64,000 nt of DNA from an uncultured Alphaproteobacteria bacterium (GTDB taxonomy: Bacteria; Pseudomonadota; Alphaproteobacteria; Rhizobiales; Hyphomicrobiaceae). Location of the stretch: positions 23,615 through 87,614 of the forward strand of contig CAVUEM010000012.1 in NCBI GenBank assembly GCA_963740475.1, read 5' to 3'. How positions within the stretch are numbered: position 1 is the first letter of the stretch; each line of letters opens with the position of its first letter. Both the position numbers and the translations under genes were made by a program. Of this stretch, positions 1 to 64,000 are shown one piece after another. Below the pieces are notes generated by a model. It was not told the origin of the DNA and did not search any database. It was given only the letters and a program-made list of their open reading frames with translations.

Positions 1-18
1 ATTCGGCAAGCATGGGCA

Positions 19-42
19 GATCCCCGCCTTCGCGGGGATGAC
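19..42. repeat. REP-like palindrome (GATCCCCGC-CTTC-GCGGGGATGAC)
   Basis: Perfect 8-bp stem ATCCCCGC/GCGGGGAT with a 4-nt loop and GAC tail. Resembles the GTCAT(C/T)CCCGC..GCGGG(G/A)AT dispersed repeats of Alphaproteobacteria. Lies downstream of the pcbD stop. Confidence 0.55.
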
Positions 43-90
43 GCCGAGAGAGGAGAATCGGTACCCTTCACAAGCATTGCAACGTATCTG

Positions 91-468
91 TCAGTCGTAC
101 TTGATGTAGGCAAACCGCATGTCGCCGGTGGGCGTTCCCTCGAGAGCGCCGCCCTCCTTGGCCGGCTCCCAATGGACCACCTCCTCGATCTTCTTGGCCA
201 GCGCCAGGTCCTTGCCCGTGATCCCTTTGGCGGTGTGCGTCATGAGACGCACCTCAACCCAGGCATAGGAGGCCGTAATGTCGGGATGGTGCCAGGCGGC
301 CTCGGCGAGGTGGCCGACCGCGTTGATCACCATCAGCGTCCCTTTCCAGCTCGCCGTCTTGTAGGTCCTCCTGATCCAGCCGTCCTCGAGTCGCCACTTC
401 GGCAGGTTCTTGGCGAGCCACTCGGTGACCTCGCCCTCGGTCATGGCCTGTTCGCGCGCCGTGTTCAT
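91..468 (-). CDS. pcbD: Pterin-4-alpha-carbinolamine dehydratase
   Basis: Motif INAVGHLAEAAWHHPDITASYAWVEVRLMTH matches the PCD HHP signature. ATG at 468 follows a GGAGAG RBS; the longer ORF start at 657 is not used. Confidence 0.9.
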   Translation of the reverse strand: MNTAREQAMTEGEVTEWLAKNLPKWRLEDGWIRRTYKTASWKGTLMVINAVGHLAEAAWHHPDITASYAWVEVRLMTHTAKGITGKDLALAKKIEEVVHWEPAKEGGALEGTPTGDMRFAYIKYD

Positions 469-580
469 GTTGCTCTCTCCTCCGCTTTCGTGGACAGTAC
501 GCCTTTGAGCTCGACCGGTGTTCGCCGAGCGGCGGGCCTGCCTATCGCGCCGCCGCCAACTCGCAGCAACGCCTTCATAA

Positions 581-1549
581 ATGCAGGAAAAACCCAAGTC
601 CCGCACCACCTCTGTTTCGGCCCCCGCGCGCCTGCACCTGGGCTTCCTCGATCTCAACGGCGGGCTCGGCCGCCGCTACGGGTCGATCGGGCTCGCCGTC
701 GACGCCCCAGCGACCGAGATCAGCCTCGCGCGCAGCACGGACTTTGCGGCAGAAGGCCCCGACGGCGCGCGAGCGCTTGCCGTCGTGCGCTCATGCGCCG
801 AGGCGCTCGGGCTCTCGGGCCCTTATCGTATCACGGTGTCGTCCGCGATCCCCCCTCACGCCGGTCTCGGCTCTGGCACGCAGCTCGCGCTCGCAGTCGG
901 GGCCGCCTTGGCGGGCCTCGAAGGGCTCGATCTCGGACCCGACGCTCTCGCCCAAATTTCGGGGCGGGGCGCGCGCTCCGGGATCGGCCTCGCAGCCTTT
1001 TCCGCCGGCGGCTTCCTCATCGACGGCGGCCGGGGCGACAAGGACCGGGCCCCGCCCCTTCTCGTGCGCGCAGACTTCCCCGAGTCCTGGCGCATCCTCC
1101 TCATCCTCGATCCGGCTGCACAAGGGGCCCACGGCGACCGCGAGGCCAACGCCTTCGCCGCGCTGGCCCCCTTTCCCGACGCCAAGGCCGCGCACCTGTG
1201 CCGCCTCGTCCTCATGCGCCTCCTGCCGGCGCTCAAGGAGCAGGAGATCGAGCCATTTGGCGCGGCGCTCTCCGAGATCCAGGACATCGTCGGCGCCCAC
1301 TTCGCAGCTGCACAAGGGGGAAGTCCATGGACGAGCCCCGCCGTCGGTCGCCTCGCCAAGCGGCTGGCCGTGGCCGGTGCGACGGGCATCGGCCAGACGT
1401 CCTGGGGTCCCACGGGGTTCGCCTTTGCCGCCTCCGAGGATGCGGCGGGACGGCTCTATGATTCCTTCGTCGGAGACGCTAGAGCGGAGGGCCTGGACGT
1501 TCGCATCGTTCGCGGCCGCAACAGCGGAGCGCGGATCGGACGGGTTTGA
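581..1549 (+). CDS. mptG: Beta-ribofuranosylaminobenzene 5'-phosphate synthase (GHMP fold; orf4)
   Basis: APARLHLGFLDLNG..RRYGSIG, HAGLGSGTQLAL, GRGARSGIG and GQTSWGPTGF motifs. First gene of the H4MPT operon. Confidence 0.92.
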   Translation: MQEKPKSRTTSVSAPARLHLGFLDLNGGLGRRYGSIGLAVDAPATEISLARSTDFAAEGPDGARALAVVRSCAEALGLSGPYRITVSSAIPPHAGLGSGTQLALAVGAALAGLEGLDLGPDALAQISGRGARSGIGLAAFSAGGFLIDGGRGDKDRAPPLLVRADFPESWRILLILDPAAQGAHGDREANAFAALAPFPDAKAAHLCRLVLMRLLPALKEQEIEPFGAALSEIQDIVGAHFAAAQGGSPWTSPAVGRLAKRLAVAGATGIGQTSWGPTGFAFAASEDAAGRLYDSFVGDARAEGLDVRIVRGRNSGARIGRV

Positions 1550-1579
1550 CGTGCCGTACCGACAAAGCGGAGACGAAAA

Positions 1580-2479
1580 ATGACCGACGCCACGCCGATC
1601 CTGCACATGCTCTCGCCGCAGAAGCACATGAGCCCCTTCGACGTGAACATGGCGGCCGATGCCGGCTACAAGGTCATCATCCCCTATATCAACGTGACGC
1701 TCGAGGAAGTGACGCCACTGGTGCAGGACGCGATCTTCTCGCGCCCCCCCGACTATGGAACGCGCACCGGCGTCTTCATCGGCGGCAAGGACGCGATCCT
1801 CTCCCTCGACATGATGGAGGCGGCGCGCAAGGCCATGGTGCCGCCGTTCGCGCTCTCCGTCTTCGCCGATCCCGCCGGCTCCTTCACGACCGCGGCCGCC
1901 ATGGTGGCGTGCGTCGAGCGCGTCTTGAAGTTCAAGTTCGGCCGGAGCTGGAAGGGCCTCAAGGTGACCGTGTTCGGCGCGACGGGCGTCGTCGGCTTCG
2001 CCTCCTCGATCATCACGGCGCTCGAGGGCGCCCGCGTCCAGCTCGTCGCCCATCGCGGCGTCGACCGCGTCATCAAGTCGGCGGCCGTGTCGAAGGACCG
2101 TTTCGGGGTCGATCTCGAGCCGGTCGCCGGCGAGACCGCCGATCAGAAGCGGGCCATCATCGAGAACGCGGAGGTAATTTTCGCCGCAGCGGCCGCCGGC
2201 GTCCAGGTGATCGGTAAGGAGCATAAGGAGCTCGCCAAGAACCTGCTCGTCGTCGCCGATGTCAATGCCGTCCCGCCGCCGGGCGTCGAGGGCATGGAGC
2301 TCTTCATGGATGGGGCCCCGCTGCCGGGCTGCAACGCGCTCGGCGTCGGCCCGCTCGCCATCGGCGACATCAAGTACAAGACGGAATCGGGCCTCTTCAA
2401 GCAGATGATCGCCTCGAAGGAGTCGCTCGCCCTCGATTTCCGTCAAGCCTTTGCGCTGGCGCGCCAGCTCACGGCGTGA
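1580..2479 (+). CDS. mtdB: NAD(P)-dependent methylene-H4MPT dehydrogenase
   Basis: ILHMLSPQKHMSPFDVNMAADAGY, VQDAIFSR, FADPAGSFTTAAA and VFGATGVVG Rossmann motif. Confidence 0.95.
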   Translation: MTDATPILHMLSPQKHMSPFDVNMAADAGYKVIIPYINVTLEEVTPLVQDAIFSRPPDYGTRTGVFIGGKDAILSLDMMEAARKAMVPPFALSVFADPAGSFTTAAAMVACVERVLKFKFGRSWKGLKVTVFGATGVVGFASSIITALEGARVQLVAHRGVDRVIKSAAVSKDRFGVDLEPVAGETADQKRAIIENAEVIFAAAAAGVQVIGKEHKELAKNLLVVADVNAVPPPGVEGMELFMDGAPLPGCNALGVGPLAIGDIKYKTESGLFKQMIASKESLALDFRQAFALARQLTA

Positions 2480-3630
2480 CCGCCGAGACGGTTCTCATCG
2501 CCGCATTCTCGGCCCGGGCGCTTGCGGTCTCCGCCCGGCGTGCGGGCTTTATTCCCCTCGCCGTCGATTGCTTCGGCGACATCGATACCGAGCTTGCGGC
2601 AGAGGCGCTGCGCTGCCTTCCGGCCCGCGTCCAGACCGGGTTCATGACAAAGCCGCTTTTCGCCGCGCTCGACGAGCTGGTCGCCGCGGCCTCGAGCCCG
2701 CCTCTCGGGCTCGTGCTCGGATCGGGCTTCGAGTGCAACCCCCGCCTCGTTGCCCGCCTCGGCGAGCGGTTCCGCCTGCTCGGCAATTCGGCCGCGACCA
2801 TCGCCCGCACCAAGGACCCTGCAGCTTTCTTCGCCGTCCTCTCCCGGCTCGGGATTGTCCACCCCGAGACCCGCCCGGAGCCCCCGTCCGCTCCCGAGGG
2901 ATGGCTCATGAAGCGCATCGGCGGGAGCGGCGGCCTCCACATCGTCGACTGTCCCGAGGAGCCGCGGCCCGACCCGCGGCGCTACTTCCAGCGCAGAATT
3001 CCCGGCGAGGCGATCTCCATTCTCGGCCTCGTCGGCCCGCGCGCGCACGCCTTCGCGCCTAGCCGGCAGTGGGTCTCGCCGCTGCCGAAGCGGCCCTACC
3101 GCTACGGCGGAGCGGTGGGTGGCATCGCGCTCGAGCCCGACCTCGAAGCCCGCCTAATCACGGCATGCATCGCTCTTGCAGACGACCTCGGACTAGAGGG
3201 CCTCGTCTCCTTCGACTTCCTGGTGGCGGACGGCGAGGCCGCACTGCTCGAGGTCAACCCACGGCCCGGCGCCACGCTCGACGTGTTCGACGACGCGGCC
3301 GGCACGCTCTTTCGCGCCCATGTCGAAACTTGTCTCGGCGGCGACGGCGCCGCCCTGCTCGCCGGCTCCTGGCGCCCACCCCACGCCCGCGCCACCGCCA
3401 TTCTGTATGCGGATTTGGGCGAGCTCACCGCGCCGGCGCTCGACTGGCCCGGCTGGGTCGCCGACCGGCCGCGTCCCGGCACGCGCGTGGGTCCTCGGCA
3501 GCCGGCGGCGACCGTGCTTGCCGACGCCGATACTCCGGCGGCTGCCGAACATCTCGCGCACGAGCGCTTGGGTGTTCTTGCAAACATGCTGTATGAAGAC
3601 GGAAAAAACGGGAAGGGAATGCCACAATGA
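2476..3630 (+). CDS. orfY: ATP-grasp protein OrfY (methylofuran glutamylation-associated)
   Basis: ATP-grasp motifs (WLMKRIGGSGG, YFQRRIPG, LEVNPRPGATL). GTGA overlap with mtdB and canonical position between mtdB and mch. Confidence 0.85.
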   Translation: MTAETVLIAAFSARALAVSARRAGFIPLAVDCFGDIDTELAAEALRCLPARVQTGFMTKPLFAALDELVAAASSPPLGLVLGSGFECNPRLVARLGERFRLLGNSAATIARTKDPAAFFAVLSRLGIVHPETRPEPPSAPEGWLMKRIGGSGGLHIVDCPEEPRPDPRRYFQRRIPGEAISILGLVGPRAHAFAPSRQWVSPLPKRPYRYGGAVGGIALEPDLEARLITACIALADDLGLEGLVSFDFLVADGEAALLEVNPRPGATLDVFDDAAGTLFRAHVETCLGGDGAALLAGSWRPPHARATAILYADLGELTAPALDWPGWVADRPRPGTRVGPRQPAATVLADADTPAAAEHLAHERLGVLANMLYEDGKNGKGMPQ

Positions 3631-4598
3631 CCGTAACTCCGGGACCGGCCCCGAGCGTTAACGCCAGGGCCGCAAAGCTCGTCGACGACCTCGCCGCCAA
3701 CGCCGGGGCGCTACGATGCGCCGTCTCGACCGGGGAGGCCGGCGAGCGGCGCATCGACCTCGGCGCCAAGGCGGTGGGCGGTCTCGAGGCCGGACGCCGG
3801 CTCGGCGAGATCTGCATGGGCGGCCTCGGCACGGTCAGCATGACGTCCGCGTCCGGGCTCGAGCGCTGGCCCCTGGGCGTCGTCGTGCACTCGAACGATC
3901 CGGTCGTCGCCTGCTTGGGCAGTCAATATGCCGGCTGGACCATCAAGCATGAGGAAAGCGGCTTCTTCGCGCTCGGCTCCGGCCCCGCCCGCGCTCTGTC
4001 GCGCGTGGAGGAGCTATTCAGACACCTCGGCTACGTCGACCACCACCACAAGGCCGCGCTCGTCATCGAAGGCGACAAGGCGCCGCCGTCCGTTGTCGCC
4101 AGAGAGATTGCCTCGGCGTGCGGCGTCGTGCCCTCCGACCTCACCATCCTCTACGCCCCGACCGGAAGCCTCGCCGGCACTGTGCAGATCGCCTCCCGCG
4201 TGCTCGAGGTCGCGCTGCATAAGGCACACGCGCTGCACTTCCCGCTGGAGCACATCATCGACGGCTACGGCGTCGCGCCCATCGCGCCGCCCATTCCCGA
4301 TTTCGTCAAGGCGATGGGGCGCACCAACGACGCCATCATCTACGGCGGGCGCATCCAGCTCTTCGTCAAGGGTTCGGACGCGAATGCAAAGCAGCTCGCG
4401 AACAATCTCCCCTCGAGCTCGTGCTCGATCTACGGTAAGCCGTTCGCCGAGATCTTCGCCTCCGTCGACGGCGACTTCTACAAGATCGACGCCGCGCTGT
4501 TCAGCCCGGCGGTCGTCACCGTCTCGAACCTCGACACGGGATCGTCCTTCCACGCCGGCAAGCTCGCCCCGGATATCGTCGACGCGAGCTTCAAGTAA
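3627..4598 (+). CDS. mch: Methenyl-H4MPT cyclohydrolase
   Basis: ACLGSQYAGW, FALGSGPARAL, QIASRVLEVALHK, AMGRTNDAIIYGG and FYKIDAALFSPA motifs. Confidence 0.97.
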   Translation: MTVTPGPAPSVNARAAKLVDDLAANAGALRCAVSTGEAGERRIDLGAKAVGGLEAGRRLGEICMGGLGTVSMTSASGLERWPLGVVVHSNDPVVACLGSQYAGWTIKHEESGFFALGSGPARALSRVEELFRHLGYVDHHHKAALVIEGDKAPPSVVAREIASACGVVPSDLTILYAPTGSLAGTVQIASRVLEVALHKAHALHFPLEHIIDGYGVAPIAPPIPDFVKAMGRTNDAIIYGGRIQLFVKGSDANAKQLANNLPSSSCSIYGKPFAEIFASVDGDFYKIDAALFSPAVVTVSNLDTGSSFHAGKLAPDIVDASFK

Positions 4599-4603
4599 CT
4601 TCA

Positions 4604-4636
4604 TTCCCTCTCCCGTCCTTACGGGGAGAGGGGGAA
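4604..4636. repeat. Single CCCTCTCCC...GGGAGAGGG hairpin unit
   Basis: TTCCCTCTCCCG-TCCTTA-CGGGGAGAGGGGGAA between mch and orf5. Same motif family as the element inside orf17. Confidence 0.7.
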
Positions 4637-4643
4637 CACTGGC

Positions 4644-5585
4644 ATGAACCGACCCGTCGCACCGACTGATCTCGAAGCGGTCTCGAGGGGCCCGCGCATC
4701 GCACTCTTCGTCGAGGAGGGCCAAGGCGACTGGCACGCGCGCCGCCTGCGCCGTGCGATTGAGGCCCGCGGCGCCCGTGTGGTGGTGACGACGCTCGCCG
4801 CCTGCGCCTTCGACACGCGGATCGCGAGCGGTCTCGACATTCCGGGATTTGCCGGCGAGCTTCCCGACGGCGCCTTCGTGCGCTCGGTCTCGACCGGCAC
4901 GCTCGAGCAGATCACGCTGCGGCTCGGGATCCTCCATGCGCTGCGCGAATCCGGCGTGCGCGTGTGGAATGACGCGCGCGCCATCGAGCGCTGCGTCGAC
5001 AAATCCACCGCGACGTTCCTGTTTCAGAAGGCCGGGCTCCCGACGCCGCCGACGCGGACCGCCGAGGGGTGCGCGGCCGCCCTCGCCCATGCGCAAGCCG
5101 TCGGCGCGCCCCTCGTCGTCAAGCCGCTGTTCGGCAGTCAGGGCAACGGCATCACGCGCGCCGCCGCTCCGGCCGAGTTGCCGGCGCCCGAGGCCCTCGG
5201 CAACGTCTATTACCTCCAGGAGTATCTGCGCACGGCGGACGCGACCCGCTTCGAGGACTGGCGCGTCTTCGTCTCGCGCGGGCGCGTGCTCGCCGCCATG
5301 ACGCGGGTCGGCAAGAGTTGGATCACCAACGTCCATCAGGGCGCCGCGCCGTCCCGCGTCGAGCCCAATGGCGAGATGCGCCGCCTGGCGCTAGCCGCCG
5401 TTGCCGCGATAGGCGCCGACTATGCGGGAGTCGACCTGATCCGCGGGCCGGACGGTCGTCTTCTCGTGCTCGAGATCAATTCGAACCCCGCCTGGAAGGG
5501 TCTCCAGAGCGTCACCGACCTCGACATCGCAGGCACCCTCGCCGACGATTTTCTCTCCGCCTTGACCCCCGTTCCCGCGCTATGA
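4644..5585 (+). CDS. orf5: RimK-family alpha-L-glutamate ligase Orf5 (cofactor glutamylation)
   Basis: IERCVDKSTAT, VVKPLFGSQGNG, YYLQEY, DWRVFV, WITNVHQG and YAGVDL..LEINSNPAW motifs, in the H4MPT operon. Confidence 0.9.
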   Translation: MNRPVAPTDLEAVSRGPRIALFVEEGQGDWHARRLRRAIEARGARVVVTTLAACAFDTRIASGLDIPGFAGELPDGAFVRSVSTGTLEQITLRLGILHALRESGVRVWNDARAIERCVDKSTATFLFQKAGLPTPPTRTAEGCAAALAHAQAVGAPLVVKPLFGSQGNGITRAAAPAELPAPEALGNVYYLQEYLRTADATRFEDWRVFVSRGRVLAAMTRVGKSWITNVHQGAAPSRVEPNGEMRRLALAAVAAIGADYAGVDLIRGPDGRLLVLEINSNPAWKGLQSVTDLDIAGTLADDFLSALTPVPAL

Positions 5586-6451
5586 ACTTCCCTCTCGCGG
5601 GGGAGCAAATCGCCCATGCATTTCTCTCGGCCTGCCGGGCCGAGCTTCACGCCTTGAAGCCCGGCAACGTGCACATCCATGCGCCCGGTCACGGCATGGA
5701 GATGCGCCACTTCGAGGAGGCCGCCGCGGCGGCGGCCCCGTGGATCGCGACCGCGGGCCTCAGGGTCGGCGCGCGGGTCTTGGCTGCCGTCGAAGCAAGC
5801 ATGGTGGCGGCCGGCTGCAACACCAACCTTGGCATCCTGCTGCTGTCAGCGCCGCTCGCCGCCGCGGCGGGCACTGAGAGCCCCTTCGGCACTCTGCGCG
5901 AGCGCCTAAGGATTGTGCTGTCCGGCCTCGATCGCGAGGACGCGGCAAACGTCTTTGAGGCGATCCGATGCGCCAAACCCGCGGGTCTCGGCGCCGTAGA
6001 GTCCGAGGACGTCGGCGAGCCGCCGACGGTAGCGCTCGGCGAGACCATGCGGCTTGCTGCCGCGCGCGACCGCATCGCACGCGCCTACGTCACCGCCTTC
6101 GCGGACGTGTTCGAGTTCGGGCTCGCTCGGCTCACTGAGGCGCGCTGCGCTGCAGCGAGCGAAAATGACGCTGTGACGACATTGCACATGAGCTACCTCG
6201 CGGAATTTCCGGACAGCCACATTGCGCGCAAGTACGGGGCGGAAAAGGCCATCGAGGTGCGCGATCGGGCACGCGCGCTGTCCCCGCTTTGGCAGCCCGC
6301 CGCCGGCCCGCATTCGTTTGCGGCGCTCATGGCGTTCGATCGTGAGCTCAAGGACGCTGGCCTCAATCCGGGGACCACGGCCGATTTCGTCGTCGCGACC
6401 CTTTTCACCGACGCGTTAATTACGTTGGGCCTCGCGCAGCGCGGCGCTTAA
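5582..6451 (+). CDS. orf7: CitG-like triphosphoribosyl-dephospho-CoA synthase family protein Orf7
   Basis: ELHALKPGNVH, NTNLGILLL, PDSHIARKYG and LNPGTTAD motifs. ATGA overlap with the orf5 stop. Confidence 0.9.
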   Translation: MNFPLAGEQIAHAFLSACRAELHALKPGNVHIHAPGHGMEMRHFEEAAAAAAPWIATAGLRVGARVLAAVEASMVAAGCNTNLGILLLSAPLAAAAGTESPFGTLRERLRIVLSGLDREDAANVFEAIRCAKPAGLGAVESEDVGEPPTVALGETMRLAAARDRIARAYVTAFADVFEFGLARLTEARCAAASENDAVTTLHMSYLAEFPDSHIARKYGAEKAIEVRDRARALSPLWQPAAGPHSFAALMAFDRELKDAGLNPGTTADFVVATLFTDALITLGLAQRGA

Positions 6452-6455
6452 CCCC

Positions 6456-6485
6456 TTGTCGAGAGACATTTCCTGGCGCTATGAA
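6456..6485 (+). promoter_or_regulatory. Possible sigma70-type promoter for fae
   Basis: TTGTCG (6456-6461), 18 nt spacer, TATGAA (6480-6485), in the orf7-fae gap. Motif inspection only. Confidence 0.3.
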
Positions 6486-6653
6486 GGGGCGTGCTCTCGG
6501 CGCCGCTATCTGGCCAACCGGTCCGGTGACGCTCGTCACCGTTCGCTGCAACTGGGATAGCTCGGAACGACTGCAGCCGGCCCACTTATGGCGGGCCCGA
6601 TCCCGGGCGCGCCGTCTGTTTGTTGTGTGGAAGTCAAGGAAGGGAACCCCATA

Positions 6654-7166
6654 ATGGCCAAGATCAATCGCGTAATGGTTGGCGAGTTGCTCGTCGGTGA
6701 CGGCAACGAAGTCGCCCACATCGACCTTATGATCGGACCGCGCGGCAGCGCCGCCGAGACCGCGTTCTGCAACGCGCTCACCAACAACAAGGACGGCTTC
6801 ACCACGCTGCTCGCGGTCATCGCGCCGAACCTGCCGTGCAAGCCCAACACCATCCTTTACAACAAGGTCACCATCAAGGACGCCCGCCAGGCGGTGCAGA
6901 TGTTCGGCCCCGCCCAGTACGGCGTCGCCAAGGCCGTGCAGGACTCGGTCGCCGAAGGCATCATCCCGGCGAACGAGGCCGACGACGTCTACATCACGGT
7001 CGGCGTGTTCATTCACTGGGAAGCGGCCGACGACGCCAAGATTCAGGACTTCAACTATCGCGCGGTGAAGGAGAGCATCGCCCGCGCCGTGGCCGGCAAG
7101 CCGACGGCCGCCGAGGCGACCGCCCAGCGTAACGCCGTGCAGCATCCGTTCGGTGCGAAGACTTGA
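6654..7166 (+). CDS. fae: Formaldehyde-activating enzyme
   Basis: [37 protein letters not shown] and QMFGPAQ..VAKAV motifs. AAGGAAGG RBS before the ATG at 6654. Confidence 0.97.
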
Positions 7167-7308
7167 AGCGGACACCGTCCACAGCAGGATAATGCCCCTC
7201 CCATGAAGGGGGGTCTGCTGCAGCGATTGGGAAGACTACTCTCCGGCCGTTGGAACGGCTAGACGACGCGGGTGGTACTTCATCGCCACTCGCAAAGTGG
7301 ACTGAAAC

Positions 7309-8103
7309 TCACGAGCCGGCGATCTCGACGAGGTCGCCGGCTTTTATTTTGCGATCGTGGAGCGCGGTGGCGACGAGGGCTCCCGCCGCGCCCGCACTCT
7401 TGAGCGCGAGAAGGTCGCCCAGCCCGCGCACGCCCCCCGCCGCAAAGATGCGCCGCCCTCGAGCCCTGCCAACAATCTCTCCGAGACGCGCGAGATCGGG
7501 GCCGGCTCCGGTGCCAACCCGCGCCAGCGTCATCACGATCACGCGCTCGGGCCATCGCTCGGCATCCTCGAGCACCTCTCGCGGCCCGAGAAACTCGTCT
7601 CCGCGAAAGTCGAGCGACAGCACCCACTCTTCTTTCCCCCTCTCCCCGCCAGCGGGGAGGGGGCCCGAGCGGAGCTCGGCTTCGCCGAGACGGTGAGGGG
7701 CAGCCGCTTGTGGTTGCTCCGGTCTCTGCCCCTCACCCTGACCCCCTCCCCATGTAGAATGGGGAGAGGGGAAAGCGAGCGACTCCGAGCCGACGACGGG
7801 GACAAGGTTCGGCTCGGCAGAAGGCCGGTCGGAGCTGCCGTCGTCGAGCCACAGCTCCACGCCCGGCAACGCAGCTGCGAGCCGCGCGATGAGCGCCCGG
7901 TTAGCCCCGCGTCCCTCGATCCCGTCGAGATCGGCGACATAGAGCATCCGGAAGGGATAGAGCGACAGAAAGCCTCGCGCGACCGCGACCGGGTCGGCAC
8001 TCGCCGCTAGCGGCGTCTCGAGCGGCCTGTAATCCGCGCGCCGTCCGCCCACGGCCCGGACGGCTGCGCCATGGCGCACATCGATGACCGGAATGACTTC
8101 CAT
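7309..8103 (-). CDS. orf17: HisA/HisF-related protein Orf17, carrying an in-frame repeat-derived insertion
   Basis: MEVIPVIDV, LYVADLDGIEG, VGSES, VLSLDFRG, VMTLARVG.GAGPD and AAGGVRG motifs. About 40 extra residues lie between GSES and VLSLDF. Confidence 0.88.
   Translation of the reverse strand: MEVIPVIDVRHGAAVRAVGGRRADYRPLETPLAASADPVAVARGFLSLYPFRMLYVADLDGIEGRGANRALIARLAAALPGVELWLDDGSSDRPSAEPNLVPVVGSESLAFPSPHSTWGGGQGEGQRPEQPQAAAPHRLGEAELRSGPLPAGGERGKEEWVLSLDFRGDEFLGPREVLEDAERWPERVIVMTLARVGTGAGPDLARLGEIVGRARGRRIFAAGGVRGLGDLLALKSAGAAGALVATALHDRKIKAGDLVEIAGS
7636..7772. repeat. Composite palindromic element (hairpin - GGTGAGGGGCAG ... CTGCCCCTCACC - hairpin) inside orf17
   Basis: Hairpin at 7636-7663, perfect 12-bp inverted repeat at 7692-7703/7726-7737, small hairpin CTCGGC-TTC-GCCGAG, and a terminal CCCCCTCCCC..GGGGAGAGGGG hairpin. 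Confidence 0.85.
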
Positions 8104-8163
8104 CGCTCCCATTTCCTTGCCGTTGGTGTATCACACGCGCGGGCTCCGCCTGGAGAGAAGGCA

Positions 8164-9198
8164 ATGACAGCGACGGCCGGACTCGACGTTGGCGGAGCGC
8201 ACCTCAAGGTCGCGCTCGCCGAGGCCAGCCGCGTGACGTCCGTCCGGCAAATCGCCTGTCCGCTGTGGCTGGGGCTCGACAAGCTCGATGCCGCGTTGGC
8301 CGAAGCCGCCCCGATTCTCTCCCGCGCCGCGCGTCATGGCGTGACGATGACCGGCGAGCTGTCCGACCTGTTTCCGGACCGCAAAACCGGCGTCGACACC
8401 CTTGTCGGGCGGCTCGTGCGCGACCTCGGGACTGGCACCCGGTTCTGGATGGGCGGGAAGGGCTTCGGCGACGCCGAGACTGCCCGAAATCACCCGACCG
8501 ACGTCGGCTCGACCAACTTTCTTGCCACCGCGGCCTTTGTCGGCACCCGACTTCCCGAGGCGCTCCTCGTCGATTTCGGTTCGACGACCGCCGACATCAT
8601 TGCCGTGGACGGGGGACGGCCGGCCGTGCGCGGCTTGACGGACGGAGCACGCCTCGAGACCGGCGAGCTCGTCTATACGGGGCTCACGCGCACTGCCGTG
8701 ATGGGGATTGCCACGCGGGCGCCGTTGCAAGGTCGCGAGCAGGGCCTCGCGCGCGAGGTTCTCGCGACCATGGCCGACGTGCGACGCGTTCTGGGTTGCC
8801 TGCCCGACGGCGTCGACCAGCACGTCACCGCGGACGGGCGCGGCAAATCCGTGGACGAGAGCCTCGCACGCCTCGCCCGCATGTTCGGGCGCGACGCGGC
8901 CGACGGCAGTCTCGAGGATTGGCGCGAAGCGGCGGCCTTTCTGCGCGATGCGCAGATGCGCTCGATTCTCGAGGGTTGCGACACGGTGCTCGGGGCAACG
9001 CCTGTCGATATCCGCGCGCCGGTCGTCGCGGCGGGTATCGGGGCGGCCGAGATCGCCGCACTCGCGACGCGCCTCGGACGGCCGAGCGTCGAGTTCGGAT
9101 CGCTTGCGGACGCGGACGAGCCTTGCCGCCTCTGGGCGACGCGCTGCGCCCCCGCCGTTGCCGTGGCACTCCTCCTAGCGCATGATCGTCTGACATAG
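8164..9198 (+). CDS. orf9: Hydantoinase/oxoprolinase-like Orf9 (MfnF homologue)
   Basis: GLDVGGAHLK, VTMTGELSDLF, DFGSTTADI, GELVYTGLTRT and ATMADVRR motifs. GGAGAG RBS before the ATG at 8164. Confidence 0.9.
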   Translation: MTATAGLDVGGAHLKVALAEASRVTSVRQIACPLWLGLDKLDAALAEAAPILSRAARHGVTMTGELSDLFPDRKTGVDTLVGRLVRDLGTGTRFWMGGKGFGDAETARNHPTDVGSTNFLATAAFVGTRLPEALLVDFGSTTADIIAVDGGRPAVRGLTDGARLETGELVYTGLTRTAVMGIATRAPLQGREQGLAREVLATMADVRRVLGCLPDGVDQHVTADGRGKSVDESLARLARMFGRDAADGSLEDWREAAAFLRDAQMRSILEGCDTVLGATPVDIRAPVVAAGIGAAEIAALATRLGRPSVEFGSLADADEPCRLWATRCAPAVAVALLLAHDRLT

Positions 9199-9307
9199 TA
9201 TCGCTTCCGCGATCCATGTTCGTGAATCGTACGCTACACTTTGAATTTAGATTGCGATTTACGCCTTGATGGACGCGAAGCGTCTCCATCAAGAACGATC
9301 GCGATCT
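9175..9307. repeat. Two-hairpin mosaic element, copy A (inverted relative to 36601-36739)
   Basis: Aligns end to end with the reverse complement of 36601-36739 with few differences. Supplies the last 7 codons and the stop of orf9. Confidence 0.9.
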
Positions 9308-9445
9308 CGAGTGAGATCGGCGGATCAGGCGACGAGGCGCAATGACGCGATATGCTCGGCAATGAAGTCGGGAATTTCGGCAGCCGGCAGCGGCTTGCTG
9401 AAGAAATATCCCTGGAATCCTGGAATTGGCGGCAAGTCGTTGCGC

Positions 9446-10021
9446 TCAACTCTTGGCCTTGTCGCCTCGCCGCCAGGCTTCGATGCGCTCCATCAGCCAT
9501 CCCCAAGCTTCCTGCTCCTCCGGGCCTGCCGTCTTGGCCATGGCAATTTCGAGATAGCGTAGCTCGGCCTCGACCTTCTCGGGCGGCAGCATGTGGAGCC
9601 GCGTCGACAGCACGGCAAGCTCGAGCACGGCCCCCTGCGCCCGGTTGAACCCTCGCCACGCGCGATCGCTCGCCGCGTGCACCACACGGCAGTGAAAGCG
9701 CGGACGCTGCTCGTCCTCGGCGACGTGGGTGACCTCGAGCTCCCAGTGCGAAACAGCGTCGGCAAGGCGCCGGCCTTCGATGACCTCGGCCGGAACGAGC
9801 GGCCAGCTCTTGCGGCCGGTAACGCAGCCCGCGAACACGCGCACGTCGTCGGTGTGGCTCGCGACCGCAAAGGGATGCGCCCGGAGATTGTCGAGCGTGC
9901 GCGACGGTCGGAACGGGGCGAGGATCCAGCCCGCGCCGTCCGCGATGAGACCCAAGGGCGCGATGTGGGCAGCGCCCGCGGCGTCAATCGTCGTTACGAT
10001 CGTCTCGGCGATCCGCGGCAT
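9446..10021 (-). CDS. orf21: DUF447-family protein Orf21
   Basis: ETIVTT, HIAPLG, PFRPSRTLDNL and FNRAQGAVLELAVLSTRL..LPPEK motifs. Start at 10021 overlaps the orf20 end. Confidence 0.85.
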   Translation of the reverse strand: MPRIAETIVTTIDAAGAAHIAPLGLIADGAGWILAPFRPSRTLDNLRAHPFAVASHTDDVRVFAGCVTGRKSWPLVPAEVIEGRRLADAVSHWELEVTHVAEDEQRPRFHCRVVHAASDRAWRGFNRAQGAVLELAVLSTRLHMLPPEKVEAELRYLEIAMAKTAGPEEQEAWGWLMERIEAWRRGDKAKS

Positions 10022-11417
10022 GCTTCCTCTCTTTGGCGGCCTTGAGGGTTGCTCCCTCGGGCGCGTGGCGCGCGAGGTCCTCGCTCTTCTTGTCGGCGGC
10101 GACGCCCCAGTCGAGGGGCGTGTCCTGCGCATATCGCTTGCCGAGCGCGCGCGCGATCTCGGCTTTGGCCAGCTCGTAGCCGAGATAGAACGCGTGGGCG
10201 CCGTCGTCCTCGACCCCGAGCTTCGCGAAGAGATCGAACGGATCTGCGGCCACGTGGTGACCATCTCGGTTGTAAATATGAAGCCCGTCCTCGGCGACCT
10301 CGATGCGAAAGTTCCCGTCGCGGACGGCCGAAGCCGCCGCGGCGATCTCCGCGCCCGATTGGGGAAAGGGCTTGAGCTCGTGGAGGGAGAGCAATCCCCC
10401 GCCATAGCCCTTGGGCAGGCTCGCGTCCTCGCGAGCCCGGAACATGAGCCGGCGCGCGGCGTCGTGCTCATGCACCGTCCGGCGCGTGTGCGGCGACACC
10501 TGGACGACGAGCAGGTTCCTGATCCTAAGCTCCGAGCAGATGCCCAAGAGGGCCGCCGTAACACCCTGGCTGTCGGCGTCGGTAAGCTCGGTCAGGTTGC
10601 CGGTCCCCATCAGGATCTCGGCATCGGGGCGCCGGCGGCGCAGCTCGGCGTAGCGCTCGAGCGAGGCCATGAAGCCGAAATGGATGGGGTCGAGAACCGG
10701 ATCGGCGATGGCCGCAAGGCCTTTCGCCTTCGCCGCATCGATCGCGCGCACGAGGGAGTCGAGGTCGCCGTGCGGCTTCGGCACCAGGATCGGGACGCAC
10801 GCCGTTCCCGCAACCGCATCGAGCGTCGTCTCGTCGAGGGACAGCACGAAGTCGGCCCCGGCGCGGGCGCCGCGTTGCAGCTCCTCGACGCTGCCTGAAT
10901 CGACGCTGACCGCGAGCCCTGCCGCCCTCAGGGTCCGGACCGCGTCCACAAGATGGGGAAACGCCACGTCGGGCTGGCAGCCGATGTCGATCACGTCGGC
11001 GCCCGCCGCCTTGTGCTCGAGCGCGCGGACGAGCAGGGCCTCGACGGAGAGCGTGGGCGCCTCGACGATCTCGGCAAAGATACGCATGTCGTGACGCGTG
11101 AGGTCGGGCGGCTGGCCGCCCTTGCCGAAGTATTGCGGGAGATCGACGATCTCGTCGGGACCGCGCTCGAAGGGCACGCCAAAGTGCGCGCCGAGGCTTT
11201 CTAGGTCCATGCGCACGCGCCCCGGCACGATGACGCGCGACGCCTCGAGCGGCCCCTTGAGCCTGTTCTTGACGATCGCCTCCGTCATGAGCGCCGCGAC
11301 CTTGATGCCGACGTTGGCGATGCGCCAGGAGCCGTCCGCGAGCCCGAGGCCGGCGACCGTCGTCTTGAGCCGCGTCTCGGCAAGATGACCTGTCAGAAAA
11401 AGGAGCGTGTCAGCCAT
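9984..11417 (-). CDS. orf20: Dihydropteroate synthase-like pterin-binding protein Orf20
   Basis: LFLTGHLAE, VAALMT, ERGPDEIVDLP, GADVIDIG, VSVDS, ADPVLDPI, MGTGNLTELTDADS and HAFYLGYELAKA motifs. Confidence 0.9.
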   Translation of the reverse strand: MADTLLFLTGHLAETRLKTTVAGLGLADGSWRIANVGIKVAALMTEAIVKNRLKGPLEASRVIVPGRVRMDLESLGAHFGVPFERGPDEIVDLPQYFGKGGQPPDLTRHDMRIFAEIVEAPTLSVEALLVRALEHKAAGADVIDIGCQPDVAFPHLVDAVRTLRAAGLAVSVDSGSVEELQRGARAGADFVLSLDETTLDAVAGTACVPILVPKPHGDLDSLVRAIDAAKAKGLAAIADPVLDPIHFGFMASLERYAELRRRRPDAEILMGTGNLTELTDADSQGVTAALLGICSELRIRNLLVVQVSPHTRRTVHEHDAARRLMFRAREDASLPKGYGGGLLSLHELKPFPQSGAEIAAAASAVRDGNFRIEVAEDGLHIYNRDGHHVAADPFDLFAKLGVEDDGAHAFYLGYELAKAEIARALGKRYAQDTPLDWGVAADKKSEDLARHAPEGATLKAAKERKHAADRRDDRNDD

Positions 11418-11450
11418 CGCCCGGTTCGATCAGCGGGCTCCCGATTGGAG

Positions 11451-12113
11451 CTAGAGGCTGCTAGCACGCGCACGCCGGGCCGTCGACGGCCGGGCTAAAG
11501 CTTTGTTACGGGAGCTGCGCCGCGCGGCCGGTCGATCTGCGCCGAGGCGTGCCGCAAGCTCGGCCTCCTCGCCGGGGCCGAGCACCCGCCAGTCGAGACG
11601 CGCGCGGCTGACGATCTCGGCGAAAACGGGGTCGACCACGCCCGCGCGAGAGAGCGCCTCCGCGGTCGCGGCCTTGTCCACGCGCCGCGACTTCACCAGC
11701 ACGACGGGGGCTTCGAGGCGCTCGGCGAGCCGCGCGGCGAGCGCGTCCGACGTCGCCGACCAATCGTGCGGGATGGCGCGATCGCGCCGGGCGAGGCGGT
11801 ACGCCATCCAGACGGGGATGCGCCCGGTCGCCATGGCGCGCCGCATCTCTGGAACGGTAGAGGCCGGCGCCAGGCGAGGGTCGAGCTCCAGGAACAAGAG
11901 CCCCATCTGCCCGGTGGCAAGAAGCGCCATGTCGTGGGCTGTTGCGTCGGAAAATCCAGCCGCCGTCTGAGCCGCACGCACCGCATCTGCGAACGGTCCC
12001 CCGCCCGGCACGATGACGGCGCCCCGTCGCGCACCCGCGACCACGCTCAGAACCCCGGGGAGCCGCCCCGTCTCGGCGAGGCTGCCGCCGATCTTGACGA
12101 CGGTTGGCGTCAT
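11451..12113 (-). CDS. orf19: Amino-acid-kinase-fold protein Orf19 (MfnE homologue)
   Basis: VVKIGGSL, IVPGGGPFADAVR, AHDMALLA and IPHDWSATSDALAA motifs. ATGA overlap with folB. Confidence 0.88.
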   Translation of the reverse strand: MTPTVVKIGGSLAETGRLPGVLSVVAGARRGAVIVPGGGPFADAVRAAQTAAGFSDATAHDMALLATGQMGLLFLELDPRLAPASTVPEMRRAMATGRIPVWMAYRLARRDRAIPHDWSATSDALAARLAERLEAPVVLVKSRRVDKAATAEALSRAGVVDPVFAEIVSRARLDWRVLGPGEEAELAARLGADRPAARRSSRNKALARPSTARRARASSL

Positions 12114-12499
12114 GAATTGGCCGCGCGGGAGCGCGTGATCTCGACGCCACGCACCGGCCCCCTCTCCAGCTTCTCGATGCACACGTAGACGGAGGCGATG
12201 CGCGGATCGGCGAGGCATCGCTCGGCGATGCGCTCGGCGAAGGTCTCGACCAGATTGATGTGGCCTTCGGCAGCGATTGCGGTCACTGCATCGATGAGCT
12301 CGGTGTAGGAGGGCACCTCCTCCATTTCGTCGCGCACGCTGCGAACCTCTGGCGCAAGCTCCGCCTCGATCGTGAGGCGCACCGTCTGGGTGACGCCCTT
12401 CTCCTCGGCGTAGACGCCGATGTTGCAGTCGAGGACCCAGTCGCGCACGAATATGGCGCCGCCGTCCGCGCCCATGCCCGCACGTCGTCGCCGTGTCAT
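12110..12499 (-). CDS. folB: Dihydroneopterin aldolase
   Basis: IFVRDWVLDCNIGVYAEEK..TQTVRL, SYTELI, HINLVETFAERIA and IEKL motifs. Confidence 0.85.
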   Translation of the reverse strand: MTRRRRAGMGADGGAIFVRDWVLDCNIGVYAEEKGVTQTVRLTIEAELAPEVRSVRDEMEEVPSYTELIDAVTAIAAEGHINLVETFAERIAERCLADPRIASVYVCIEKLERGPVRGVEITRSRAANS

Positions 12500-13260
12500 T
12501 GGGCGCGCTCCTCGACGCGAACGCGGCGTCCCGCCTGTCCGCGCCCGGCACCCCGGACGGCTCCCTTCACGGCCAAGAGAGCCGCCGCGTCGACCGCCGC
12601 TTCGCGATCGCCGTCCTTGCAGAGCGCGCCGCGGAATCCGAGCACGTCGGGCGCGAGCGGGGCGAGAGCCGCGACATGCGTCGCTCGCAACGACCCCGCG
12701 AGCCCGGCGAAGAGCCCCGCCTCGTGGACCCGCGCCACGAAGTCCTTGAGCACCTCATGCGAGAGGTGATCCGCAAGCGCGCCTCGAGACTTGTCGGCCG
12801 TATCAAGCATCGCGCCGACGAAGGCCGCCCGCGCCATCGCCTCGATGAGAGCGAAGTCCGGCGTGCGGTCGGCAAAGAGCACGCCGACAAGCTCGCATCG
12901 GCCGAGGTCGAGCGCACCGAGCGTCTTGATGGTTGCAGCCGCATCCCCCGGCGCGAAGACGCCGACCTTGACGAAGTCGGCGCCGGCCTTGGCTATTGCG
13001 CGCGCGCCGTCGGCGATCCGGCCGGGCTCCGCGCACGGCAAGTCGCCGAGCGTCGCGCTGACCGGGACCTTGCGCGGGACGGCGGCGCGGATCGCGGCCA
13101 CGACGTCGGCGGGAAGCGCGCCGAGCGCCCCCGCCGCAGGATCCTTGCAGTCGATGATGTCCGCCCCGCAGAGCGCGGCCACCCTTGCTTCGCTCTCACT
13201 CGTGACGCTGGCAAGAAGTCGGATCTGCCGGCGCTCGGGTGTCATTGTCAGCTTGCTCAA
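12496..13260 (-). CDS. orf22: DUF556 / MfnB-like (5-formylfuran-3-yl)methyl phosphate synthase Orf22
   Basis: LLASVTSESEA, GADIIDCKDPAAGALGAL, VSATLGD, MLDTADK, GLAGSL and LGFRGALC motifs. Start is the TTG at 13260 or the ATG at 13245. Confidence 0.9.
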   Translation of the reverse strand: MSKLTMTPERRQIRLLASVTSESEARVAALCGADIIDCKDPAAGALGALPADVVAAIRAAVPRKVPVSATLGDLPCAEPGRIADGARAIAKAGADFVKVGVFAPGDAAATIKTLGALDLGRCELVGVLFADRTPDFALIEAMARAAFVGAMLDTADKSRGALADHLSHEVLKDFVARVHEAGLFAGLAGSLRATHVAALAPLAPDVLGFRGALCKDGDREAAVDAAALLAVKGAVRGAGRGQAGRRVRVEERAQ

Positions 13261-13266
13261 GCTTGC

Positions 13267-13995
13267 TCACGTGTCGCCGAAGATGCGCTCTTGTTCGGCG
13301 TGCACCTTGTCGCGGTCGGTTCTCTCGGCCGTCGAAAGGCGCACGGCCTCGTCCTGGATGATAGTCGCAGACGTGGCGGAGAGACGCAAGATGCGGGTCG
13401 CGAGCATCACGGCTTCCGCGCGGTCGTGCGTGACGAAGAGAACGGTCGTGGGCCGCCTGTTCCAGAGCGCGATCAAGAGCTCCCTCAGACCATGCGCGGT
13501 CGGATCGTCGAGCGAGACGAAAGGCTCGTCCATGAGAAGAATGTCGGGCTCGAGAATGAAGCCGCGGGCGAGCGCCGCGCGCCGCTGCATTCCGAGCGAG
13601 AGGCGCTCGGGGTATTGGGTCGCGAAGCCTTCGAGACCGACCTGCTCGATCATCTCGGGGATAAGCGCGAGGCGGGGGTCGCCCTCGGGCAGCGCCAGCG
13701 CGATATTCTCCTCGACCGTGCGCCATGGGAGCAGCCGAGGCGTCTGAAAGATGTAGCCGAGACGGGCGTCCGGCTGGGCGAAGGTCACCTCGCCGTCGTA
13801 GTCGTCATCGAGCCCGGCGACGATGTTGAGAAGCGTCGACTTGCCCGCCCCAGACGGCCCCGTCAGCACGACGAACGAGCGCGGTGCGATCTCGAGCTCG
13901 ATGTTCCCGAGAACGGTTTGAGCTTCCCTGCCGGCTGCGGCGGGAAACGTCTTCCTCGCCACGCGAATGACGACGTCGCTCTTCACCGGCGCCAT
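13267..13995 (-). CDS. NitT/TauT-type ABC transporter ATP-binding protein
   Basis: Walker A GPSGAGKST, signature LSLGMQRR and Walker B ILLMDEPF. Confidence 0.9.
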   Translation of the reverse strand: MAPVKSDVVIRVARKTFPAAAGREAQTVLGNIELEIAPRSFVVLTGPSGAGKSTLLNIVAGLDDDYDGEVTFAQPDARLGYIFQTPRLLPWRTVEENIALALPEGDPRLALIPEMIEQVGLEGFATQYPERLSLGMQRRAALARGFILEPDILLMDEPFVSLDDPTAHGLRELLIALWNRRPTTVLFVTHDRAEAVMLATRILRLSATSATIIQDEAVRLSTAERTDRDKVHAEQERIFGDT

Positions 13996-14771
13996 CTCGT
14001 CACTCTCGCGGCAATCGGCTGCAGGATCGTGAACTCGATCAGCTGGACGACGATGATGAAGGCGAGCGCGTAGGCGAGGATCATCGACACGTCGAAGAGC
14101 TGGAAGTAGATGCCCAGCTGAAAGCCGACCCCGTTCGAGCGGCCGAGCAGCTCGACCACGAGCACGATCTTCCAGACGAGCGAGAGGCCGGTGCGGGCCG
14201 AGGCCAGGAAGAAGGGGGCAAGCTGGGGCAGCGTCACGTGGCGCAGCGTCCTCCACCAGCCGAAACGATAGACCCAGGCCATCTCGGCGAGGTCGCGAGA
14301 GAGATTGCGCGCCCCCTCGCGCACGGTCACCGCGACGTTCGGGATCTTGTTGATGGCGACGGCCGTGATTGCGGCGAGCTCGGTGCGCCCGAACCATACA
14401 TAGCAGAGGATGATGATGACGAGCGCGGGCAGGTTCAGGAACAGTATGACCCAACTGTCGAAGAACCGGTCAGCGGCCTGGTTGCGGCCTAGGAAAAGGC
14501 CGATGGCCGAGCCGATCAGCATGGCGACGACGAAGGCCACGGCGACGCGCGCGAGCGTGATGGCGATCTGGTAGCCAAGCTCTCCCGACGCCGCCTCGCG
14601 CGCCATGACCTTCGCGACCGTCACGGGCGTCGGCAGGTGGCGGTGCTGAATGAGGACCGCGAGCACCTCCCAGAACAGGAGGAAGGCCACGATCGAGGCC
14701 AGCGACCAGCCGAGCCGCACCGCCCACGGCGGGGCTGCGCCGGTGGTCGCCGCGGCATTAGCTCGCTGCAT
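13983..14771 (-). CDS. NitT/TauT-type ABC transporter permease
   Basis: Multiple TM segments, LPTP..V, NLPALV and an EAA-like loop (LAEMAWVYRFG..TLRHVTLPQLAP). Overlaps both neighbours. Confidence 0.9.
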   Translation of the reverse strand: MQRANAAATTGAAPPWAVRLGWSLASIVAFLLFWEVLAVLIQHRHLPTPVTVAKVMAREAASGELGYQIAITLARVAVAFVVAMLIGSAIGLFLGRNQAADRFFDSWVILFLNLPALVIIILCYVWFGRTELAAITAVAINKIPNVAVTVREGARNLSRDLAEMAWVYRFGWWRTLRHVTLPQLAPFFLASARTGLSLVWKIVLVVELLGRSNGVGFQLGIYFQLFDVSMILAYALAFIIVVQLIEFTILQPIAARVTRWRR

Positions 14772-15744
14772 GGTGAAAGAGCTTCGGATCGAACACGGTG
14801 CCTTCGCCGACGAGCTCTTTGTCGCCGGATTCGACCAGCACCTTCATGAGCCTCTCGGCGGCACGCATTTCTCCTTCGCCCCATGGACCAGGGATTCCCG
14901 CGCGATAGGCGGCCATGATCGAGGCGAGCTCGGCGTCGGAGGCGGGCTTTACCAAGGGGCGCAGGCGCTCCCAGGCGGCGTCCGAGGTGGCGAGCACTTG
15001 GTTGGCCGCCTCCACGGCATCGAGGAACGCCGCGATCTCCTTGGCATGCGCGCGCTCGAAGTCCTCCTTCCAGATGAAGCCGACGAGCGCGGGCACGGGC
15101 ACGATGTCGAGCGCCTTCATCACGTCGGCCATGGTCAGGATCGCGGAGTAGCCGGACCCCGTGAGGCGCGCGGAATGGGTCCAGAAGTTGAGGACGGCGT
15201 CGATCCGCCCCGAGCGGATCTCCTCGGTCAAGAGCGGCGCGGCTCCGAACGAGGCGTCGGCCAGCTCGGCGACATCCCTGCCGAGCGTCTTCCTTGTGTA
15301 GGCGCGTAGAAGCAGCCAGCTCTTGTCGATCGCGGAGCCTGCGACCCCGAGCCTCTTGCCCTTGAGGTCGGCGAGGCTGTGGATGGGGCTGTCCTTCGCC
15401 ACAACGAGCGAGCCGAGCGCCGATGAGTAGGGCGAAAACTTGAGCGCCTCGCCCAGCGCACGCTGGCGCATCGCCCACGTCCAGTCGCTGACGATGATGT
15501 CGGCGCCCCCCGAGAGAAGAGCGACAGGCCCGGCCTGGTTCGACGCAACATCGACGACCTCGATCTCGATGCCCGCCTTCTTGTCGAGCCCTTCGCGTTT
15601 TATCGTGTCGAGGACCCAGGAGAGCGAGCCGTATTTGACCGACCCGACGCGCAATGGCGCCGCGGCCGCGGCTCGGGCAACGCCGAGCGCTGCGGCGCCC
15701 ACGAAAATGGCCGTACCGTAAAGGAGGGAGCGGCGATCGATCAT
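14758..15744 (-). CDS. SsuA/THI5-like periplasmic binding protein, PqqT-like (candidate PQQ-binding)
   Basis: Tat-like MIDRRSLL leader and LKGKRLGVAG..DKSWLLL segment, recalled as similar to Methylorubrum PqqT. Located in a xox-linked cluster. The PqqT call needs an alignment. Confidence 0.7.
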   Translation of the reverse strand: MIDRRSLLYGTAIFVGAAALGVARAAAAAPLRVGSVKYGSLSWVLDTIKREGLDKKAGIEIEVVDVASNQAGPVALLSGGADIIVSDWTWAMRQRALGEALKFSPYSSALGSLVVAKDSPIHSLADLKGKRLGVAGSAIDKSWLLLRAYTRKTLGRDVAELADASFGAAPLLTEEIRSGRIDAVLNFWTHSARLTGSGYSAILTMADVMKALDIVPVPALVGFIWKEDFERAHAKEIAAFLDAVEAANQVLATSDAAWERLRPLVKPASDAELASIMAAYRAGIPGPWGEGEMRAAERLMKVLVESGDKELVGEGTVFDPKLFHHAAS

Positions 15745-16274
15745 TGCGCGGCTCCCTCTTCCGCGAGCAGCCGGTTCTTCGCGAGCCACTTCACGCCGTG
15801 GAGCCAGGCTTCGTCGGTATTGCCCTGAATGAGCACGCTCGCGTTGCGCACGAGCCGGCTGTTCGGCACATCGATCACTGCCACGGTAAGGCTGAGGTGG
15901 GTTTCCGATATCTTATCGACGACGCTTGTGACGGCGAGGTCGGCCTTGGCCTTGGCGGCGAGATCGATCTCGCACCCGTTGCAGGCATGGAGCGGCGCCG
16001 CGGCGGCGATTTCCTGGGAGAGCCCGCCGAGATCCACGATCTCGTAGCGCTGGTCGGCTGCAAGGCGCTTCGACAGCTCCTCGCGCGCAAGCTCAAGTCG
16101 CGCCTGCTCCTCCTTGCTCGGCCCCGTCGGAGCGGTAAAGAAGTCCTCCTCGCTCTTGGGAAACACCATGTCGAAAGGGAACACGGCCACTTTCTGGCCC
16201 GCGCTTGCGGCCGCTGGAGGGCCGAGGACCGGCGTCAGAAGCGCCAACGCGCACGCAATAAGGGATTTTCTCAT
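15741..16274 (-). CDS. DUF3280/DUF2380-family exported protein (MxaH-like)
   Basis: Signal peptide, then KVAVFPF, CNGCE, VDKIS and GNTDEAW..GV motifs. ATGA overlap with the binding-protein gene. Confidence 0.75.
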   Translation of the reverse strand: MRKSLIACALALLTPVLGPPAAASAGQKVAVFPFDMVFPKSEEDFFTAPTGPSKEEQARLELAREELSKRLAADQRYEIVDLGGLSQEIAAAAPLHACNGCEIDLAAKAKADLAVTSVVDKISETHLSLTVAVIDVPNSRLVRNASVLIQGNTDEAWLHGVKWLAKNRLLAEEGAAQ

Positions 16275-16506
16275 GGGGGTCCGGGCGGTCCATCTGCGGC
16301 AGACAGGGATAACACTATAACGTGCGTCGTCGAGCCCCAGATTTGCAAGCCCCTGCCTCGTCGTTCGCCATCACGCGCTGTAACAAAGTTGCGAGCCGCC
16401 GGCGCCGTCAACTTGACATTCTCGGTTGCGATGCGATCTTTCCCTTAAATGTGTAACACTATACCGGCAACCCGGCATTGCCGGAGGCGTCATCGGGAGA
16501 CAGGGA

Positions 16507-17883
16507 ATGGCTGACGACGCTGGGACGGAGCTCGCGCTCGCCCGGTGCACGGGCGGACTTGGCAGCACCGGTCTGGCTTTTCTCGCGCTCGCGCCCATTC
16601 TCGTTCTTGGTCTTTGTGCTGCCCTCCCGATCTCCTCCGCGCGGGCCGAGGAGCCGCCGGCAGCACCCTCCGAACCCGCCGCGACTGCGCCGGCCACACC
16701 TGCGGCAGCCGAAACTCCGGCACCGCCAGCAGAGGCGCCAGCCGCCGAGAGCCCGCTCAAGTTCCGCATCGTGCTCGCCCGCGAGCTGAGGGAGGACCGG
16801 CTTCCCCCCTTGTCGCTGCTCGACATTCCCCCTCCCGACGACGGGATCGCCGGGGCCAAGCTCGCCATCTCGGACAACAACACCACGGGCCGCTTCCTCG
16901 GCCAGGAATTCTCGCTCGACGTCGTCCAGAGCGCGAGCGCGGACGAGCTCGTGGCCGAGGTCCAAAAGCGCGTCGCGGAGGGCGCGGGCTTCGTCGTCAC
17001 CGACGCTTCCGCCGGCACGATTCTCAAGATGGCCGACGCGATCAAGGACAAGGAAGCCGTCATCTTCAACGCCAGCGCGCCGGACGAGGCCCTGCGCGAG
17101 GAGGAGTGCCGTGTGAACGTCAAGCATACGGCGCCCTCGCGCTCCATGCTTGCCGATGCCCTGGGGCAGTACCTCGCTTGGAAGCAATGGCGAAAGCTGG
17201 TCCTGATCATTGGCCCCACGCCCGAGGACAAGGCATGGGCGGAGGCGCTGCGGCGCAGCGCGAAGCGCTTCGGCTTGAAGGTCGTCGAGGAGCGCGAGTT
17301 CAAATACGATCCCGGCAGCCGCCGGTCCGACGGCGGCTTCGAGCAGATCCAGCAGCAGATCCCCGGCTTCACGCAGGGTCTGCCCGACCACCAGGTGGTC
17401 GTGGTCGCCGACGAAGGCGAGCTGTTCGCCGACTATTTTCCCTACCGGACCTGGGACGCACGCCCGGTTGTCGGCTCGGCGGGCCTCGTGCCCACGACCT
17501 GGCACCCCGCGGTCGAGCTTTGGGGCGGCACACAATTCCAGAACCGGTTCAAGCGGCTGGCGGGCCGCAACATGCGCCCGCTCGACTACAATGTGTGGAT
17601 GGCCGTGCGCTCGGTCGGCGAGGCCGCGACGCGCAAGAAGACGGCGGCCGCAGGCGAGCTCATCGCCTATATGAGGTCGCCCGAGTTCGAGCTCGCCGCG
17701 TTCAAGGGCCAGAAGCTCACCTACCGCGCCTGGAACGGCCAGCTCCGCCAGCCCATCATTCTGGCTACCGCGAAGATCCTGGTGACGCTCTCGCCGCAAC
17801 CCGGTTTCCTGCATCAGTTCACCGAGCTCGACACGCTCGGCGTCGACAAGCCGGAAACGAAATGCAAGGCCTTCGACAAGTGA
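16507..17883 (+). CDS. PQQ-ADH-system ABC substrate-binding protein (LutA-like, LivJ fold)
   Basis: GAKLAISDNNTTGRFLGQ, HTAPSRSMLADALGQYL.WKQW, QFQNRF, WMAVRSVGEA and FKGQKLTYRAWNGQLRQP motifs. Ala/Pro-rich N-terminal linker. Start uncertain. Confidence 0.85.
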   Translation: MADDAGTELALARCTGGLGSTGLAFLALAPILVLGLCAALPISSARAEEPPAAPSEPAATAPATPAAAETPAPPAEAPAAESPLKFRIVLARELREDRLPPLSLLDIPPPDDGIAGAKLAISDNNTTGRFLGQEFSLDVVQSASADELVAEVQKRVAEGAGFVVTDASAGTILKMADAIKDKEAVIFNASAPDEALREEECRVNVKHTAPSRSMLADALGQYLAWKQWRKLVLIIGPTPEDKAWAEALRRSAKRFGLKVVEEREFKYDPGSRRSDGGFEQIQQQIPGFTQGLPDHQVVVVADEGELFADYFPYRTWDARPVVGSAGLVPTTWHPAVELWGGTQFQNRFKRLAGRNMRPLDYNVWMAVRSVGEAATRKKTAAAGELIAYMRSPEFELAAFKGQKLTYRAWNGQLRQPIILATAKILVTLSPQPGFLHQFTELDTLGVDKPETKCKAFDK

Positions 17884-17936
17884 TCCGAACCGGCCCCTTC
17901 CACTCGTAACAGGCTCGCCACCTTCAGGAGCATGAC

Positions 17937-18920
17937 GTGAAAAAGACGATGCCGACCTTGGTCCCCCTCCTCGCGCTTGCTGCGGCCGGCCTCTCGGCGT
18001 CGCCGGCCATGGCCTACAAGGTGTTCATCTCCAACGAAAAGGAGAACACCATTTCGGTCATCGACAGCGACAAGCTCGAGGTCATCCACACGATCAAGAC
18101 CGGCAATCGGCCGCGCGGCATCATCATGGCCAACGACGGCAAGTGGGTTATCGTCTGCGCAAGCGATGACAATACGCTCCAGGTGTTCGACGCCAATACC
18201 TTCGAATATATCAAGGACCTGCCGTCGGGCCCCGACCCCGAGCTGCCGATCCTGCACAATGCCGGCAATCCGCTCTACGTGTCGAACGAGGACGACAACC
18301 TCGTCACCGTCGTCGACATCTTCAAAGGCAACGTCATCAGCGACATTCCGGTCGGCGTCGAGCCGGAAGGCATGGGCATGAGCCCCGACGGCAAGACGCT
18401 CGTCAACACGTCGGAAACGACGAACATGGCCCACTTCATCGACACGGCGACGCACAAGACGTACGACAACGTGCTCGTCGACAACCGGCCGCGGGTGGCT
18501 CAGTTCACGCCCGACGGAAAGCAGGTCTGGGTCAGTGCCGAGATCGGGGGCTCGGTCACGGTGATCGACGCGGCCTCGCGCAAGGTCCTCGCCAAGATCA
18601 AGTTCGAGATCCCGGGGATCAATGCCGACGCCATCCAGCCCATGGGCGTGCGCCTCAGCGCCGACGGAAAACGAGCCTACGTGGCCTTGGGGCCGGCGAA
18701 CCGCGTTGCGGTGATCGACACGGCGACGTTCAAGGTCGAGAAGTACCTGCTCGTCGGCCAGCGGGTGTGGAACCTGGGCTTCACGCCCGACCAGAAACTG
18801 CTCTTCACGACCAACGGGACGTCCAACGACGTGTCGGTGATCGACACCGAAAACCTGAAGGTTCTCAAGTCAATCAAGGTGGGACGGTATCCCTGGGGCG
18901 TCGCCGTGGCCCCGCACTGA
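17937..18920 (+). CDS. PQQ-catabolism-associated YVTN beta-propeller protein (LutB-like)
   Basis: Signal peptide followed by seven YVTN-type blades (FISNEK, LPSGPDPE, GVEPEGM, VNTSETT, RPR, LLVGQRVW, GRYPWGV). Confidence 0.88.
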   Translation: MKKTMPTLVPLLALAAAGLSASPAMAYKVFISNEKENTISVIDSDKLEVIHTIKTGNRPRGIIMANDGKWVIVCASDDNTLQVFDANTFEYIKDLPSGPDPELPILHNAGNPLYVSNEDDNLVTVVDIFKGNVISDIPVGVEPEGMGMSPDGKTLVNTSETTNMAHFIDTATHKTYDNVLVDNRPRVAQFTPDGKQVWVSAEIGGSVTVIDAASRKVLAKIKFEIPGINADAIQPMGVRLSADGKRAYVALGPANRVAVIDTATFKVEKYLLVGQRVWNLGFTPDQKLLFTTNGTSNDVSVIDTENLKVLKSIKVGRYPWGVAVAPH

Positions 18921-19009
18921 GGCCAGGGCCTCGAAGATCGGATGACGGATGCGCCAGGCTGTAGGATATTCCGGTCTCTTCGCGGCCGGAAGAGAGACCA
19001 CACGCTGCT

Positions 19010-19813
19010 ATGATGAGGGCCGGTGAAGCGATAGCGATGGACATGCTCGCTCAAGCAAACGTCGGGGCGCTCCCCGACACCCTCGTCGTCAGCGGGGTCA
19101 GCCACAGCTTCGGCGACCTCAAGGCGCTCGATAACGTGTCGCTGACCGTGCCGCGCGGCGCCTTCACCGTGCTTCTCGGCCTCAACGGCGCCGGCAAGTC
19201 GACGCTCTTTGCGCTGATTACGCGCCTCTACGACAACGTGTCGGGCCAGATCAGGATTCTCGGCTACGACGTGCGCCGCCAGCCCGGCGCCGCGCTGCAG
19301 CGTCTCGGCGTCGTCTTCCAGAGCCGGACGCTCGATGCCGATCTTTCGCTCGCCCAGAACCTCATGTACCACGCCGCGCTGCACGGCATCCGCCGTGGGG
19401 AGGCGAGGAAGCGGACGAAGGAGGCGCTCGCGACCGTCGGCATGGAGGGGCGTGCACACGAGAAGGTGCGCAACCTGTCCGGCGGTCAGGCGCGGCGCGT
19501 CGAAATCGCCCGCGCGCTCCTGCACCGGCCCGGCTGCCTGCTCCTCGACGAGGCCACCGTCGGCCTCGACATCGGCTCGCGCGAGAGTGTGATCCAGATC
19601 GTGCGCGGGCTCGTCGCCCGCGAAGGTCTCGGCGTGCTCTGGGCCACTCACCTCATCGACGAGATCGCCCCTGGCGACCAGGTCGTTGTGCTGCACAAGG
19701 GACGCGTGCTGTTCACAGGCTCGGTTCCCGGCCTGCTCGCCGCCGCGGGCGCCGCGAGCCCGCGCGAGGCCTTCCGTGTTCTCACCGGGACCACGACCGC
19801 GGAGGCGGCATGA
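19010..19813 (+). CDS. PQQ-ADH-system ABC ATP-binding protein (LutE-like)
   Basis: GLNGAGKST, LSGGQARR and LLLDEATVGLD motifs. Confidence 0.9.
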   Translation: MMRAGEAIAMDMLAQANVGALPDTLVVSGVSHSFGDLKALDNVSLTVPRGAFTVLLGLNGAGKSTLFALITRLYDNVSGQIRILGYDVRRQPGAALQRLGVVFQSRTLDADLSLAQNLMYHAALHGIRRGEARKRTKEALATVGMEGRAHEKVRNLSGGQARRVEIARALLHRPGCLLLDEATVGLDIGSRESVIQIVRGLVAREGLGVLWATHLIDEIAPGDQVVVLHKGRVLFTGSVPGLLAAAGAASPREAFRVLTGTTTAEAA

Positions 19814-20703
19814 ACGTCGACATCGTGAGACCGATGGTGGACCTCGCCCCACAGCGGCTGGGGTTCCTCGGATATGTTGCGTGCTTCCGCGGCATCGTCT
19901 GGCGTGAGGTGCTGCGCTTTCTGCATCAGCGCGAGCGCTTCTTCTCGGCCCTCGTGCGGCCCTTGGTCTGGCTCTTCATCTTCGCGGCGGGCTTCCGCCA
20001 GGTGCTCGGCATTTCGATCATCCCGCCTTACGAAACCTATGTCCTCTACGAGACCTTCGTGACGCCCGGCCTCGTCGGCATGATCCTCCTCTTCAACGCC
20101 ATGCAGTCGTCGCTGTCGATGGTCTACGACCGCGAGACCGGGGCCATGCGCACTCTATTGGTGAGCCCCTTCCCGCGCTCCTTCCTCCTCTTGTCGAAGC
20201 TCATCGGCGGGGTCGCAGTCGCGCTGCTCCAGGCCTATGCGTTTCTCGCCATTGCCTATTTCTGGGAGATCGAGCCCCCGCTCATCGGCTACATCACCGT
20301 GCTGCCGGCGCTCGTGCTCGCAGGCCTGATGCTCGGCTCGCTTTCCCTTTTCATCTCGTCGGTCATTAAGCAGCTCGAGAACTTCGCGGGAGTCATGAAT
20401 TTCGTGATCTTTCCGATGTTCTTCGCCTCCTCCGCCCTCTATCCCCTATGGCGGGTCCGCGAGAGCAGCCCGCTCCTTTACGAGATTTGTCGCGTGAACC
20501 CGTTCACCTACGCCGTCGAGCTTATTCGCTTCGCGCTTTACGGGCAGGTGGGCCCACGCCTCGAGGACGGAAGCCTCGACCTTACAAATCTGTATGTCGT
20601 CGTCGGCTACACCGTGTTCTTCCTTGGGGCGGCCATCTACGCTTACAACCCCTCGAAGGGTCTCATCGCCCGCCGCGGTGGGCCCGGCGGGAGCCCCAAC
20701 TGA
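19810..20703 (+). CDS. PedC-like ABC-2 permease (LutF-like)
   Basis: REVLRFLHQRERFFSALVRPLVWLFIFAAGF, SSLSMVYDRE.G.MR.LL, QLENFAGVMNFVIFPMFFASSALYP. Confidence 0.9.
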   Translation: MNVDIVRPMVDLAPQRLGFLGYVACFRGIVWREVLRFLHQRERFFSALVRPLVWLFIFAAGFRQVLGISIIPPYETYVLYETFVTPGLVGMILLFNAMQSSLSMVYDRETGAMRTLLVSPFPRSFLLLSKLIGGVAVALLQAYAFLAIAYFWEIEPPLIGYITVLPALVLAGLMLGSLSLFISSVIKQLENFAGVMNFVIFPMFFASSALYPLWRVRESSPLLYEICRVNPFTYAVELIRFALYGQVGPRLEDGSLDLTNLYVVVGYTVFFLGAAIYAYNPSKGLIARRGGPGGSPN

Positions 20704-20730
20704 CCTGGCAAGAAAGCAGACGACACCAAG

Positions 20731-21450
20731 ATGACAGCAATGCGCAGAAGCTCGATTTCGTCGCTCGCGGCGGCCCTCCTCCTCGCCCCGCTCTCGGCCG
20801 CATCCATCGCCGGCCAGCCCGGCGCCGTGCCTGAACCGGGAACGGCCAGCCCCGACCTATTGGCCACCGAACCGGTGCCGCAGGCCTCGACGATGTCCGA
20901 GTGGCCGTGCGTGCAACGGCGCGTCGAAGCCCTGACCGTGACCCAGTTCTGGGACGGGCCCCCGGTCGAGGACGTGAAGGAGCTGCAGCGGGACCGGGAC
21001 ATCTCCGCTCTCGCGACCACGCTCGCGAGCCGGCGCGTGCCGCTCGACAAGACCGAGGCCGCGCTGAAGTCGTTCGCGGAGAAGTCACCCCCGGATCAGC
21101 GCGATCAGCGGCTTACCGCCGTTTTCGCGGCGCTGTTCGAGACGGTCAACAACCAGCGCAAGACCGTCGTCAAGGGCATCGGCAAGTATCAGAAGGCCCA
21201 GATCGAGCGCTCCGCCGAGCTCGAGCGGGAAGGAACCACGCTCGGCGAGCTCGAGGCGAAGGTGCCCCCCGGCACGCCGGACGAGGACTTGCCGAAGGAC
21301 CTCGCCGACGCGCGCGAGAAGTACAAATGGGCGACGCGCATCTTCCAGGAGCGCCAGTCGAGCATTCCGATCGCATGCGAGCTTCCTGGATTGATCGAGG
21401 AGCGCCTCTCTGCGATCGTAAGGCAGATCCGCAGCCTCATGAAATCTTGA
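20731..21450 (+). CDS. Conserved exported protein (LutG-like)
   Basis: Signal peptide, WPCVQRRV...FWDGPP, and C-terminal CELP.LIEERL. Follows the ABC permease as in lut-type clusters. Confidence 0.7.
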   Translation: MTAMRRSSISSLAAALLLAPLSAASIAGQPGAVPEPGTASPDLLATEPVPQASTMSEWPCVQRRVEALTVTQFWDGPPVEDVKELQRDRDISALATTLASRRVPLDKTEAALKSFAEKSPPDQRDQRLTAVFAALFETVNNQRKTVVKGIGKYQKAQIERSAELEREGTTLGELEAKVPPGTPDEDLPKDLADAREKYKWATRIFQERQSSIPIACELPGLIEERLSAIVRQIRSLMKS

Positions 21451-21466
21451 GGCCCGCGGTCCCCGC

Positions 21467-22066
21467 TCACGGCTCCGGCTCGACCCGCACGAGATCGAAC
21501 CCCGACTCCTGCCACGCGTCGGTGCCGTCGCGGAACCAGACGACGTTGACATAGCCGTATTCGATCGCGCGCTTGGCGGCGTTCCAGGACATCCAACAAT
21601 CCTTGACGCACAGAAACACGACCGGGCGCGCGCGATTGCCGTCCGTGAGCCGCTCGAGCCGCGTCTTGAAGTAGATTTCGACCTCGGGCGAGAGCACGCC
21701 GTAGCCGGTGTTCGCCAGCCAGTGCGCTCTCTCCATGCTCATGTGCGTGGGATCGCGCCAGACGGTGCCCGCCGGCAGATTGGGCGGCTTGGGCGCTCGG
21801 GGATAGACGTCGATGAAGACGGCGCTCTTCTCCCGCCAGAGCGTCTCGGCTTCGTCCGCGTCGATGACGCGCGCGCCAGCGAGCGTTGCGGGAACGGGAG
21901 AGCGGTAGTCGTCGGTCCGGTAGTCCGGCGGCTCGGGCACGGCTGCAGCGGCCGCCTCTCCTCCGGCCCGAATAGGGGGCGAGACGGCAGCGGCAAGGGC
22001 CAGAGCCCCTGCCGCTATCACACTGCCAAAAAGGAGGTTGCGCCCGGACGCTCGCGCTCGACGCAC
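21467..22066 (-). CDS. PQQ-catabolism-associated CXXCW rhodanese-like protein
   Basis: PEPPDYRTDDYRSPVPATLAGA, FIDVYPR, CVKDCWMSWNAAKRA and WFRDGTDAW motifs. GTG start at 22066 gives a signal-like N-terminus. Confidence 0.88.
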   Translation of the reverse strand: MRRARASGRNLLFGSVIAAGALALAAAVSPPIRAGGEAAAAAVPEPPDYRTDDYRSPVPATLAGARVIDADEAETLWREKSAVFIDVYPRAPKPPNLPAGTVWRDPTHMSMERAHWLANTGYGVLSPEVEIYFKTRLERLTDGNRARPVVFLCVKDCWMSWNAAKRAIEYGYVNVVWFRDGTDAWQESGFDLVRVEPEP

Positions 22067-22080
22067 GAACCCACCATCGG

Positions 22081-22920
22081 TCAGTTCTTGCGCGCGGCCG
22101 TGATGATCTGGTTCTGCTCGTCGATGATCGGAACGCCGTACTCGAGAAGGATCTGGTCGATATCCCCCTGGCGCTTGGCGATCACCTCGTTGATCTGCCG
22201 CTTCCAGGCCTGCTCGCCGTTGCGCACGCCCATGGTGATGCGGTACTCGAGCTTGGGCAGGCCGGGCGTCTCCTCGAGCATGGGGACGACGACAAGCTTC
22301 TCGCCGCCACGCGACCCGAAATAGCCCGCGTACGGGCCCCAAAGAACGCCGACGTCGACCTCGCCGGAGCGGATGTCGTTCACCATGTCCTGCATGGGAT
22401 TGTCGTAGCGCGTGTCGACCTGCAGCCGGTACGGCCGTGCCTTCTCCATGAGGCCCGCCTTGGCGACATAGTCGGCCGCGGGTACGCCCGCCTGAATGCC
22501 GATGACCTTGCCCTTGAGGCGAGGATCGAAGATCGACTTTAGGCCGTCGAGCCCTTTGCCCTCCCTATAGAGAAGGGCGTAGGTCGTGCGGTAATAAGCG
22601 TTGGTATTCTGGGTGAACTCGTCGGCCTGTGCGGTGCCGATGACGATATCGCATTTCTTGGCCCCGAGCGTCATGCGGATGAAGCCGAGACCCTGCGGCA
22701 TCAGCGTGTTCTCGACGGGCACCTTGAGCTCGTCGGCGACGACCTTGGCGATCTTATTCTCGAACCCCTCGCCCTTCTCGTCGGAATAAGGAAGATTCGA
22801 TGGTGTCGCGCACACCCTCAACACCTTGCGGTTGACCGCGTCCGCCATGGTCCCTTCCGCGGCCCTGGCGCTGATCGCGCCGAGGCCGACGAGCAATACT
22901 GCGAGTAGGAAACGATTCAT
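22081..22920 (-). CDS. xoxJ: XoxJ/MxaJ-like periplasmic binding-fold protein
   Basis: LRVCATPSNLPYS..KGEGFENKIA, CDIVIG, YYRTTY, WGPYAGY and YRITMGVRNGE..WKRQIN motifs. Third gene of xoxFGJ. Confidence 0.88.
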   Translation of the reverse strand: MNRFLLAVLLVGLGAISARAAEGTMADAVNRKVLRVCATPSNLPYSDEKGEGFENKIAKVVADELKVPVENTLMPQGLGFIRMTLGAKKCDIVIGTAQADEFTQNTNAYYRTTYALLYREGKGLDGLKSIFDPRLKGKVIGIQAGVPAADYVAKAGLMEKARPYRLQVDTRYDNPMQDMVNDIRSGEVDVGVLWGPYAGYFGSRGGEKLVVVPMLEETPGLPKLEYRITMGVRNGEQAWKRQINEVIAKRQGDIDQILLEYGVPIIDEQNQIITAARKN

Positions 22921-22934
22921 ATGGATCCTCTTGA

Positions 22935-23705
22935 TTATTCGCCGATACATGCCTTCTCGGCTTCGACTGCCTCCTTCGGCTTCTCGGCACGCTGATCTGC
23001 GCTGAGACGCCCGCCCGGCAGCGCGTCCGTCGAGCGGGCGCGCAGATAGACGTAAAGATCGTCGATGTAGCACATGACGTTCTTGTTATCGCCGAGGGCC
23101 GGCATGATGTACTTCGTGCCGGCGACATCGCGCACTTGGCCACTCGCGACGACCTGAAGGAACTTCTCGTACGTCATGTTCTTGAGCAAGTCCTTGAGGG
23201 CGGGAGCGAAGCTCGACCCCTCCGCGTTCGGGCCGTGACAGACGTGGCACTCCGCATGGTAGCGCCGCCAGCCTGAGTACGTGTTCCAATCGACCTGCTT
23301 CACGATGTCGGTGTTGGCCGTATCTCGATGCACGTCATAGGTCGGACTGCCGTCGGACAGCACCCACTTGCCGCCTTCGAACTTCTTGCCCTCCTGGAAC
23401 TGCTTCTCGAACGCGGGGTCGGGAACCGGGCTCTTGTCGTCGGCTGCGGCGACTTGCGCGGGTGGCGGCGAAGCTGCCTCAGGCGGAGCCGCGGGCGCGG
23501 CAGGCCGTTTTGCTGCTTCTGTCGCGGCCGGCGCCGGCTCGACCGCGGCGACCTTCTCCTCCTTCTGAGCCGGGGCCGGTGCGGCCTCCGTCTTCTGATC
23601 CTTCGCGGCTGGAGGAGAGTCCTCGGCGCTGCACGCCGTCATTCCGAGAGTGACCGCGATGCCGAAGCAGCCCGCAGCGCACATTCCAAGTCCAAACCTT
23701 TTCAC
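22935..23705 (-). CDS. xoxG: XoxG-type c-type cytochrome with lipobox and long Ala/Pro linker
   Basis: GWRRYHAECHVCHG haem motif, MPALGDNKNVMCY and terminal AC (four-Cys type). GTG start after an AAGGGG RBS; LGMTA-C lipobox-like site. Confidence 0.88.
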   Translation of the reverse strand: MKRFGLGMCAAGCFGIAVTLGMTACSAEDSPPAAKDQKTEAAPAPAQKEEKVAAVEPAPAATEAAKRPAAPAAPPEAASPPPAQVAAADDKSPVPDPAFEKQFQEGKKFEGGKWVLSDGSPTYDVHRDTANTDIVKQVDWNTYSGWRRYHAECHVCHGPNAEGSSFAPALKDLLKNMTYEKFLQVVASGQVRDVAGTKYIMPALGDNKNVMCYIDDLYVYLRARSTDALPGGRLSADQRAEKPKEAVEAEKACIGE

Positions 23706-23864
23706 GCGTTTCCCCTTGTTTCGAAGCTTGATGTTGTAGTCGATCCGCCGCGCTTCAACGGCCACATAGCACACGTAGATCATCACATTCGTGTGCCGCG
23801 CGCCGCGCTTCCTTTCACGACTTAGTGAGATTGGGCTCGCCGAGCAAAAGCGCCTAGCAAGAGA

Positions 23865-23888
23865 CCGGCGCGGGTTTCCCCGCGCCGG
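23865..23888 (-). terminator. GC-rich stem-loop between xoxF and xoxG
   Basis: Perfect 10-bp stem CCGGCGCGGG/CCCGCGCCGG, 4-nt loop, weak pyrimidine tail (TCTCTT) on the minus strand. Confidence 0.55.
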
Positions 23889-23916
23889 CCCATGTCTCAG
23901 GTCCTAGGCGACCGCA

Positions 23917-25740
23917 TTAGGGCAGCGAGTAGACCGTCAGCGTGCCACCGAGATCGGTGTACGACTTCAGGCCCGCGTAGTTGCCCACCGCGCCGAGACC
24001 GTCCGTCGGCTTGTCGAGACCAGCCGCGAGGCCGATGCCGGCCCAGCCACCGACGCCCGAGAAGAGGCCGATGTACTGCTTGCCGCCGACCGCGTAGGTC
24101 ATGACGTTGCCGATCGAGCCGGAAGGCAGACGGTGCTTGAAGAGCTCCGCTCCGTCCTTATCACTGCGGCACTTGATGAAGCCTTCAAGCGTGCCGTGGC
24201 AGGCGAGGCCGCCAGCCGTGGTGAGCACGCCCGACCACACGGAGAAGGGCTCGTCGTGCTGGTGAACGATCTTGCCAGCAGCGCCATCCCAAATCGTGAA
24301 GTGGCCCGTGTTGGTCTTGCCCTCAGGCGGGAACATGGACAGCGTGGCGCCGACGTACGGTTGGCCAGGCGTGTACGAAACCTTGAAGGGCTCGTAGTCC
24401 ATGCACACGTTGTTGATGGGCACGTAGAACAGGTTCGTCAGCGGCGAGTACGCAGCCGGCTGCTGGTCCTTGAAGCCAAGGGCCGCCGGGCAGACGTTCT
24501 TCGTGTTGACGTCGGCGCCGTTCAGGAACGTGGACTTCGAGGCGACGACCGTCGGACGCCCGTAGTTGGGCTTCGACTTGTCGAGCTCGACGCCCGTCGA
24601 CCAGTTGAGGTCCTGATCGTAAGGCTGGGCAACGAGCGGCTCGCCGGTGAGGCGGTCGATCGTGTAGCCGAAGCCGTTACGGTCGAAGTGGGTGAGGACC
24701 TTGCGCTCCGAACCACCGATGTTCTGCGTGGTCAGGATCAACTCGTTGACGCCGTCATAGTCCCACTCGTCGAACGGGGTCATCTGGTAAGCCCATGACG
24801 CCATACCCGTGTCCGGGTTACGAGCGAACAGGGTCATCGACCACTTCTGGTCGATCTGCTTGCCATCAGGTCCCGCGCGCTGAGCCGGGTTCCAGGTCGA
24901 GGGGTTGCCCGAGCCGTAGTAGAAGAGGTTGGCGTCCTTGTCGTAGGCAGCATAACCCCAGGTCGAGCCGCCGCCGATCTTCCACTGATCGCCGGTCCAG
25001 GTCTTGAGCGAGCTGTCCTTGCCGACCGGCTTGCCGAGCGACATGGTCTTCTCGGGATCCATCAGGATGTCGGCATCGGGGCCCATCGAGTAGGCGCGCC
25101 ATACCTTCTTGCCATCCTTCAGGCCGTAGGCGGTGACGTGGCAGCGGACGCCGAACTCGGCGCCGGACGTGCCCATGATCACCTTGTCGTTGACGATGAG
25201 AAGGAAGCCCGTGTGGGTCTCGCCCTTCTTGGGATCGCCGTTGACTGCCTTCCACTTCTCCTTGCCGGTCTTGGCATCGAGCGCGACGAGCGTCGTGTCG
25301 GCCTGACCGAGGATCACGGTGTCACCGGCAACCTGCACGCCACGGTTGACCGTGTCGCAGCACATGACCGGAATGACCGACGGATCCTGCTTCGGCGAGT
25401 ACTTCCAGATGATCTTCGGACCCGAAGCATCAGAGATGTCGAGAGCGAACACGTTGTTCGGGAACGCGGAGTTAAGATACATCGTGTTCCCGATCACGAT
25501 CGGTGAACCCTCGTGACCACGAAGGACGCCGGTCGAGAACTGCCAAGCGACCTTGAGGTCCTTGACGTTGCTCTGGTTGATCTGATCGAGCTGGGAATAC
25601 CGCCATTGGGCGTAGTCGTGTTGCTGCATTGCCCAGTTATTCGGGTCTGCGATCGCCTTCTCGACGTCCGGGTTCGCCCAAACCGGCGAACTCAGAGCCA
25701 CTGAAGCGAGCAGCCCGCATGCGAGTGCACTTCTGCGCAT
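23917..25740 (-). CDS. xoxF: Lanthanide-dependent PQQ methanol dehydrogenase (XoxF5-like)
   Basis: FSTGVLRGHEG, vicinal disulfide MCCDTVNRG, GAEFG (metal Glu), GNPSTWN (Asn) and EWDYDGVNE with the extra Asp (D-x-D) diagnostic of Ln binding. C-terminal GVGGWAGIGLAAGL. Confidence 0.97.
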   Translation of the reverse strand: MRRSALACGLLASVALSSPVWANPDVEKAIADPNNWAMQQHDYAQWRYSQLDQINQSNVKDLKVAWQFSTGVLRGHEGSPIVIGNTMYLNSAFPNNVFALDISDASGPKIIWKYSPKQDPSVIPVMCCDTVNRGVQVAGDTVILGQADTTLVALDAKTGKEKWKAVNGDPKKGETHTGFLLIVNDKVIMGTSGAEFGVRCHVTAYGLKDGKKVWRAYSMGPDADILMDPEKTMSLGKPVGKDSSLKTWTGDQWKIGGGSTWGYAAYDKDANLFYYGSGNPSTWNPAQRAGPDGKQIDQKWSMTLFARNPDTGMASWAYQMTPFDEWDYDGVNELILTTQNIGGSERKVLTHFDRNGFGYTIDRLTGEPLVAQPYDQDLNWSTGVELDKSKPNYGRPTVVASKSTFLNGADVNTKNVCPAALGFKDQQPAAYSPLTNLFYVPINNVCMDYEPFKVSYTPGQPYVGATLSMFPPEGKTNTGHFTIWDGAAGKIVHQHDEPFSVWSGVLTTAGGLACHGTLEGFIKCRSDKDGAELFKHRLPSGSIGNVMTYAVGGKQYIGLFSGVGGWAGIGLAAGLDKPTDGLGAVGNYAGLKSYTDLGGTLTVYSLP

Positions 25741-26256
25741 CGCGCTTCCTCCTTAAGGTTCTTGCCACGCTTGCAAGCGGTAGCGAACGACAGCGTGTCA
25801 CAGCCTACTTTGCTGGGGCGGGTTTTCTCTCTTCCCCTTCGGCTTTCGATTGGACGGTCACTGCACTGAGCAAGCGTCCGCAAGCCATCGCTACCGTGGT
25901 CACTTGTAGACACTTTCTCGTGAGGTCCGCAAGACAATCCGTGAGGCGAATTTTCTTGCAACACTCATAGGACAAGCTCTCTGACCCATTTTTTCGCCCG
26001 TTTTACGGTCGTCTTTTGCGCTGCACTCGGAATTGGTGCGCCGCACGCTTAGTTTTTGCTCTGAACCAGCGACCCGAGTTGACCTTGACGGCGATCTGAA
26101 AATGAGTAAAATTCGCGCCCCGCTTTTTTCATTATTCGCAAACCTGCTCAAATTGACGCCAAAAACGGCGCCAAGTTGCGCCTCGCTTTTCGCCCGCCTA
26201 AGTCAGTTTTCGAGTCGGAAGAGACTTCCTTTCCCAGCCGCGCGAGGCCTAACCGA

Positions 26257-27225
26257 GTGACACGCCACGCCCACCGCCGAAGCACGGCTTGCTTCGGCTA
26301 CCGAGCCCTCGTCGCACTCCTCTCGGCGCTCGCGATTGCCGGGCTCCCGCTCCCGCCTGCCTCCGCCGCCGCGCCGTTCGTCGAGGAGATCGCCCCCGGC
26401 GTCTTCGTCCACCAGGGACAGCACGCGCTCTTCTCGCCCGCGAACGGCGGCGATACCGCAAACTGCGGCTTCGTCGTCGGGGAGGAGGCGGTGGCGGTCA
26501 TCGACACGGGCGGCAGCGCGAAGGTCGGCGCGGCGTTGAGAGAAGCGATACGCGCGGTGACGAAATTGCCGATCCGCTATGTGATCAACACCCACATGCA
26601 CCCGGACCATGTGTTCGGAAACGCGGCCTTCAGGGACGACGCCCCGGAGTTCGTCGGCCACGCCAAGCTCGCCCGCGCGCTTGCCGCCCGCTCCGAGCGC
26701 TACCTCGCCGCCAACAAGGATCTCCTCGGCCTCACGGCGTTTGCCGGCATCGCAATCATCCCGCCCACGCGTCCGGTCGAGGATCGCCTGTCGCTCGACC
26801 TCGGAGGGCGCACGCTCGAGGTGGAGGCGCAGAAGACGGCCCACACCGACAACGATCTCGTCGTCCGCGACAGCGCGACCGAAACGCTCTTTCTCGGCGA
26901 CCTTCTGTTTTCCGGCCACGTGCCGGTGATCGACGGCTCGATCCGCGGCTGGCTTGCCTTCATCGACCGGGAGATTGCCGTGCCGGCCGCCCGCGTCGTG
27001 CCGGGTCACGGACCGGTCTCCATGCCCTGGCCGGCCGCCATCGAGCCTGAAAAGCGCTATCTCGAGCGCGTCGCCGGCGACGTGCGCGCCCTCATCAAAT
27101 CCGGCAAGACGCTTACCGATGCCACGGCGACGGCGGGGCGCTCGGAAAAGGATGCGTGGCTCCTGTTCGAAGAGTATCATGCCCGCAACGTAACCGCCGC
27201 GTTTGCGGAGCTCGAGTGGGAGTAG
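26257..27225 (+). CDS. Quinoprotein-associated SoxH-like metallo-beta-lactamase-fold hydrolase
   Basis: ANCGFVVG..AVAVIDTGGS, NTHMHPDHVFGN, AHTDNDL, GDLLF, VPGHG and FEEYHARNVTAAFAELEWE motifs. Divergent from xoxF. Confidence 0.85.
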   Translation: MTRHAHRRSTACFGYRALVALLSALAIAGLPLPPASAAAPFVEEIAPGVFVHQGQHALFSPANGGDTANCGFVVGEEAVAVIDTGGSAKVGAALREAIRAVTKLPIRYVINTHMHPDHVFGNAAFRDDAPEFVGHAKLARALAARSERYLAANKDLLGLTAFAGIAIIPPTRPVEDRLSLDLGGRTLEVEAQKTAHTDNDLVVRDSATETLFLGDLLFSGHVPVIDGSIRGWLAFIDREIAVPAARVVPGHGPVSMPWPAAIEPEKRYLERVAGDVRALIKSGKTLTDATATAGRSEKDAWLLFEEYHARNVTAAFAELEWE

Positions 27226-27282
27226 CCCGCGGACGGCGGAACGTCGAAGAAGAGGACGAAGAAGAGGGACAAGGAGAGGATC

Positions 27283-28098
27283 ATGACGCCGAGGCTCACT
27301 CGCTGCCTGGCCCTGGCATCCGCGATTTTGCTCGCGGCGCTCGGCACAGCGAGTGGCGTGCGCGCCGCCGACGAGCAGGACTTCTGGCCCTCTTTGCAGA
27401 GAGACATCTTCGGCGCCCGCGAGGTGGTCGAGAGCACGGAGGCCGTGACCCTTGATGCGCCCTACCGCGCCGACGACGCAGCCCTCGTCCCCTTGACAGT
27501 CCGGATACCGGCCGCGATCGCGCCGGCCGTGAAAAAGCTCACCCTCATCATCGACAAGAACCCGGCTCCCGTCGTCGCCGAGTTCACGTTCGGCCCGGCC
27601 GCCGGCGAGGGCGAGCGCATGCTCTCGACGCGGGTCCGGGTCGACATGTACTCGAACATTCGCGCCGTGGTCGAAACCGCCGACGGCCGCCTCTTCATGG
27701 CGACGAAGTACGTCAAGGCGGCGGGCGGGTGCTCGGCGCCGGCGTTGAAGGACACTGACGCCGTCCTCGCCGAAGCCGGGCGCATGCAGGTCAAGACGTT
27801 CGAGGCTGCCGGAGCGGCGCCGCTCCGCGAGGGCCAGGTGATGATCCGCCACCCGCAATTCTCGGGCCTGCAAATGAACCAGGCGACGGGACTTTATATT
27901 CCGGCCAAGTTCGTCCGCGTCATCGACGTCATGCGCGGCGACCAGCTCGTGTTCCACATGGAGGGCGGCATCTCGCTCTCCGAGGATCCCAACATCCGCT
28001 TCTCGTACGCGCCGGGCAGCGACGAGACGCTCGAGGTGATCGCAGAGGATACCGACGGGCGCAAATTCACGGGCCGCACCGGCCCCAAGGGCTCGTAA
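27283..28098 (+). CDS. Quinoprotein-associated fused SoxYZ-like carrier protein
   Basis: APYRADDAALVP, IIDKNPAP, STRVRVDMYSNIRAV, YVKAAGGCSAP (SoxY GGC motif), HPQFSGLQM and ISLSEDPNIRF motifs. Confidence 0.88.
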   Translation: MTPRLTRCLALASAILLAALGTASGVRAADEQDFWPSLQRDIFGAREVVESTEAVTLDAPYRADDAALVPLTVRIPAAIAPAVKKLTLIIDKNPAPVVAEFTFGPAAGEGERMLSTRVRVDMYSNIRAVVETADGRLFMATKYVKAAGGCSAPALKDTDAVLAEAGRMQVKTFEAAGAAPLREGQVMIRHPQFSGLQMNQATGLYIPAKFVRVIDVMRGDQLVFHMEGGISLSEDPNIRFSYAPGSDETLEVIAEDTDGRKFTGRTGPKGS

Positions 28099-28205
28099 GT
28101 CTTACCCTGTGCCGCCAAGCAGTGAATTCCGGAACGCGCCGCCCGGCCGAGGGCAATGCCCGAGAGCCCGGATGACAGCCTCAGCGCCTAGGGAGATGAT
28201 TTAGA

Positions 28206-28583
28206 TCAGAAGCAGCGCAGCTCGCCCTCGATCTGCGCGCGCTTCAAGTTCTTGACCTTCTCCTGCATCGCAGGATTGAACATGTAGGCCACGCTCTCGC
28301 CGCCGCGCTGGCGCACCGAGAGGATCGTTTCCGCCTCCTCGTACTCCTTGTAAGGGAGGATGGTGGCGATCACGTCGATCGAGCACGCACACTTGTCGAG
28401 CTCGATGCGCGTCTGACCGGTAACTTGCATGCAGCCGAAAACGTAGTCGGCGCGCGACTCGGTGGGATAATCGTTCTCGACCGCCTTGGTGTCCGTGCAC
28501 TCCTCGGCAAGGACTGCCGCCTGCATTCCGCCAAGTCCCGCCCCGGCCAGAGCGAGAACCATCAGAGCGTTCCTGAGAGTCAT
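28206..28583 (-). CDS. Small exported Cys-containing hypothetical protein
   Basis: Signal peptide, DYPTESRADYVFGCM, CACSID and a terminal RCF. Clean codon usage; ATGA overlap with the upstream gene. Confidence 0.75.
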   Translation of the reverse strand: MTLRNALMVLALAGAGLGGMQAAVLAEECTDTKAVENDYPTESRADYVFGCMQVTGQTRIELDKCACSIDVIATILPYKEYEEAETILSVRQRGGESVAYMFNPAMQEKVKNLKRAQIEGELRCF

Positions 28584-29263
28584 TTGGCTTCTCCCATACC
28601 TAAGAGCGAGATGTGCTCCTCTAGGCTCGGCGCCGCCGCGTTCTTGCTCTCGAACTGCGACACGAGATCGGCGAAGTATCCAGGCACCTCGTCGCTGACC
28701 ACGATCGTGAAGCGGGAATTCTGGAATCCCTCCATCTTCAGCGAGTTCGGATCGTCGGCATAAGGCGTCGTCGTGATCTTGTAGGCGTTCACCTCCTTGC
28801 CGTTGTAGTTGAACTTGATGGATTCGATCGCGGCCTTGTCGCGCAGCGCCTCGCGGAACTTGTGCTTGAGATATTGCTGGGTGCCTCCGGCAAGCTGGCC
28901 GAACGTCGACACGGCCCGCTCGAGATACCAGATGAAGATCGGGTTGATGGTGAGATCGGGCCAGTTCGACGGATCGCGGGCCTGCTCGCCGGTAAAGGCC
29001 TGGAACACGACCTCTCGCTCTCCCTTCTCGTTGACCTTCACCACGCCGACCTTGATCTGGTCGGAATAGGCGGGCCCGAGCAGCTTTTCGTTCGAGACCT
29101 TGCGCTCGAACTTGTAAGTGACTTGCGCTCCGGGGCCCATCTGGTCGAGCTGTCTCGATTCGAACAGCACCTGGACCGTATTGGGCTCTGCCGTGGCAAA
29201 TCCCGCTCCCGGCATAGCCAAGAGCGCGAGGGCGGTCACGGCAGCAGATTTCATTCGCGACAT
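28580..29263 (-). CDS. Exported hypothetical protein
   Basis: Signal peptide MKSAAVTALALLAMPGAGFA, host-like codon usage and a GAGGAA RBS region. Confidence 0.75.
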   Translation of the reverse strand: MSRMKSAAVTALALLAMPGAGFATAEPNTVQVLFESRQLDQMGPGAQVTYKFERKVSNEKLLGPAYSDQIKVGVVKVNEKGEREVVFQAFTGEQARDPSNWPDLTINPIFIWYLERAVSTFGQLAGGTQQYLKHKFREALRDKAAIESIKFNYNGKEVNAYKITTTPYADDPNSLKMEGFQNSRFTIVVSDEVPGYFADLVSQFESKNAAAPSLEEHISLLGMGEAK

Positions 29264-29429
29264 GGGTTCTAGTTCCTCCTGAGACGCCGCCGTGCCTTTT
29301 TCGGCAGCCTGTTTGGGAGCTTTTCTATCGTCACCGATGGACAGTCGGCAATGCTTGCGATGATGAATTCTATGAAAGGTAGGGCTGCACCGGGCCCGCG
29401 CCTTTCATCTTGTCATCTTGGTAGGCGTC

Positions 29430-30353
29430 TCAGCGGAGAAAGAGCCCAAAGGCGCGCGGCCCGTCGCCGACGGGCACCTTGGCCGTCACCTCGAGCGTCG
29501 AGGTATCGATGCGCTCGAGCGTGTTCGCCTCCCAGCAGGCGACGTAGACTGCGTCCCCGCTCGGGTCTGCGGCGATCCCTTCGGGGTAGTCGCCGACGGG
29601 GATGGTCTTGACCACGGCGAGGGTCCCGGTGTCGAACACGGTGACCGTCCCCCCGTACTGATCGGTGACGAAGGCCCGCGAGCCGGCAAGCGCCACGGCA
29701 TAGGGGCGCCGTCCGACCTTGACGGTCCCGACGACGGACCGCGAGGCGAGATCGATCACGCTCACGTCGTCGCTCTTGACGTTGGCCGTGTAGGCGCGCA
29801 CCCCGGCACGGTCGACGGCGATGCCGAACGGGCGCTCGCCGACGCCGACGGTTGCGATCCGTTTCAATGAGCCCGCATCGATTATGGAGACTGCATTGCT
29901 GTCGCGGTCCGCCGTGAGGATGATGGCGCCGTCGGCCGTGACGGCAACTCCCGACGGCGATTGCCCGACCTCGACTGTAGCGACGATCTGCCCCTTGTCC
30001 GGATCGACGGCAAAGAGCCGATGCACGTACCAGTCGGCGACGTAGACGCGCCCGTTCGTCGGATCGACCGCGATCCCGAGCGGCCCCTCGCCGACCGCAA
30101 TCCGCTTCGCGATCGTCCGAGTCGTCGCATCGACGACGACGAGCTCGCGGCTGTCGGGAGACGTGACGTAGGCGCGGTCGCCTGCGAGCGCGATCGCGAT
30201 CCCCGCCGGCTTGCCACCGATCCTGATCTCGGCCGCGGACTTGAGGCTCCTGAGGTCGACGACGGAAAGCGAGCCCGCCGGCTGATTGGTGACGAAGGCC
30301 TCGCGCGCCTCGCCCGCCTCCGCGCCACTTCCCGCCGACGACACGAGCGCCAT
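29430..30353 (-). CDS. YVTN beta-propeller protein (MxaE-like)
   Basis: Seven repeats (AFVTNQ, GGKPAGIA, AYVTS, GEGPLGIA, YVADW, GQSPSGVA, GERPFGIA, GRRPYAVA, GDYPEGIA). Directly after mxaD. The true start may be further upstream. Confidence 0.8.
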   Translation of the reverse strand: MALVSSAGSGAEAGEAREAFVTNQPAGSLSVVDLRSLKSAAEIRIGGKPAGIAIALAGDRAYVTSPDSRELVVVDATTRTIAKRIAVGEGPLGIAVDPTNGRVYVADWYVHRLFAVDPDKGQIVATVEVGQSPSGVAVTADGAIILTADRDSNAVSIIDAGSLKRIATVGVGERPFGIAVDRAGVRAYTANVKSDDVSVIDLASRSVVGTVKVGRRPYAVALAGSRAFVTDQYGGTVTVFDTGTLAVVKTIPVGDYPEGIAADPSGDAVYVACWEANTLERIDTSTLEVTAKVPVGDGPRAFGLFLR

Positions 30354-30417
30354 GAGCGCCGCGAGCGCGCGGACGGCTCGCGGGCGAAATCCGCGACCTG
30401 CGAGGGCCGGGGATGGC

Positions 30418-30948
30418 TCAGCCGCCCCCTTCGACTTTCTTCTTGAGCGCATCGAGCCCCGACTTGTAGATCCCGGTGACGCCGGCCACGGCGGCCGCGT
30501 CGTCCTGATCCGGCGGCGGATCGTTGTTGACGTAATAGCGATAGAACGCGCCCTTCCACTCGACGGCCGATTTCCCGCCCGCATCCTTGACCGAGATCGT
30601 CGAGGAGTAGTTCGAGACCGGCAGCACCTTGGCCTCGACCTCGGTGATCTCGTAGGTGTAGCTCATCGTCCCGGCGTCGAACTTCGAGAGCTTCTCGTTG
30701 ATCTTTCCGCCGTCCTTGGTGGTGAGCACCCGCGTCGCCCCCGCGTCGTTGCCGCCGCTGCCCTCGGTCTTGGCAATGGCCGGGTGCCAGCTCATGTCCT
30801 GGAAGTTGCCGATCACCGCCCAGACCTTGTCGGGGGGAGCGGCGATCTCGATCGTCTCGACGACTTTCTGGCGCGTCGGTCCATGCGCCGCGGCGGGATA
30901 GGGCAACGATGCGACCAAGCCGAGACAGACCGCAAACGCTCTCACCAT
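30418..30948 (-). CDS. mxaD: MxaD-like SRPBCC periplasmic protein
   Basis: AHGPTRQKVVETIEIAAPPDKVWAVIGNFQDMSWHP, LPVSNYSS and WKGAFYRYY.NNDPP motifs. Confidence 0.85.
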   Translation of the reverse strand: MVRAFAVCLGLVASLPYPAAAHGPTRQKVVETIEIAAPPDKVWAVIGNFQDMSWHPAIAKTEGSGGNDAGATRVLTTKDGGKINEKLSKFDAGTMSYTYEITEVEAKVLPVSNYSSTISVKDAGGKSAVEWKGAFYRYYVNNDPPPDQDDAAAVAGVTGIYKSGLDALKKKVEGGG

Positions 30949-31124
30949 CGGGCTTCCTCCACGTTCTCCGCGCGTCTTCCGCGCGCCGCCGGCACCATAA
31001 AGAGCGCATCGGAGGGGCGCAATCGATGCGCGTTTTAGCCGCCCTGCAATGCAGCACTCAACCTTGTTGTTTTGTCCCCCCGTCCATGCTTTTGTTCGCC
31101 TCCGTCGGGAGGACGAATACGTAC

Positions 31125-32424
31125 ATGACTCCATCACTGGACGGTCCCGCGACCGGCGTTCGCGGCAAATCTAATGCCTATGAGAACGTGACCTGCCCCT
31201 TTTGCGGCATCCTCTGCGACGATCTCGAGGTGACGCCGACCGAGACCGGTCTCAAGGTCAGCAAGAACGCCTGCTCGCGCGCCATCTTCGGTTTCGAGCG
31301 GCCCGTCGGCTCCCCGATCCCCAAGGTCGGCGGCAAGCCCGTCACGCTCGAGGAAGCGATCCAGGCCGCGGCGAACATCATCAGGGGAGCGCGGCTCCCC
31401 CTCTACGGCGGCCTCGCGACCGACGTCGAGGGCATGCGCGCGGTCATGGCGATCGCCGATCGCTCGGGCGGCGTCGTCGACCACGCCTTGAGCGAGGGCC
31501 AGTACCGGAACTTTCGCGTGCTGCAGACGAGCGGCTGGTTCATGTCGACGCTGACGGAAGTGCGCAATCGGGCCGACCTCATCGTCGTCGTCGGCTCGGA
31601 CCTCAACAAGATTCATCCGCGCTTCTTCGAGCGCGTCGTCACCGTCACCGATTCGCTCCTGACCGACACGCCTCCGAAGCGCACGGTCGTCTTTCTCGGC
31701 CAGGGCCTCGATCAGTCGGCGGCGACCGGGCCGCGCATCGGCGAGGTCATCACCGTCCCCTGCCCGCCCCACCTCGTCGGCGAGGTGGTGGCCGCGATCC
31801 GCGCCGTCATCAACGGTCGGCCGATCGCCGATAGCATCGCGGGCGTACCGGCGGCCGACATCCGATCTCTCGCGGAGCGCTTCCGCAATGCCGCATACGG
31901 CGTCATGGTCTGGGCGCCGCCGGGACTAGCCTTCGCCAATGCCGACTTGACCGTCCATGCCGTCTCCGAGCTGGTCAAGGACTTGAACAAGACGACGCGG
32001 TTCGCCGGTCTCTCGCTCGGCGGCAACGAGGGCGCGGTGACGGCGGGCGCCGTTTGCGGCTGGCAGAGCGGATATCCGCTGCGCGTGAGCTTTGCCTCGG
32101 GCAAGCCCGACTACGACCAGTATCGCTACGCCATCGGCCGCATGCTCGCCGCCGGCGAGGGCGACGCGCTCCTCTGGATCGGCTCGATCTCGCCGGACAT
32201 CGTGCCGCCCGCGACCAAGATTTCCGACCGTCGTGCTCGGGACGCCTGACCTCAAGTTGACCGGTGAGCCCACCGTGTTCATTCCCGTCGGCACGCCGGG
32301 CCTCGACCACGACGGCCGCCTCGTGCGCTGCGACAACGTCGTCTCGCTGCCGCTCAAAAGCGTCAATCGCGCCAAGCTCCCGCGCGTCGCCGACGTGATC
32401 GGCGCCATCGAAGCCGCCCTCTAA
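31125..32424 (+). CDS. fhcB: Formyltransferase/hydrolase complex subunit B (one apparent +1 frameshift at ~32222)
   Basis: ENVTCPFCGILCDDL, TLTEVRNRADL, WQSGYPLRVSF and PVGTPGLDHDG.LVRCD.VVSLPL motifs. Removing one T from the TTT at 32221-32223 gives a continuous ORF to 32424. Confidence 0.88.
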
Positions 32425-32441
32425 GCTCCGGAACCGACAAG

Positions 32442-34106
32442 ATGCTGACAAAGCTTACCGGCGGAAAAATCTACGACCCGGCCCAGGGCATCAACGGCGA
32501 AATCCGCGACATCTTCGTGCGCGACGGCAAGATCGTGGCGGGTGACGGAGGCGGCCGCGTCGACGAGGAATACAACGTCAAGGGCCGCGTGGTCATGGCG
32601 GGCGCGATCGATCCGCACACGCACATCGGCGGCGGCAAGGTGACGATCGCGCGCATGCTGATGCCCGAGGATCACCAGGGCCACGAGATCGCGCATACCG
32701 ATCTCACGCGCGCCGGTGTCGGCCTCGCACTCCCCTCGACGCTGACGACGGGATACCGCTACGCGGAGATGGGATACACCGCCTGCTTCGAGCCGGCCAT
32801 GCTGCCCGCAAACGCGCGCCAGGCGCACATGGAGATGGGCGACATCCCGATCATCGACAAAGGCGCCTTCGTCATGGTCGGCAGCGACGACTTCTTCCTG
32901 CGCCAGCTCGCCGGGAAGCGCGACTTCAAGGAGATCAAGGACTACATCGCCTGGAACATGCACGCGGCGCAGGCGATCGCCGTCAAGATCGTGAACCCCG
33001 GCGGCATCAGCGCCTTCAAGTTCAACCAGCGCATGCTCGATCTCGACGAGGAGCATGTCTACTACGGAGTGACGCCGCGCCAGATCATCACGACCGTCGC
33101 GCGCGCGCTGATGGAGCTCGGCGTCACGCACCCCGTCCACATCCACGGCTGCAATCTCGGCGTCCCGGGCAGCGAGAAATCGACGCTCGCGACCATCCGC
33201 GCCGCCGAGGGGCTCCGGATCCACCTGACTCACATTCAATTCCACAGCTACGGCACCGAGGGCGACATGCATTTTTCCTCGGGAGCCCCGCGCATCGCCG
33301 AGCTCCTGAACCAGAACCCCAACGTCTCGGTTGACGTCGGCCAGATCCTGTTCGGGCAGACTTGCACCGCCTCCGGCGACAGCATGCGCCAGTACGGCAA
33401 TACCAAGTCCGCGAGCCCCAAGAAATGGGTGGTGATGGACATCGAGTGCGATGCGGGCTGCGGCGTCGTGCCGATGAAGTACCGCGACAAGAGCTACGTC
33501 AACGCGCTGCAGTGGGCGATCGGCCTCGAGCTCTTTCTCCTGGTCGACGACCCGTGGCGCCTCTTCCTCACGACCGACCATCCCAATGGCGCGCCGTTCC
33601 ACTGCTACCCGCACCTGATCCGCCTGCTCATGGATCGCGGATTTCGCAATGACATGCTGCAAAAGCTCCACCCCGAGGCGCAGAAGGCGACCATCCTCAA
33701 GACGCTCTCGCGCGAATACTCTCTTTACGAAATTGCGATCATGACGCGAGCGGGGCCCGCGAAAAGCCTCGGCCTCAAGGATCGCGGCACGCTCGCGCCG
33801 GGCGCCTCGGCCGACATCACGGTCTACGAGGACAACGCCGACCGCGAGGCGATGTTCGCAACGCCCGTGTTCGTGTTCAAGAACGGCGGGCTGATCGTGA
33901 GGAACGGCCGCGTCGTCAAGGTCACCCAGGGCGCAACCCACGTCGCGCGGCCCGAGTACGACCGCGCCATCGAGAAGCAGCTCAAGGATTACTTCACGCG
34001 CTACCATACCGTGCGCATGGAGAACTTCCGCCTCTCCGACGAGGAGATCATCGAGGGCGGCCGTGGCTCGATCGTCGTCCAGCCGACGGGGGCGCGCGCG
34101 TCATGA
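32442..34106 (+). CDS. fhcA: Formyltransferase/hydrolase complex subunit A
   Basis: GAIDPHTHIGGG, AVKIVNPGG, HIHGCNLG, HLTHIQFHSYG and LTTDHPNGAPF motifs. Confidence 0.97.
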   Translation: MLTKLTGGKIYDPAQGINGEIRDIFVRDGKIVAGDGGGRVDEEYNVKGRVVMAGAIDPHTHIGGGKVTIARMLMPEDHQGHEIAHTDLTRAGVGLALPSTLTTGYRYAEMGYTACFEPAMLPANARQAHMEMGDIPIIDKGAFVMVGSDDFFLRQLAGKRDFKEIKDYIAWNMHAAQAIAVKIVNPGGISAFKFNQRMLDLDEEHVYYGVTPRQIITTVARALMELGVTHPVHIHGCNLGVPGSEKSTLATIRAAEGLRIHLTHIQFHSYGTEGDMHFSSGAPRIAELLNQNPNVSVDVGQILFGQTCTASGDSMRQYGNTKSASPKKWVVMDIECDAGCGVVPMKYRDKSYVNALQWAIGLELFLLVDDPWRLFLTTDHPNGAPFHCYPHLIRLLMDRGFRNDMLQKLHPEAQKATILKTLSREYSLYEIAIMTRAGPAKSLGLKDRGTLAPGASADITVYEDNADREAMFATPVFVFKNGGLIVRNGRVVKVTQGATHVARPEYDRAIEKQLKDYFTRYHTVRMENFRLSDEEIIEGGRGSIVVQPTGARAS

Positions 34107-35002
34107 AGGTCAACGGCGTCGAGATCGACGACACGTTCGCCGAGGCCTTCGGCATGAGCGCAACCGGCCTCATCATCACCGCCGATTCGGCCAAGTGGGC
34201 GATGATCTGCGCAACCGTCATGACCGGATTCGGCACGTCCGTGATCGGCTGCGGCGCCGAGTGCGGCATCGACTTCGAGGTCCCCCCCGAGGAGACACCC
34301 GACGGCCGCCCCGGCGTGCGCGTGCTCTTGTTCGGCTTCTCGCCCGACGCGCTCCTGCCGCAGCTTCGCAACCGCGTCGGCCAGTGCGTGCTCACGAGCC
34401 CGGGCTCGGCCTGCTACAGCGGCATGGAATCTGAGAAGTCTCTGAAGCTTTCGGCGGGAGTACGGCCCTTCGGCGACGGCTGGCAGACGGCCAAGAAGCT
34501 CGGCCACCGCCGCTTCTGGCGTATTCCCGTCATGGATGGCGAGTTCATCTGCGAGGACACCGTCGGTCTCACGACCGACGCGGTCGGTGGCGGAAACCTG
34601 CTGGTGCTCGGCCGCAACCGGGCCGGCCTGCTCGAGACGACGGAGGCAGCGGTTGCCGCCATCGCCAAGGTTCCCGACGTGATCACACCGTTTCCCGGCG
34701 GCATCGTGCGCTCGGGGTCCAAGGTCGGCGCCAAGTATAAAGGCATGATCGCCTCCACCAACGACGCCTTCTGCCCGACGCTCAGGGGCGCGGTGAAGAG
34801 CGAGCTCGGGCCGGACACCATCGCCGTCCTCGAGATCGTCATCGACGGACTCACCTCGATGGCGGTCGCCGACGCCATGCGCGCCGGACTGAAGGCCATC
34901 ATCGAGACCGGCTCGGCGAAGGGCGTGACGCGCGTCTCGGCCGGCAACTACGGCGGTAAGCTCGGCAAGCACCACTATCACCTGAAGGAGCTTCTGTCAT
35001 GA
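34103..35002 (+). CDS. fhcD: Formylmethanofuran-H4MPT formyltransferase (Ftr)
   Basis: IDDTFAEAF, TSVIGCGAECGI, TPDGRPG, VGGGNLL, FPGGIVRSGSKVG and SAGNYGGKLG motifs. Confidence 0.97.
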   Translation: MKVNGVEIDDTFAEAFGMSATGLIITADSAKWAMICATVMTGFGTSVIGCGAECGIDFEVPPEETPDGRPGVRVLLFGFSPDALLPQLRNRVGQCVLTSPGSACYSGMESEKSLKLSAGVRPFGDGWQTAKKLGHRRFWRIPVMDGEFICEDTVGLTTDAVGGGNLLVLGRNRAGLLETTEAAVAAIAKVPDVITPFPGGIVRSGSKVGAKYKGMIASTNDAFCPTLRGAVKSELGPDTIAVLEIVIDGLTSMAVADAMRAGLKAIIETGSAKGVTRVSAGNYGGKLGKHHYHLKELLS

Positions 35003-35808
35003 GCGGGCTCACGTTCAAGCTGCGCGGGGCTCCGGCCGTGCGGCTCGATGTCAGGGGGCTTGTGCCGGCCAAGCTCGCCGGCCATTCGCTCTCCGACATC
35101 GAGCAATTGGCGCTCGCGACCGAGGCTGGAGCTGCCAAGGTCGGCGACTTTTTCGCCGTCGGCGGCGCTCACGGCGACACAGTCGCGATCGACGGCGGCT
35201 CGGACCATCTGGACTTCGTGGGCGCGCACCTTGGCAGCGGCAGGATCATCGTCGACGGCCCCGTTGGCGCCTACGCCGGCGCCGACATGCGCGGCGGGCA
35301 CATCGAGATTCGTGGGAATGCCGGCGCCTACCTGGCGGCGGGAGGGCGCGGCGGCGTGATCTCCGTCAAGGGGTCGGCCGGCGACTACCTGGGCGGGGCG
35401 CGCGCCGGGGAGAAGTTCGGCATGATGGGCACGACCGTCGTCGTCGGCGGCAGCGTCGGCACGCGGGCCGGAGAGCGCATGCGCCGCGGGATCGTATTCG
35501 CACGCGGCGGGTTCGGTCCGGCCGCCGGATCGCGCATGGTCGGGGGCACGCTGTGGACCGACATCGGCTTTGGCGCGGGCCCCGGGCCGCTCATGCGGCG
35601 TGGGACGCTGATCGGACCCGCCGTCGAGAGCCTCCTCCCCACGTTCGCCGACTGCGGCCGCCACGACCTCGTCATCCTGCGCATTCTGTCGCGCTACATG
35701 GCGGAGATGCTCGGGCCGCTGGCGCCGCCCCCTCTCCCCGGAGCCGTCCGTCGCCTCGCCGGCGACATGGCGACTATCGGCAAGGGCGAGATTCTGCTGA
35801 CGGCGTAG
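34999..35808 (+). CDS. fhcC: Formyltransferase/hydrolase complex subunit C
   Basis: GXGXG beta-helix repeats, GERMRRG, MVGGTL, PTFADCG and GDMATIGKGEIL motifs. Confidence 0.95.
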   Translation: MSGLTFKLRGAPAVRLDVRGLVPAKLAGHSLSDIEQLALATEAGAAKVGDFFAVGGAHGDTVAIDGGSDHLDFVGAHLGSGRIIVDGPVGAYAGADMRGGHIEIRGNAGAYLAAGGRGGVISVKGSAGDYLGGARAGEKFGMMGTTVVVGGSVGTRAGERMRRGIVFARGGFGPAAGSRMVGGTLWTDIGFGAGPGPLMRRGTLIGPAVESLLPTFADCGRHDLVILRILSRYMAEMLGPLAPPPLPGAVRRLAGDMATIGKGEILLTA

Positions 35809-35913
35809 GCGCTTAAGGGGGGATTGATCCGAGGGCCGCTTCGGCGCGTAATGGGCTCGATGCGCGACTGGAGGCCCCGGAGCGAGGCCAGAGTTCGCGC
35901 GGAGACCCGAGCC

Positions 35914-36114
35914 ATGATGACCATCATCCTTTCGGCCTGCCTCGTCTCAAGTCCCGGCGTCTGCAAGGACTACCGGCTGCCTCTCGACGGCGAGATGAGC
36001 ACAACCCAGTGCGCCATGTCCGCGCCGCCCTTCTTCGCCCAGTGGATGGAGGAGCACCCCGCGTGGCGCGTCATGCGCTGGAAGTGCCAGCCGGCCGCGC
36101 TCAACGACACCTGA
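35914..36114 (+). CDS. Small four-Cys hypothetical protein (paralogue 1)
   Basis: 66 aa with a GGAG RBS. Aligns with 50613-50819 and 51073-51279 (CL..P..CK, QC...P, W...HP, RW.C.PA). Confidence 0.75.
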   Translation: MMTIILSACLVSSPGVCKDYRLPLDGEMSTTQCAMSAPPFFAQWMEEHPAWRVMRWKCQPAALNDT

Positions 36115-36147
36115 TCGCCACGGGACTCTCCCGTCCCGCTCCGGGTC

Positions 36148-36573
36148 TCATTTGGCGCGGCAGGTGCCAGTGTACTGAGCGAAAACGGGCTGGCCGAGCA
36201 GTCCCAAATGGCGCGAATGGACCGCCGGGTAGAGACCGGTGCCGGGGTCGCGGTCGTAGACGGTCGTAAGGTTGAGGAAGCCCTCGTTCACGACCTCGAG
36301 AAAATGGTTGGCGTTGATCGCGCGCACGATGCGCAGCGTCCCGGAGTTCCCCGCCGTCTTGAGCACGGCGGACTGGCCTTCGAGGTCGATCTTCTCGATG
36401 TCGAAGGCGAGCGGGGCGGGCGGCTTCGAATGAAATTTGCCCGCGTCATAGCTCCACGACGCACCCTCGCGGAACTCGCAGGCGAACGCTGCCGGGAATT
36501 CGTCGGCGAGAGTAAAACTCGAATAGCTCACCCAAAGCGCAAGGCCGGCGATAGACAAGAAAATTCGCTGCAT
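36148..36573 (-). CDS. Exported hypothetical protein
   Basis: Signal-like MQRIFLSIAGLALWVSYSSFTLA followed by a beta-rich domain with two Cys. Confidence 0.65.
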   Translation of the reverse strand: MQRIFLSIAGLALWVSYSSFTLADEFPAAFACEFREGASWSYDAGKFHSKPPAPLAFDIEKIDLEGQSAVLKTAGNSGTLRIVRAINANHFLEVVNEGFLNLTTVYDRDPGTGLYPAVHSRHLGLLGQPVFAQYTGTCRAK

Positions 36574-36600
36574 TTGAATAGCCCCCGATCCATCCACGCC

Positions 36601-36739
36601 CTAGATCGCGATCGTTCTTGATGGAGACGCTTTGCGTCCATCAAGAACGTGAATCGCGATCTAAATTCAAAGTGTAGCGTACGATTTACGCCTGACATGG
36701 ATCGCGGAAGCGATCCCATGTCAGACGATCGTGCGCTAG
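36601..36739. repeat. Two-hairpin mosaic element, copy B (139 bp, CTAG at both ends)
   Basis: Two long imperfect palindromes (TAGATCGCGAT...ATCGCGATCTA; TAGCGTACGAT...ATCGTGCGCTA) joined by AATTCAAAGTG. Inverted match to 9175-9307. Confidence 0.9.
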
Positions 36740-36877
36740 CGCGTCGCACCGGAATCTGTCGATATCAAGATTGAAGCGGGGGTTGTCCCGGCCTTGAATC
36801 GCCTTGCTTACGCCGGTTTTCGAAGGTCGAGTGCCTCGACGTCAAGAGCCGCGCCGCGCGCGACGAGGACCTCTCAT

Positions 36878-37354
36878 ATGCAGGCCCGGACCGCCAGTCT
36901 CGTCGCTACCGCCGCCCTCGTGCTTCAGGCGTGCGCGGCCACGACGCAGGAGGGTCCTGCGGCGCTCGCGGAGACTGCATCCACCGCCCAGCCCCCCGCG
37001 TCCTCCAAGGCGGGCTACGTTCTAACCCCGGAGGAGGCGGCCCTCGACTGCAAGAAGCTCACAGGCCGCATGCAGGTCCGCATTCTGCAAGTCCGCGATT
37101 ACCGCGAGCGGGACAAGACGACGCTCGTCTCGCGCGGCATGCAGGTCGCCACGAGCTCGGTGATCGGCGGCACCCAGGAAGGGGTCTACCTCGACAGCCG
37201 CTACGAGAAGGACCGCGCCATGCTCGAGGCCTACAACCGCCAGCTCGCGGCCAAGAATTGCAAGACCTTCGACCTCGCGGCGGAGCTCAAGCCCCAGCCC
37301 GTTACCCGCACGCCGACGCCGGTGGACAAGGCCCCGCCGGCCAGTCCCCGCTGA
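36878..37354 (+). CDS. Putative lipoprotein
   Basis: GAGGA RBS, lipobox LQAC, and LDCKKL..RM / KNCKTFD motifs. Confidence 0.7.
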   Translation: MQARTASLVATAALVLQACAATTQEGPAALAETASTAQPPASSKAGYVLTPEEAALDCKKLTGRMQVRILQVRDYRERDKTTLVSRGMQVATSSVIGGTQEGVYLDSRYEKDRAMLEAYNRQLAAKNCKTFDLAAELKPQPVTRTPTPVDKAPPASPR

Positions 37355-37361
37355 GGGGCGG

Positions 37362-38165
37362 TCAAGGACCGGGAAACAGCTCGTCGGTGCGCCCAAGCAC
37401 GCGGGAGCCGACGAGCCGCACCCACTCGATTACCGCGAGATCGGTTCTCATGAGGCCGGCCGGGATGCGCTCGAAGGGGCGAAGCAAGTCCTCCGCTCCC
37501 CGCGTACGATAGTCGACCGGATAGGGGATCACATCGAAGCCCGCCTTGCGGTAGAGACCGACCGCGCGCGGCATGTGATAGGCCGACGTGACGAGCACCC
37601 AGCGCTCGCCCGGGGACGGGCGCACGAGGTCGGCGGTGAAGCGCGCGTTCTCGATCGTGTTGCGCGCATGCCCCTCGAGCAATATTCGCCGCTCGTCTAT
37701 GCCCATATCGCGCAGGAACGCGCCGACCGGTACCGTCGCATCGAGGCCGCCGGGCCAGAGCCCGCCGACGCCCCCGGTGAAGACGACCTTGGCCTCGGGA
37801 TGGGCGAGCGCGAGGCGCACCCCTTCCGTCAAACGCTCGGAAAACTCGTTTACGGCGAGCCCGCCTCGGCCCGCCGACACCCAGCCGTCCTCGAACCCGC
37901 CCAGAATGATGATGCCGGCGAGACGGTCGCCGGGGCCGGGCGCGGGCACGCCCGCGAAGCGCTCCTCGAGCGGCAGGATGATCGCATTGCCGACGGGAAG
38001 AAGCCCGCAGACGACGAGGTAGACGAGGCTTCCCCAGGCGAGCCGCCGGCCGAGGCGGAAGCGCCGCTCTCCGCGCGTGAGCCAGAGCCCCGCGGCGAGG
38101 GCCAGCGCCGCGAGCGTGGACGGATGGAGAAGGAAACCCAGAACCTTGGCGAGAGTGAAGGGCAT
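37362..38165 (-). CDS. YdcF/ElyC-like DUF218 protein
   Basis: IIILGG, VVFTGG, LEGHARNTIENA and LVTSAYHMPRA..F.KAG..VIPYPVD motifs. Confidence 0.9.
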   Translation of the reverse strand: MPFTLAKVLGFLLHPSTLAALALAAGLWLTRGERRFRLGRRLAWGSLVYLVVCGLLPVGNAIILPLEERFAGVPAPGPGDRLAGIIILGGFEDGWVSAGRGGLAVNEFSERLTEGVRLALAHPEAKVVFTGGVGGLWPGGLDATVPVGAFLRDMGIDERRILLEGHARNTIENARFTADLVRPSPGERWVLVTSAYHMPRAVGLYRKAGFDVIPYPVDYRTRGAEDLLRPFERIPAGLMRTDLAVIEWVRLVGSRVLGRTDELFPGP

Positions 38166-38250
38166 CACCTGCTGCCGAAGACGGGGCGAGCACGGGATCC
38201 CGCGCCGCGCTGCGCAGGCCTACGTCGCAGGCATGGGCCGCACCGCCGGA

Positions 38251-38541
38251 TCAGGGGCAGGCGACCTTCTTCATGAACGCCTTGTCGGCGTAGCCGTCGA
38301 TCGCGTCCTTGCGCACGGCACACCAGTACCCGCGCAGCGTGCACAAAAGCTTGCGCTTCTCGAGGATGTCCCCCTTCGACGCCGTGGTCAGGATATCGGA
38401 GTTGCTGTAGGGACGGGCGCGAATGTGCAGGCTCGCGGCCGTAACCTCGAAGCAGCCGTAAGTCGCGGCCTTCACGTTGGGGACCGAGGCAAGCGTCGCC
38501 GCTGCGGCGCCGGCAATCGCCATCGCCAAGTAGCCTTTCAT
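38251..38541 (-). CDS. Small secreted bacterial SH3-like protein
   Basis: Signal peptide; LHIRARP..S.IL, GYWC.V and GYADKAFM resemble the SH3b pattern. Four Cys. Confidence 0.65.
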   Translation of the reverse strand: MKGYLAMAIAGAAAATLASVPNVKAATYGCFEVTAASLHIRARPYSNSDILTTASKGDILEKRKLLCTLRGYWCAVRKDAIDGYADKAFMKKVACP

Positions 38542-38639
38542 GGCATTCCTCCCACTCGTTATTCCCCGCGCCAGCCTCCTACTTCTCCATTTTGGCCGAA
38601 AGTGTGACAAGGGTGCGGTCAGCGCCCGGCAGGGCCGGC

Positions 38640-39476
38640 CTAAGCCAGGAAGTCCCCCGCCGCGAGGGCCGAGACATTCTTTACCAGGATCTGGAAATCG
38701 GGTGCCGCATCGCCGTTCGTGTCGCCCTCGACCAACACGCCCGGACCGGCAATATCCTTGTAGTGCAGCTCGCCTTTGACGTGGTGGAAGGCCTGGAGCC
38801 CGATCCATTTGAACGCGTCGTTGCCGATCGTGCCGGCCTTGGCATCGATGCCCCTCAAGTCGATGTCGTCGCCCGTGTTGTTGTTGCCGCGCTGGAAGTC
38901 GGTGATCACGTCGTAATTGGCGGCGCCCGGCCGCGACTCGAGGACGGAGATGAAGTTGAATAGGTCGCGCTGCGTGCCCCCTGTCAGCGTATCCTTGCCA
39001 AGGCCGCCGTGCAGGATATCCGAGGCCGCGCCACCCCGCAGGAAGTCGTTCCCCGCTCCGCCGTCGGCGAGATCGTTGCCGCCATTGCAGTTGATGATGT
39101 CGCCGCCGTTGAACCCTGCCAAGTAGTCGTTTTTCGACCAGCCGTTGAGGATGTCGTTGCCCCTGAAGATGAGCGCATTGTTCTGTGCCGGGCTTTGATC
39201 GAAGACGAGGGCTCCCGAGAGCGAAACATTCATGATGGTCTCGTAGACAATAGTGTTTGCCGCGTTGCTTCGCGTCAGGCTAGTGATCGTACCACCAACG
39301 ACGTCCGGGCCGCCGTAGACGAAGCCGCTCCCAAAAAAATTGGTAATGGTTGCGTCCGTGTTGGCGAGGACGATGCGCGTCGAGGTCGAATCCGCAGTCG
39401 CCCCCGAGTTGCCGACGACGAGAAACCAAAAAGACGTCGGAGCCCCTGGCACTTCCCTGTGTGTATAGATGGCCAT
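38640..39476 (-). CDS. RTX-repeat Ca-binding secreted protein with serralysin-like C-terminus and no catalytic domain
   Basis: Nonapeptide repeats (NGGNDLADGGAGNDFLRGGAASDILHGGLGKDTLTGG), then DIDLRGIDA..GNDAFKWIG..EGDTNGD..PDFQI. Confidence 0.85.
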   Translation of the reverse strand: MAIYTHREVPGAPTSFWFLVVGNSGATADSTSTRIVLANTDATITNFFGSGFVYGGPDVVGGTITSLTRSNAANTIVYETIMNVSLSGALVFDQSPAQNNALIFRGNDILNGWSKNDYLAGFNGGDIINCNGGNDLADGGAGNDFLRGGAASDILHGGLGKDTLTGGTQRDLFNFISVLESRPGAANYDVITDFQRGNNNTGDDIDLRGIDAKAGTIGNDAFKWIGLQAFHHVKGELHYKDIAGPGVLVEGDTNGDAAPDFQILVKNVSALAAGDFLA

Positions 39477-40022
39477 ACGCGCCTCCCCACTAGCCGTTCA
39501 GGCAGATAGCTGATGCTCGTCTCAACGATGATCATTGCACGAAGATCGTGCCAACCATACTTATTAAGTTTTTTCGACAAGTTGCGTCGCTTGCGCACCG
39601 GGAAGCGCAGTCATCACGACAGATCGTCTTATAGCGCGCCTAGCGCCGGACACTCGGCCGATCTCTCGATTTGCGCAGAACGATTGGCCCGCCAGCACTC
39701 CGTGAACGGGAGGGCCAGCCTCAACGCGTGTGGGAAGGCCGGCTTTTCAGGGAACTCTCGAGCGCAAAGCGCGTAGGGAGGATCGCATCGTCCGCCCCCT
39801 TTCACCCGTGTCGATACCTGAGGCCGGGCGTGATGCACCGTTCACGGCCGTGCACGTGGGGCGGCGCCCTGCTTGCCCCGGGTGGCGCCAATTACAGCGT
39901 TCGGCGGCCCTTCTGACGATTTTCTCGCCCTGTGGCCAATCTCGACAAATTTCCTCCATGTCCCCATGATGGCATTGCGGTCTCGATGACATCATCAGTC
40001 CAGCGCATGGGGGAGGTTCCAA

Positions 40023-40529
40023 GTGTTCAGCCGCACAAATTCAGATACCAATCTTCCGAGGCCGGCCACGGGGCCAGCCCCTTCCGGCAACTCGCAGGGA
40101 GCCGCGCCGTCACGCGCCTCGCCCTTCGGCGCCGCGTCCGTCATGGGCTCCTCCGTGATCGGCACCGATCTCACGATCCTCGGCGACAAGATCACCATCA
40201 TCTCGCAGAACAAGCTGCAGATCGACGGTGACGTGAGAGGCGACGTCAACGGCCGCCAGGTGATCATCGGCGAGGACGGATCGGTCGTCGGCACGGTCTC
40301 GGCCGAGAGCATCGAGGTGCGCGGCGGCGTCCGCGGCGCGATCCGCGCTCAGAACGTCACGCTCCACCCGACCGCCGAGGTCGAGGGCGACATCTACCAT
40401 CAGACGCTTTCGATCTCGGAGGGCGCGCAATTCGACGGCCGCGTGCGCCGCGCCAAGGACGCGAACGAGCTTGCGCCCATGCTCGACGTGAATGCGTTTC
40501 CGTCCACGCCAACGTCGCAGAGCGGCTAA
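40023..40529 (+). CDS. Bactofilin (polymer-forming cytoskeletal protein)
   Basis: SVIGTDLTILG, LQIDGDVRGDV, VIIGEDGSVVG, VRGGVRGAI and AEVEGDIYHQTLSISEGAQFDG motifs. GGAGG RBS. Confidence 0.92.
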   Translation: MFSRTNSDTNLPRPATGPAPSGNSQGAAPSRASPFGAASVMGSSVIGTDLTILGDKITIISQNKLQIDGDVRGDVNGRQVIIGEDGSVVGTVSAESIEVRGGVRGAIRAQNVTLHPTAEVEGDIYHQTLSISEGAQFDGRVRRAKDANELAPMLDVNAFPSTPTSQSG

Positions 40530-40612
40530 CGCTCGTCCGCTCCACGAGCGAACGGAGCGGCGTCTGACATGGTCCGCCGGAGCGAGCCCATGCCAGACGT
40601 AGCCGATCCGCC

Positions 40613-40924
40613 TCAGAAGCCCTTGCGTCCGACGCTGTTGGCGTCGATGCACGCGGTATAGATGCGGATGTCGCGGCCGACGAACTGGCACACGTTGCGC
40701 TTCAGGTTGGGGTTGTTGCGCACCTCCGCAGCCGAGACTTTCATGCCGCGCTCCTGCGCGACCTGGGCGACGAGCGCATCCTGGCAATAGGGCGTCGCAA
40801 TCAGCGAGCCGTTGACGATCTGATTGCCGCTGACGCATTTGATGGCCGCCGTGGCCGGCAGCGACGCAGCGAGGCTCAGAAACGGCAGCGCAGCAATGCC
40901 TGCCGCCAAAGCAAGACGTGACAT
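40613..40924 (-). CDS. Small secreted four-Cys hypothetical protein
   Basis: Signal peptide, TPYCQD..VAQVA, NNPN.K..VC and I.TAC motifs. AGGAG RBS. Confidence 0.7.
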   Translation of the reverse strand: MSRLALAAGIAALPFLSLAASLPATAAIKCVSGNQIVNGSLIATPYCQDALVAQVAQERGMKVSAAEVRNNPNLKRNVCQFVGRDIRIYTACIDANSVGRKGF

Positions 40925-41126
40925 GGACAATCTCCTAGGGTTGGATTCCGGCGGGGGTCGCCGGTCGTGATCCCTCTTACGTAGGTGTCGGCGACTGCGG
41001 TTCTCTGCTCACGCACGGAACAGGCGCGCGAGCGTGCGGCCGTCCGCAAAGGGCGTGCGCATCCTTCGGGTTCCATGTAATTAAGGGCGCTTGGCGGGGG
41101 AGTTCAAGGCGTCCAGGGAATGCCCA

Positions 41127-42098
41127 ATGCTCACCATTTACGACACGACAGGCCATAGCCTGCTAAAGCACAACGAGACCGCGCCGATCACCAAGGACAC
41201 TGTCTGGTTCGATCTCGTCAATCCCGACCCCCGAGGAAGACCGTCGCGTCGAAGGCCTGCTCGGGATCTCGGTGCCGACGCGCGACGAGATGCGCGAGAT
41301 CGAGCTGTCGAGCCGCTTCTACCATGAGGGCGGCGCCACCTACATGACGGCGTTCATCGTCCACAACATCGAGACGGTGGCGCCGACCGGCTCGACCGTC
41401 ACCTTTATCCTTTCCGGCAATGCCCTCGTGACCGTGCGCTACGCCGAGCCCAAGGCGTTCGCCATGTTCCTGCAGCGCGTCACCAAGGGCGACGCGAGCT
41501 GCGCCTCGGGCGCCGCCATCTTGATCGGGTTGATCGAGACCCTGATCGAGCGCAAGGCCGACCTCGTCGAGCTCATCCAGGATCGCGCCGACGTCGTGGC
41601 ACAGGCTGTCTTCGATATCTCGGGGCGAGGCGCAAGGGCGAGCGCAAGCTCGAAAATCTCCTCAAGGGAACCGGCACGCAGGGCGACACGGTCGCCCGCG
41701 CCCAGGAAAGCGCGACCTCGCTCGAGCGGGTCCTGCACTTCTTCCACACGGCGGCGTGCGACAGGAACTGCGACCAGAAAATCATTCAGCGCATCGCCAC
41801 CGCGGAAAAGGACATCGCCTCGCTGATGGAGAACATGCGGTTCTTGTCGAGCCGCATGAACTTCCTGCTCGACGCGACGCTCGGCATGATCTCGACCGAG
41901 CAGAACCAGATCATCAAGCTGTTCTCGGTCATGGCCGTCATGCTGATGCCGCCCACGCTCGTCGCATCCGTCTACGGCATGAACTTCCGCCACATGCCCG
42001 AGCTCGAGTGGCTCGAAGGCTACCCGATGGCTCTCATCTTGATGTTCTTTTCCGCGCTCATCCCGTTCCTCTATTTCCGCCGCAAGGGCTGGCTGTAG
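41127..42098 (+). CDS. corA: CorA-family Mg2+ transporter (two apparent compensating frameshifts, ~41225 and ~41623)
   Basis: WFDLVNP, PTRDEMREIELSSRFY, FLLDATLGMI..EQN.IIK and PPTLVASVYGMNF (GMN motif). Both breaks lie in homopolymers (CCC, GGGG). Confidence 0.85.
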
Positions 42099-42150
42099 CT
42101 CCTCGGACGCATGCCGTCGTTCGACGAGTACGACGTGAGAGCCTGGCGGC

Positions 42151-43473
42151 TCATACGAGATGCCAGAGCAGAGAGGCGGCCGCGCAGACGGCCAGCGTCG
42201 TGGCAATGCCGCGATGGAGCGCGAACAAGAGCGCGAACGCCAGCGCGGCGAGCGCGACGGCAAGCGGCTGCAGCGAGGCGGGATCGGGCACCGCGAGGTT
42301 CAACGGCCCGACGTGCATCTCGCCGACCGTTGCGAAGAGGACGTGCAAGGCGAACCAAACCGTCAGATTGAGGATGACGCCGACGACTGCGGCCGTCACC
42401 GCTGCGAGCGCCGACTTCAAGCGCGGTTCCGCATTGAGCCGCTCGATGTAGGGAGCGCCTGCGAAGATCCAGAGGAAGCAAGGGGCGAACGTCGCCCAGA
42501 GGGTCACGAGCGCGCCGAGGAACCCCAGGGCGAGCGGAGATCCGCCGCCGTGGCGGGCCGCCGCGAGGACGCCGACGAACTCGTTGACGAGGATGAGGGG
42601 TCCCGGCGTCGTCTCGGCGAGGCCCAGCGCATCGAGCATCTCGCCCGGCGCGAGCCAGGCGTATCCTTGCACTACCTCCTGCGCCATGTAGGCGAGAACG
42701 GCATAGGCGCCGCCGAACGTCACGACGGCGAGCTTGGAGAAGAACCAGGCGAGATCGGCGAGCACATGATCCGAGCCGAATACGAGCGTAACGCCCGCGA
42801 GGGGCACGATCCAAATCGCGAGCCAGAGAGAAATCGTCATCGCCGTCTCGGCGAGGCTCGTGCGCGTTGCCAGCCCGGCGGCTTCGGCCGCGACGGGCGG
42901 CGAGCGGTTGAAATAGAAGCCGACGAGCGCGGCCACGAGCACGATCACCGGAAACGGCACGGCGAAGGCGAAGATTGCGGCGAAGGCCGCCGCGGCGATG
43001 ACCCAATCGAGGGGCTCCTTGAGCGCCCGGCGCGCCACGCGAAGGAGCGCCTCGACGACGATCGCGAGGACGGCCGCCTTGATGCCGACGAACGCGGCCT
43101 CGACGATGGGGACCTTGCCGAACCAAAAATAGGCGAGCGCCAGCGCCAGCATGAGAGCGGCGCCGGGAAGCACGAACAATAGGCCCGCCGCAAGCCCGCC
43201 TCGCACCCCGTGCAGGCGCCATCCGGCATAGGTCGCGAGTTGCATCGCCTCGGGACCGGGCAGCAGCATGCAAAAATTGAGGGCGGAGAGGAAGCGTGGC
43301 TCGTCGATCCATTTCTTCTCATCGACGAGCACCCGGTGCATGAGCGCGATCTGCCCCGCCGGACCGCCGAACGACATCACGCCGATCTTCGCCCACACCT
43401 CGAGGGCTTCGCCGAACGACGGCGCGGCGGCGGCGCACGGCTTGCCCCGGTCAGCGGTGTTTTCGGTTTCCAC
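42151..43473 (-). CDS. chrA: Chromate efflux transporter (long-chain CHR)
   Basis: SFGGPAGQIALMHR, LPGPEAMQLATY.GW, VVTFGGAYAVL and ETTPGPLI motifs. Confidence 0.93.
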   Translation of the reverse strand: METENTADRGKPCAAAAPSFGEALEVWAKIGVMSFGGPAGQIALMHRVLVDEKKWIDEPRFLSALNFCMLLPGPEAMQLATYAGWRLHGVRGGLAAGLLFVLPGAALMLALALAYFWFGKVPIVEAAFVGIKAAVLAIVVEALLRVARRALKEPLDWVIAAAAFAAIFAFAVPFPVIVLVAALVGFYFNRSPPVAAEAAGLATRTSLAETAMTISLWLAIWIVPLAGVTLVFGSDHVLADLAWFFSKLAVVTFGGAYAVLAYMAQEVVQGYAWLAPGEMLDALGLAETTPGPLILVNEFVGVLAAARHGGGSPLALGFLGALVTLWATFAPCFLWIFAGAPYIERLNAEPRLKSALAAVTAAVVGVILNLTVWFALHVLFATVGEMHVGPLNLAVPDPASLQPLAVALAALAFALLFALHRGIATTLAVCAAASLLWHLV

Positions 43474-44139
43474 GTCTCACCCCTTGCCTTGGCGCGTGGC
43501 GGCTCGGCAGAGAGAGACGTTTTTCGCCTCCAAATGAGAAGGAGACGCGACATCAATGCGGATTGTGAGCCGATGAGCCACACGGGCCTCGCCGCGGCGC
43601 TTGGGCGAGAGCCTGACGGGGCGGCCGGTCGAGCCCCAAGATCAGTCTGCGCTCGCCCCGCCCCGAGAGCAAGAGCGTCGAAGCGAGCAAGCCCCGGCAG
43701 CCTGGCGTTCCGCAATGAGCGACGATGCTGCGCTGCATTGCTGCCGCGTTTTCGACACATTCTCAGCCTGTTGAATTGTCTCGTTACGATGGAATATGTG
43801 CGACCGGCCGTCGCAGACTCTTGCAGCGCATGATGAATTTCCTTCGCAATTTCAACCCCCTCGGAATTTGTCTCTGAATATCGTTCAGATTTCTCGATTG
43901 ACCCTCACCGGCCGGGCCTGTTCGGTCGCCTCGCCAGGACGGGGGAACACGCAAGGCCCCCGCTAAGGTTCGGCGACACAACAGGTTCTGGTGTTGCGCT
44001 GAGGCTCCCCCGATTGCCGGGGCTGATCGGACCCGTCCCTCCCCCCGAGGACACGGGGCTGAGCAAGGAACCGAGGGGCCCACAGCGGGACTTGGTTCGT
44101 GAGCGTCCGCACTGTCGCTGCCGAGAAGGAGATATCATC

Positions 44140-44673
44140 ATGCGTTACGTCGCCGTCGCCGCCATTGCGGCTCTGGCCATCGGATTTGCCGACGCTCGTC
44201 CCGCGAGCGCGGCGTGGCAGTGCATGGGCCCGGAGGCCTCCTGCATCAAGACCAGCGCCAAGCCGGCGCATAAGGCGAAGTCCAAGAGCGCGTACTCGAA
44301 GACCTACAAGGCCAAGCAGCGCGTGGCGAGCCACAAGACGAAGAAGAAGAGCTATAGCCCGGTGGCAAGCGGCAGCTATTCGGGCGGCGGCGGCGGCTCG
44401 GTCGGGATCGCTTCCTACTACTGGCAGGGCACACGGACGGCCTCGGGCGCCGCGTTCAACCCGAGCGGGATGACGGCGGCTCATAGATCGCTGCCGTTTG
44501 GCACCCGTGTTCTCGTGACATCGATGGCGACGGGACGCTCGGTCACGGTCACGATCAACGACCGCGGGCCGTTCGTGAAGGGCCGTATCATCGACCTTTC
44601 GCGCGGCGCGGCGAGCGCACTCGGCATCACCGGCGCCGGCCTCGCCCGCGTCCAGGTGGCCGTCGTCAACTGA
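44140..44673 (+). CDS. rlpA: RlpA-family septal lytic transglycosylase-like protein (DPBB domain)
   Basis: [25 protein letters not shown] and [17 protein letters not shown] motifs. AAGGAG RBS, signal peptide, Lys/Ser-rich linker. Confidence 0.9.
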
Positions 44674-44698
44674 GACGCAGCGCAGCTAGCTGATACGA

Positions 44699-44730
44699 GG
44701 GCGGCGGAGCCAAGGGCTTCGCCGCCCTTT
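44699..44730 (+). terminator. Probable intrinsic terminator after rlpA
   Basis: 13-bp stem GGGCGGCGGAGCC/GGCTTCGCCGCCC (one G-U pair), 3-nt loop, followed by TTT. Confidence 0.6.
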
Positions 44731-44843
44731 CGCGTCACGGAGGCATGTCACGGCCGGTAACCCGGTCGCTTGCGTCTCGTTTGCAGGGAGCAGGAAAAAA
44801 CCGGTATGTTCGGATAAGAGCCCATCACGAGGAAGCCCGGCCC

Positions 44844-45631
44844 ATGAAACCGTCCCTACCCCGCAAGGAGCGCGCGGCGGCCCTCGTGCTCATTCGAACA
44901 GCGATGGTGGAGAAGAAGCTGACGCAGGCGGAGCTTGCCGACACCGCCGACTGCCACGAGAAGACCATCCAGAACCTGCTCCACGGCAAGTCGGTGCGCG
45001 AGCAGACGCTGTTCGACGTCGCCATGGTGCTCGGGCTCGACTACCAGCGCCTCAAGGAAGCCTGGTTCGGCTCTATGTCGACGGCCCAGCCGATGGAGCT
45101 CAAGGGTGAGGGAGGCGTCGTCGCGCCCACCTACATGGGCGCCTACACGCGCGCCGCCGTCGACCACTACATCGGCAGCTATCTGACGCTGCGCCCGGCC
45201 TTCGCCAAGCCGCAAGCCATCGTCGCCTACCGCACCGACATCATCTGGGATCCCGAGTGGCCGAGCCTGCTCTTCGAGGAGCGCGACCGGCCCGACGCGC
45301 CGTTCTCCCACCGCGGCCGGCTCTACATCCCCGCATCCTCCAGTTTCATCCACCTCGTCTCGCTCACCAAAGGCGCGATGCGCATGATCCTCGTCACGCA
45401 GATCGACCAGGCGGGCGAGATGCGCGGCCTCATCACGACGCTCAACAAGCAGAGGGCGATGTTCGTGCCGGTCTCGGCGCCGATCGTCTACGTGAAGCGG
45501 GCCGACTTCAAGGGAGCGGTGCTCGGCGAGCGTGACGCCGGGCAGCACGGCCTATCGAGGCCTACAAGGCGCTTCTCGATGCGACGACCGAGGAGGGCTA
45601 CGCCCGCCTCGTCTCGCCTCCCAGCGGCTAG
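44844..45631 (+). CDS. XRE-family HTH protein with uncharacterised C-terminal domain (apparent extra C at ~45531 and ~45556)
   Basis: LTQAELADTADCHEKTIQNL HTH motif. Deleting the two bases restores ...LGEVTPGSTAYEAYKALLDATTEEGYARLV to the TAG at 45631. Confidence 0.7.
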
Positions 45632-45709
45632 TCGCGGGTCTGGAGATGCTCGCGCTGGCGAGGTCTGATGGTGTAGCGATCGCCGTCGCGAAATCCCGGA
45701 CGACGACAG

Positions 45710-46103
45710 GTGACGAAGAAAGCCGCAACTTCCAAGCCATCGCCAAGGCGGTCCTCGAGGCGGCCTTGCCCTCAGCTGCGCGTCATCGTCGGCGAGGGCA
45801 TGGTCCTCGGACCCGGCAAGATCGAGCTCATCGAGGCCATCGCCCGGACGGGCTCGATCTCGGCCGCAGGGCGAGCGATGGGAATGTCCTATCGGCGCGC
45901 GTGGCTTCTCGCGGACGCCCTGAACCACATGTTTCGCCAGCTCCGTCATCGTTGCTGCGATCGGCGGCGCGAGGGGCGGCGGCGCCGAGCTCACGGACTT
46001 CGGCCGTGCCCTCGCGGCGGCCTACCGGCGGGCGGAAGCTCGGACACGGATCGCCGTCGAGGAGGAGCTCGCGCCCTTGACGCCGAAGCGTTCCCCTGGC
46101 TGA
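45710..46103 (+). CDS. modE: ModE-type winged-helix regulator, N-terminal-domain-only form (apparent frameshift ~45940)
   Basis: LGPGKIELIEAI.RTGSISAAGRAMGMSYRRAWLL, continuing in the +1 frame as GGARGGGAELTDFG. Confidence 0.8.
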
Positions 46104-46190
46104 CAGAACCCCGCGTCCGCCCCGCTCGGCGATAGCAGAGCGAGCGCGTCAATCAGGCGCTCGTCCGCCGGCTTCCCCTGAGCAGCATTC

Positions 46191-46214
46191 CGATATATCT
46201 GTCGGTGCATAGCG
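46191..46214 (+). promoter_or_regulatory. Putative ModE-binding Mo-box
   Basis: CGATATAT-N8-GCATAGCG resembles the CGNTATAT-N7/8-(T/C)ATANCG Mo-box. Lies 23 bp upstream of modA and next to modE. Confidence 0.6.
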
Positions 46215-46236
46215 CAACGGATACAGGGTGGATGCT

Positions 46237-47023
46237 ATGGGGTTGGCTCGTCGGACCTTTCTTGCAGTGCTTGCGTGCGTCGCATTCGGCTCCGGCGCTA
46301 TTCCTGCCCTTGGGGAGCAGCCGGCACCCGATGTCGTCGTCTTTGCCGCGGCGAGCTTGAAGAATGCGCTCGATGCCGCGACAGCCGACTGGCAAAAGGA
46401 GCAGGGCGCAAAAGCGACCATCTCCTATGCGTCGAGCTCCGCCCTCGCCAAGCAGATCGAGCAAGGGGCGCCGGCGGCTCTCTTCATCTCGGCCGATCTC
46501 GATTGGATGGACTACCTCGCCGGGAAGGGCCTCATCGACGAGAAGAGCCGCTCGAACCTACTCGGCAACAGCCTCGTGCTGATCGTGCCGAAGGGCGCCG
46601 CGGCGCCGGCCGAGATCAACAAAGGCTTCGATCTCGCAAAGCTCCTCGGCGGCGGGCGCCTCGCGGTGGGCGAGGTCGAGCTCGGTGCCGGCTGGAAAGT
46701 ACGCCAAGGCCGCGCTCGAATACCTCGGCATCTGGCCCTCCGTCGCCGACCGTCTCGCCCAGGCGGAGAACGTCCGCGCGGCTCTTGCCCTCGTCTCGCG
46801 CAAAGAGGCTGCGGCCGGTATCGTTTACAAGACGGACGCGGCGGCCGACAAGGAGGTGTCCGTGGTCGGCACCTTTCCGGAGGAGATCGCATCCTCCGAT
46901 CGTCTACCCGATCGCGCTCGTCAAAGCGGCCTCGAACGCCAACGCCGCCGCGCTCCTCGAGTTCTGAAATCGGACAAGGCGAAGGCCATATTCGAAGCCC
47001 AGGGTTTCACGGTAACGAAGTGA
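46237..47023 (+). CDS. modA: Molybdate ABC periplasmic protein (three apparent indels, ~46681, ~46886, ~46964)
   Basis: VVFAAASL, SYASSSALAKQIEQGAPA.LFISAD, LLGNSLVLI, VPAGKYAK, ENVRAAL and HPPIVYP motifs spread across frames. Confidence 0.85.
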
Positions 47024-47061
47024 CAGCCCACCCGAGGGAGGGCAGGAAGAAGTGGAGTCCC

Positions 47062-47757
47062 TTGTTCGCACTTAGTCCCGACGAGCAGCTGGCCGTAGCC
47101 TTGAGCCTCAAGGTGGCAAGCGTCGCTACGCTGGTGAGCCTGCCGTTCGGTATCGGCGTAGCCTACCTGCTGGCGCGCACCCAGATTCCGGGCAAGTCTT
47201 TGCTCAACGTGCTCGTCCACCTCCCCCTCGTCATGCCGCCCGTCGTCACCGGCTACCTGCTCCTCATTCTGTTCGGCAAGAACGGCCCCTTGGGTAAGTT
47301 CTTCGCCGACTATCTCGGGATCGTTTTCTCCTTCAGATGGACCGGCGCGGCGCTCGCCTGCGGGGTGATGGCGTTCCCGCTGCTCGTGCGCGCGATACGT
47401 CTCTCCATCGAGGCGATCGACAGGCGTTACGAGGAGGCGGCGGCGACGCTCGGCGCCGCGCCGGCCTGGATTTTCGCCACCGTCACGCTCCCGCTCGCGC
47501 TCCCGGGGTTGATCGCCGGAATGGTGCTCGCCTTCGCCAAAGCTATCGGCGAGTTCGGCGCGACGATCACCTTCGTATCCAACATACCCGGCGAGACGCA
47601 GACGCTGCCGACGGCCATTTACACCTTGACGCAGGTGCCCGGCGGGGATGCCGGCGCCATGCGGCTGACCATCATCGCCATCGCCATCTCGGCCGTCGCC
47701 CTTCTCGTGTCGGAAGCGCTGGCGCGGCGTACCGGACAGAGGCTCGAGCTCGGATGA
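47062..47757 (+). CDS. modB: Molybdate ABC permease
   Basis: [45 protein letters not shown] and [10 protein letters not shown] motifs. Start uncertain. Confidence 0.92.
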
Positions 47758-48446
47758 GGATCGCGGTCGCCGCCGAGAAGAGGCTCGGTCAATTCGCGCT
47801 CGACGTCGCGCTTGACGTCGAGGATCGCATCGTCGCCGTGGTCGGCCCGTCAGGGGCGGGAAAAACCACCCTGCTCAACCTCATCGCCGGCCTCTTGCGT
47901 CCCGATTCCGGCCGCATCGCCATTGACGGGGCGACGCTCGTCGACACGGGCCGAGGCATCTGGTTGCCGCCGCACCGGCGGCGTCTCGGCTACGTCTTCC
48001 AGGACGGACGCCTGCTCCCTCACCTCTCCGTGCGCCAGAACCTGCTCTATGGCCGCTGGTTCATGGGGCGGGGCGCGGAAGCACAAGGCCTCGCGCGCAT
48101 CGTCGAGCTACTGGGCCTCTCCCATCTCCTCGAGCGGTGGCCGTCGCGGCTGTCGGGAGGCGAGAAGCAGCGCGTCGCCATCGGCAGGGCCTTGCTGTGC
48201 GATCCGCGCCTGCTGCTCATGGACGAGCCGATGTCGTCGCTCGACGCGCAGCGAAAGGCCGAGATCCTGCCCTACTTCGAGCGGCTGCGCGACGAGACCC
48301 GTGTTCCGATCGTCTACGTCAGCCATTCCGCTCCCGAGGTGGAGCGCCTTGCCAGCACGTTCGTCGTCCTCGACAGCGGCCGCGTCCGTTTCGTCGGCAG
48401 CGCCGCCGAGGCCCTTCTCCACGTCATTCCGGCGACCGCGATCTAG
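47754..48446 (+). CDS. modC: Molybdate ABC ATP-binding protein (short form without TOBE domain)
   Basis: [48 protein letters not shown] and LMDEP motifs. ATGA overlap with modB. Confidence 0.92.
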
Positions 48447-49555
48447 CTGCTGCGCCGTACGGCCTGGGCTACGCCCGCCGTCGCATGGTCGTCGTCCGGC
48501 TCGGGAGAGGCTGCGCCATCCGGGAGCCCGTGGAACGCCTCGGGATCGAGAAAGCGCGCCTTGAGATCGACGCTCGAGCGCCGCCCGACGACGTCGCGGT
48601 TCTGATGCAGCCACTTGTGGGCCTGCGTGCGGCCAGCTCCGTGCAGATAGGTGAAAAGTCCCCAGTCGGGCTTGAGCTTGCTCTCGTCGCTGAGCGAACT
48701 CGTATAGCGACCGGCCTCGATCAGATGGAAGCGGTGGGTCGCGAGCGGGCGCAGCCGCCCGCCGCGCAGGCGTGAGATGCCGCGCATCGTCTCGCGCACC
48801 GTCTCGATGATACGCACATCGCGGATGAGAGGGGCATTGAAGGTGAGCCGGTTGGCGGACCCCGCGATCTCGCGCACGCCCGTCGGCAGCCCGTGCTTCA
48901 CGAGCGAGTTGACCTGCACGATGAGCGTGTCCTTGACCGGGCTCTCGAGCGCGAGCGTCACGAGGTCCGGATTGGCCGAGAACCCGCCGTCCCAGTAGCC
49001 GACGCCGTCGATCTCCACCGTCCGGTGCAGCGTCGGCAAGCATGCGGACGCGAGCACGCTCTCCACCGTGAGCTCGGGGCGGCGGAACAGCCGCGCGCGC
49101 CCCGTCGCGACCTCCGTCGCCGCGATGAGGAGCTCGACCGGGGAAGATTCCCTGATCTTCGCGAAGTCTATCGTCCCCGTGAGCAGCGTGCGCAGGGGAT
49201 CGAAGCCGAGCGGATTGAAGTCGTAGGGCGACCACAGCGTCGCCACCTGAGCGAGCGAGGCGCTGCGCGAGAGCCCGAACAGGAAAGGGTTGAGCCGCAG
49301 AAGGTCGGGCACGCCGGCCTTGTCGACGCCCTCCCAGATTTGCTTGAGCTTGGTGCGCGCGCCATCGCGGCCACCCTCGGCGAGTCCTGCCGCGAGCGCG
49401 ACCGCGTTGACCGCGCCGGCGCTCGTCGCCGACACCCAGCCGATCTCGACCTCCTCCTCGAGCAGGCGATCGAGCACGCCCCAGGTGAAGGCGCCGTGGG
49501 CGCCGCCGCCCTGGAGGGCCAAGTTCAGTCGAATGTGGCGCCGGAACAGCCGCAC
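48443..49555 (-). CDS. Patatin-like phospholipase family protein
   Basis: [28 protein letters not shown] (variant G-x-S-x-G), ASACLP and [10 protein letters not shown] motifs. Confidence 0.9.
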
Positions 49556-49860
49556 GCAGTTATCCTTCGGTCGGAGTTCGCCCGATCACCGGGACGCGAT
49601 GACCGTTGGACTTGCGCGAAGGCCTCATCATGTCAGGAGCCGGCGCCGCAGCGCAATGTCGCGTCTTTGCGGGGCACAGTTGCGCCCCGGCCATAGGTGC
49701 GTGCGGCGAGACGCCTCAGCAGCCCCGGATCAATAGCGGAAAGGCGAGTGCGCGGGACAACGCAAGAATTCGGTTGAATTGCTGGTGATCCACTGTCGTG
49801 CCGCGCGACAAGCACGGAACCGGTCCGCTATGGTCCCCCCCGGTAAGCAAGGAGGCGACA

Positions 49861-50160
49861 ATGTCGGCGACATCATCACTGCGCGCGGCGATGGCCATAC
49901 TCACCGTCTTGGGATTTGGAGCGATATCAGCGACGTCGGCGCTTGCCGGCTGCAAGACACACGCCCATACGGGCTCGGCGAGCGGCTACCTCAAAGGGCT
50001 CACCGGAGTCGAGGCACGGGCGGACTGGCGCTACAAGGTCACGATGCACGACGATATCACTTACGCGCTGTGGACGATGGCCAAGAACCGCGGGACGAAA
50101 TGCCAACAGCGTGCCGATACGAAGTGGGTGTGCGTCGCCCGAGGGACGCCGTGCAATTGA
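49861..50160 (+). CDS. Small secreted four-Cys hypothetical protein
   Basis: AAGGAGG RBS, signal peptide ending ALAG, and C-terminal KC...WVCVARGTPCN. Confidence 0.7.
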   Translation: MSATSSLRAAMAILTVLGFGAISATSALAGCKTHAHTGSASGYLKGLTGVEARADWRYKVTMHDDITYALWTMAKNRGTKCQQRADTKWVCVARGTPCN

Positions 50161-50299
50161 GCACCTAGCCATTCGAGTAGCCGCCAGCCATCGAAATTAG
50201 CTCGAACCTCCGCACGCGGCCTAGTGTGCGGGGCCTCCTAGCCGTCTCGGAACCCGGGAGACGCAAGCGCGTTTTCTAGCCGAGCAAATGGAGGTTCCA

Positions 50300-50524
50300 A
50301 TGTCTGGAAATACGGCATGGATCGCGATTGGCGCGGTCTTGCTTGCGGTCACGGCTGGTTTGGTCGCAGCGGGACTGGATGAAGCGCCAAGCACGGGGGC
50401 CAAGCCTGTGGACGAGACGACCGGGCGCATCGAGGCGCCCTTCACGATGGTCGAACGGGATCGCGACTCGACTCGCGTTCAAGCGCCCTTCGTCGACATC
50501 GAGGTTCCCCGCGATCGCAAGTAA
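50300..50524 (+). CDS. Small membrane-anchored hypothetical protein
   Basis: GGAGG RBS, N-terminal hydrophobic helix, and an internal repeat IEAPF/VQAPF. Confidence 0.6.
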   Translation: MSGNTAWIAIGAVLLAVTAGLVAAGLDEAPSTGAKPVDETTGRIEAPFTMVERDRDSTRVQAPFVDIEVPRDRK

Positions 50525-50612
50525 TTCCAAGTTCTTTTTTGAGATGGCGCGCTCTCCCAGCGCGCCATTTCTTTCCACCGCTGTTCGAGGCTTGGCAGCT
50601 TCGCAGTGCCGT

Positions 50613-50819
50613 CTAGAGCTCTGCAAACCGACCTGCTGGCCGGCATGTCCAGCGCTTGGCAAACCACTTGGGGTGCCCCTCGGACCATTTGGCGATCTCG
50701 ACGGGGCTCATCATCATGCATTGCATGGGCGAGACGTCGTCGTCGGCAAAGGCGAGAGGCACCTGCTTGCAACGTTGAGGATCGTCGACCAGGCACGCGG
50801 AAAGGACTAGCTCGATCAT
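50613..50819 (-). CDS. Small four-Cys hypothetical protein (paralogue 2)
   Basis: 68 aa with an AGGAG RBS. Gaplessly alignable with 51073-51279. Confidence 0.8.
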   Translation of the reverse strand: MIELVLSACLVDDPQRCKQVPLAFADDDVSPMQCMMMSPVEIAKWSEGHPKWFAKRWTCRPAGRFAEL

Positions 50820-51072
50820 CTTGTGGCTCCTAATTTTGAAGTGACAACACCGAGGTGCTCGAATTGGTTCCGAGAACGGGGCACCGGGCGTCGCACTGGA
50901 GCCGATCTAAACTCAGGAACGCCGACAGAGGGGCTATGGGTTCAATGCCGCTCGGCAATGACGGTCGCCAAGTGGCGCGTCGGGGCACAAGAAATGAAAA
51001 CTCGAACCGGCCCTGCCTGGGGCCGTGACAGATCCGCGGGCCGCTCCCGCGCCGGAGCGGAACCTCACGGGG

Positions 51073-51279
51073 TTAGATCTTGGCGATCTGGCCGGCGGGG
51101 CGGCATGACCAGCGCTTGGCGAAATAGTTAGGATGGCTCTCGGACCACTTCGCGATCTCGGCAGGGCTCTGCATCAGGCACTGCATTGGGGTCATGCCCT
51201 CGGCCATATAGACCAAGCTCACGTCCTTGCATTTGTTGGGATCGCTGAGAAGGCAGACGGAGACGACAAGTTCTAGCAT
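51073..51279 (-). CDS. Small four-Cys hypothetical protein (paralogue 3)
   Basis: 68 aa from the ATG at 51279. Shares PMQC, SP.EIAKWSE.HP and FAKRW.CRPAG with paralogue 2. Confidence 0.8.
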   Translation of the reverse strand: MLELVVSVCLLSDPNKCKDVSLVYMAEGMTPMQCLMQSPAEIAKWSESHPNYFAKRWSCRPAGQIAKI

Positions 51280-51572
51280 TTGTGCACCCCGAGTGAGTGT
51301 TACCCGCATGTCGCAGGCGCTAACCCCAGGGGCGCATCGTCCCGTAATTTTTTTCTTCTTGACCAAACGGTATGCGGCGAATCGGAGCCGCACAAGGTTC
51401 AAAGATAGGCAGGAAATGCTAATGATTTATGCTGCGACCTTTAAGCATCATTGTCACGGGGGCTGATTTCTCGGCAAAAGACGCGGCGTTGTGCGGAGCA
51501 TTGCGAAAAGCATTGCTCCCGATGGCGCTGCGCTCGCCGCCCAATTTCTAATCATATGGTCAGATTGTCTCA

Positions 51573-52562
51573 CTATTTCTGTTGCAGTCCTGCATCACTC
51601 GACAGTGACCCGAGGAACGCGGCGAGCGCCGCCCGTTCGGTTTCCGAGAGCCTGAGATCGCGGACGACATTGGCGTCGAGGGACGGGCGCGCGACGAGCT
51701 TGCCGGCATAGTGGTCGACCACGGCCTCGAGCGTCGGCAGCGATCCGTCGTGCATGTAGGGCGCGGTTCGCGCCACCTCGCGCAGGCTCGGTGTCTTGAA
51801 CTGGGCGAGCCCCGGCACGCCGCCCGCGACGGCCCCGCGGCCGGGGTCGTTGCCGGCGAGTCCGATGTCGTGGAAGGCATCGTCGGTGAAGCGCCATCCG
51901 CCGTGGCAGGCGACGCATCCCGCCTTGCCGACGAAGAGATCGAAGCCCTCTTTCTCAATCGCCGAGAGGGCCGCATCGTCGCCCTCGACCCAGTGGTCGA
52001 AAGGCGCCACGCCGGAGGCGAGCGAGCGCTCGTAGGTCGAGAGCGCGGCGAGGATCGCCGCCTCGCTGATCCCCTCCTCGCCGGGAAAGGCGCGCGAGAA
52101 CCGCGCGGCCATCTCCTGGTCGCTCCTCAATCGCGCGACGACCGTTGGAAAGTCGCCGGCAAGCTCGTCCGCCGCCTCGATCGGGAACCGCGCCTGCGCC
52201 TCGAGAGATGCGGCGCGCCCATCCCAGAAGAACTCTCTTCCCCACGCGAGGTTGTAGAGCGTCGGGACATTGCGGGCGAGACGGGCTCCGCCGATCCCCG
52301 CGCCCGTTGCGCGTCCGTCCGTGAACGCCCGCGACGGGTCGTGGCAAGAGGCGCACGAGCGGTCGCCGGCGCCCGAAAGGCGCGTATCGCGAAAGAGGTC
52401 ATGGCCGAGCGCTATCCGTTCCACGTCGGATAGCGCGGGCGGCGCGATTGCCGGCCGGGCGAAGATCGCCCGCCATACGGCATTGCGCGAGGGTGCCTCT
52501 TCGCCTGCGGCAGGCGCGGCCGCGACGGCAAGAAGACCGAGGGTCAGCCAAGCGATGCGCAA
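51573..52562 (-). CDS. Di-haem cytochrome c peroxidase / MauG-superfamily protein
   Basis: LFRDTRLS..DRSCASCH, RNVPTLYN, FFWDGRA.SLEAQ, GCVACH and FKTPSLR..APYMHDGS motifs. TTG start inferred. Confidence 0.88.
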   Translation of the reverse strand: MRIAWLTLGLLAVAAAPAAGEEAPSRNAVWRAIFARPAIAPPALSDVERIALGHDLFRDTRLSGAGDRSCASCHDPSRAFTDGRATGAGIGGARLARNVPTLYNLAWGREFFWDGRAASLEAQARFPIEAADELAGDFPTVVARLRSDQEMAARFSRAFPGEEGISEAAILAALSTYERSLASGVAPFDHWVEGDDAALSAIEKEGFDLFVGKAGCVACHGGWRFTDDAFHDIGLAGNDPGRGAVAGGVPGLAQFKTPSLREVARTAPYMHDGSLPTLEAVVDHYAGKLVARPSLDANVVRDLRLSETERAALAAFLGSLSSDAGLQQK

Positions 52563-52686
52563 GTATCCTGTCTCGACTTGAGGAAAACGCCGATCGCCCG
52601 CCAATCGTAGACTCAAGGCGCCCGTTCGGCGATATGGGGCAGGCTCCTCGTCATTTTGAGGTCGCGATTGGCCGGTGCCGCAGCCC

Positions 52687-52724
52687 AGATCGCGATCGTT
52701 CTTGGAACGTGAATCGTGCTCTAG
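52687..52724. repeat. Internally deleted remnant of the mosaic element (copy C)
   Basis: AGATCGCGATCGTTCTTG-GAACGTGAATCG matches the two arms of the first hairpin of copy B with the centre missing. Ends in CTAG. Confidence 0.7.
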
Positions 52725-52734
52725 GGACGAAGTC

Positions 52735-54231
52735 ATGGAAAGTGCCGCGCCCCCCAGTTCGGAAACCGACCGCCTGAGCGACCTTATCTCCGCCGCGCTG
52801 CTCGCGCCGGTGCGCGCCTTCAAGCCTGTCTACCTGCCGCTCCTCATGGTCTATTTCGCCTACGGGGCGCTCGGCCTATTTGCGGTCGCGGACAGCTTCT
52901 GGGTCAAGAAGGAATTGTCGCTATCGCCGGCGGCCCTGGCCCAGCTCGGCGTCTGGCTGACCTTACCATGGGCCATGAAGATGGTGTTCGGCGAGCTCGT
53001 CGACACGGTGCCCATCGCCGGCTCCCAGCGGCGCGTCTACGTCCTGATCGGCGCGTCGATGATCGCGGCCGGCCTCCTCCTGCTGGCAGGCGCCGCGGGC
53101 AAGTGGCTCACCTTCGCGGCGCCCGAGCGGCTCTACGTCATGGCCCAGCTTCTCATCGTCATCGGCGTCGTGCTTCAGGACGTCGTCGCCGACGCCATGA
53201 GCACGGAGGTTGTGCCGCGCACGCTCCCCGACGGAACGGCGCGCCCCAAGGCCGACGTCGACCGCGACCTCGGCATGGTGCAAATCCTCGGCCGGCTCGC
53301 GCTCTCGGCCGGCGCCTTCATCGTCGCCGGCCTCGGCGGCCTGCTCGCTCGCGTCTATTCCTACGACACCGTGTTCCTGATCTCGCTCGTCATTCCGGTG
53401 ATCTCGGCCTCCGGCGCGCTGATCGTCAAGCTCGACACCAGCGAGACCCGCCCGACGGACTGGCGAATTCTCGGCGGCGGTCTCCTGTTCGGCGCCGTCG
53501 TCGCAGCCCTTGCCCTCGGCGGCGTGCCCTACGATCAGGAGCTCGTGTTCGTCATTTCCTTGAGCGTCGTCGTCGCCATGCTCGCACGGGTGACCGCCGA
53601 CATGGCCCATGAAACGCGTCTCAAGATTCTCTATGCGGCGCTCATAATCTTCGCCTTTCGCGCGACGCCGAGCGTCGGCGAGGGCTACCGGTGGTTCACC
53701 ATCGACGTGCTCGGCTTCGACGAGGCGTTCTACGGCGTGCTGGCGCAGATCGGCGCCGGCATCGGTCTCGTCGCCGCCTGGCTGCTCTCGGACGCGATCA
53801 CGCGCAAGCCGGTCGCGACCGTGCTTCTGTGGCTGACGATCCTCGGCACCATCCTCTCCCTTCCGACCCTCATGCTGGTCTACCGCATGGACCTCTGGAC
53901 GGAAGCGACATTCGGATTCGGCGCACGCACCATCGCCATCATCGACGCGGCCGCAGCCTCCCCCCTCATCCAATTGAGCATGGTGCCGCTGCTCACCCTC
54001 ATCGCGATCTATGCCCCGCCCGCCCATCGCGCGACGTGGTTTGCGCTGATGGCCTCGTTCCTGAACCTCGCCCTCGTCGCCGGACAGCTCGCGACGAAGT
54101 ACATGAACCGGCTGTTCGTCATCGAGCGCGGAGCCTACGAGGAGCTGCCGGCGCTCGCCGTGACCGTCATCGTAATCGGTCTCGTCGTACCCCTAGCGGC
54201 AATTCTGGCGTTCGGCCGGCGCATCAGGTAG
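52735..54231 (+). CDS. BT1-family folate/biopterin transporter (MFS)
   Basis: About 12 TM segments, LTLPWAMKMVFG..VDTVPIAGSQRR.Y, QDVVADAM and FRATPSVG motifs. Confidence 0.8.
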   Translation: MESAAPPSSETDRLSDLISAALLAPVRAFKPVYLPLLMVYFAYGALGLFAVADSFWVKKELSLSPAALAQLGVWLTLPWAMKMVFGELVDTVPIAGSQRRVYVLIGASMIAAGLLLLAGAAGKWLTFAAPERLYVMAQLLIVIGVVLQDVVADAMSTEVVPRTLPDGTARPKADVDRDLGMVQILGRLALSAGAFIVAGLGGLLARVYSYDTVFLISLVIPVISASGALIVKLDTSETRPTDWRILGGGLLFGAVVAALALGGVPYDQELVFVISLSVVVAMLARVTADMAHETRLKILYAALIIFAFRATPSVGEGYRWFTIDVLGFDEAFYGVLAQIGAGIGLVAAWLLSDAITRKPVATVLLWLTILGTILSLPTLMLVYRMDLWTEATFGFGARTIAIIDAAAASPLIQLSMVPLLTLIAIYAPPAHRATWFALMASFLNLALVAGQLATKYMNRLFVIERGAYEELPALAVTVIVIGLVVPLAAILAFGRRIR

Positions 54232-54415
54232 TCGAGGACCGTGGCGCTCCGAGCACGCCCGGTGTGCTGAATTGTCGGCTCGGCCGGTCGGGCCTTGATT
54301 TCCGCCGCGCCGCCATCCATCCAACATTAAACTGCCGCTTACGGGAGCCAGGCTCGAGGGTGAGCCGCGGCCATACGAGAGCCGGCAACACTTCGACCGC
54401 AAGGGGGGAAAACCT

Positions 54416-54688
54416 ATGCCGAGCACGACGTACCGCGCCGATGGCGCGGGAGCGCCTTTGCGGCCACTGACCTGGCGCTCGGCCCTCAAGCGCGCCTTGC
54501 TCGGTGTCATCATCCTCGCCGCCACGATGGGCGGCGTCGCCTGGCTCACCTACGCCTCGATCGAGCCCGAGCCCGGCCAGACGGCGAAGACGGTTAAGCC
54601 CCAGCGCGCGCCGGCTGACGGCAAGGCGCACCTTTTCGCGCCACGCTCCCGCAGCCGGAATAGCTCATTCGCATTTCTTGACGGGTGA
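54416..54688 (+). CDS. Small single-TM hypothetical protein
   Basis: Hydrophobic segment ALLGVIILAATMGGVAWLTYASI. GGGGGAA upstream of the ATG. Confidence 0.55.
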   Translation: MPSTTYRADGAGAPLRPLTWRSALKRALLGVIILAATMGGVAWLTYASIEPEPGQTAKTVKPQRAPADGKAHLFAPRSRSRNSSFAFLDG

Positions 54689-54765
54689 TCGGGGGAGCCG
54701 TTCCGGCTATTCTCCGATGGCGGCGGCTGCCAAGCGCGGCGCCACCCCAAGAGCGAGCACACCCA

Positions 54766-55119
54766 ATGTCCGGGTTCGAATTCCTTCTGATCATCGTCGT
54801 CGGCGCCGGCGCCTTCTATGCCGGCTACCAGATCGGCCGGGCCTCTGTGCTCAACGCCGAGGCCCGCCCGTTGCCGGACGAGGAGGCCTCGCCGCTCCCC
54901 GGCCCACGCGCGGGACCACTTGCGGAGCCTTCCTCGCCACCCGCTCGGCCGCGCGGACCGCCGCCTCCCGCTTCGGCCGGCGAGCGCGACGGCCGCACGA
55001 TCTCCCAGCCTGCTCCAGCCTCGCGCCGCCCACCCCCGCCCGCCGCGGCCGGACTTCTCGGGACCGGCGACGGGGGCGAAAGCTCTCGAGACAAGCCCAC
55101 CAAATCCCGCCACTCGTGA
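54766..55119 (+). CDS. Pro-rich membrane-anchored hypothetical protein
   Basis: N-terminal TM helix ([16 protein letters not shown]) followed by a low-complexity Pro/Ala tail. Confidence 0.5.
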
Positions 55120-55150
55120 TCTCCATTCGCGCTTTGCAAAGATCTCCCTG

Positions 55151-56056
55151 ATGCGACTTGTCATGCTGGCTCGCAACCCGAGCCTCTACTCCCACAGGAA
55201 GCTCGCCGCTGCAGCGCGGGCGCGCGGGCACACGATCGACGTCATCAATACGCTCCACGTCCACATGAACATTACCTCGAACCGCCCCGTGCTGCGTTTT
55301 GGAGGCAAGCCGCTCCCTCTCTACGATGCGGTCATCCCGCGCATCGGCGCCTCCATCACCCACTATGGGCTCGCGGTCCTGCGCCAATTCGAGATGCAAG
55401 GCGTCTATCCGGTGAACGAGAGCGTCGCGATCGGCCGCTCGCGCGACAAGCTCCGCGCGCTCCAGCTCCTCGCGCGCGCCGGCATCGGTTTGCCGGTGAC
55501 TGCGTTCGCCCACGGGCCCCGCAAGGCGGAAGACGTGATCCAGGAGGTCGGCGGGGCGCCGGTCGTCATCAAGATCGTCGAGGGCACGCAGGGCGTCGGC
55601 GTCATCCTCGCCGAGACCGAGGCCTCGGCCAAGTCGATCATCGAGGCGTTCAGCGCCGCCAACGTTAATATCCTGGTCCAGGAGTATATCGCCGAGGCGG
55701 AGGGCAGCGACGTGCGCGCCCTCGTCGTCGGCGGGCGCGTGATCGGCGCCATCCGGCGCATCGGGAGAGCGGGCGAATTCCGCTCGAACCTACATCGCGG
55801 CGGATCTGCAGTTGCAGCGACCATCAGCGAGGAGGAGCGCGCGACGGCGATCAAGGCGGCCGCTACTCTCGGCCTCAACGTCGCCGGAGTCGACATGCTG
55901 CGCTCGGATCGCGGCCCGGTTGTGCTCGAGGTCAACTCCTCGCCGGGCTTGAAGGGCCTCGAGCAGGCGACCGGGCTCGATGCGGCGGGCCCGATCATCG
56001 CCTTCATCGAGGCCGCGGCACGCCCCGGCGAAACGCGAACTCGCGGCCACGGCTAA
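55151..56056 (+). CDS. rimK: RimK alpha-L-glutamate ligase
   Basis: [59 protein letters not shown] and FRSNLHRGG motifs. Confidence 0.95.
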
Positions 56057-56206
56057 GATTTATCGACCTCTCCGGTCCCGAAAGACGGCCTCGTGTTCGA
56101 TATCGCCGCGCTTGATAGGCGGCCGACGGCTCAAGTATGATGGTTGGATGGGGTCGAGGCCGCCCCTTCGGGAGGAGCGCACTCCTGGCGCCAGGGAACG
56201 TCCTGA

Positions 56207-56950
56207 ATGACGGAGCAGCAAAAGCACTTTCCCGAGTTCTACGTCACGACTCCACAGCCCTGTCCCTATCTGCCGGGCCGCCTCGAGCGCAAGCTGTTCA
56301 CGCACCTCACGCACGAGAAGCCGTCGACGCTGATCGACAATCTTTTGAAGGGCGGTTTCCGGCGCAGCCAGAACATCGCCTACATGCCCTATTGCGAGGG
56401 CTGCCACGCTTGCGTCTCGGTTCGCGTTCTCGTCGACGAGTTCAGGCCGAGCCGCGCCATGCGCCGCGTGGTCGACAGGAACCGCGACCTCGTCGCAAGG
56501 CGCATCGCGCCGGTTCCGACCTCCGAGCAGTACGGCCTCTTTCGCGGCTACATCGACGCGCGCCACTCCGACGGCGGCATGGCGGACATGACCGTCCTCG
56601 ACTATGCGATGATGGTCGAGGACAGCATCGTCGATACCTTCCTCACCGAATACCGCTTGAAGCCGGAGGAGCCGCTCGCTCCCGGAGCGGGGCCGGGCGC
56701 GCTCGCCGCAGTGGCCCTCTGCGACCGTCTCTCCGACGGCATCTCGATGGTCTACAGCTTCTATGAGCCCTCCGAAGAGGCACGCAGCCTCGGCACGCAC
56801 ATGATCGTCGAGCACATCGAGCATGCGCGCCGCCTGGGCCTGCCCTACCTCTATCTCGGCTACTGGATCGATGGCTCGCGCAAGATGAGCTACAAGATGC
56901 GCTTTCAGCCTCTCGAGCGTCTCGGGCCGAACGGTTGGACGCGGAGCTGA
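56207..56950 (+). CDS. bpt: Bacterial ATE-family aminoacyl-transferase (Asp/Glu leucyltransferase Bpt)
   Basis: [42 protein letters not shown] and [15 protein letters not shown] motifs. Confidence 0.9.
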
Positions 56951-57004
56951 CACCTCAGCGGATCTCTCGGCCGGACGCCTCTCGGCCAATGGACGACGCG
57001 CGGC

Positions 57005-57487
57005 TTAGGGCGCGAGGGCCTTCTCGAGCTTCTCGAACATGTAGCTCCACTTGGCCGTCTGCGTGTCGACCAGCACCTGCATGTGCGCCCTGAGCCCGAC
57101 GAGCATGGCGCAGTCCGGGGTCTTGGCCGCCGAGCCCTCCTGGCCCATGGACGAGATCTCGGCGAGAAGCTCGTTCGACTTCGTATCGAACACCTCGATC
57201 TGCTCGTCCTTCACGTAGGGCGCCGCCTCCTTCAGGAACTGGTCGTTGCTCCAGCCCTGCTTCTCCTTGAGCAGACGCAGCTTCTCCTGGAACACGGGCC
57301 GGTGCTTGGTGTTGAGATCGCGCAGAGCGGCCGCGGCCTCGTCCACGACCCCCTCGAACTCGGACTTTGCGCAGGCGGTGGCGGGCTCCTCGGCTCGCGT
57401 TGCAGATGCCGCCGCCATGACGGCGAGCGCCAGCGCCGCGATCACGATCATCTCCTTCCCCGGCGCGAGTTTTCTGCGTTTTTCCAT
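57005..57487 (-). CDS. Exported helical hypothetical protein
   Basis: Signal-like segment, two Cys (CAKSEF, PDCAML) and host codon usage. Confidence 0.7.
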   Translation of the reverse strand: MEKRRKLAPGKEMIVIAALALAVMAAASATRAEEPATACAKSEFEGVVDEAAAALRDLNTKHRPVFQEKLRLLKEKQGWSNDQFLKEAAPYVKDEQIEVFDTKSNELLAEISSMGQEGSAAKTPDCAMLVGLRAHMQVLVDTQTAKWSYMFEKLEKALAP

Positions 57488-57574
57488 GCCCTGTCGTACC
57501 GACCCCCATTGCCGGTGGCAAGGAGAGGGGCGTGGCCGGACGGCGACACGGGGCGCCGCCGAGAGGACGATGCA

Positions 57575-59824
57575 TCAGAACGCGGGACCGAAGCGGTTCG
57601 AGCGCGGGAAGCCCTTCGGTGCAAGGCGTCCCGACTGGGCGCGGACGCCAATCCAGTCGCCGAGCTCGCCCCAGGGCAGTGTGAAGAGCCGCCCCGCCGA
57701 ATCGAGCCACGTCAGCCCGTCCGCTTTACGGAAGATACGCGCGTCCTCGAGCCCGCCGTCCTTGAAGCGCTGCATGATCACGCCCCTGCCGCGGCCCATC
57801 TCGGGGAGCTCGTCCAAGGCAAATACGAGCATCTTCCGGTTCTCGCCGATTGAGGCGACATGATCGCCGTCGACGGGGACGCAGAGACGCGCCTCCTCGG
57901 GCGGCGTGACGTTGAGCACCTGCTTCCCCTTGCGGGTCGACGCCACGATCTCGTCCTCGGGCACGATGAAGCCGTAGCCCGCCGTCGAGGCGACGAGGAG
58001 GCGGCGCCCCGGCACGTAGACGAAGCACGCGACGAAGTCGTTGTTCTCCTCGAGATCGACCATGAGGCGCACCGGCTCGCCGTGGCCGCGCCCGCCGGGA
58101 AGCTGGCTCGCCTCGAGGGTGAAGAAGCGGCCGTTGGTCGCGAATAGGATGAGCTTGTCGGTGGTCTGCGCGCGGATCGCGTGCTTGAGACTATCGCCCT
58201 GCTTGAAGTCGAGCTTCGAGACGTCGTCCTGGTGGCCGCGCAGCGCCCGGATCCAGCCCTTTTCCGACAGGATGACGGTAATCGGCTCGCGCTCGATCAG
58301 CACCTGGTCGAGGTCGGCTTCGACCGCAGGCGCGTCGGCAAACGAGCTGCGCCGCGCCCCGAGCTCGGTCTTCTTCGAATAGCGGTCGCGGACCGCCCGC
58401 ACCTCGTCGGCAATGCGCACCCACTGCAGCTCGTCCGACTTCAGGAGCTGCTTTATTTCGCGACGCTCCTTGGACAGCCGGTCGTGCTCGGCGCGGATCT
58501 CGACCTCCTCGAGCTTGGACAATGATTTGAGCCGGAGATTGAGGATCGCGTCGGCCTGCACTTCGGTGAGCTTGAACTTGGCGATCAGCTTCGCCTTGGG
58601 GTCGTCCTCGTGGCGGACGATGCGGATCACCTCGTCGAGATTGAGGTAGGCGATGAGATAGCCGTCGAGCACCTCGAGCCGGTGCTCGATCTTCCTCAAG
58701 CGGTACTGGGAGCGGCGCACGAGCACGTCGACGCGATGCTCGAGCCACTGGCGCAATACGTCGCGCAACGAGAGCACGTTCGGGATCTGCCCCGCCGAAA
58801 GGACGTTCATATTGAGGCCGAAGCGCACCTCGAGCTCGGTCAGGCGATAGAGGCTCTCCATCAGCAGCACGGGATCGACCGCGCGGCTCTTGGGCTCGAG
58901 CACGAGGCGGATCTCCTCCGCGCTCTCGTCGCGCACGTCCGCGAGCAGCGGCACCTTCTTTTCCGTGAGTAATTCCGCGATGCGCTCGACCAGCTTCGCC
59001 TTCTGCACCTGATAGGGAATCTCGGTGACGACAATCTGCCAGGTGCCGCGGCCCGCCTCCTCCTTCTCCCACTTGGCGCGCAGACGGAACCCGCCGCGCC
59101 CCGTCTTGTAGGCCTCGAGGATGTCGGCCCGCGGCTCGACGATCACGCCCCCGGTCGGGAAGTCCGGCCCCGGGATCATCTCGACCAGCTTCTCGATGGT
59201 CGCGTTCGGGTGCTTGATCAGATGGAGCAGCGCGTTCGCCAGCTCCTCGACGTTGTGGGGGGGAATGTTGGTCGCCATGCCGACCGCGATCCCCGACGAC
59301 CCGTTGGCGAGGAGGTTCGGGAACGCCGCCGGCAGCACGATCGGCTCGCTGTTGGTCGCGTCGTAGGTCGGGCGGAAATCGACCGTCTCCTCGTCGATGC
59401 CGTCGAGGAGGGCGCCGGCGACGTCCGTGAGCCGGCTTTCGGTGTAGCGCATGGCGGCGGCGTTATCGCCGTCGATGTTGCCGAAGTTGCCCTGGCCGTC
59501 GACGAGAGGATAGCGAACGGCGAAACTCTGCGCGAGGCGCACGAGCGCGTCGTAGATCGCCTGGTCGCCGTGGGGGTGAAAGTTGCCCATCACCTCGCCG
59601 ACGATCTTGGCGCATTTCTTGTAGCCGGCCTCGGGGTCGAGCTTCAATTCGCGCATGGCGTAGAGGATGCGCCGGTGCACGGGCTTCAACCCATCGCGCA
59701 CATCGGGGAGCGCGCGGTGCATGATGGTCGAGAGCGCGTAGGCGAGGTAGCGCTCCTCGAGCGCGTCCTTCAAGTTCACGGGCTCGATCGGGCCGGGGCC
59801 CGGCAGAATCGGTTTCTGGCTCAT
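57575..59824 (-). CDS. parC: DNA topoisomerase IV subunit A
   Basis: [52 protein letters not shown] (catalytic Tyr), and a short CTD without a GyrA box. Confidence 0.97.
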
Positions 59825-59856
59825 GGGGATGGGCTAGCGCGGAAGGCGGCGCCGAA

Positions 59857-59877
59857 CAAGTCCGGGTTGTGGATGCA
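59857..59877. repeat. Direct repeat R1 (CAAGTCCGGGTTGTGGATGCA) in the parC upstream region
   Basis: 20/21 identical to 62778-62798. The 16-nt core also occurs at 60448-60463 with one mismatch. Confidence 0.85.
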
Positions 59878-59945
59878 CAGGCAGCTACCGAGCCAGGCAC
59901 ACGCGTGGTAGAAGATTACGAAATCTGAAGCTTTCGCTTGAAACC

Positions 59946-60194
59946 ATGCTGATCGAGCTCAAACCACGGATCGAAGCCCTGCTCAAGGCGCAGGTGGCGG
60001 CCGGGCATTACGCCTCGATCGAGGACGCCCTTACGGCCGCCGTGCTCGGTGCATCTCCGAGCGATGAAAAGCTCGGCGATCTCAGCTGGGCGCGATCGCA
60101 ACTCGACGAAGCCGACGCGGCGATAGCCGCAGGGCGAACGCACACCGAGGAAGAGACCTTCGCGGACCTCGAGCGCCGTCTGGGCAAACTTTGA
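59946..60194 (+). CDS. ParD-like type II antitoxin
   Basis: 82 aa, LKAQVAAGHYASIEDAL RHH-like segment, acidic C-terminus, 3 bp upstream of the toxin gene. Confidence 0.75.
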   Translation: MLIELKPRIEALLKAQVAAGHYASIEDALTAAVLGASPSDEKLGDLSWARSQLDEADAAIAAGRTHTEEETFADLERRLGKL

Positions 60195-60197
60195 GCG

Positions 60198-60447
60198 ATG
60201 GTCTCGGTCCGTTACGCGGCTCCCGCCAAGAACGACCTTGTAGAGATCGCGGACTACCTGGAACGAGAGGCTGGCGCGCGAGTCGCCAGGACCGTGCTGC
60301 AGCGCATTCGCCGCCAGGTTCGCACGCTCGAACGCGACGCCTATCGCTACAGGGAGCGACCCGAGCTCGGAGCGGGCCGCCGCGCCATCTTGATCGGCCC
60401 CTGGATTGCTTTTTACCGCATTGAGGGCGACACGGTCCGAGCGCGTC
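60198..60447 (+). pseudogene. RelE/ParE-family toxin, 3'-truncated (ORF reads through to 60710)
   Basis: VRYAAPAKNDLVEIADYL, YRERPELG and WIAFYRIEGDTV motifs. The expected final strand and (V)LHG..D tail are absent, and the sequence runs into repeat R2. Confidence 0.7.
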
Positions 60448-60463
60448 CCGGGTTGTGGATTCA
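60448..60463. repeat. Direct repeat R2 (CCGGGTTGTGGATTCA)
   Basis: 15/16 identical to the R1/R3 core. Embedded in the hairpin GCGTCCCGG...CCGGGGACGC. Confidence 0.75.
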
Positions 60464-60588
60464 CACCGGGGACGCCGCGGGTCTCGATCCGCTCCGTTTA
60501 CCCTCGCCCCGCTCCCCGCGAGGTTTGCGTTGCCAGGATGTCCTTGGCGTCGTTTATTGTCCGTGTTCACTCAAAAGGCCCAAGCTCG

Positions 60589-61500
60589 ATGGTCCTGCGT
60601 CATGTCGCAATTCGGCTCCTCCTCACGGCGATCCTCTTCTCGTTGTCGGTCGAGGTGCAGATGGCGCGTGCGGCCGAGGAGGCGCCGACCGCCCCAGCCC
60701 CGGCACCTGACGTGGCAGCTTTCAACAGCGCGAAGGCGCTCGGCACCGTGGAGGCCTGGAATGCCTTCCTCGCCAGCTACCCGACCGGCTTTTACGCCGA
60801 CTTGGCGCGCGCCTATCTGAGAACGCTGAAGGACCGGCCGACCGCTGCGACGCCGGCTGCCCCGGTCACCTACATCGCCCAGGAGCTCTCGTGCACGGAG
60901 CGGAGCAAGGTGCGCTCGCTCAACTCCGACGCTCCGACGAAGGTGACCTTCGTCAACGCTTCGCAAAGCTACCGCTCCATCCAGTGGATCGACTTCGAGG
61001 GCAAGCTCAAGGACTACGGCACGCTGAGCCCGGGCGACCAAATAACGCTCGACACGTACGTCACGCACCCCTGGCTCATCGGCACCCGGGCGAAGGAATG
61101 TCTGCATATCTTCATGCCCGACGCTGGGCCGGCGACCGTCGAACTCGCCCGGCTCGCGGACGCTGAGGAGGAGAGCCGGCCCGCGACGAAAGAGAAGCAG
61201 CCCGAAGAGCCGGCGCAGAAGAAGAGCACGCTCGTCTGCGCCAAGAACTACAAGCTTCGCAATGGAGAGTGCGTGCTCGTCCAGAACTGCGGAGCGAACG
61301 CCACGCGCAGCCCCGAGGGCGATTGCTACTGCAACAAGAATTACATGATGAGCAACGGCAAGTGCATCTGGAAGCAGGACAAGAAAGGCTTCGAGGTCGC
61401 CCCGTGGAAGAAGCAGGGCTGCTCGACGTGGCAGAAGCAGTGCAGCCAGGGAAGCAAAAAGGCCTGCGCGAAGTACGAGACAACCTGCCAGGTGAATTGA
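60589..61500 (+). CDS. Secreted modular protein: helical YPxG module + VHL beta-like domain + Cys-rich C-terminus
   Basis: Signal peptide, AWNAFLASYPTGFYADLAR, RSLNS..P..VTFVN.S...WIDFEG..Y.TL.PG..TY.THPW, and ten Cys in the C-terminal ~90 aa. Confidence 0.8.
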   Translation: MVLRHVAIRLLLTAILFSLSVEVQMARAAEEAPTAPAPAPDVAAFNSAKALGTVEAWNAFLASYPTGFYADLARAYLRTLKDRPTAATPAAPVTYIAQELSCTERSKVRSLNSDAPTKVTFVNASQSYRSIQWIDFEGKLKDYGTLSPGDQITLDTYVTHPWLIGTRAKECLHIFMPDAGPATVELARLADAEEESRPATKEKQPEEPAQKKSTLVCAKNYKLRNGECVLVQNCGANATRSPEGDCYCNKNYMMSNGKCIWKQDKKGFEVAPWKKQGCSTWQKQCSQGSKKACAKYETTCQVN

Positions 61501-61505
61501 CGTAG

Positions 61506-62486
61506 TCAGAGCGGCCGCGAGCTCGCGGGCGTCTCGGTGATGGCGCGCCTGATCGAGGCGAGAGGCGCTTGCGCATCGAACGTCACGCCATGGTCGTCCT
61601 TGGAGACACCCAGATCCCGCCAGAGCGCGTCGAGGTCGGGTGCAAAAGGCGCATCGCGCATTTTCTCGTAGAGGCCGGCCAGCACGGCTTCCCCCGTTGC
61701 ATTGTCGGCCACGGCGAGGCTGCGCTCGATCGACCAGTCCTGCTCGTTGGTGCCGCCTGAGGCGAGGATGGCGCGCAGCCCCTGCTGCAAGCCGACCCGG
61801 TTGCCCGTTTGCTTGCGGATCTCGACATCGGCGAGGAGACAGAAGATGGCGCCGCCCCAATACGTACGCCCCCACGTCGGCGTGTTGTCGAGCCCGCGGT
61901 CGCCGGCTTGGGGCAAGCCTTGCGGCATGTCGCGCACGAAGCTGCTCCAGATTTTCTCCTCCGTAAGGTCGCCCGCCTGAACGCGCGCGATGGACTCGAC
62001 ATAGACGGCGAGCCCTTCCGCCAGCCAGAGATGCGAGCGCGCCAAGTCCGGGAGCGCCAAGTGCACCATCTCGTGCACCGCCATCCAGTCTCGCACGAGA
62101 TCGCCCTCGGTCGTCTCGCGGCCGACCAGGAGACGGATCGCGGCGCCGCGATAGCCGAACGCTTGGCCCCCCTGCACGCCTCGCCCCGGAACCGGAACGA
62201 CGAGGAGCCTCGCCGATCGCACGGGGAACTCCCCGTAGTAGACGGAGACGGCTTTCGCCGATCGCTCGAGCCAGCTCAAAATGGATTGGCGCGGGAGAGC
62301 GAACTCGCCGGGAGCAAACCCGACGTTGAGCACGCCGCCCCCGACCGTGACCGGCGTGGTCGCGAGCTTGTCGAACGCGTCGTAGGGCATGCGCTCGCCC
62401 CTGAACGAGGGCGTGGCGGACGCCGGGCACGAGAGAGACGTCGCAAGGAGCAATGCCGACAAAAAAAACTGAGCGAATCTGACCAT
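61506..62486 (-). CDS. Secreted gluzincin-type (M1/M61-like) metallopeptidase
   Basis: Signal peptide, HEMVH zinc motif, downstream WLAEGLAVY third ligand, and RTYWGGA motif. Confidence 0.8.
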   Translation of the reverse strand: MVRFAQFFLSALLLATSLSCPASATPSFRGERMPYDAFDKLATTPVTVGGGVLNVGFAPGEFALPRQSILSWLERSAKAVSVYYGEFPVRSARLLVVPVPGRGVQGGQAFGYRGAAIRLLVGRETTEGDLVRDWMAVHEMVHLALPDLARSHLWLAEGLAVYVESIARVQAGDLTEEKIWSSFVRDMPQGLPQAGDRGLDNTPTWGRTYWGGAIFCLLADVEIRKQTGNRVGLQQGLRAILASGGTNEQDWSIERSLAVADNATGEAVLAGLYEKMRDAPFAPDLDALWRDLGVSKDDHGVTFDAQAPLASIRRAITETPASSRPL

Positions 62487-62556
62487 CTGGCCGAGCCTCC
62501 GGTTGGCACAAAGCACTGAGATGGTGTCTGACCGACGCCGAGTTAAGGGTTGTCGG

Positions 62557-62798
62557 GCGCATGGGGATCGAGAGCGCGATGGCGGGGGTGCGCGCGCAAA
62601 ACCTCGGTATGCTGAAGTCGAGCCAACCGCATCGGCGCGGCCATGTAGGCCGGCGGGGGTGGGGCTGGCCCAGGTGCGCTGCTCGAGCGCGTGCTTGCCT
62701 TCGCGCGATCGATCGGGCGGAGCAGCAGAACCGCCCGCTGGCTCATCGGGTTGGGCTAGGACGGGCGGGGCCCCGGGCAAGCCCGGGTTGTGGATGCA
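62557..62798 (-). pseudogene. Decayed duplicate of the parC promoter region and first ~37 codons
   Basis: 62677-62798 aligns with 59751-59877 (about 95/127 by hand) and 62557-62593 with 59717-59753 (28/37). Residual peptides MSQ, PID, KHALEQR and ALS..M correspond to MSQ, PIE, KDALEER and ALSTIM. Confidence 0.8.
62778..62798. repeat. Direct repeat R3 (CAAGCCCGGGTTGTGGATGCA)
   Basis: 20/21 identical to R1. GC content drops shortly after it. Confidence 0.85.
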
Positions 62799-62887
62799 TT
62801 CCCAAACCGGGCACGTCCCGCTATGCAGTTGTCGCAAATACGGATAAATCCAACTGCGATAAACCCCCAATCCTTTAAGGGCGTTTC

Positions 62888-64000
62888 ATGGCCAATTCTT
62901 ATAAAATGCGTATCTCCCGCCTAACAGTGGATAAGTTGGGAGTTAGATTATATGACAAAGTCTCGGCTGTAATTGCTGAGCTCGTATCTAATAGCTACGA
63001 TGCGGACGCTACAAACGTCTATATAGAAGCTCCTCTTGGCGAGTACCTGGCCAATAAGACTGGTGGAAAAATCCATGATAGGGACCTCGCGATTCATGTT
63101 GTTGATAACGGCATAGGGATGACCCCAGAGGAGGTCAATGACTTCTATCTGCGCGTCGGCGCGGAACGCCGCACCGAGACAAAGAGAGGTCGTGGTGATC
63201 TATCCCCAAAGTTTAGACGACGCGTGATGGGGAGAAAGGGCGTGGGAAAGCTTGCACCATTTGGGATTTGTCAGACCATCGAGGTGCTATCATCGGGCGG
63301 CGAACCGATCACTCGCAAGCGACGAGATGGCTCTAAGGAAAAGGGATACCTCACAGCCCACATAATCCTCGACCGCGCGAAGATACTCCAAGATACGGAT
63401 TTCGACTATAAACCCACGCTCGGTTCGCTAGATGACAGCCTACAAAAAACGGCGGGCACCCGCATCACTCTTCGCGGTTTTTCATATAGAAAAGTTCCGG
63501 ATGCTAGCACCTTCGCCCGGCAATTGGCTCAAAGGTTCGGCCTTTCCTCCGCAAATTGGCGAATTCGCGCTGCGGGACACCGCCAAAACGCTCCACGATT
63601 TCGAGTATGAAACTCTCGTGGGTGCTCTAAGTATTCCTCTTATTCCGGAAACAAAATTGGAATTCGTGGGCCCCGTCGGCCCTAATTTGGTTTGTGCTAC
63701 AGCTCAGGGGTTCTCTGCTAAAAGCTTCGATGGCACGTTGATAGCGGATCTTGAGGCAGGATTTTTTCACGAGAATTCGTTCTATCCAATAACAGGATGG
63801 ATGGGTTATTCCAAGGAGCCGTTAAAAGACGACCTGATGGCCGGCATTCGAGTTTATTGTCGAGGGAAAATCGCCGCCCAAACAATGCTTTTCAATAAGG
63901 GGGCAGGCTTTCATGGCGAGCACAGTATTCGATCGTATCTCGTCGGGGAGGTGCATGCCGACTGGCTCGACGCGGACGAAGATTTGATTCTCACTGATAG
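62888..64000 (+). CDS. GHKL (MutL/MORC-like) ATPase, partial, runs off the window (apparent +1 frameshift ~63566)
   Basis: AELVSNSYDADA, VVDNGIGM, GRKGVGKLAPF and GTRITL motifs. The +1 frame stays open to the window end (GIRVYCRGK, YLVGEVHADWLD). Visibly lower GC with A/T-ending codons. Confidence 0.85.

Follow-up and report, generated by a model that had tools for sequence, protein, structure and literature searches.

Palindromic repeats lying in frame within protein genes are a textbook curiosity of Rickettsia. The BoxC repeats of Escherichia coli, also called TMECO, have been known for thirty years, and to our knowledge no mechanism has been proposed for them. These repeats (BoxC, PIT for potential intrastrand triplex, or TMECO; Bergler, 1992; Hoyne and Maher, 2000, both as cited in Holder et al., 2015, PMC4666352), characterized also by in vitro folding of the single strand into an intramolecular purine-motif triplex, are described in E. 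coli and in 262 proteobacterial genomes (PMC4666352). In each unit, a C-rich stem of 9–10 nt and its G-rich complement enclose a loop, and a spacer of 3–4 nt leads to another G-rich block that is the mirror image of the first (PMC4666352), as in TMECO type A of E. coli, CCCTCGCCCC-TTT-GGGGAGAGGG-TTA-GGGTGAGGGG (PMC4666352, Table 1), and the coordinates in the same table give gaps of 26–27 nt within inverted pairs. All 23 units of E. coli MG1655 are intergenic, and earlier in vivo tests of BoxC/PIT are reported to have revealed no promoter, terminator or polymerase-blocking effect (PMC4666352).

Here, we describe a repeat of this kind inside a protein gene, orf17, of a free-living, alphaproteobacterial, Hyphomicrobium-like methylotroph with a 4.7-Mb genome, represented by a 55-contig draft assembly that is 92% complete; positions refer to the window, i.e., the whole stretch of 64,000 nt that was analyzed. 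Judged by its sequence, the repeat is an inverted pair of BoxC/PIT/TMECO 'intrastrand triplex' units, so that an alphaproteobacterial repeat which a first-pass annotation had left unnamed already has a name (PMC4666352). The three-block unit is shared with E. coli almost letter for letter in its arms, CCCTC(T/G)CCCC - loop - GGGGAGAGGG - 3–4 nt - GG(G)TGAGGGG, and so are the inverted pairs with a gap of about 26–28 nt, the tens of copies per genome without a linked transposase, and the deletions that leave a hairpin. Unlike E. coli BoxC, the repeat described here resides in an alphaproteobacterial methylotroph, has stems lengthened by 2–6 covarying bp, and includes one cassette with a DUF559 gene between units.

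Three other systems invite comparison. Rickettsia palindromic elements (RPEs; Ogata et al., 2000, as cited in PMC3184786) are likewise palindromes of 100–150 nt that occur both between genes and in frame within conserved protein genes, where they add a peripheral peptide compatible with function, and the first-pass annotation drew this analogy aptly, since the repeat described here also lies in frame in conserved protein genes and leaves them unbroken. However, RPEs are AT-rich whereas the triplex-motif arms are GC-rich, the present host is free-living with a 4.7-Mb genome, and arm conservation at the nucleotide level and an orientation flip at one site are documented here as differences from RPEs. 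Because of its GC-rich composition with G/C runs, the repeat is unlikely to be homologous to RPEs and is better regarded as analogous than as a member. REP and REPIN sequences are also short GC-rich hairpins, single or in inverted doublets, with a single-copy gene flanked by repeats, but their partner is a RAYT (IS200/IS605-like Y1) transposase whereas the flanked gene here encodes a DUF559/Vsr-like nuclease, and they lack the third block outside the hairpin. The GC-rich BRE of Bordetella (Hot et al., 2011, PMC3110155), about 90 nt long and mostly intergenic with some copies wholly within coding sequence, differs in its tandem (VNTR-like) organization; none of the four motif strings taken from the present family occurs in two supplementary text files of that article (PMC3110155), and BRE was rejected as the same repeat to the extent that these two files represent it.

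An Inverted BoxC-Type Pair Read in Frame Within orf17

The gene orf17 (7309–8112, minus strand, from the ORF list) encodes a HisA/HisF-like TIM-barrel protein of the 'archaeal-like' C1 cluster (Pfam His_biosynth, PF00977, E = 1.4e-20); the database protein, P0001, starts with MEVIPV, 9 nt downstream of the ATG of this ORF. In M. extorquens, methylofuran cannot be made without Orf17 (PMC8141765), and the gene thus belongs to methylofuran biosynthesis, not to H4MPT biosynthesis (PMC8141765). The GC-rich, three-hairpin palindrome within it, previously delimited as 7636–7772, is real, and an nhmmer profile of the genomic copies matches it at C12:31248–31388 (84.3 bits), corresponding to window 7634–7774. 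Together with orthologue alignments, this match gives an element of 141 nt or 47 codons (F111–K157 of P0001).

The terminal hairpins and the perfect 12-bp internal inverted repeat recognized earlier are both present. The former have 12-nt arms that are 92% complementary in an inverted-repeat search (7638–7649/7652–7663 and 7742–7753/7759–7770), and the latter (GGTGAGGGGCAG/CTGCCCCTCACC, 7692–7737; inverted repeat I5) has 12-nt arms at 7692–7703/7726–7737 that are 100% complementary and 22 nt apart; these arms are formed by the third blocks of both units together with CAG/CTG, and the 22-nt centre that they enclose varies in sequence. A complete triplex-motif unit on the coding strand (7729–7770, minus; pattern match at C12:31343–31384, minus) reads CCCTCTCCCC-ATTCTACAT-GGGGAGGGGG-TCAG-GGTGAGGGG, that is, C stem, loop, G stem, spacer and third G block; it conforms to the published unit definition, with the block order of E. 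coli TMECO type A and nearly identical arms. The other unit, which is inverted, contributes the hairpin at 7638–7663 (CCCTCTCCCCGC/GCGGGGAGGGGG, plus strand; inverted repeat I7 and alignment with canonical copies), but an extra segment at 7664–7691 separates this hairpin from its own third block. The extra segment is found in this copy only and exceeds the canonical 3–4 nt spacer by ~24 nt in the family alignment. It contains a small hairpin, CTCGGC-TTC-GCCGAG, and encodes RLGEAELRSG, for which AF2 predicts a short helix at residues 141–145. The predicted RNA fold of the 171-nt region has an energy of −105.1 kcal/mol, compared with −80.8 ± 5.1 for shuffled sequences (z = −4.8), and 0 of 200 shuffles were as good. 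An Rfam search of the repeat returned only two sub-threshold chance matches (mir-9201 and snaR-A, E about 0.2–0.3), and a known RNA family was rejected as its identity for want of a match above threshold. The family is also represented by a solo hairpin at 4604–4636 (TCCCTCTCCCGT-CCT-TACGGGGAGAGGGGGA; weak nhmmer match at C12:28218–28249), likewise noticed in the first-pass annotation; it lies in the 45-nt spacer between mch (3627–4598) and the RimK-like ATP-grasp gene orf5/myfB (4644–5585), these genes being identified by Pfam MCH and RimK.

Between the GSES and VLSLDF motifs of orf17, this dispersed repeat indeed keeps the reading frame and contains no stop codon, and it encodes 47 residues (FPSPHSTWGGGQGEGQRPEQPQAAAPHRLGEAELRSGPLPAGGERGK) between strands β4 and β5, at the seam between the half-barrels of the two-fold symmetric barrel. 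Every invariant family residue is intact in the homologue alignment. The AF2 model of Orf17 matches HisA/PriA/HisF structures (TM about 0.71) and lacks regular helices α3 and α4; its pLDDT exceeds 90 in the barrel core and falls below 50 for insert residues 113–157 (range given as 36–54). The repeat-encoded residues are therefore predicted to form a disordered peripheral loop of the TIM barrel, in line with the surface loop envisaged at first. The GSES–LSLDF segment comprises 53 aa here, whereas it measures 12–19 aa in about 20 orthologues from the genus that have no repeat DNA, so that the equally long loop which would have spoken against an insertion is not what they show; the insert size was also set against 120 homologues, most of 226–235 aa, the length of most of the 3892 homologues of orf17. 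Instead of being purely additive, the insert largely replaces the native α4 segment of 12–19 aa, with about 34–41 aa gained on balance.

Copies in the Genome and in Other Genes

The genome contains 26 three-block units vs. none in the control, and 51 family hairpins vs. 2 in the reversed-sequence control; about 14 full inverted pairs and about 26 units on their own are present. In agreement with the E. coli consensus, the sequence of canonical copies is CCCTCTCCCC-loop-GGGGAGAGGG-TTA/TTG/TCG-GGGTGAGGGG, and blastn of the window copy matched intergenic E. coli DNA, although weakly (77–79% identity, E = 3e-3). The paired arrangement known for BoxC/PIT/TMECO recurs in the ~14 pairs with a constant gap: the third blocks are 28 nt apart in nine of the ten measurable copies, while the sequence in between varies. 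Stem extensions of the hairpins covary (2.24 bp observed vs. 0.32 in shuffles).

In contrast to the exclusively intergenic location reported for E. coli MG1655, four of the about 14 pairs are intragenic and in frame, namely those in orf17, nrdJ, mazG, and uvrB. All four are read in one common frame, the only one that is stop-free and hydrophilic (PSP..GEG.GEGQ...PHPNPLP..GERG), encoding similar peptides in unrelated proteins. With at least three further genes of the genome carrying the repeat in that frame, the notion of repeat-driven evolution within a single gene does not hold. The nrdJ loop following CNLASLNL appears to be a hot spot, because it holds different inserts in different genomes: the repeat in G000 (the present genome) and G023, a different palindrome in G015, and a segment that is 14 aa longer in G012. 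Similarly, the neighboring β3–β4 loop of orf17 is occupied by a different triplex-motif subfamily in another clade of the genus. Both nrdJ and mazG of this assembly carry apparent frameshifts, and its base-level accuracy is therefore imperfect.

Association With a DUF559 Nuclease Gene

A search for a linked nuclease, as the first-pass annotation had advised, located the only DUF559 gene of the genome at C47:112605–112892, bracketed by units at 112472–112512 (plus) and 112934–112972 (minus). DUF559 (PF04480) is a Vsr-like PD-(D/E)XK nuclease, and the cassette, 501 bp in all, is bounded by two inverted units of the same family as the orf17 repeat. Units flank the DUF559 gene on both sides in G003 as well, and on one side in 11 more of the 16 DUF559 genes of the genus, so that 13 of 16 adjoin a unit (P about 1e-24 or lower); in E. 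coli, a BoxC unit lies 167 nt from ycjD. The pairs without an ORF, which might be derived from the cassette by internal deletion, share their inner CAG/CTG boundaries with it, and 6 of 10 pairs resemble the cassette in having one short 'GC-NN-GC' hairpin and one longer hairpin. However, G015 has 40 units and no detected DUF559 gene, and in local alignments of the 22-nt centres of 11 pairs with the 421-nt cassette interior, the scores stayed within the range of shuffled sequences except for a single copy, whose internally placed match scored a little higher. Therefore, the link between DUF559 and the repeat is an association and not a mechanism, although the nuclease is the leading candidate for the spread or maintenance of the repeat.

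The flanks of 11 paired copies, inspected by eye, showed neither a target-site duplication nor a common target motif; for a MITE, the terminal inverted arms are present, but the direct-repeat duplication is not, and this assignment was rejected. The REPIN-RAYT model was rejected as well, since the genome lacks a RAYT/IS200-like transposase gene (no Y1_Tnp, PF01797, matches in G000, 92% complete; the control genomes respond).

Age and Remodeling of the orf17 Insert

The orf17 insert is absent from the majority of orthologues and of species in the genus. It occupies the identical site in G015, G023, G016, P0002, and P0003, five independent assemblies (from JGI, ENA, Logan and two GTDB assemblies) at 65–79% protein identity. 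The insert region is a multiple of 3 in length in six of seven sequences, the exception being the out-of-frame copy of G023 (196 nt). The copies differ in several ways. Those of G015, G023, and P0002 carry a different 24-nt extra piece at another junction than in the present copy, the two lineage-specific pieces sharing 15 of 18 direct matches when counted by eye. In G016 and P0003, the element has the opposite orientation relative to the present clade with the same junctions (for G016, 93–97 matches of 116 in reverse-complement alignment vs. 84–86 in direct alignment). In the P0005 orthologue, the insert is down to 13 residues and a solo hairpin, which resembles the last hairpin of the G016/P0003 type. 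The variable centres and loops within the present clade are clearly orthologous. The gene tree contains a supported clade of the present sequence with G015, G023, and P0002 (support 91/87) and is therefore compatible with one origin of the insert, although a polytomy is found at the node deciding a single origin of all insert-bearing sequences. Judging from these alignments, the insert is old and was already present before several species of this Hyphomicrobium-like genus diverged; with a second, different repeat in the adjacent loop of another clade, it is hardly an event caught in the act, as had been suggested.

The hairpin arms are conserved at 59 of 64 positions (92%) in the orthologue DNA alignment, compared with an identity of 0.54–0.55 at third codon positions of the flanking gene and about 0.8 at the first and second positions of flanking orf17, and conservation in the arms is independent of codon position. 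Because the palindromic arms are constant at the nucleotide level, the element appears to persist as a DNA or RNA structure and not merely as a peptide, and arm conservation argues against a purely neutral 'dead' insertion.

Taken together, it is highly probable that an inverted BoxC/PIT/TMECO pair inserted in frame at the β4–β5 connection of orf17 before the species split, that it is read through and its loop tolerated, and that it was later remodeled. By the route that we infer, a BoxC-type pair would have entered the DNA for this connection in its stop-free hydrophilic frame, orf17 would have been read straight through it, with 47 residues taking the place of most of the native α4 segment, and the enzyme would tolerate the presumably translated and neutral loop at the half-barrel seam. 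Subsequently, a 24-nt hairpin was gained at different junctions in two lineages, another lineage carries the whole element in reverse complement, and in yet another, an 81-nt deletion between direct CCCTCTCCCC arms left the solo hairpin.

Alternatively, one short target of a few nucleotides in orf17 might have received the element repeatedly and independently in different lineages, in either orientation, guided by a DUF559-like nuclease or a structure-prone target, in which case the similarity of the arms would reflect recency and not conservation. This site-specific insertion (homing) would agree with the opposite orientation at unchanged junctions in G016 and P0003, which independent insertions could equally explain, with arms far more alike than the flanking synonymous sites, with the various inserts at the nrdJ loop and the other subfamily in the adjacent orf17 loop, and with the DUF559 cassette in the genome. 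We nevertheless regard it as unlikely: besides the orthology of centres and loops (the H2 loops of the present copy and G015 agree at about 17 of 23 positions), the fit of the P0005 hairpin to the last G016/P0003-type hairpin is expected under descent with deletion, the other copies show no duplication or common target motif, and in situ inversion between the terminal inverted arms accounts for the flip without a second insertion.

Less probable still is that the element is kept within the gene for a role as DNA or RNA, for example, as a very stable RNA structure that pauses ribosomes between the half-barrels, stabilizes the mRNA or keeps translation domains apart, or as a triplex or cruciform that acts on replication or recombination. 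Conserved arms, covarying stem extensions, constant 28-nt spacing around a variable centre, the strong predicted fold and the position exactly at the β4/β5 seam would all be in keeping with such a role. However, most orthologues and species of the genus do without the element, one lineage is down to a solo hairpin, the in vivo tests of BoxC/PIT reported in PMC4666352 revealed no promoter, terminator or polymerase-blocking effect, and gene conversion from 20–40 other copies, or the element's own maintenance, could account for the constancy of the arms.

The co-option of the loop by the protein, as the first-pass annotation had proposed, seems improbable to an even greater degree, and nothing in the data separates use from tolerance. 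If the Gly/Pro/Glu-rich segment of 47 residues had gained a role, e.g., as a partner-binding or lid loop, this could explain its in-frame retention in at least five lineages through protein divergence at the 65–79% level and the single frame used by all four intragenic copies, and a barrel without regular α3 and α4 may have an interface on that side. Yet the loop is predicted to be disordered, the peptide centre changes freely and tolerates 24-nt insertions at different places, the segment persists even where the whole element is reverse-complemented, and it is cut to 13 residues in one case, similar peptides occur in unrelated proteins, and arm conservation regardless of codon position is unlike selection on a peptide. 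Finally, mis-assembly of the repeat into orf17 or a dead gene, conceivable in a draft of 55 contigs with apparent frameshifts elsewhere, is largely refuted by the identical site in assemblies of separate provenance, by a stop-free insert of a multiple of 3 with invariant residues intact, and by the confidently folded AF2 core.

Implications for BoxC Repeats and Their Hosts

It is possible, although we propose it only tentatively, that a minimal selfish element with DUF559 as its sole gene has BoxC/triplex-motif repeats both as its ends and as its derivatives lacking the gene, and that the nuclease, or else repair that uses other copies as a template, keeps the nucleotides of the arms intact even within essential genes, the nuclease or such repair also delivering or flipping the element at a few permissive loop sites, such as orf17 β4–β5 and nrdJ after CNLASLNL. 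If true, this would answer a question open since the 1990s, namely what BoxC is and how it spreads, and would constitute a second repeat-plus-gene system comparable to REPIN-RAYT.

A BoxC-type repeat thus lies in frame within four housekeeping genes of a free-living methylotroph, as opposed to the strictly intergenic repeat reported for E. coli. The genus-wide series displays its stages, from full pair, pair with nested hairpin, flipped pair and solo hairpin to empty site, and the bases of the element are better conserved than those of its host gene. Together with the two inverted units on either side of the single DUF559 gene, these features offer a compact system in which to test what preserves or mobilizes BoxC repeats, and how much a TIM barrel can accommodate where its half-barrels meet.

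A repeat within orf17 and its family

The ORF at 7309-8112 on the minus strand (orf17) encodes a HisA/HisF-family TIM-barrel protein (Pfam PF00977, E = 1.4e-20). Its setting is a typical methylotroph "archaeal-like" C1 cluster, comprising an ATP-grasp gene (2476-3630), mch (3627-4598), the RimK-like orf5/myfB (4644-5585), a CitG-like gene (5573-6451), fae (6588-7166) and the hydantoinase-like orf9 (8071-9198), with orf17 on the strand opposite to its cluster neighbours. In Methylorubrum extorquens, methylofuran synthesis needs Orf17 and H4MPT synthesis does not (PMC8141765). Inside the gene, a 141-nt palindromic block (7634-7774), encoding F111-K157, has a hairpin at each end, with arms of 12 nt that are 92% complementary, and an inner inverted repeat of 12 nt that is perfect; its folding as RNA is 4.8 sd better than that of shuffled sequences. 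The palindrome reported in the first-pass annotation was confirmed, in frame and stop-free, with limits 2 bases wider on each side.

The genome to which the window belongs (4.68 Mb in 55 contigs, 64.5% GC, 92% complete) was scanned for related copies. Hairpins of the form CCCTCTCCCC-loop-GGGGAGAGGG were found 51 times, compared with 2 in the reversed sequence, and about 14 full three-hairpin elements are present; three-block units, CCCTCTCCCC-loop-GGGGAGAGGG-(2-5 nt)-GGTGAGGGG, number 26 vs. 0 in the control. This unit is the same, almost base for base, as the E. coli "TMECO" unit, CCCTCGCCCC-TTT-GGGGAGAGGG-TTA-GGGTGAGGGG, earlier named BoxC or PIT element (Holder et al., 2015, PMC4666352). 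TMECO was counted at 3610 copies in 262 proteobacterial genomes, can occur as inverted "palindromic" pairs, has neither a linked transposase nor a known function, and is exclusively intergenic in E. coli MG1655 (PMC4666352). The canonical element is thus unit + CAG + 22 nt + CTG + inverted unit. The orf17 element is a member of the BoxC/PIT/TMECO family, with one unit intact (7729-7770, coding strand) and the other interrupted by about 24 additional nt (7664-7691).

Paired third blocks lie 28 nt apart in 9 of the 10 measurable genomic copies, although the centre sequence is variable, and also in 5 of the 6 orthologous orf17 copies read, where the intervening sequence shows no conservation; in E. 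coli pairs, published coordinates give 26-27 nt. This constancy suggests that geometry is constrained, e.g., by a protein that binds as a dimer or by a loop of fixed size. Further, extra base pairs lengthen the hairpins past the conserved arms, and their sequence varies among copies (mean 2.24 bp vs. 0.32 in shuffled loops, with no shuffle of 1000 above 0.59); therefore the fold itself is a constrained feature.

A lone hairpin noted earlier at 4604-4636 is indeed present, in the mch-orf5 spacer. Its G-rich arm, GGGGAGAGGGGG (4623-4634), ends 9 nt upstream of the orf5/myfB ATG (4644), and could double as the orf5/myfB Shine-Dalgarno sequence, sequestered in the hairpin.

The insertion in the Orf17 protein

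Orf17 is 264 amino acids long here, compared with 226-235 in most of the best 120 homologues, and its segment from GSES to LSLDF has 53 amino acids. Within its GTDB genus, which includes MAGs labelled Hyphomicrobium sp., this segment is 12-19 amino acids long in about 20 species and commonly reads SLxDYxxARxxAGxxAP. Most of the native segment has therefore given way to the 47 repeat-encoded residues, and the protein is longer by a net 34-41 amino acids. In an AlphaFold2 model built with a 23-sequence alignment, the barrel (mean pLDDT 83, core > 90) lacks a regular alpha3 and superposes on HisA/PriA/HisF structures with a TM of about 0.71. The insert runs from beta4 (100-105) to beta5 (161-167), and pLDDT is below 50 at residues 113-148 and 152-157; it is therefore predicted to be disordered. 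The HisA/HisF fold, as described by Hocker and Sterner, consists of two-fold symmetric half-barrels, and the beta4/beta5 connection, where the insert sits, is the seam between them, a plausible reason for tolerance. The earlier proposal that the repeat was co-opted as a surface loop is not supported by these data; a tolerated loop, disordered in the model, is the best-supported protein-level reading.

Age, remodelling and conservation of the insert

The same element lies at the same orf17 junctions in five assemblies, at 65-79% protein identity: three genomes of the genus, G015 (same sequence as locus L049), G023 and G016 (same sequence as P0004), and two homologues, P0002 on a JGI metagenome contig and P0003 on a Logan contig. 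In the homologue P0005 the site holds a single hairpin and falls 81 nt short of its counterpart in G016, the product expected if the DNA from one direct CCCTCTCCCC arm to the other were deleted. In the gene tree, the window's copy groups with G015, G023 and P0002 in one clade (support 91/87), and the other insert-bearing sequences form an unresolved polytomy; therefore, a single origin of the insert is allowed, not proven.

The copies have since been remodelled. In the window's copy, an additional hairpin of 24 nt separates the inner repeat from the last hairpin; in G015, G023 and P0002 the 24-nt piece is a different one and lies at the other junction, that of the first hairpin with the inner repeat. 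The G016 copy agrees with those of the window's clade at 93-97 of 116 positions as reverse complement vs. 84-86 directly, and its TTGG and CTGA spacers match CCAA and TCAG exactly when complemented; P0003 shows the same pattern less clearly. This orientation could have arisen by inversion in place across the terminal inverted arms, or the element could have been inserted a second time. The insert region is a multiple of three in length in 6 of 7 copies, the exception being G023, whose assembly has other signs of error.

Outside the insert, the identity of the window's gene to G016 or P0003 is 0.81, 0.76-0.82 and 0.54-0.55 at codon positions 1, 2 and 3, respectively, and within it 59 of the 64 positions in the six palindromic arms are the same, irrespective of codon position. 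Selection on a loop peptide cannot explain the arm conservation, which points to selection on structure, homogenisation from other copies, or recent re-insertion.

Other intragenic repeats

The event had been described as caught in a single gene, but three further pairs are intragenic. One lies in the class II ribonucleotide reductase gene nrdJ, directly after the CNLASLNL motif, and is common to G023; one lies in mazG, in the linker joining the two MazG domains; and one lies in uvrB, in an N-terminal extension conserved throughout the genus, with a GC3 of 0.90 right after the element. All four pairs are read in the same frame type of the three, PSP..GEG.GEGQ...PHPNPLP..GERG. The LPLTLTLSP frame, open in most copies, is used by none of them, and the third type contains TGA. 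With the common TTA spacer, the used frame would include a TAG; the coding copies have TCAG, TCG, TGG or GGT as spacer instead.

At the site of the nrdJ pair, G013 has a native KADKS loop, and G012 (L117) has a segment 14 amino acids longer. In G015 (L119) a 70-nt palindrome of unrelated sequence (GGCAGCAGGCAACAGGCAGCGG...) lies there, which is out of frame in the G015 assembly. The loop after CNLASLNL..RK is, from these sequences, an insertion hot spot.

The reading frame changes in the window genome's nrdJ (C45:59440-59540) near C45:59490, and in its mazG (C43:161300-162950) after ...EELAELEEIALPADP, in both cases shortly after conserved sequence. Single-base indel errors of the draft assembly are the likely cause and real pseudogenes a less likely one, and caution on base-level accuracy is therefore needed. 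Separately, G023 is 99% identical to this genome over the nrdJ segment including the insert (G023:C3:49952-50551), but only about 71-76% over orf17 (G023:C17:201506-202298), a mismatch that could stem from MAG contamination (8%), mosaicism, or transfer of one locus.

A different triplex-motif subfamily, with GGGGGAGG arms and a GGGTGGGGGG third block, occupies the neighbouring beta3-beta4 loop of orf17 in another clade of the genus, as full pairs and decayed solo hairpins. Loci L012:1501-2370, L084, L088, L083, L085 and L087 of same-genus species hold the pair, of the form CCCCCCCTCC-TAA-CCTCCCCCAC ... CCCTCCCCC-TTG-TGGGGAGGG-TTA-GGGTGGGGGG and encoding GIPPLLSSPTRGEE..PSPLWGGLGWGE, or decayed versions of it. 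Repeats have invaded this small protein twice, independently.

Possible means of spread and the DUF559 cassette

The window's genome contains no Y1/RAYT transposase, and no target duplications were seen at the flanks of 11 of its paired repeat copies. A linked gene for a DUF559 (Vsr-like) nuclease, suggested earlier as worth looking for, was found: the only DUF559 gene of the genome (C47:112605-112892, 98 bits) is bracketed by inverted units at C47:112472-112512 (+) and C47:112934-112972 (-), which share the inner CAG/CTG and delimit a 501-bp cassette. Across 26 genomes of the genus, a unit lies within about 150 nt of 13 of the 16 DUF559 genes, compared with a chance expectation of 0.3-1% per gene (P about 1e-24 or lower). 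E. coli K-12 has one BoxC unit in the fabI-ycjD spacer, 167 nt from its DUF559 gene ycjD. Of the 14 genomes with units, 10 also have DUF559; of the 12 that lack units, 3 do (one-sided Fisher p = 0.024, uncorrected for phylogeny). Exact-pattern units range from 0 (12 species) to 44 (G023) per genome in this one genus, and therefore both expansion and loss of the family have been rapid in evolutionary terms. Two observations speak against a simple model: gene-less pairs have centres that bear no relation to the cassette interior, and G015 has 40 units with no DUF559 gene detected. The link, of which no report was found in the literature searched, is an association.

Significance

The initial interpretation is partly upheld: the repeat is dispersed, palindromic and in frame, co-option is not supported, and the event is not confined to a single gene. 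The situation is of a known kind, as in the Rickettsia RPEs, and the combination, BoxC/PIT/TMECO as an in-frame palindromic repeat, is not described in the literature searched. Less ordinary are the conservation of the arms at the nucleotide level inside coding sequence, the orientation flip of the element at a fixed orf17 site, and the DUF559 cassette.

Follow-up and report, generated by a model that had tools for sequence, protein, structure and literature searches.

Stacked, decaying copies of the parC start mark a hotspot of differing cargo genes in a genus of Hyphomicrobiaceae

Introduction

Why should a bacterial chromosome carry, a few kilobases from a working gene for topoisomerase IV subunit A (parC), a second and decayed copy of the start and promoter of that gene? 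This question is raised by a 64,000-nt stretch of the genome of an uncultured alphaproteobacterium (hereafter, the window). A preliminary description of the locus had proposed that a family of integrative elements, with an integrase of its own, targets the start of parC and rebuilds its promoter and N-terminus, and that successive arrivals have stacked there. Here, we examined the two copies, the genes between and beyond them, and the corresponding locus in other species of the genus.

Results

The live parC gene occupies positions 57575–59824 on the minus strand as an intact ORF of 749 amino acids, and the protein shares 83–96% identity with its relatives. Codons 1–36 (with the start codon) and the 55 nt ahead of them constitute the live copy of a repeat designated “R” (59716–59879, minus strand). 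Its upstream portion contains a −35-like CTTG, a −10-like GCTAGCC ending 7 nt before the ATG, and an 18-nt motif (59862–59879, plus strand; CCGGGTTGTGGATGCACA); there is no Shine-Dalgarno sequence ahead of the live ATG. A scan for E. coli-type promoters returned 0 sites and was uninformative. This “core-type” promoter was also found in the species labelled G023, G015, G005, G016, and G021 (in G021 as a variant), whereas 14 other species have a “native-type” parC promoter that differs from it but keeps an identical spacing.

The dead copy lies in two pieces, both on the minus strand. When positions 59650–59900 were aligned locally with 62500–62830, 62672–62798 paired with 59745–59878 at approximately 76% identity with several small gaps. 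The score of 103 was far above that of 500 dinucleotide-preserving shuffles (mean 21.3, SD 2.8, maximum 33), and the displaced, decaying parC start noticed earlier is real. This piece 2 (62672–62800) comprises approximately 25 decayed, frame-broken codons, the former start codon (CAT on the plus strand, 62744–62746), the promoter within the 55 nt of upstream sequence covered, and, at its outer end, another copy of the 18-nt motif (62783–62800). Piece 1 (62556–62593), corresponding to parC codons ~36 to 24, was identical to 59716–59753 at 29 of 38 positions, a value attained by none of 300 Markov-resampled controls (mean 21.2, maximum 28); the second match of the preliminary description, in the ALSTIM region, therefore also withstood a control. 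The two pieces are parted by an insert of ~79 nt (62594–62671), and the 7-nt repeat GGTGCGC reported on either side of it is present at 62587 and 62673. In G015, an orthologous piece 1 is ~80% identical to that of the window, and the equivalent split of the stub spans ~190 nt and contains the start of an MTDLMEKAL gene. The live copy is the one closer to orthologous parC, at 83–92% identity with its orthologues; the dead copy shares 75–79% identity with every live copy, and a special affinity of the dead copy to one particular orthologue was rejected. With nhmmer, piece 2 scored 54 bits against a core-type profile and 10 bits against a native-type profile, and no native-type stub was found in the window (E > 0.01).

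Past the live copy lies a gene for a ParD-like antitoxin (59946–60194, plus strand, 82 amino acids), an intact ORF that has no Pfam match and was named from its position ahead of ParE. It shares 88% protein and 85% DNA identity with a copy located between two parC stubs in G016. The adjoining ParE toxin gene (60198–60440, plus strand; PF05016, E = 7e−13) is truncated: it covers profile positions 1–76 of 89, less than the complete ParE domain needed for a ParDE type II toxin-antitoxin, and its C-terminus (the last ~13 profile positions) is replaced by read-through into the second copy of the 18-nt motif (CCGGGTTGTGGATTCACA, 60448–60465). The homology to G016 parE ends at 60436, and the G016 gene runs on to end in FVQRILHSARDIKLGLFDE and a stop. 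Directly adjoining the parE break are the last 26–30 nt of a parC promoter (60440–60465, plus strand), the shortest stub of the locus, which ends in this motif copy. A single joint, at 60436–60445, explains both the break in ParE and the second motif copy. When this joint was compared with G016 parE and the live promoter, the parental sequences proved too divergent for short microhomology to be recognised.

Farther out are a gene for a secreted VHL-beta-domain protein (60538–61500, plus strand; PF01847, E = 5e−11), which is missing from the otherwise matching G015 locus, and a gene for an HExxH protein (61506–62486, minus strand), which is oriented as parC and follows immediately after the dead promoter copy, on its downstream side. 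The HExxH gene is 86% identical in DNA sequence to that of G015, where it starts 8 nt past the live end motif; only the window and G015 have this gene at parC, and its homologues in 26 other genomes do not adjoin parC. The toxin-antitoxin module, the VHL-domain gene, and the peptidase placed here by the preliminary description can be kept in part: the first two are present, with ParE in truncated form, and the “peptidase” is an HExxH ORF without a Pfam match. The low-GC DNA described immediately after the dead copy was likewise found, with GC falling to 0.49–0.54 at ~62800–64000. It carries a gene for a GHKL/HATPase_c_3 ATPase (62888–64000 and on to ~64418, plus strand; PF13589, E = 7e−19), which occurs in two overlapping frames (62888–63610 and 63432 onward) and looks frameshifted and 3′-truncated. 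Beyond 64000, where the preliminary description had advised looking for an integrase, there was none; the decayed GHKL gene is followed by conserved filler, a ClpX-zinc-finger gene, the CAP-domain gene, recO, era, acpS, and a RelA/SpoT-family (spoT-like) gene.

The interval between parC and the CAP-domain gene was compared across the genus. In 13 species, parC lies beside the CAP-domain gene with a gap of 118–344 bp, and in a fourteenth (G003) the gap is 872 bp. In six species (this one, G023, G015, G005, G016, and G021), the gap is filled with 2.7–9.3 kb of differing cargo. These results support the view, already put forward in the preliminary description, that the parC 5′ end is a hotspot. 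The cargo includes toxin-antitoxin pairs, defence-like genes, and a peptidase, and also an MmeI-like enzyme, a HEPN protein with an ORC/CDC6-like ATPase, a GHKL ATPase, and DUF4145. The islands at the six loci have no backbone in common; their cassettes are small (0.5–2.5 kb) and patchily distributed, and the parDE cassette, 85% identical to that of G016, occupies a different slot there.

Additional parC-start stubs occur in two of the other occupied species and in two metagenome contigs, the latter from a scan for the promoter-plus-motif pattern that returned three short contigs of close relatives, two of them (L047 and L048) with stubs. The stacking proposed earlier is supported: the window and G023 each have three repeat ends, G016 has three copies of the parC start, and L047 and L048 contain further ones. 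The stubs measure ~30 nt (60440–60465), ~48 nt (the third copy in G023), 85–100 nt (G023 and L047), and 125–240 nt (the window), or extend to codon 25–30 (G016). Their outer end is fixed, and their starting points differ.

The fixed end is the 18-nt motif, which terminates both the live and the dead parC-start copies. It has three sites in the window (59862, 60448, and 62783) with no others in the 4.68-Mb assembly, and three sites in G023. Among 26 genomes of the genus, a 16-nt form was not found free, plasmid-borne, or otherwise outside parC loci. No copy of the motif separates the VHL gene from the peptidase gene in the window, and stubs 2 and 3 of G016 lack it. The cargo begins 43–90 nt beyond the motif in the window (after copies 1 and 3), G016, G021, and L047, with the 8 nt of G015 as the shortest distance; 14 further nt beyond the motif are common to this genome and G021. 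The motif shows a loose alignment with CAAGTTGCAGCAACACA, an upstream motif of the native type, and the G021 form is intermediate between them. Most likely, the 18-nt motif is the conserved portion of the parC promoter that lies farthest out, and this would be why the similarity always ends there. Candidate attP sites were rejected: in other genera of the order there were 11 matches, all but a few in an oxidoreductase gene (encoding CIHNP), and the 35 matches in viral contigs, of 19–21 nt only, were put down to chance. A dif/Xer site was also dropped by eye, the motif being unlike the conserved XerD arm.

A six-frame search of the six loci (positions 83–91 kb of contig C12 in this genome, and G023, G015, G005, G016, and G021) gave no match to either the tyrosine (PF00589) or the serine (PF00239) recombinase family. 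Matches to these families are many across the six genomes, all of them outside the parC loci; elsewhere in this genome, there are 17 for PF00589 and 8 for PF00239. None of the cargo ORFs covered by a Pfam scan matched a recombinase family, and no integrase was present among the ORFs read on L047 and L048, two of the three metagenome contigs. Direct att repeats of constant length were not found either, only the outer end being fixed. An integrase-bearing, parC-targeting element, as put forward in the preliminary description, is not supported: the six loci have neither a recombinase nor a shared backbone, the repeat length ranges from ~30 to ~240 nt, and the 26 genomes hold no free copy of the motif.

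The outermost stub of G016 (L017, 3025–3189) indicated which start is the older. It scored 83.9 bits against the native-type profile versus 61.3 bits against the core-type profile and continues into native-type, that is, ancestral, upstream DNA; the live G016 copy is core-type. The live start of G016 has therefore taken the place of an older, displaced one; this supports a replacement of the working promoter and start and, with it, the earlier claim that incoming DNA rebuilds the promoter and N-terminus of parC. Phylogenetic trees pointed to an exchange that reaches deeper into the gene. For recO+era and for parC nt 421–1150, G021 grouped with G005 (SH-aLRT 100 and 95), whereas for parC nt 1–420, it grouped with this genome, G015, and G023 (SH-aLRT 99). 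An AU test on the 5′ part rejected G021+G005 (p = 0.023) for a group named after the tree had been seen, and the reciprocal test on nt 421–1150 was not significant (p = 0.28). The parC 5′ end thus shows a tree conflict that points to homologous exchange within parC, in a tract extending to approximately nt 400; the coding part of the repeat is 110 nt long.

Discussion

How did the stubs and cargo come to be stacked at parC? The reading that we tentatively favour, at a confidence a little short of calling it probable, is that the locus is a recombination hotspot produced by sequential displacement, through parC-anchored homologous recombination combined with illegitimate recombination. We infer a route in which linear DNA entering from a related strain would bring the 5′ part of parC together with its promoter and anything lying farther upstream. 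At one end, a homologous crossover would occur inside the highly conserved parC, which we propose as the homologous anchor, and at the other end, an illegitimate join would form inside the parC 5′ region or promoter of the recipient. parC would stay working, now on the donor start and promoter, and the former start and promoter of the recipient would end up farther out, beyond the newly arrived cargo, as a dead stub. Repeats of this event would stack cargo and stubs, with the newest adjoining parC, and subsequent deletions and insertions would wear both down.

Sequential displacement accommodates the tree conflict as a homologous tract in the anchor and the stacked stubs of arbitrary length as former ends that were kept; the fixed outer end with varied stub starts fits random illegitimate joints and not a constant att repeat. 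It leaves unexplained, however, how the cargo was first placed beside a donor parC promoter. Also against it, the 586-bp parDE unit, bordered by direct motif copies identical at 17 of 18 positions, and the closeness of cargo to the motif look like an att duplication. Homology-facilitated illegitimate recombination is, moreover, rare in experiments (PMC5361080). Regarding delivery, no GTA_TIM match was found that would suggest a gene transfer agent, and ComEC is present but not diagnostic of the DNA uptake route.

The arrangement of the parDE unit would instead fit an integrase-less cassette array, integron-like or like the cis-mobilizable elements (CIMEs) that remain after tandem accretion, served by a site-specific recombinase acting in trans with the motif as its attachment site, an alternative that we consider somewhat unlikely. 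Under it, the number of motif copies would rise by one at every insertion. The motif is an imperfect palindrome by reading of the sequence (TGTGGATGCACA), five junctions of the window and G023 bear it whereas it occurs nowhere else in the 26 genomes, and in these two loci and L048, low-GC, defence-like cargo follows a motif copy at once. However, no recombinase is encoded in cis at the six loci, although an enzyme among the PF00589 and PF00239 matches elsewhere in this genome might act in trans. The 26 genomes contain no second site, either as attP or on a free cassette, the viral matches being short chance similarities and those in other genera lying mostly in the oxidoreductase gene. No motif borders the far side of the VHL gene, the parDE homology to G016 begins 27 nt past the motif and not at it, and the varying lengths of parC promoter and codons attached to the motif copies would be unexplained. 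The resemblance to the native motif through the G021 form also suggests that the motif may be a mere promoter element. The CIMEs and tandem accretion at fda of Streptococcus thermophilus and the integron arrays likewise consist of integrase-less tandem units parted by a short repeat, but they have a known integrase (that of the ICE or IntI) and defined sites, whereas neither a recombinase nor a partner site was found at parC. That the 16–18-nt motif is a true attachment site at which an unlinked recombinase loads integrase-less toxin-antitoxin and defence cassettes in tandem, with the stubs as by-products, is an unlikely proposition; if true, it would amount to an integron-like platform at the promoter of an essential gene.

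It is quite improbable that the islands are self-integrating elements of the SXT/R391 kind, now without their integrase modules, that crossed over within the first ~37 codons of parC and brought a new start and promoter. SXT/R391, reportedly described by Hochhut and Waldor in 1999, is said to integrate in the 5′ end of prfC. There is a likeness: an essential gene is entered at its 5′ end, the incoming DNA provides a fresh promoter and N-terminal codons, and the previous set remains at the far end, just as the live parC start was replaced and the former one displaced. The repeats are direct and stacked, and the longest stubs start in the very conserved ALSTIM-coding stretch, a plausible target. 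SXT, however, has its own tyrosine integrase, a constant 17-bp att core, a size of ~100 kb, and a conserved backbone, and the parC locus has none of these; not even an integrase fragment was found at the six loci. Furthermore, the incongruent tract runs far past the 110 coding nt of the repeat, so that homologous recombination is needed rather than an arm supplied by an element, and our literature search for parC as an att site returned nothing relevant.

A Campbell-type single crossover, in which a circle carrying a parC 5′ fragment and cargo integrates homologously and duplicates the fragment, would need no integrase, would give direct repeats, and, if all circles came from one locus, would explain the fixed outer end. 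It is nevertheless very unlikely: it predicts an equal starting length for both copies, the present repeats (~75% identical, and down to 30 nt) are too poor for RecA, and the 26 genomes contain no circles or plasmids with the motif. Finally, the genome is a draft of 55 contigs, but the probability that the duplication is an assembly artefact or chance similarity is close to nil: the alignment far exceeds its shuffles, copies only 75% identical would not mislead an assembler, and misassembly is unlikely because an independent Logan contig (run SRR19175045) covers 59735–63058, and with it both copies, at 99.88% identity with the parts in identical order and because G015 also has the peptidase gene and the orthologous stub piece 1.

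Hotspots between core genes, reportedly treated by Oliveira, Touchon, and Rocha in 2017, are said to turn over by homologous recombination, many of them without integrases. The parC locus resembles them as a variable, defence-rich interval with parC on one side and CAP/recO/era on the other, but ordinary hotspots leave no repeated stubs of the start and promoter of a flanking gene. Sequential displacement at parC has its closest likeness in type VI secretion (T6SS) effector-immunity arrays and the “orphan” ends of Rhs/CDI systems, for which homology-facilitated illegitimate recombination with a conserved anchor has been proposed (Kirchberger et al. 2017, PMC5361080); for the same process, that article cites de Vries & Wackernagel 2002 and Meier & Wackernagel 2003. 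In both cases, new DNA is placed beside a conserved anchor, the newest unit adjoins the anchor, the old end is kept outward as a stub, and no integrase is involved. Unlike in the T6SS/Rhs arrays, an essential housekeeping gene serves as the anchor here, what is displaced is a 5′ end with its promoter and not a 3′ toxin tip, and the cargo (toxin-antitoxin pairs, defence-like genes, a peptidase, and a VHL-domain protein) is unrelated to the anchor.

The cargo, with its toxin-antitoxin pairs, MmeI-like enzyme, HEPN and ORC/CDC6-like ATPase, GHKL ATPase, and DUF4145, suggests that the parC site acts as a small defence island. Under sequential displacement, the locus would document, in nature and in several species, the entry of foreign genes into a chromosome without mobile-element machinery. 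The homologous handle would be a gene both essential and highly conserved, which has its own promoter and first codons swapped, and the stacked stubs would record the order of acquisition. If this is true, essential genes would not only border hotspots passively but also be preferred as landing pads, and horizontal transfer could replace their regulatory regions.

Duplication of the parC start and promoter

The parC gene occupies positions 57575–59824 of the minus strand of the window, and local alignment of 59650–59900 against 62500–62830 paired its start region (59745–59878) with 62672–62798 at approximately 76% identity, with small gaps. The alignment score was 103, compared with 21.3 ± 2.8 (maximum, 33) for 500 dinucleotide-preserving shuffles. 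The aligned displaced copy, or stub, contained the start codon (62744–62746), approximately 25 decayed, frame-broken codons, and 55 nt of upstream sequence. A second piece, 62556–62593, matched 59716–59753 at 29 of 38 positions (controls, 21.2 ± 1.2; 29 was reached in 0 of 300), and 79 nt flanked by GGTGCGC separated the two pieces. The preliminary description, which had reported this two-piece duplication and asked for its significance to be checked by local alignment, was therefore correct in every detail. Because an independent Logan contig was 99.88% identical over 59735–63058, the arrangement is not the misassembly that the description had also considered, and an artefact can in practice be dismissed. 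The outer end of the repeat, its last 18 nt (CCGGGTTGTGGATGCACA; the end motif), had a third copy, at 60448, and was absent from the rest of the 4.68-Mb assembly.

Between the working and displaced copies lie a ParD-like gene, a ParE gene whose Pfam match stops short, at position 76 of the 89-position profile, a gene for a secreted VHL-beta-domain protein with a Cys-rich tail (60538–61500; PF01847, E = 5e−11), and a gene for an HExxH protein with no Pfam match, which has the orientation of parC and lies immediately downstream of the displaced promoter. The VHL-domain gene was missing from the otherwise matching locus of G015, a species of the same genus, and the arrangement was identical in two Logan runs. 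Past the displaced copy, the GC content falls to approximately 0.5 across a HATPase_c_3 (GHKL/MORC-like) gene in two overlapping frames (62888–64000, continuing to approximately 64418; 888–2418 of L001, a stretch of this genome that runs past the window end). This gene is apparently 3′-truncated and is probably a dead defence gene. It is followed by approximately 1 kb of filler conserved in G015 and another relative, G023, and then by a ClpX-zinc-finger gene, a CAP-domain gene, recO, a small gene, era, acpS, and a RelA/SpoT-family (spoT-like) gene. An approximately 850-bp stretch (L001 2247–3101; window-equivalent 64247–65101) has no convincing ORF in this genome; it is kept at 81–84% in G023 and G015, where the equivalent region has an ORF of 73–101 aa (MQNFTNEDLTAMRRAYD...), and partly at 73–75% in the relatives G005 and G021.

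The parC locus across the genus

The parC and CAP genes adjoin each other in divergent orientation in 13 species of the genus, with 118–344 bp between them; the gap is 872 bp in G003. Six species (the present one, G023, G015, G005, G016, and G021) have 2.7–9.3 kb of mostly different DNA in this gap. All six fall inside one well-supported recO+era clade of eight, of which the other two, G003 and G018, have a native-type promoter (see below). The relatives are mostly metagenome-assembled genomes, some of low completeness.

The cargo includes parDE in this genome and G016, a DUF433 protein with an XRE-type antitoxin-like gene in G016, the HExxH gene in this genome and G015, and aldehyde dehydrogenase with cytochromes c in G005 and G021. 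The slot of the HATPase_c_3 gene is occupied by other low-GC defence-like genes in G023 (HEPN with an ORC/CDC6-like ATPase) and G015 (DUF4145), and an MmeI-like enzyme is encoded on L048, a short metagenome contig from a close relative. A small antitoxin-like gene beginning MTDLMEKAL was found in G021 (approximately 1330 of its locus, L018) and on a second such contig, L047 (527–754; 75 aa, no Pfam match), adjoining the working motif in both, and, in fragmentary form, within the split G015 stub (L015, approximately 2380–2570); it behaves like another travelling cassette. The parE gene of G016 (L017 2727–2968) was matched in two overlapping frames, around codons 22–24; thus, this ParE is damaged in each of its two known copies, and the two ParD genes are intact.

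Extra parC-start copies were in direct orientation in every case (G016, G023, L047, L048, and G015). Two of them flank the parDE pair of G016, and L048 has one. In G023, a single stub is accompanied by two further end motifs, and the stub of L047 lies 520 bp from the working copy. The first piece of the window's stub also occurs in G015, indicating that the stub is older than the split of these two species. The 700 bp between the working promoter and the stub of G023 (L014 1327–2026) consist of REP-like palindromic repeats (CTCTCCCCGCTCTTGCGGGGAGAGGG...).

Replacement of the parC start

From sequence conservation, we infer two types of parC promoter. The core type, found in the six occupied-locus species, has a −35-like CTTG, a −10-like GCTARCC ending 7 nt before the ATG, and no Shine-Dalgarno sequence, with the end motif just upstream of the −35; the native type of the other 14 species has the same spacing and a different sequence. 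In the parC upstream regions of all 20 species (59825–59861 in the window), the CTTG lies at a fixed 36-nt distance without a Shine-Dalgarno sequence, and the −10-like element (GCTAGCC in the window, GTAACCA in other species) ends 6–7 nt before the ATG; parC looks leaderless.

The outermost stub of G016 scored 83.9 bits on the native-type profile, its match running into native upstream DNA, and 61.3 bits on the core-type profile, indicating that it is the displaced ancestral start and that the working start is a replacement. The window's stub is core-type (54 versus 10 bits) and is therefore an earlier replacement, itself displaced in turn. The part of the preliminary interpretation that proposed replacement of the start and promoter with successive arrivals stacking at a hotspot thus holds. 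A loose alignment links the end motif to an upstream motif of the native type, G021 having an intermediate form, and the sharp outer boundary of the repeat may therefore mark no more than the limit of promoter constraint.

Origin of the displaced copies

The same interpretation had attributed the replacements to an element family targeting the start of parC, and an integrase-bearing family of this kind was not supported. In six-frame searches, tyrosine and serine recombinase domains had many matches in the six genomes and none in any parC locus; no cargo ORF had a recombinase-family match; and no integrase was found past the window end through the GHKL gene, filler, CAP, recO, era, acpS, and the spoT-like gene. 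The islands have no common backbone, and the repeat, although its outer end is fixed, measures approximately 30, 48, 85–100, or 125–240 nt depending on its starting point. In none of the 26 genomes of the genus did the end motif occur outside parC loci, and its other matches are coding coincidences or short chance matches. An exact 16-mer, CCGGGTTGTGGATGCA, occurs in most of the loci L033–L044, from other genera of the order, inside an apparent single conserved FAD/NAD oxidoreductase gene, its complement encoding CIHNP; this case warns that a short motif taken as "unique" may reflect coding convergence.

The explanation we tentatively put first, at a little under even confidence, is sequential displacement through parC-anchored homologous and illegitimate recombination. 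Incoming linear DNA would recombine homologously within parC, and its other end would be joined illegitimately to the recipient's DNA within the promoter or 5′ region of parC. Homology to the G016 parDE stops inside parE at 60436, directly followed by the last 26–30 nt of a parC promoter, and a single illegitimate joint would account for both the truncated ParE and the second motif copy. Homologous exchange within parC is supported by conflicting trees: G021 groups with G005 by recO+era (SH-aLRT 100) and by parC nt 421–1150 (SH-aLRT 95), but with this genome, G015, and G023 by parC nt 1–420 (SH-aLRT 99). An AU test on the parC 5′ part rejected G021+G005 (p = 0.023), the group having been named after the tree was seen; the reciprocal test did not reach significance (p = 0.28). 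A further 14 nt, beyond the end motif, are common to this genome and G021.

Sequential displacement does not explain how cargo first reached a parC promoter, why cargo starts very near the motif (8 nt in G015), or why 17/18-identical motif copies lie on both sides of the parDE unit; a site-specific recombinase acting in trans therefore stays a serious, if distinctly less probable, rival. Decayed SXT-like elements are improbable, and Campbell-type integration of circles is slightly more so.

Sequential displacement at parC follows the logic of a published proposal (PMC5361080) in which homology-facilitated illegitimate recombination, using a conserved anchor, underlies T6SS immunity arrays and Rhs orphan ends. 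The preliminary observation is confirmed, and its interpretation is partly supported. The locus is best seen as a hotspot bordered by core genes, or as sequential displacement, with an essential gene's promoter and 5′ end as the part affected.

What the first reader, a model, noticed from the sequence alone, without database searches (positions are those of the whole stretch)
60910..61077. Secreted bacterial protein with a von Hippel-Lindau beta-domain retaining the hydroxyproline pocket
Seen: VRSLNSDAPTKVTFVNASQSYRSIQWIDFEGKLKDYGTLSPGDQITLDTYVTHPWL aligns without gaps to human pVHL 63-118 as I recall it (about 21/56 identical). The equivalents of W88, Y98, Y112, H115 and W117 are conserved and S111 is Thr. 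The domain lies between a helical YPxG module and a ten-Cys EGF-like tail, behind a signal peptide. Established: those pVHL residues bind hydroxyproline of HIF-alpha. Bacterial VHL-like domains are listed in domain databases, but I know of no function for them. Inference: an extracellular Hyp-recognition module (plant extensins/AGPs, algal walls or collagen), possibly working with the convergent secreted peptidase.
Basis: partly seen in the sequence, partly recalled or inferred. Interest (0 to 1): 0.68.

Follow-up and report, generated by a model that had tools for sequence, protein, structure and literature searches.

The report
Exported bacterial VHL beta-domain protein
A Hyphomicrobium gene encodes an exported, disulfide-rich protein whose middle part is a true relative of the hydroxyproline-gripping domain of the human VHL tumour suppressor with the pocket residues kept; such bacterial domains are already listed in databases, nobody knows what they bind, and the suggested link to the neighbouring peptidase does not hold.

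Summary
Window 60589-61500 (+) encodes a 303-aa protein. Residues 108-163 align without gaps to human pVHL 63-118 with 21/56 identities. Pfam VHL scores E 4.8e-11, and an AlphaFold model matches only pVHL structures in the top 50 (Foldseek E ~3e-8).

W88, Y98, Y112, H115 and W117 are kept and S111 is Thr. In 308 bacterial VHL-like domains these pocket positions are among the most conserved columns.

The protein has a Sec-type signal peptide, 12 Cys, no pVHL alpha domain, an unclassified three-helix N-module and an unclassified 10-Cys tail. "EGF-like" was not confirmed.

The family is under purifying selection and concentrated in Hyphomicrobiaceae: 46/151 genomes against 7/401 across the phylum. 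There the VHL domain is shuffled with other envelope modules.

The peptidase link is rejected. The peptidase is absent from 80 related loci, from the closest homologue's contig and from all same-genus genomes. VHL presence does not track prolyl-hydroxylase-type genes or hydroxyproline catabolism genes.

Best reading: an extracytoplasmic, non-catalytic binding protein. A hydroxyproline-type ligand is plausible but unproven. It is a new member of a database-listed family of unknown function.

The parts
60589..61500 (+). Gene for the 303-aa exported VHL beta-domain protein (stop at 61498-61500)
   Evidence: ORF and translation. The start is supported by the alignment of homologues. The family is under purifying selection, median dN/dS 0.15.
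60589..60672 (+). Sec-type signal peptide, residues 1-28 (two Arg, a hydrophobic core, A-R-A then A)
   Evidence: Read from the sequence. Homologues carry equivalent hydrophobic N-termini ending in A-x-A. The segment is a predicted helix, residues 3-18. No signal-peptide predictor was run.
60700..60840 (+). N-module, residues 38-84: three helices with consensus AFxxAKELGTxEAWxAFLxxYPxGFxADLARAYL
   Evidence: pLDDT 94-97, helices 40-51, 54-63 and 68-82. Invariant residues. The same module heads other exported Hyphomicrobiaceae proteins with different middle domains. No Pfam or PDB sequence match.
60889..61149 (+). VHL beta-domain, residues 101-187: seven predicted strands, with Cys102 and Cys171 as a probable disulfide
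   Evidence: Pfam PF01847 E 4.8e-11. pVHL match in PDB sequences, E 3e-5. The top 50 Foldseek hits are all pVHL, E 3e-8 to 5e-7, about 90 aligned columns. Strands listed. Cys102 and Cys171 co-occur: 97 domains have both, 190 neither, 21 one only.
60985..61074 (+). Stretch holding the pocket residues W133, Y143, T156, Y157, H160 and W162 (pVHL W88, Y98, S111, Y112, H115, W117)
   Evidence: Ungapped alignment and codon check. Conservation over 308 domains: W 277/306, Y 215/306, T or S 292/305, H 269/304, W 281/303.
61150..61227 (+). Charged Glu/Lys/Pro-rich linker, residues 188-213
   Evidence: pLDDT below 50 for 192-208. Length and sequence vary among homologues.
61228..61497 (+). Ten-Cys tail, residues 214-303: three beta-hairpins and a helical hairpin, ending in the conserved CQVN
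   Evidence: All Cys are invariant or nearly so. Model pLDDT 82. No significant PDB fold match, best E 0.28. Only sub-threshold EGF_MSP1_1 and EB hits.

Best explanation
The gene encodes a non-catalytic binding protein that works outside the cytoplasm. Shown: it has a Sec-type signal peptide and 12 conserved Cys. Its middle module is a true homologue of the pVHL beta-sandwich. It lacks the pVHL alpha domain, so it cannot act as an Elongin-C/Cullin-2 adaptor. The five residues that form the hydroxyproline pocket in pVHL are kept, with Ser111 replaced by Thr, and they are among the most conserved positions across more than 300 bacterial VHL-like domains. Inferred: the pocket is the working part. 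It grips a small ring bearing a polar group, most likely a 4-hydroxyproline (or a very similar residue) within an extended peptide. The peptide-flanking contacts differ from pVHL (His110 is Asp, Arg69 is Asp). The three-helix N-module and the Cys-knotted tail are interchangeable carrier modules; in Hyphomicrobiaceae they are combined with other envelope domains and presumably position the binding domain in the periplasm or on the cell surface. The protein does not work with the neighbouring peptidase. In this lineage it is not tied to a prolyl hydroxylase or to hydroxyproline catabolism. If the ligand is Hyp, it is more likely recognised for attachment or sensing than for feeding. My confidence in the domain identity, export and binding-module role is about 0.9; in the Hyp-type ligand about 0.35-0.4. 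The stated confidence is for the whole mechanism.
For: Domain identity: Pfam VHL E 4.8e-11; ungapped pVHL alignment with 21/56 identities and 0 of 100,000 shuffles reaching that; AlphaFold model with pLDDT 86-92 in the domain; top 50 Foldseek hits all pVHL. Pocket conservation: N78, W117, S65, G93, W88, S111(T/S) and H115 are the lowest-entropy columns in 308 domains from 141 clusters. The signature W-Y-[TS]-H-W occurs in 200/308 domains, and 130/141 proteins have at least one pocket of W-[YF]-[TS]-H-W. Export: signal peptides with A-x-A sites in all aligned homologues, the co-varying Cys102/Cys171 pair, and 10 invariant tail Cys. Every other Hyphomicrobiaceae VHL protein I inspected is also predicted to be exported and is joined to LprI/DUF1311-like, SH3-like or Cys-rich modules. 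Real gene: dN/dS is 0.06-0.12 in close pairs, median 0.15. No alpha domain: only PF01847 is found.
Against: The genome has no Hyp epimerase family member, and only two PF13640 oxygenases without signal peptides. VHL presence is not associated with PF13640 (32/46 against 81/105, p 0.42) or with PF05544 (12/46 against 40/105, p 0.19). Hyphomicrobium is not known to me as a degrader of proteins (own knowledge). Co-domains such as SH3_3, OmpA, LprI and Ricin-type lectin fit a cell-wall or glycan ligand just as well. Tyr98 is the least conserved pocket residue, at 70%.
Confidence: 0.4

Rival explanations
1. The pocket binds an ordinary, non-hydroxylated segment of another envelope protein, for example a Pro-rich linker, or another residue. 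The protein is then a periplasmic scaffold or adaptor, and the Thr/His pair serves a different polar contact.
For: There is no association with prolyl-hydroxylase-type genes: 14 of 46 VHL-positive genomes have no PF13640 hit. The domain is shuffled with many protein modules, and in other bacteria with TIR, patatin and caspase effectors, as expected of a general adaptor. Mestre et al. speculated about a protein-recruiting role (PMC7736814).
Against: The very residues that hydrogen-bond the 4-OH in pVHL (Ser/Thr111 and His115; established pVHL structural knowledge) are 96% and 88% conserved. That is hard to explain if no hydroxyl-like group is read.
Confidence: 0.28
2. The domain is a carbohydrate- or peptidoglycan-binding beta-sandwich. 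The Trp/Tyr/Trp box stacks on a sugar ring, and the protein is a cell-wall associated factor.
For: Co-occurring domains include SH3_3 (3), RicinB lectin (2), OmpA, LprI and PKD among 100 relatives. SH3-like and LprI-like modules occur in Hyphomicrobiaceae VHL proteins. Aromatic boxes are typical of carbohydrate-binding modules (own knowledge).
Against: The pocket in pVHL is small and fits a five-membered ring. Few acidic or amide side chains are conserved around it. No CBM family was matched by Pfam or Foldseek.
Confidence: 0.15
3. This is the first reader's extension: the VHL protein targets the convergent secreted gluzincin-like peptidase (61506-62486, minus strand) to Hyp-rich substrates.
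For: The two genes are convergent with 5 bp between their stops, and both products have signal peptides. They lie together between two copies of a 16-nt site. Earlier unchecked scan notes report VHL-peptidase fusions in other phyla.
Against: The peptidase is absent from 80 related VHL loci within 8 kb. It is absent from all five same-genus genomes, two of which have the VHL gene. It is not the neighbour of the closest homologue at 66% identity. Same-genus orthologues sit between xseB and dxs.
Confidence: 0.03
4. The protein is a eukaryote-mimicking effector acquired from a host that interferes with HIF or ubiquitin signalling.
For: 37% identity to human pVHL over 56 residues is high for a bacterial-human pair.
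Against: There is no alpha domain or BC box. 2549 cluster representatives match in a library built from public genomes and metagenomes, some with up to 10-11 tandem repeats and most joined to domains typical of bacteria. The carriers are free-living methylotrophs from soil and water metagenome-assembled genomes. The G+C content is native-like at 62-66%.
Confidence: 0.02

Closest known systems
Human/metazoan pVHL beta domain (Pfam PF01847; PDB 1LM8, 1LQB, 4AJY, 1VCB)
   Same: The same seven-strand beta-sandwich by HMM and by predicted fold. The same pocket residues: W88, Y98, S111 (as Thr), Y112, H115 and W117. 21/56 identities without gaps.
   Different: No alpha domain, so no Elongin C/Cullin-2 coupling. 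It is exported behind a signal peptide and stapled by a Cys102-Cys171 pair. It is flanked by a bacterial N-module and a 10-Cys tail. The peptide-flanking contacts are changed (H110 to Asp, R69 to Asp). The ligand is unknown.
Bacterial 'VHL beta domain-containing proteins' as named by Pfam, NCBI and JGI annotation (e.g. Hyphomicrobium sp. MAG proteins)
   Same: This protein is a member: 196 full-length relatives at E down to 1e-131, most carrying a precomputed PF01847 hit and several named 'VHL beta domain' by their source.
   Different: Nothing beyond the domain label is known for them. This copy sits at a different locus (an insert at the parC 5' end) from the same-genus orthologues, which lie between xseB and dxs.
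Retron type X accessory protein: IHF-like domain, a transmembrane helix and a C-terminal VHL beta domain (Mestre et al. 2020, PMC7736814)
   Same: Another bacterial use of the PF01847 domain, with function stated as unknown.
   Different: There the domain is predicted to be cytoplasmic and linked to a DNA-binding domain and a retron. Here it is exported and no retron is nearby.

Membership tests
VHL beta domain (Pfam PF01847) | Significant match to the family HMM above the gathering score | tested here: met
   E 4.8e-11, 43 bits against a cut-off of 21, residues 108-164 on profile positions 1-57 of 82. The whole-genome scan gives 45.6 bits.
VHL beta domain (Pfam PF01847) | Seven-stranded beta-sandwich that superposes on the pVHL beta domain | tested here: met
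   AlphaFold2 predicts seven strands between residues 116 and 186 with pLDDT 78-92. The top 50 Foldseek PDB hits are all pVHL, E 3e-8 to 5e-7, probability 1.00, 87-98 aligned columns, rmsd 3.5-4.9 A.
VHL beta domain (Pfam PF01847) | Hydroxyproline-pocket residues W88, Y98, S111, H115, W117 | tested here: met
   W133, Y143, T156, H160 and W162 by ungapped alignment. Conserved in the bacterial family. The geometry was not measured.
VHL beta domain (Pfam PF01847) | Hydroxyproline-dependent ligand binding | not testable with these tools
   Needs binding assays or a ligand-bound structure.
pVHL-type substrate receptor of a Cullin-2 ubiquitin ligase | Alpha domain with BC-box that binds Elongin C | tested here: not met
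   No Pfam family other than PF01847 is significant. The beta domain is followed by a disordered charged linker and a Cys-rich tail.
pVHL-type substrate receptor of a Cullin-2 ubiquitin ligase | Cytosolic or nuclear location | tested here: not met
   Sec-type signal peptide and 12 conserved Cys, consistent with an oxidising compartment. This is a sequence inference, not an experiment.
EGF-like domain (the tail) | Significant match to an EGF-family HMM or fold | tested here: not met
   EGF_MSP1_1 E 0.07 (13.6 bits, cut-off 27) and EB E 0.08. Best Foldseek hit E 0.28, with EGF and TNFR-like hits only at E above 1.
Two-gene unit with the neighbouring gluzincin-like peptidase | Conserved co-occurrence of the two genes | tested here: not met
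   0 of 80 related loci, 0 of 5 same-genus genomes, and a different neighbour beside the closest homologue.

The most novel reading that the evidence does not exclude
Bacterial VHL beta domains are an old, mostly extracytoplasmic family of hydroxyproline readers. Hyphomicrobiaceae, where about 30% of genomes carry them, would use them in the envelope to read prolyl-hydroxylated proteins, their own or foreign.
Probability: 0.1. Interest if true: 0.85.

Novelty: new member of a known kind. Interest (0 to 1): 0.45.

Why it matters
A bacterial, exported, disulfide-stabilised version of the same pocket would give a small stable module for testing how old hydroxyproline reading is. It could also show whether bacteria read hydroxyproline outside the cell. 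No paper I could search assigns any function to bacterial VHL domains. The domain's presence in bacteria is already recorded in databases, however, and this copy adds no experimental handle beyond a well-defined family that includes cultured strains.

Tried and rejected
1. Peptidase partnership: rejected.

2. Dependence on an endogenous prolyl hydroxylase: PF13640 occurs in 32/46 VHL-positive and 81/105 VHL-negative family genomes, odds ratio 0.68, p 0.42. The two PF13640 proteins of this genome have no signal peptide.

3. Feeding on Hyp-rich proteins: PF05544 (proline racemase / 4-Hyp epimerase) is absent from this genome and from all six genomes of the genus. It occurs in 12/46 VHL-positive and 40/105 VHL-negative genomes.

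4. EGF identity of the tail: not confirmed.

5. Identity of the N-module: no Pfam or PDB sequence match.

6. Informative gene neighbourhood: same-genus and other Hyphomicrobium orthologues sit between housekeeping genes (a histone-deacetylase-like gene, xseB, then dxs), which says nothing about function.

7. Tail motif GFE[VI]APWKK as an internal LAP-like ligand for the pocket: dropped. The segment is modelled at pLDDT about 90 as part of the folded tail, and the same tail occurs in a relative without a VHL domain (P0116).

9. Pocket geometry: model coordinates are not exposed to the Python box, so side-chain superposition on pVHL could not be done.

Full report
**Observation.** The quoted peptide is the exact translation of 60910-61077 on the + strand. 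It lies in an ORF whose biologically sensible start is the ATG at 60589, giving 303 aa with a stop at 61498-61500. Homologues begin at the equivalent Met.

Pfam finds one significant family, PF01847 (VHL beta domain): E 4.8e-11, 43 bits against a gathering score of 21, residues 108-164. phmmer against all PDB sequences finds only human and mouse pVHL chains, E about 3e-5. The alignment has no gap over query 104-164.

With query residue = pVHL residue + 45, I count 21 identities in the 56 positions 63-118. None of 100,000 shuffles of the segment gave more than 13. W88, Y98, Y112, H115 and W117 are identical, S111 is Thr156 and H110 is Asp155.

**Structure.** An AlphaFold2 model built on 30 homologues has mean pLDDT 78, and 86-92 in the domain. 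It shows seven strands between residues 116 and 186. In a Foldseek search of the PDB the first 50 hits are all pVHL chains: E 3e-8 to 5e-7, probability 1.00, 87-98 aligned columns, rmsd 3.5-4.9 A. The beta-sandwich is therefore complete, even though the Pfam profile matches only its first 57 positions.

There is no alpha domain. After the sandwich come a disordered Glu/Lys/Pro linker and a Cys-rich tail. The protein cannot be an Elongin-C-coupled ubiquitin-ligase adaptor.

**Anatomy of the whole protein.**
- Residues 1-28 look like a Sec signal peptide: two Arg, a hydrophobic core and A-R-A before the cut. Homologues have A-x-A at the same place.
- Residues 38-84 form three confident helices with the near-invariant motif AFxxAKELGTxEAWxAFLxxYPxGFxADLARAYL.
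- Residues 101-187 are the VHL domain. It is bracketed by Cys102 and Cys171. These two Cys co-occur across 308 bacterial VHL-like domains (97 have both, 190 neither, 21 one only), as expected of a disulfide.
- Residues 214-303 carry ten invariant or near-invariant Cys and end in a conserved CQVN.
- The tail was modelled alone at pLDDT 82 as three beta-hairpins plus a helical hairpin. It has no significant PDB fold match (best E 0.28) and only sub-threshold Pfam hits to EGF_MSP1_1 and EB. "EGF-like" is a resemblance, not a classification.
- The N-module matches nothing in Pfam or in PDB sequences.

**The family.** A search of 5.8 billion proteins gives 196 relatives. Most are 300-330 aa with the same three modules, and most carry a precomputed PF01847 label. 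In one genome per species they come from Hyphomicrobium, Filomicrobium, Methyloceanibacter and Afipia-like metagenome-assembled genomes, plus a few cultured strains.

Close pairs have dN/dS of 0.06-0.12, and the median of 46 pairs is 0.15. The gene is under purifying selection.

PF01847 is found in 46 of 151 genomes of the window's family (28 of 51 genera) but in only 7 of 401 genomes drawn across the phylum, two of those from the same family. With those two removed, the enrichment gives Fisher p about 4e-23. It is found in none of 14 model genomes. Within the genus it is patchy: 3 of 6 genomes.

**Modularity.** In Hyphomicrobiaceae the same N-module heads exported proteins with other middle parts. 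These include two tandem VHL domains, a large beta-rich domain, an SH3-like domain and an LprI/DUF1311-like domain. The tails also vary, ending in CQVN, CQPNETGG, EGCHEND or RCYLP.

Other VHL proteins of the family join the domain to LprI-like modules, to an uncharacterised 'WQxxxxNDPxNKGR' domain, to SH3-like modules, or to long Pro-rich and Ala/Lys-rich repeats. Nearly all of those inspected show an N-terminal signal-like segment.

A full HMMER scan of 1.84 billion cluster representatives with residues 98-190 finds 2549 clusters at E <= 1e-3 and 411 at E <= 1e-10. Some of these proteins have up to 10-11 tandem VHL domains. Among the nearest 100, co-domains are sparse and mixed: TIR_2 (3), SH3_3 (3), Ricin-type lectin (2), patatin (2), and caspase, OmpA, LprI, PKD and CAP once each. 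The domain behaves as a portable binding module.

**Pocket conservation.** I aligned 308 domains from 141 clusters to one profile. The columns with the lowest entropy are:
- N78: 300/304
- W117: 281/303
- S65: 252/274
- G93: 285/307
- W88: 277/306
- S111: Thr 266 plus Ser 26, of 305
- H115: 269/304

Y98 is Tyr in 215/306, and Y112 is Tyr or Phe in 266/305.

The signature W-Y-[TS]-H-W is complete in 200 of 308 domains. 130 of 141 proteins have at least one pocket of the looser form W-[YF]-[TS]-H-W. In pVHL these residues form the pocket for Hyp564 of HIF-1alpha, with Ser111 and His115 hydrogen-bonding the 4-hydroxyl (established structural knowledge; not re-derived here).

Selection in bacteria therefore acts on the same pocket. 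This is the main argument that the pocket is the working part and that its ligand carries a hydroxyl-like group on a small ring. It is an inference; nothing was measured.

(a) Peptidase. The convergent gene is best read as 62486-61506 (minus strand): 326 aa, its own signal peptide, an HEMVH motif, and only weak M61 and M1 hits.
- It is absent within 8 kb of all 80 related VHL loci.
- It has no homologue at E <= 1e-10 in any of five same-genus genomes, two of which carry the VHL gene.
- The closest homologue of the VHL protein (66% identity) has an unrelated convergent neighbour.
- The same-genus orthologues (53-54% identity) lie in a housekeeping row: a histone-deacetylase-like gene, xseB, the VHL gene, then dxs.
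- In this genome xseB and dxs are adjacent with nothing between them.

The link is rejected.

(b) Endogenous hydroxylation. The prolyl-4-hydroxylase-type family PF13640 is present in 32/46 VHL-positive and 81/105 VHL-negative family genomes (p 0.42). Fourteen VHL-positive genomes have no hit. This genome's two PF13640 proteins have no signal peptide.

(c) Hydroxyproline as food. PF05544 (proline racemase / 4-Hyp epimerase) is absent from this genome and from the whole genus. It occurs in 12/46 VHL-positive and 40/105 VHL-negative genomes.

Points (b) and (c) do not exclude hydroxyproline binding. They do remove the two simplest biological contexts for it in this lineage.

**Explanation.** The best-supported reading is an exported, non-catalytic binding protein. 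Its VHL pocket is the working part, and its N-module and tail are carrier modules that place it in the envelope.

I put the domain identity and binding role at about 0.9, and a Hyp-type ligand at about 0.35-0.4. The rivals are:
- a non-hydroxylated protein partner (0.28);
- a glycan or peptidoglycan ligand, suggested by the SH3_3, OmpA, LprI and Ricin company (0.15);
- the peptidase partnership (0.03);
- host mimicry (0.02).

**Known or new.** NCBI and JGI already name relatives 'VHL beta domain(-containing protein)'. Mestre et al. 2020 describe a retron-associated bacterial VHL domain and state that the function of prokaryotic VHL beta domains is unknown (PMC7736814). One purely in-silico paper treats a Litorilituus protein (PMC9002001). 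I found no experimental work in the searchable library.

Earlier unchecked notes of this scan report many bacterial VHL domains, some fused to proline-specific peptidases near hydroxyproline catabolism genes in other phyla. I did not verify those. The analogous tests in this family were negative.

The finding is thus a well-supported new member of a database-listed domain family of unknown function. What this report adds is a Hyphomicrobiaceae-enriched three-module architecture, pocket-conservation numbers, and the removal of the peptidase idea.

**Locus note.** The gene sits in a 2.9-kb stretch (parD, a parE with an altered 3' end, the VHL gene and the peptidase). The stretch is bracketed by a roughly 135-nt direct repeat of the parC start and upstream region: 59737-59877 against 62663-62798, about 78% identity.

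A 16-nt core, CCGGGTTGTGGATKCA, occurs three times here, starting at about 59862, 60448 and 62783. Its exact 14-nt part occurs nowhere else in the genome. G+C falls to 50-58% just beyond this stretch. In five same-genus genomes, similarity to the window stops at the parC start. This copy of the VHL gene therefore arrived by insertion next to parC. It does not occupy the ancestral xseB-dxs slot.

Noticed in passing
window 59737-59877 and 62663-62798: A direct repeat of about 135 nt at roughly 78% identity. It covers the parC start codon, the first ~25 codons and the upstream region, and it brackets a 2.9-kb segment holding parD, parE, the VHL gene and the peptidase. In five same-genus genomes similarity to the window ends at the parC start. 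This looks like an insertion hotspot at the parC 5' end.
   Followed up: partly
window about 59862, 60448 and 62783: Three copies of a 16-nt core, CCGGGTTGTGGATKCA, lie within 3 kb. Its exact 14-nt part occurs only here in the 4.68-Mb genome. The middle copy lies inside the 3' end of parE, where the ParE C-terminus departs from the family pattern and the frame runs on to 60710. It may be a recombination-site core separating two cassettes.
   Followed up: partly
window 61506-62486 (-): An exported 326-aa HEMVH (gluzincin-like) peptidase with only sub-threshold M61 and M1 Pfam hits and no NCBIfam match. It is absent from all five same-genus genomes. It is an orphan accessory peptidase.
   Followed up: partly
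window 62600-64000 and beyond (L084): G+C drops from about 65% to 50-58%. The first gene there (62888-63610) has an HATPase_c_3 domain, E 7e-19. This is probably a foreign island next to the parC hotspot.
   Followed up: no
loci L069-L073, L074, L077-L078, L093-L102: Hyphomicrobiaceae have a combinatorial set of exported proteins. These share the AWxAFLxxYPxGF N-module, an uncharacterised 'WQxxxxNDPxNKGRxTARLxYGxPETD' domain, LprI-like and SH3-like modules, and at least four types of Cys-rich tail. Neither the N-module nor the CQVN tail is in Pfam.
   Followed up: partly
proteins P0123-P0131 (search of protein representatives): Giant proteins of about 2000 aa carry up to 10-11 tandem VHL beta domains. 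Other VHL domains are fused to TIR_2, patatin or caspase domains. These hint at uses of the domain in conflict systems.
   Followed up: no
genome contig C21:102308-103483 (L083 1309-2484): A 391-aa protein has a PF13640 2OG-Fe(II) oxygenase match in its C-terminal half. Its N-terminal half looks thioredoxin- or redoxin-like to my eye, but that was not tested with any tool. The substrate is unknown.
   Followed up: no
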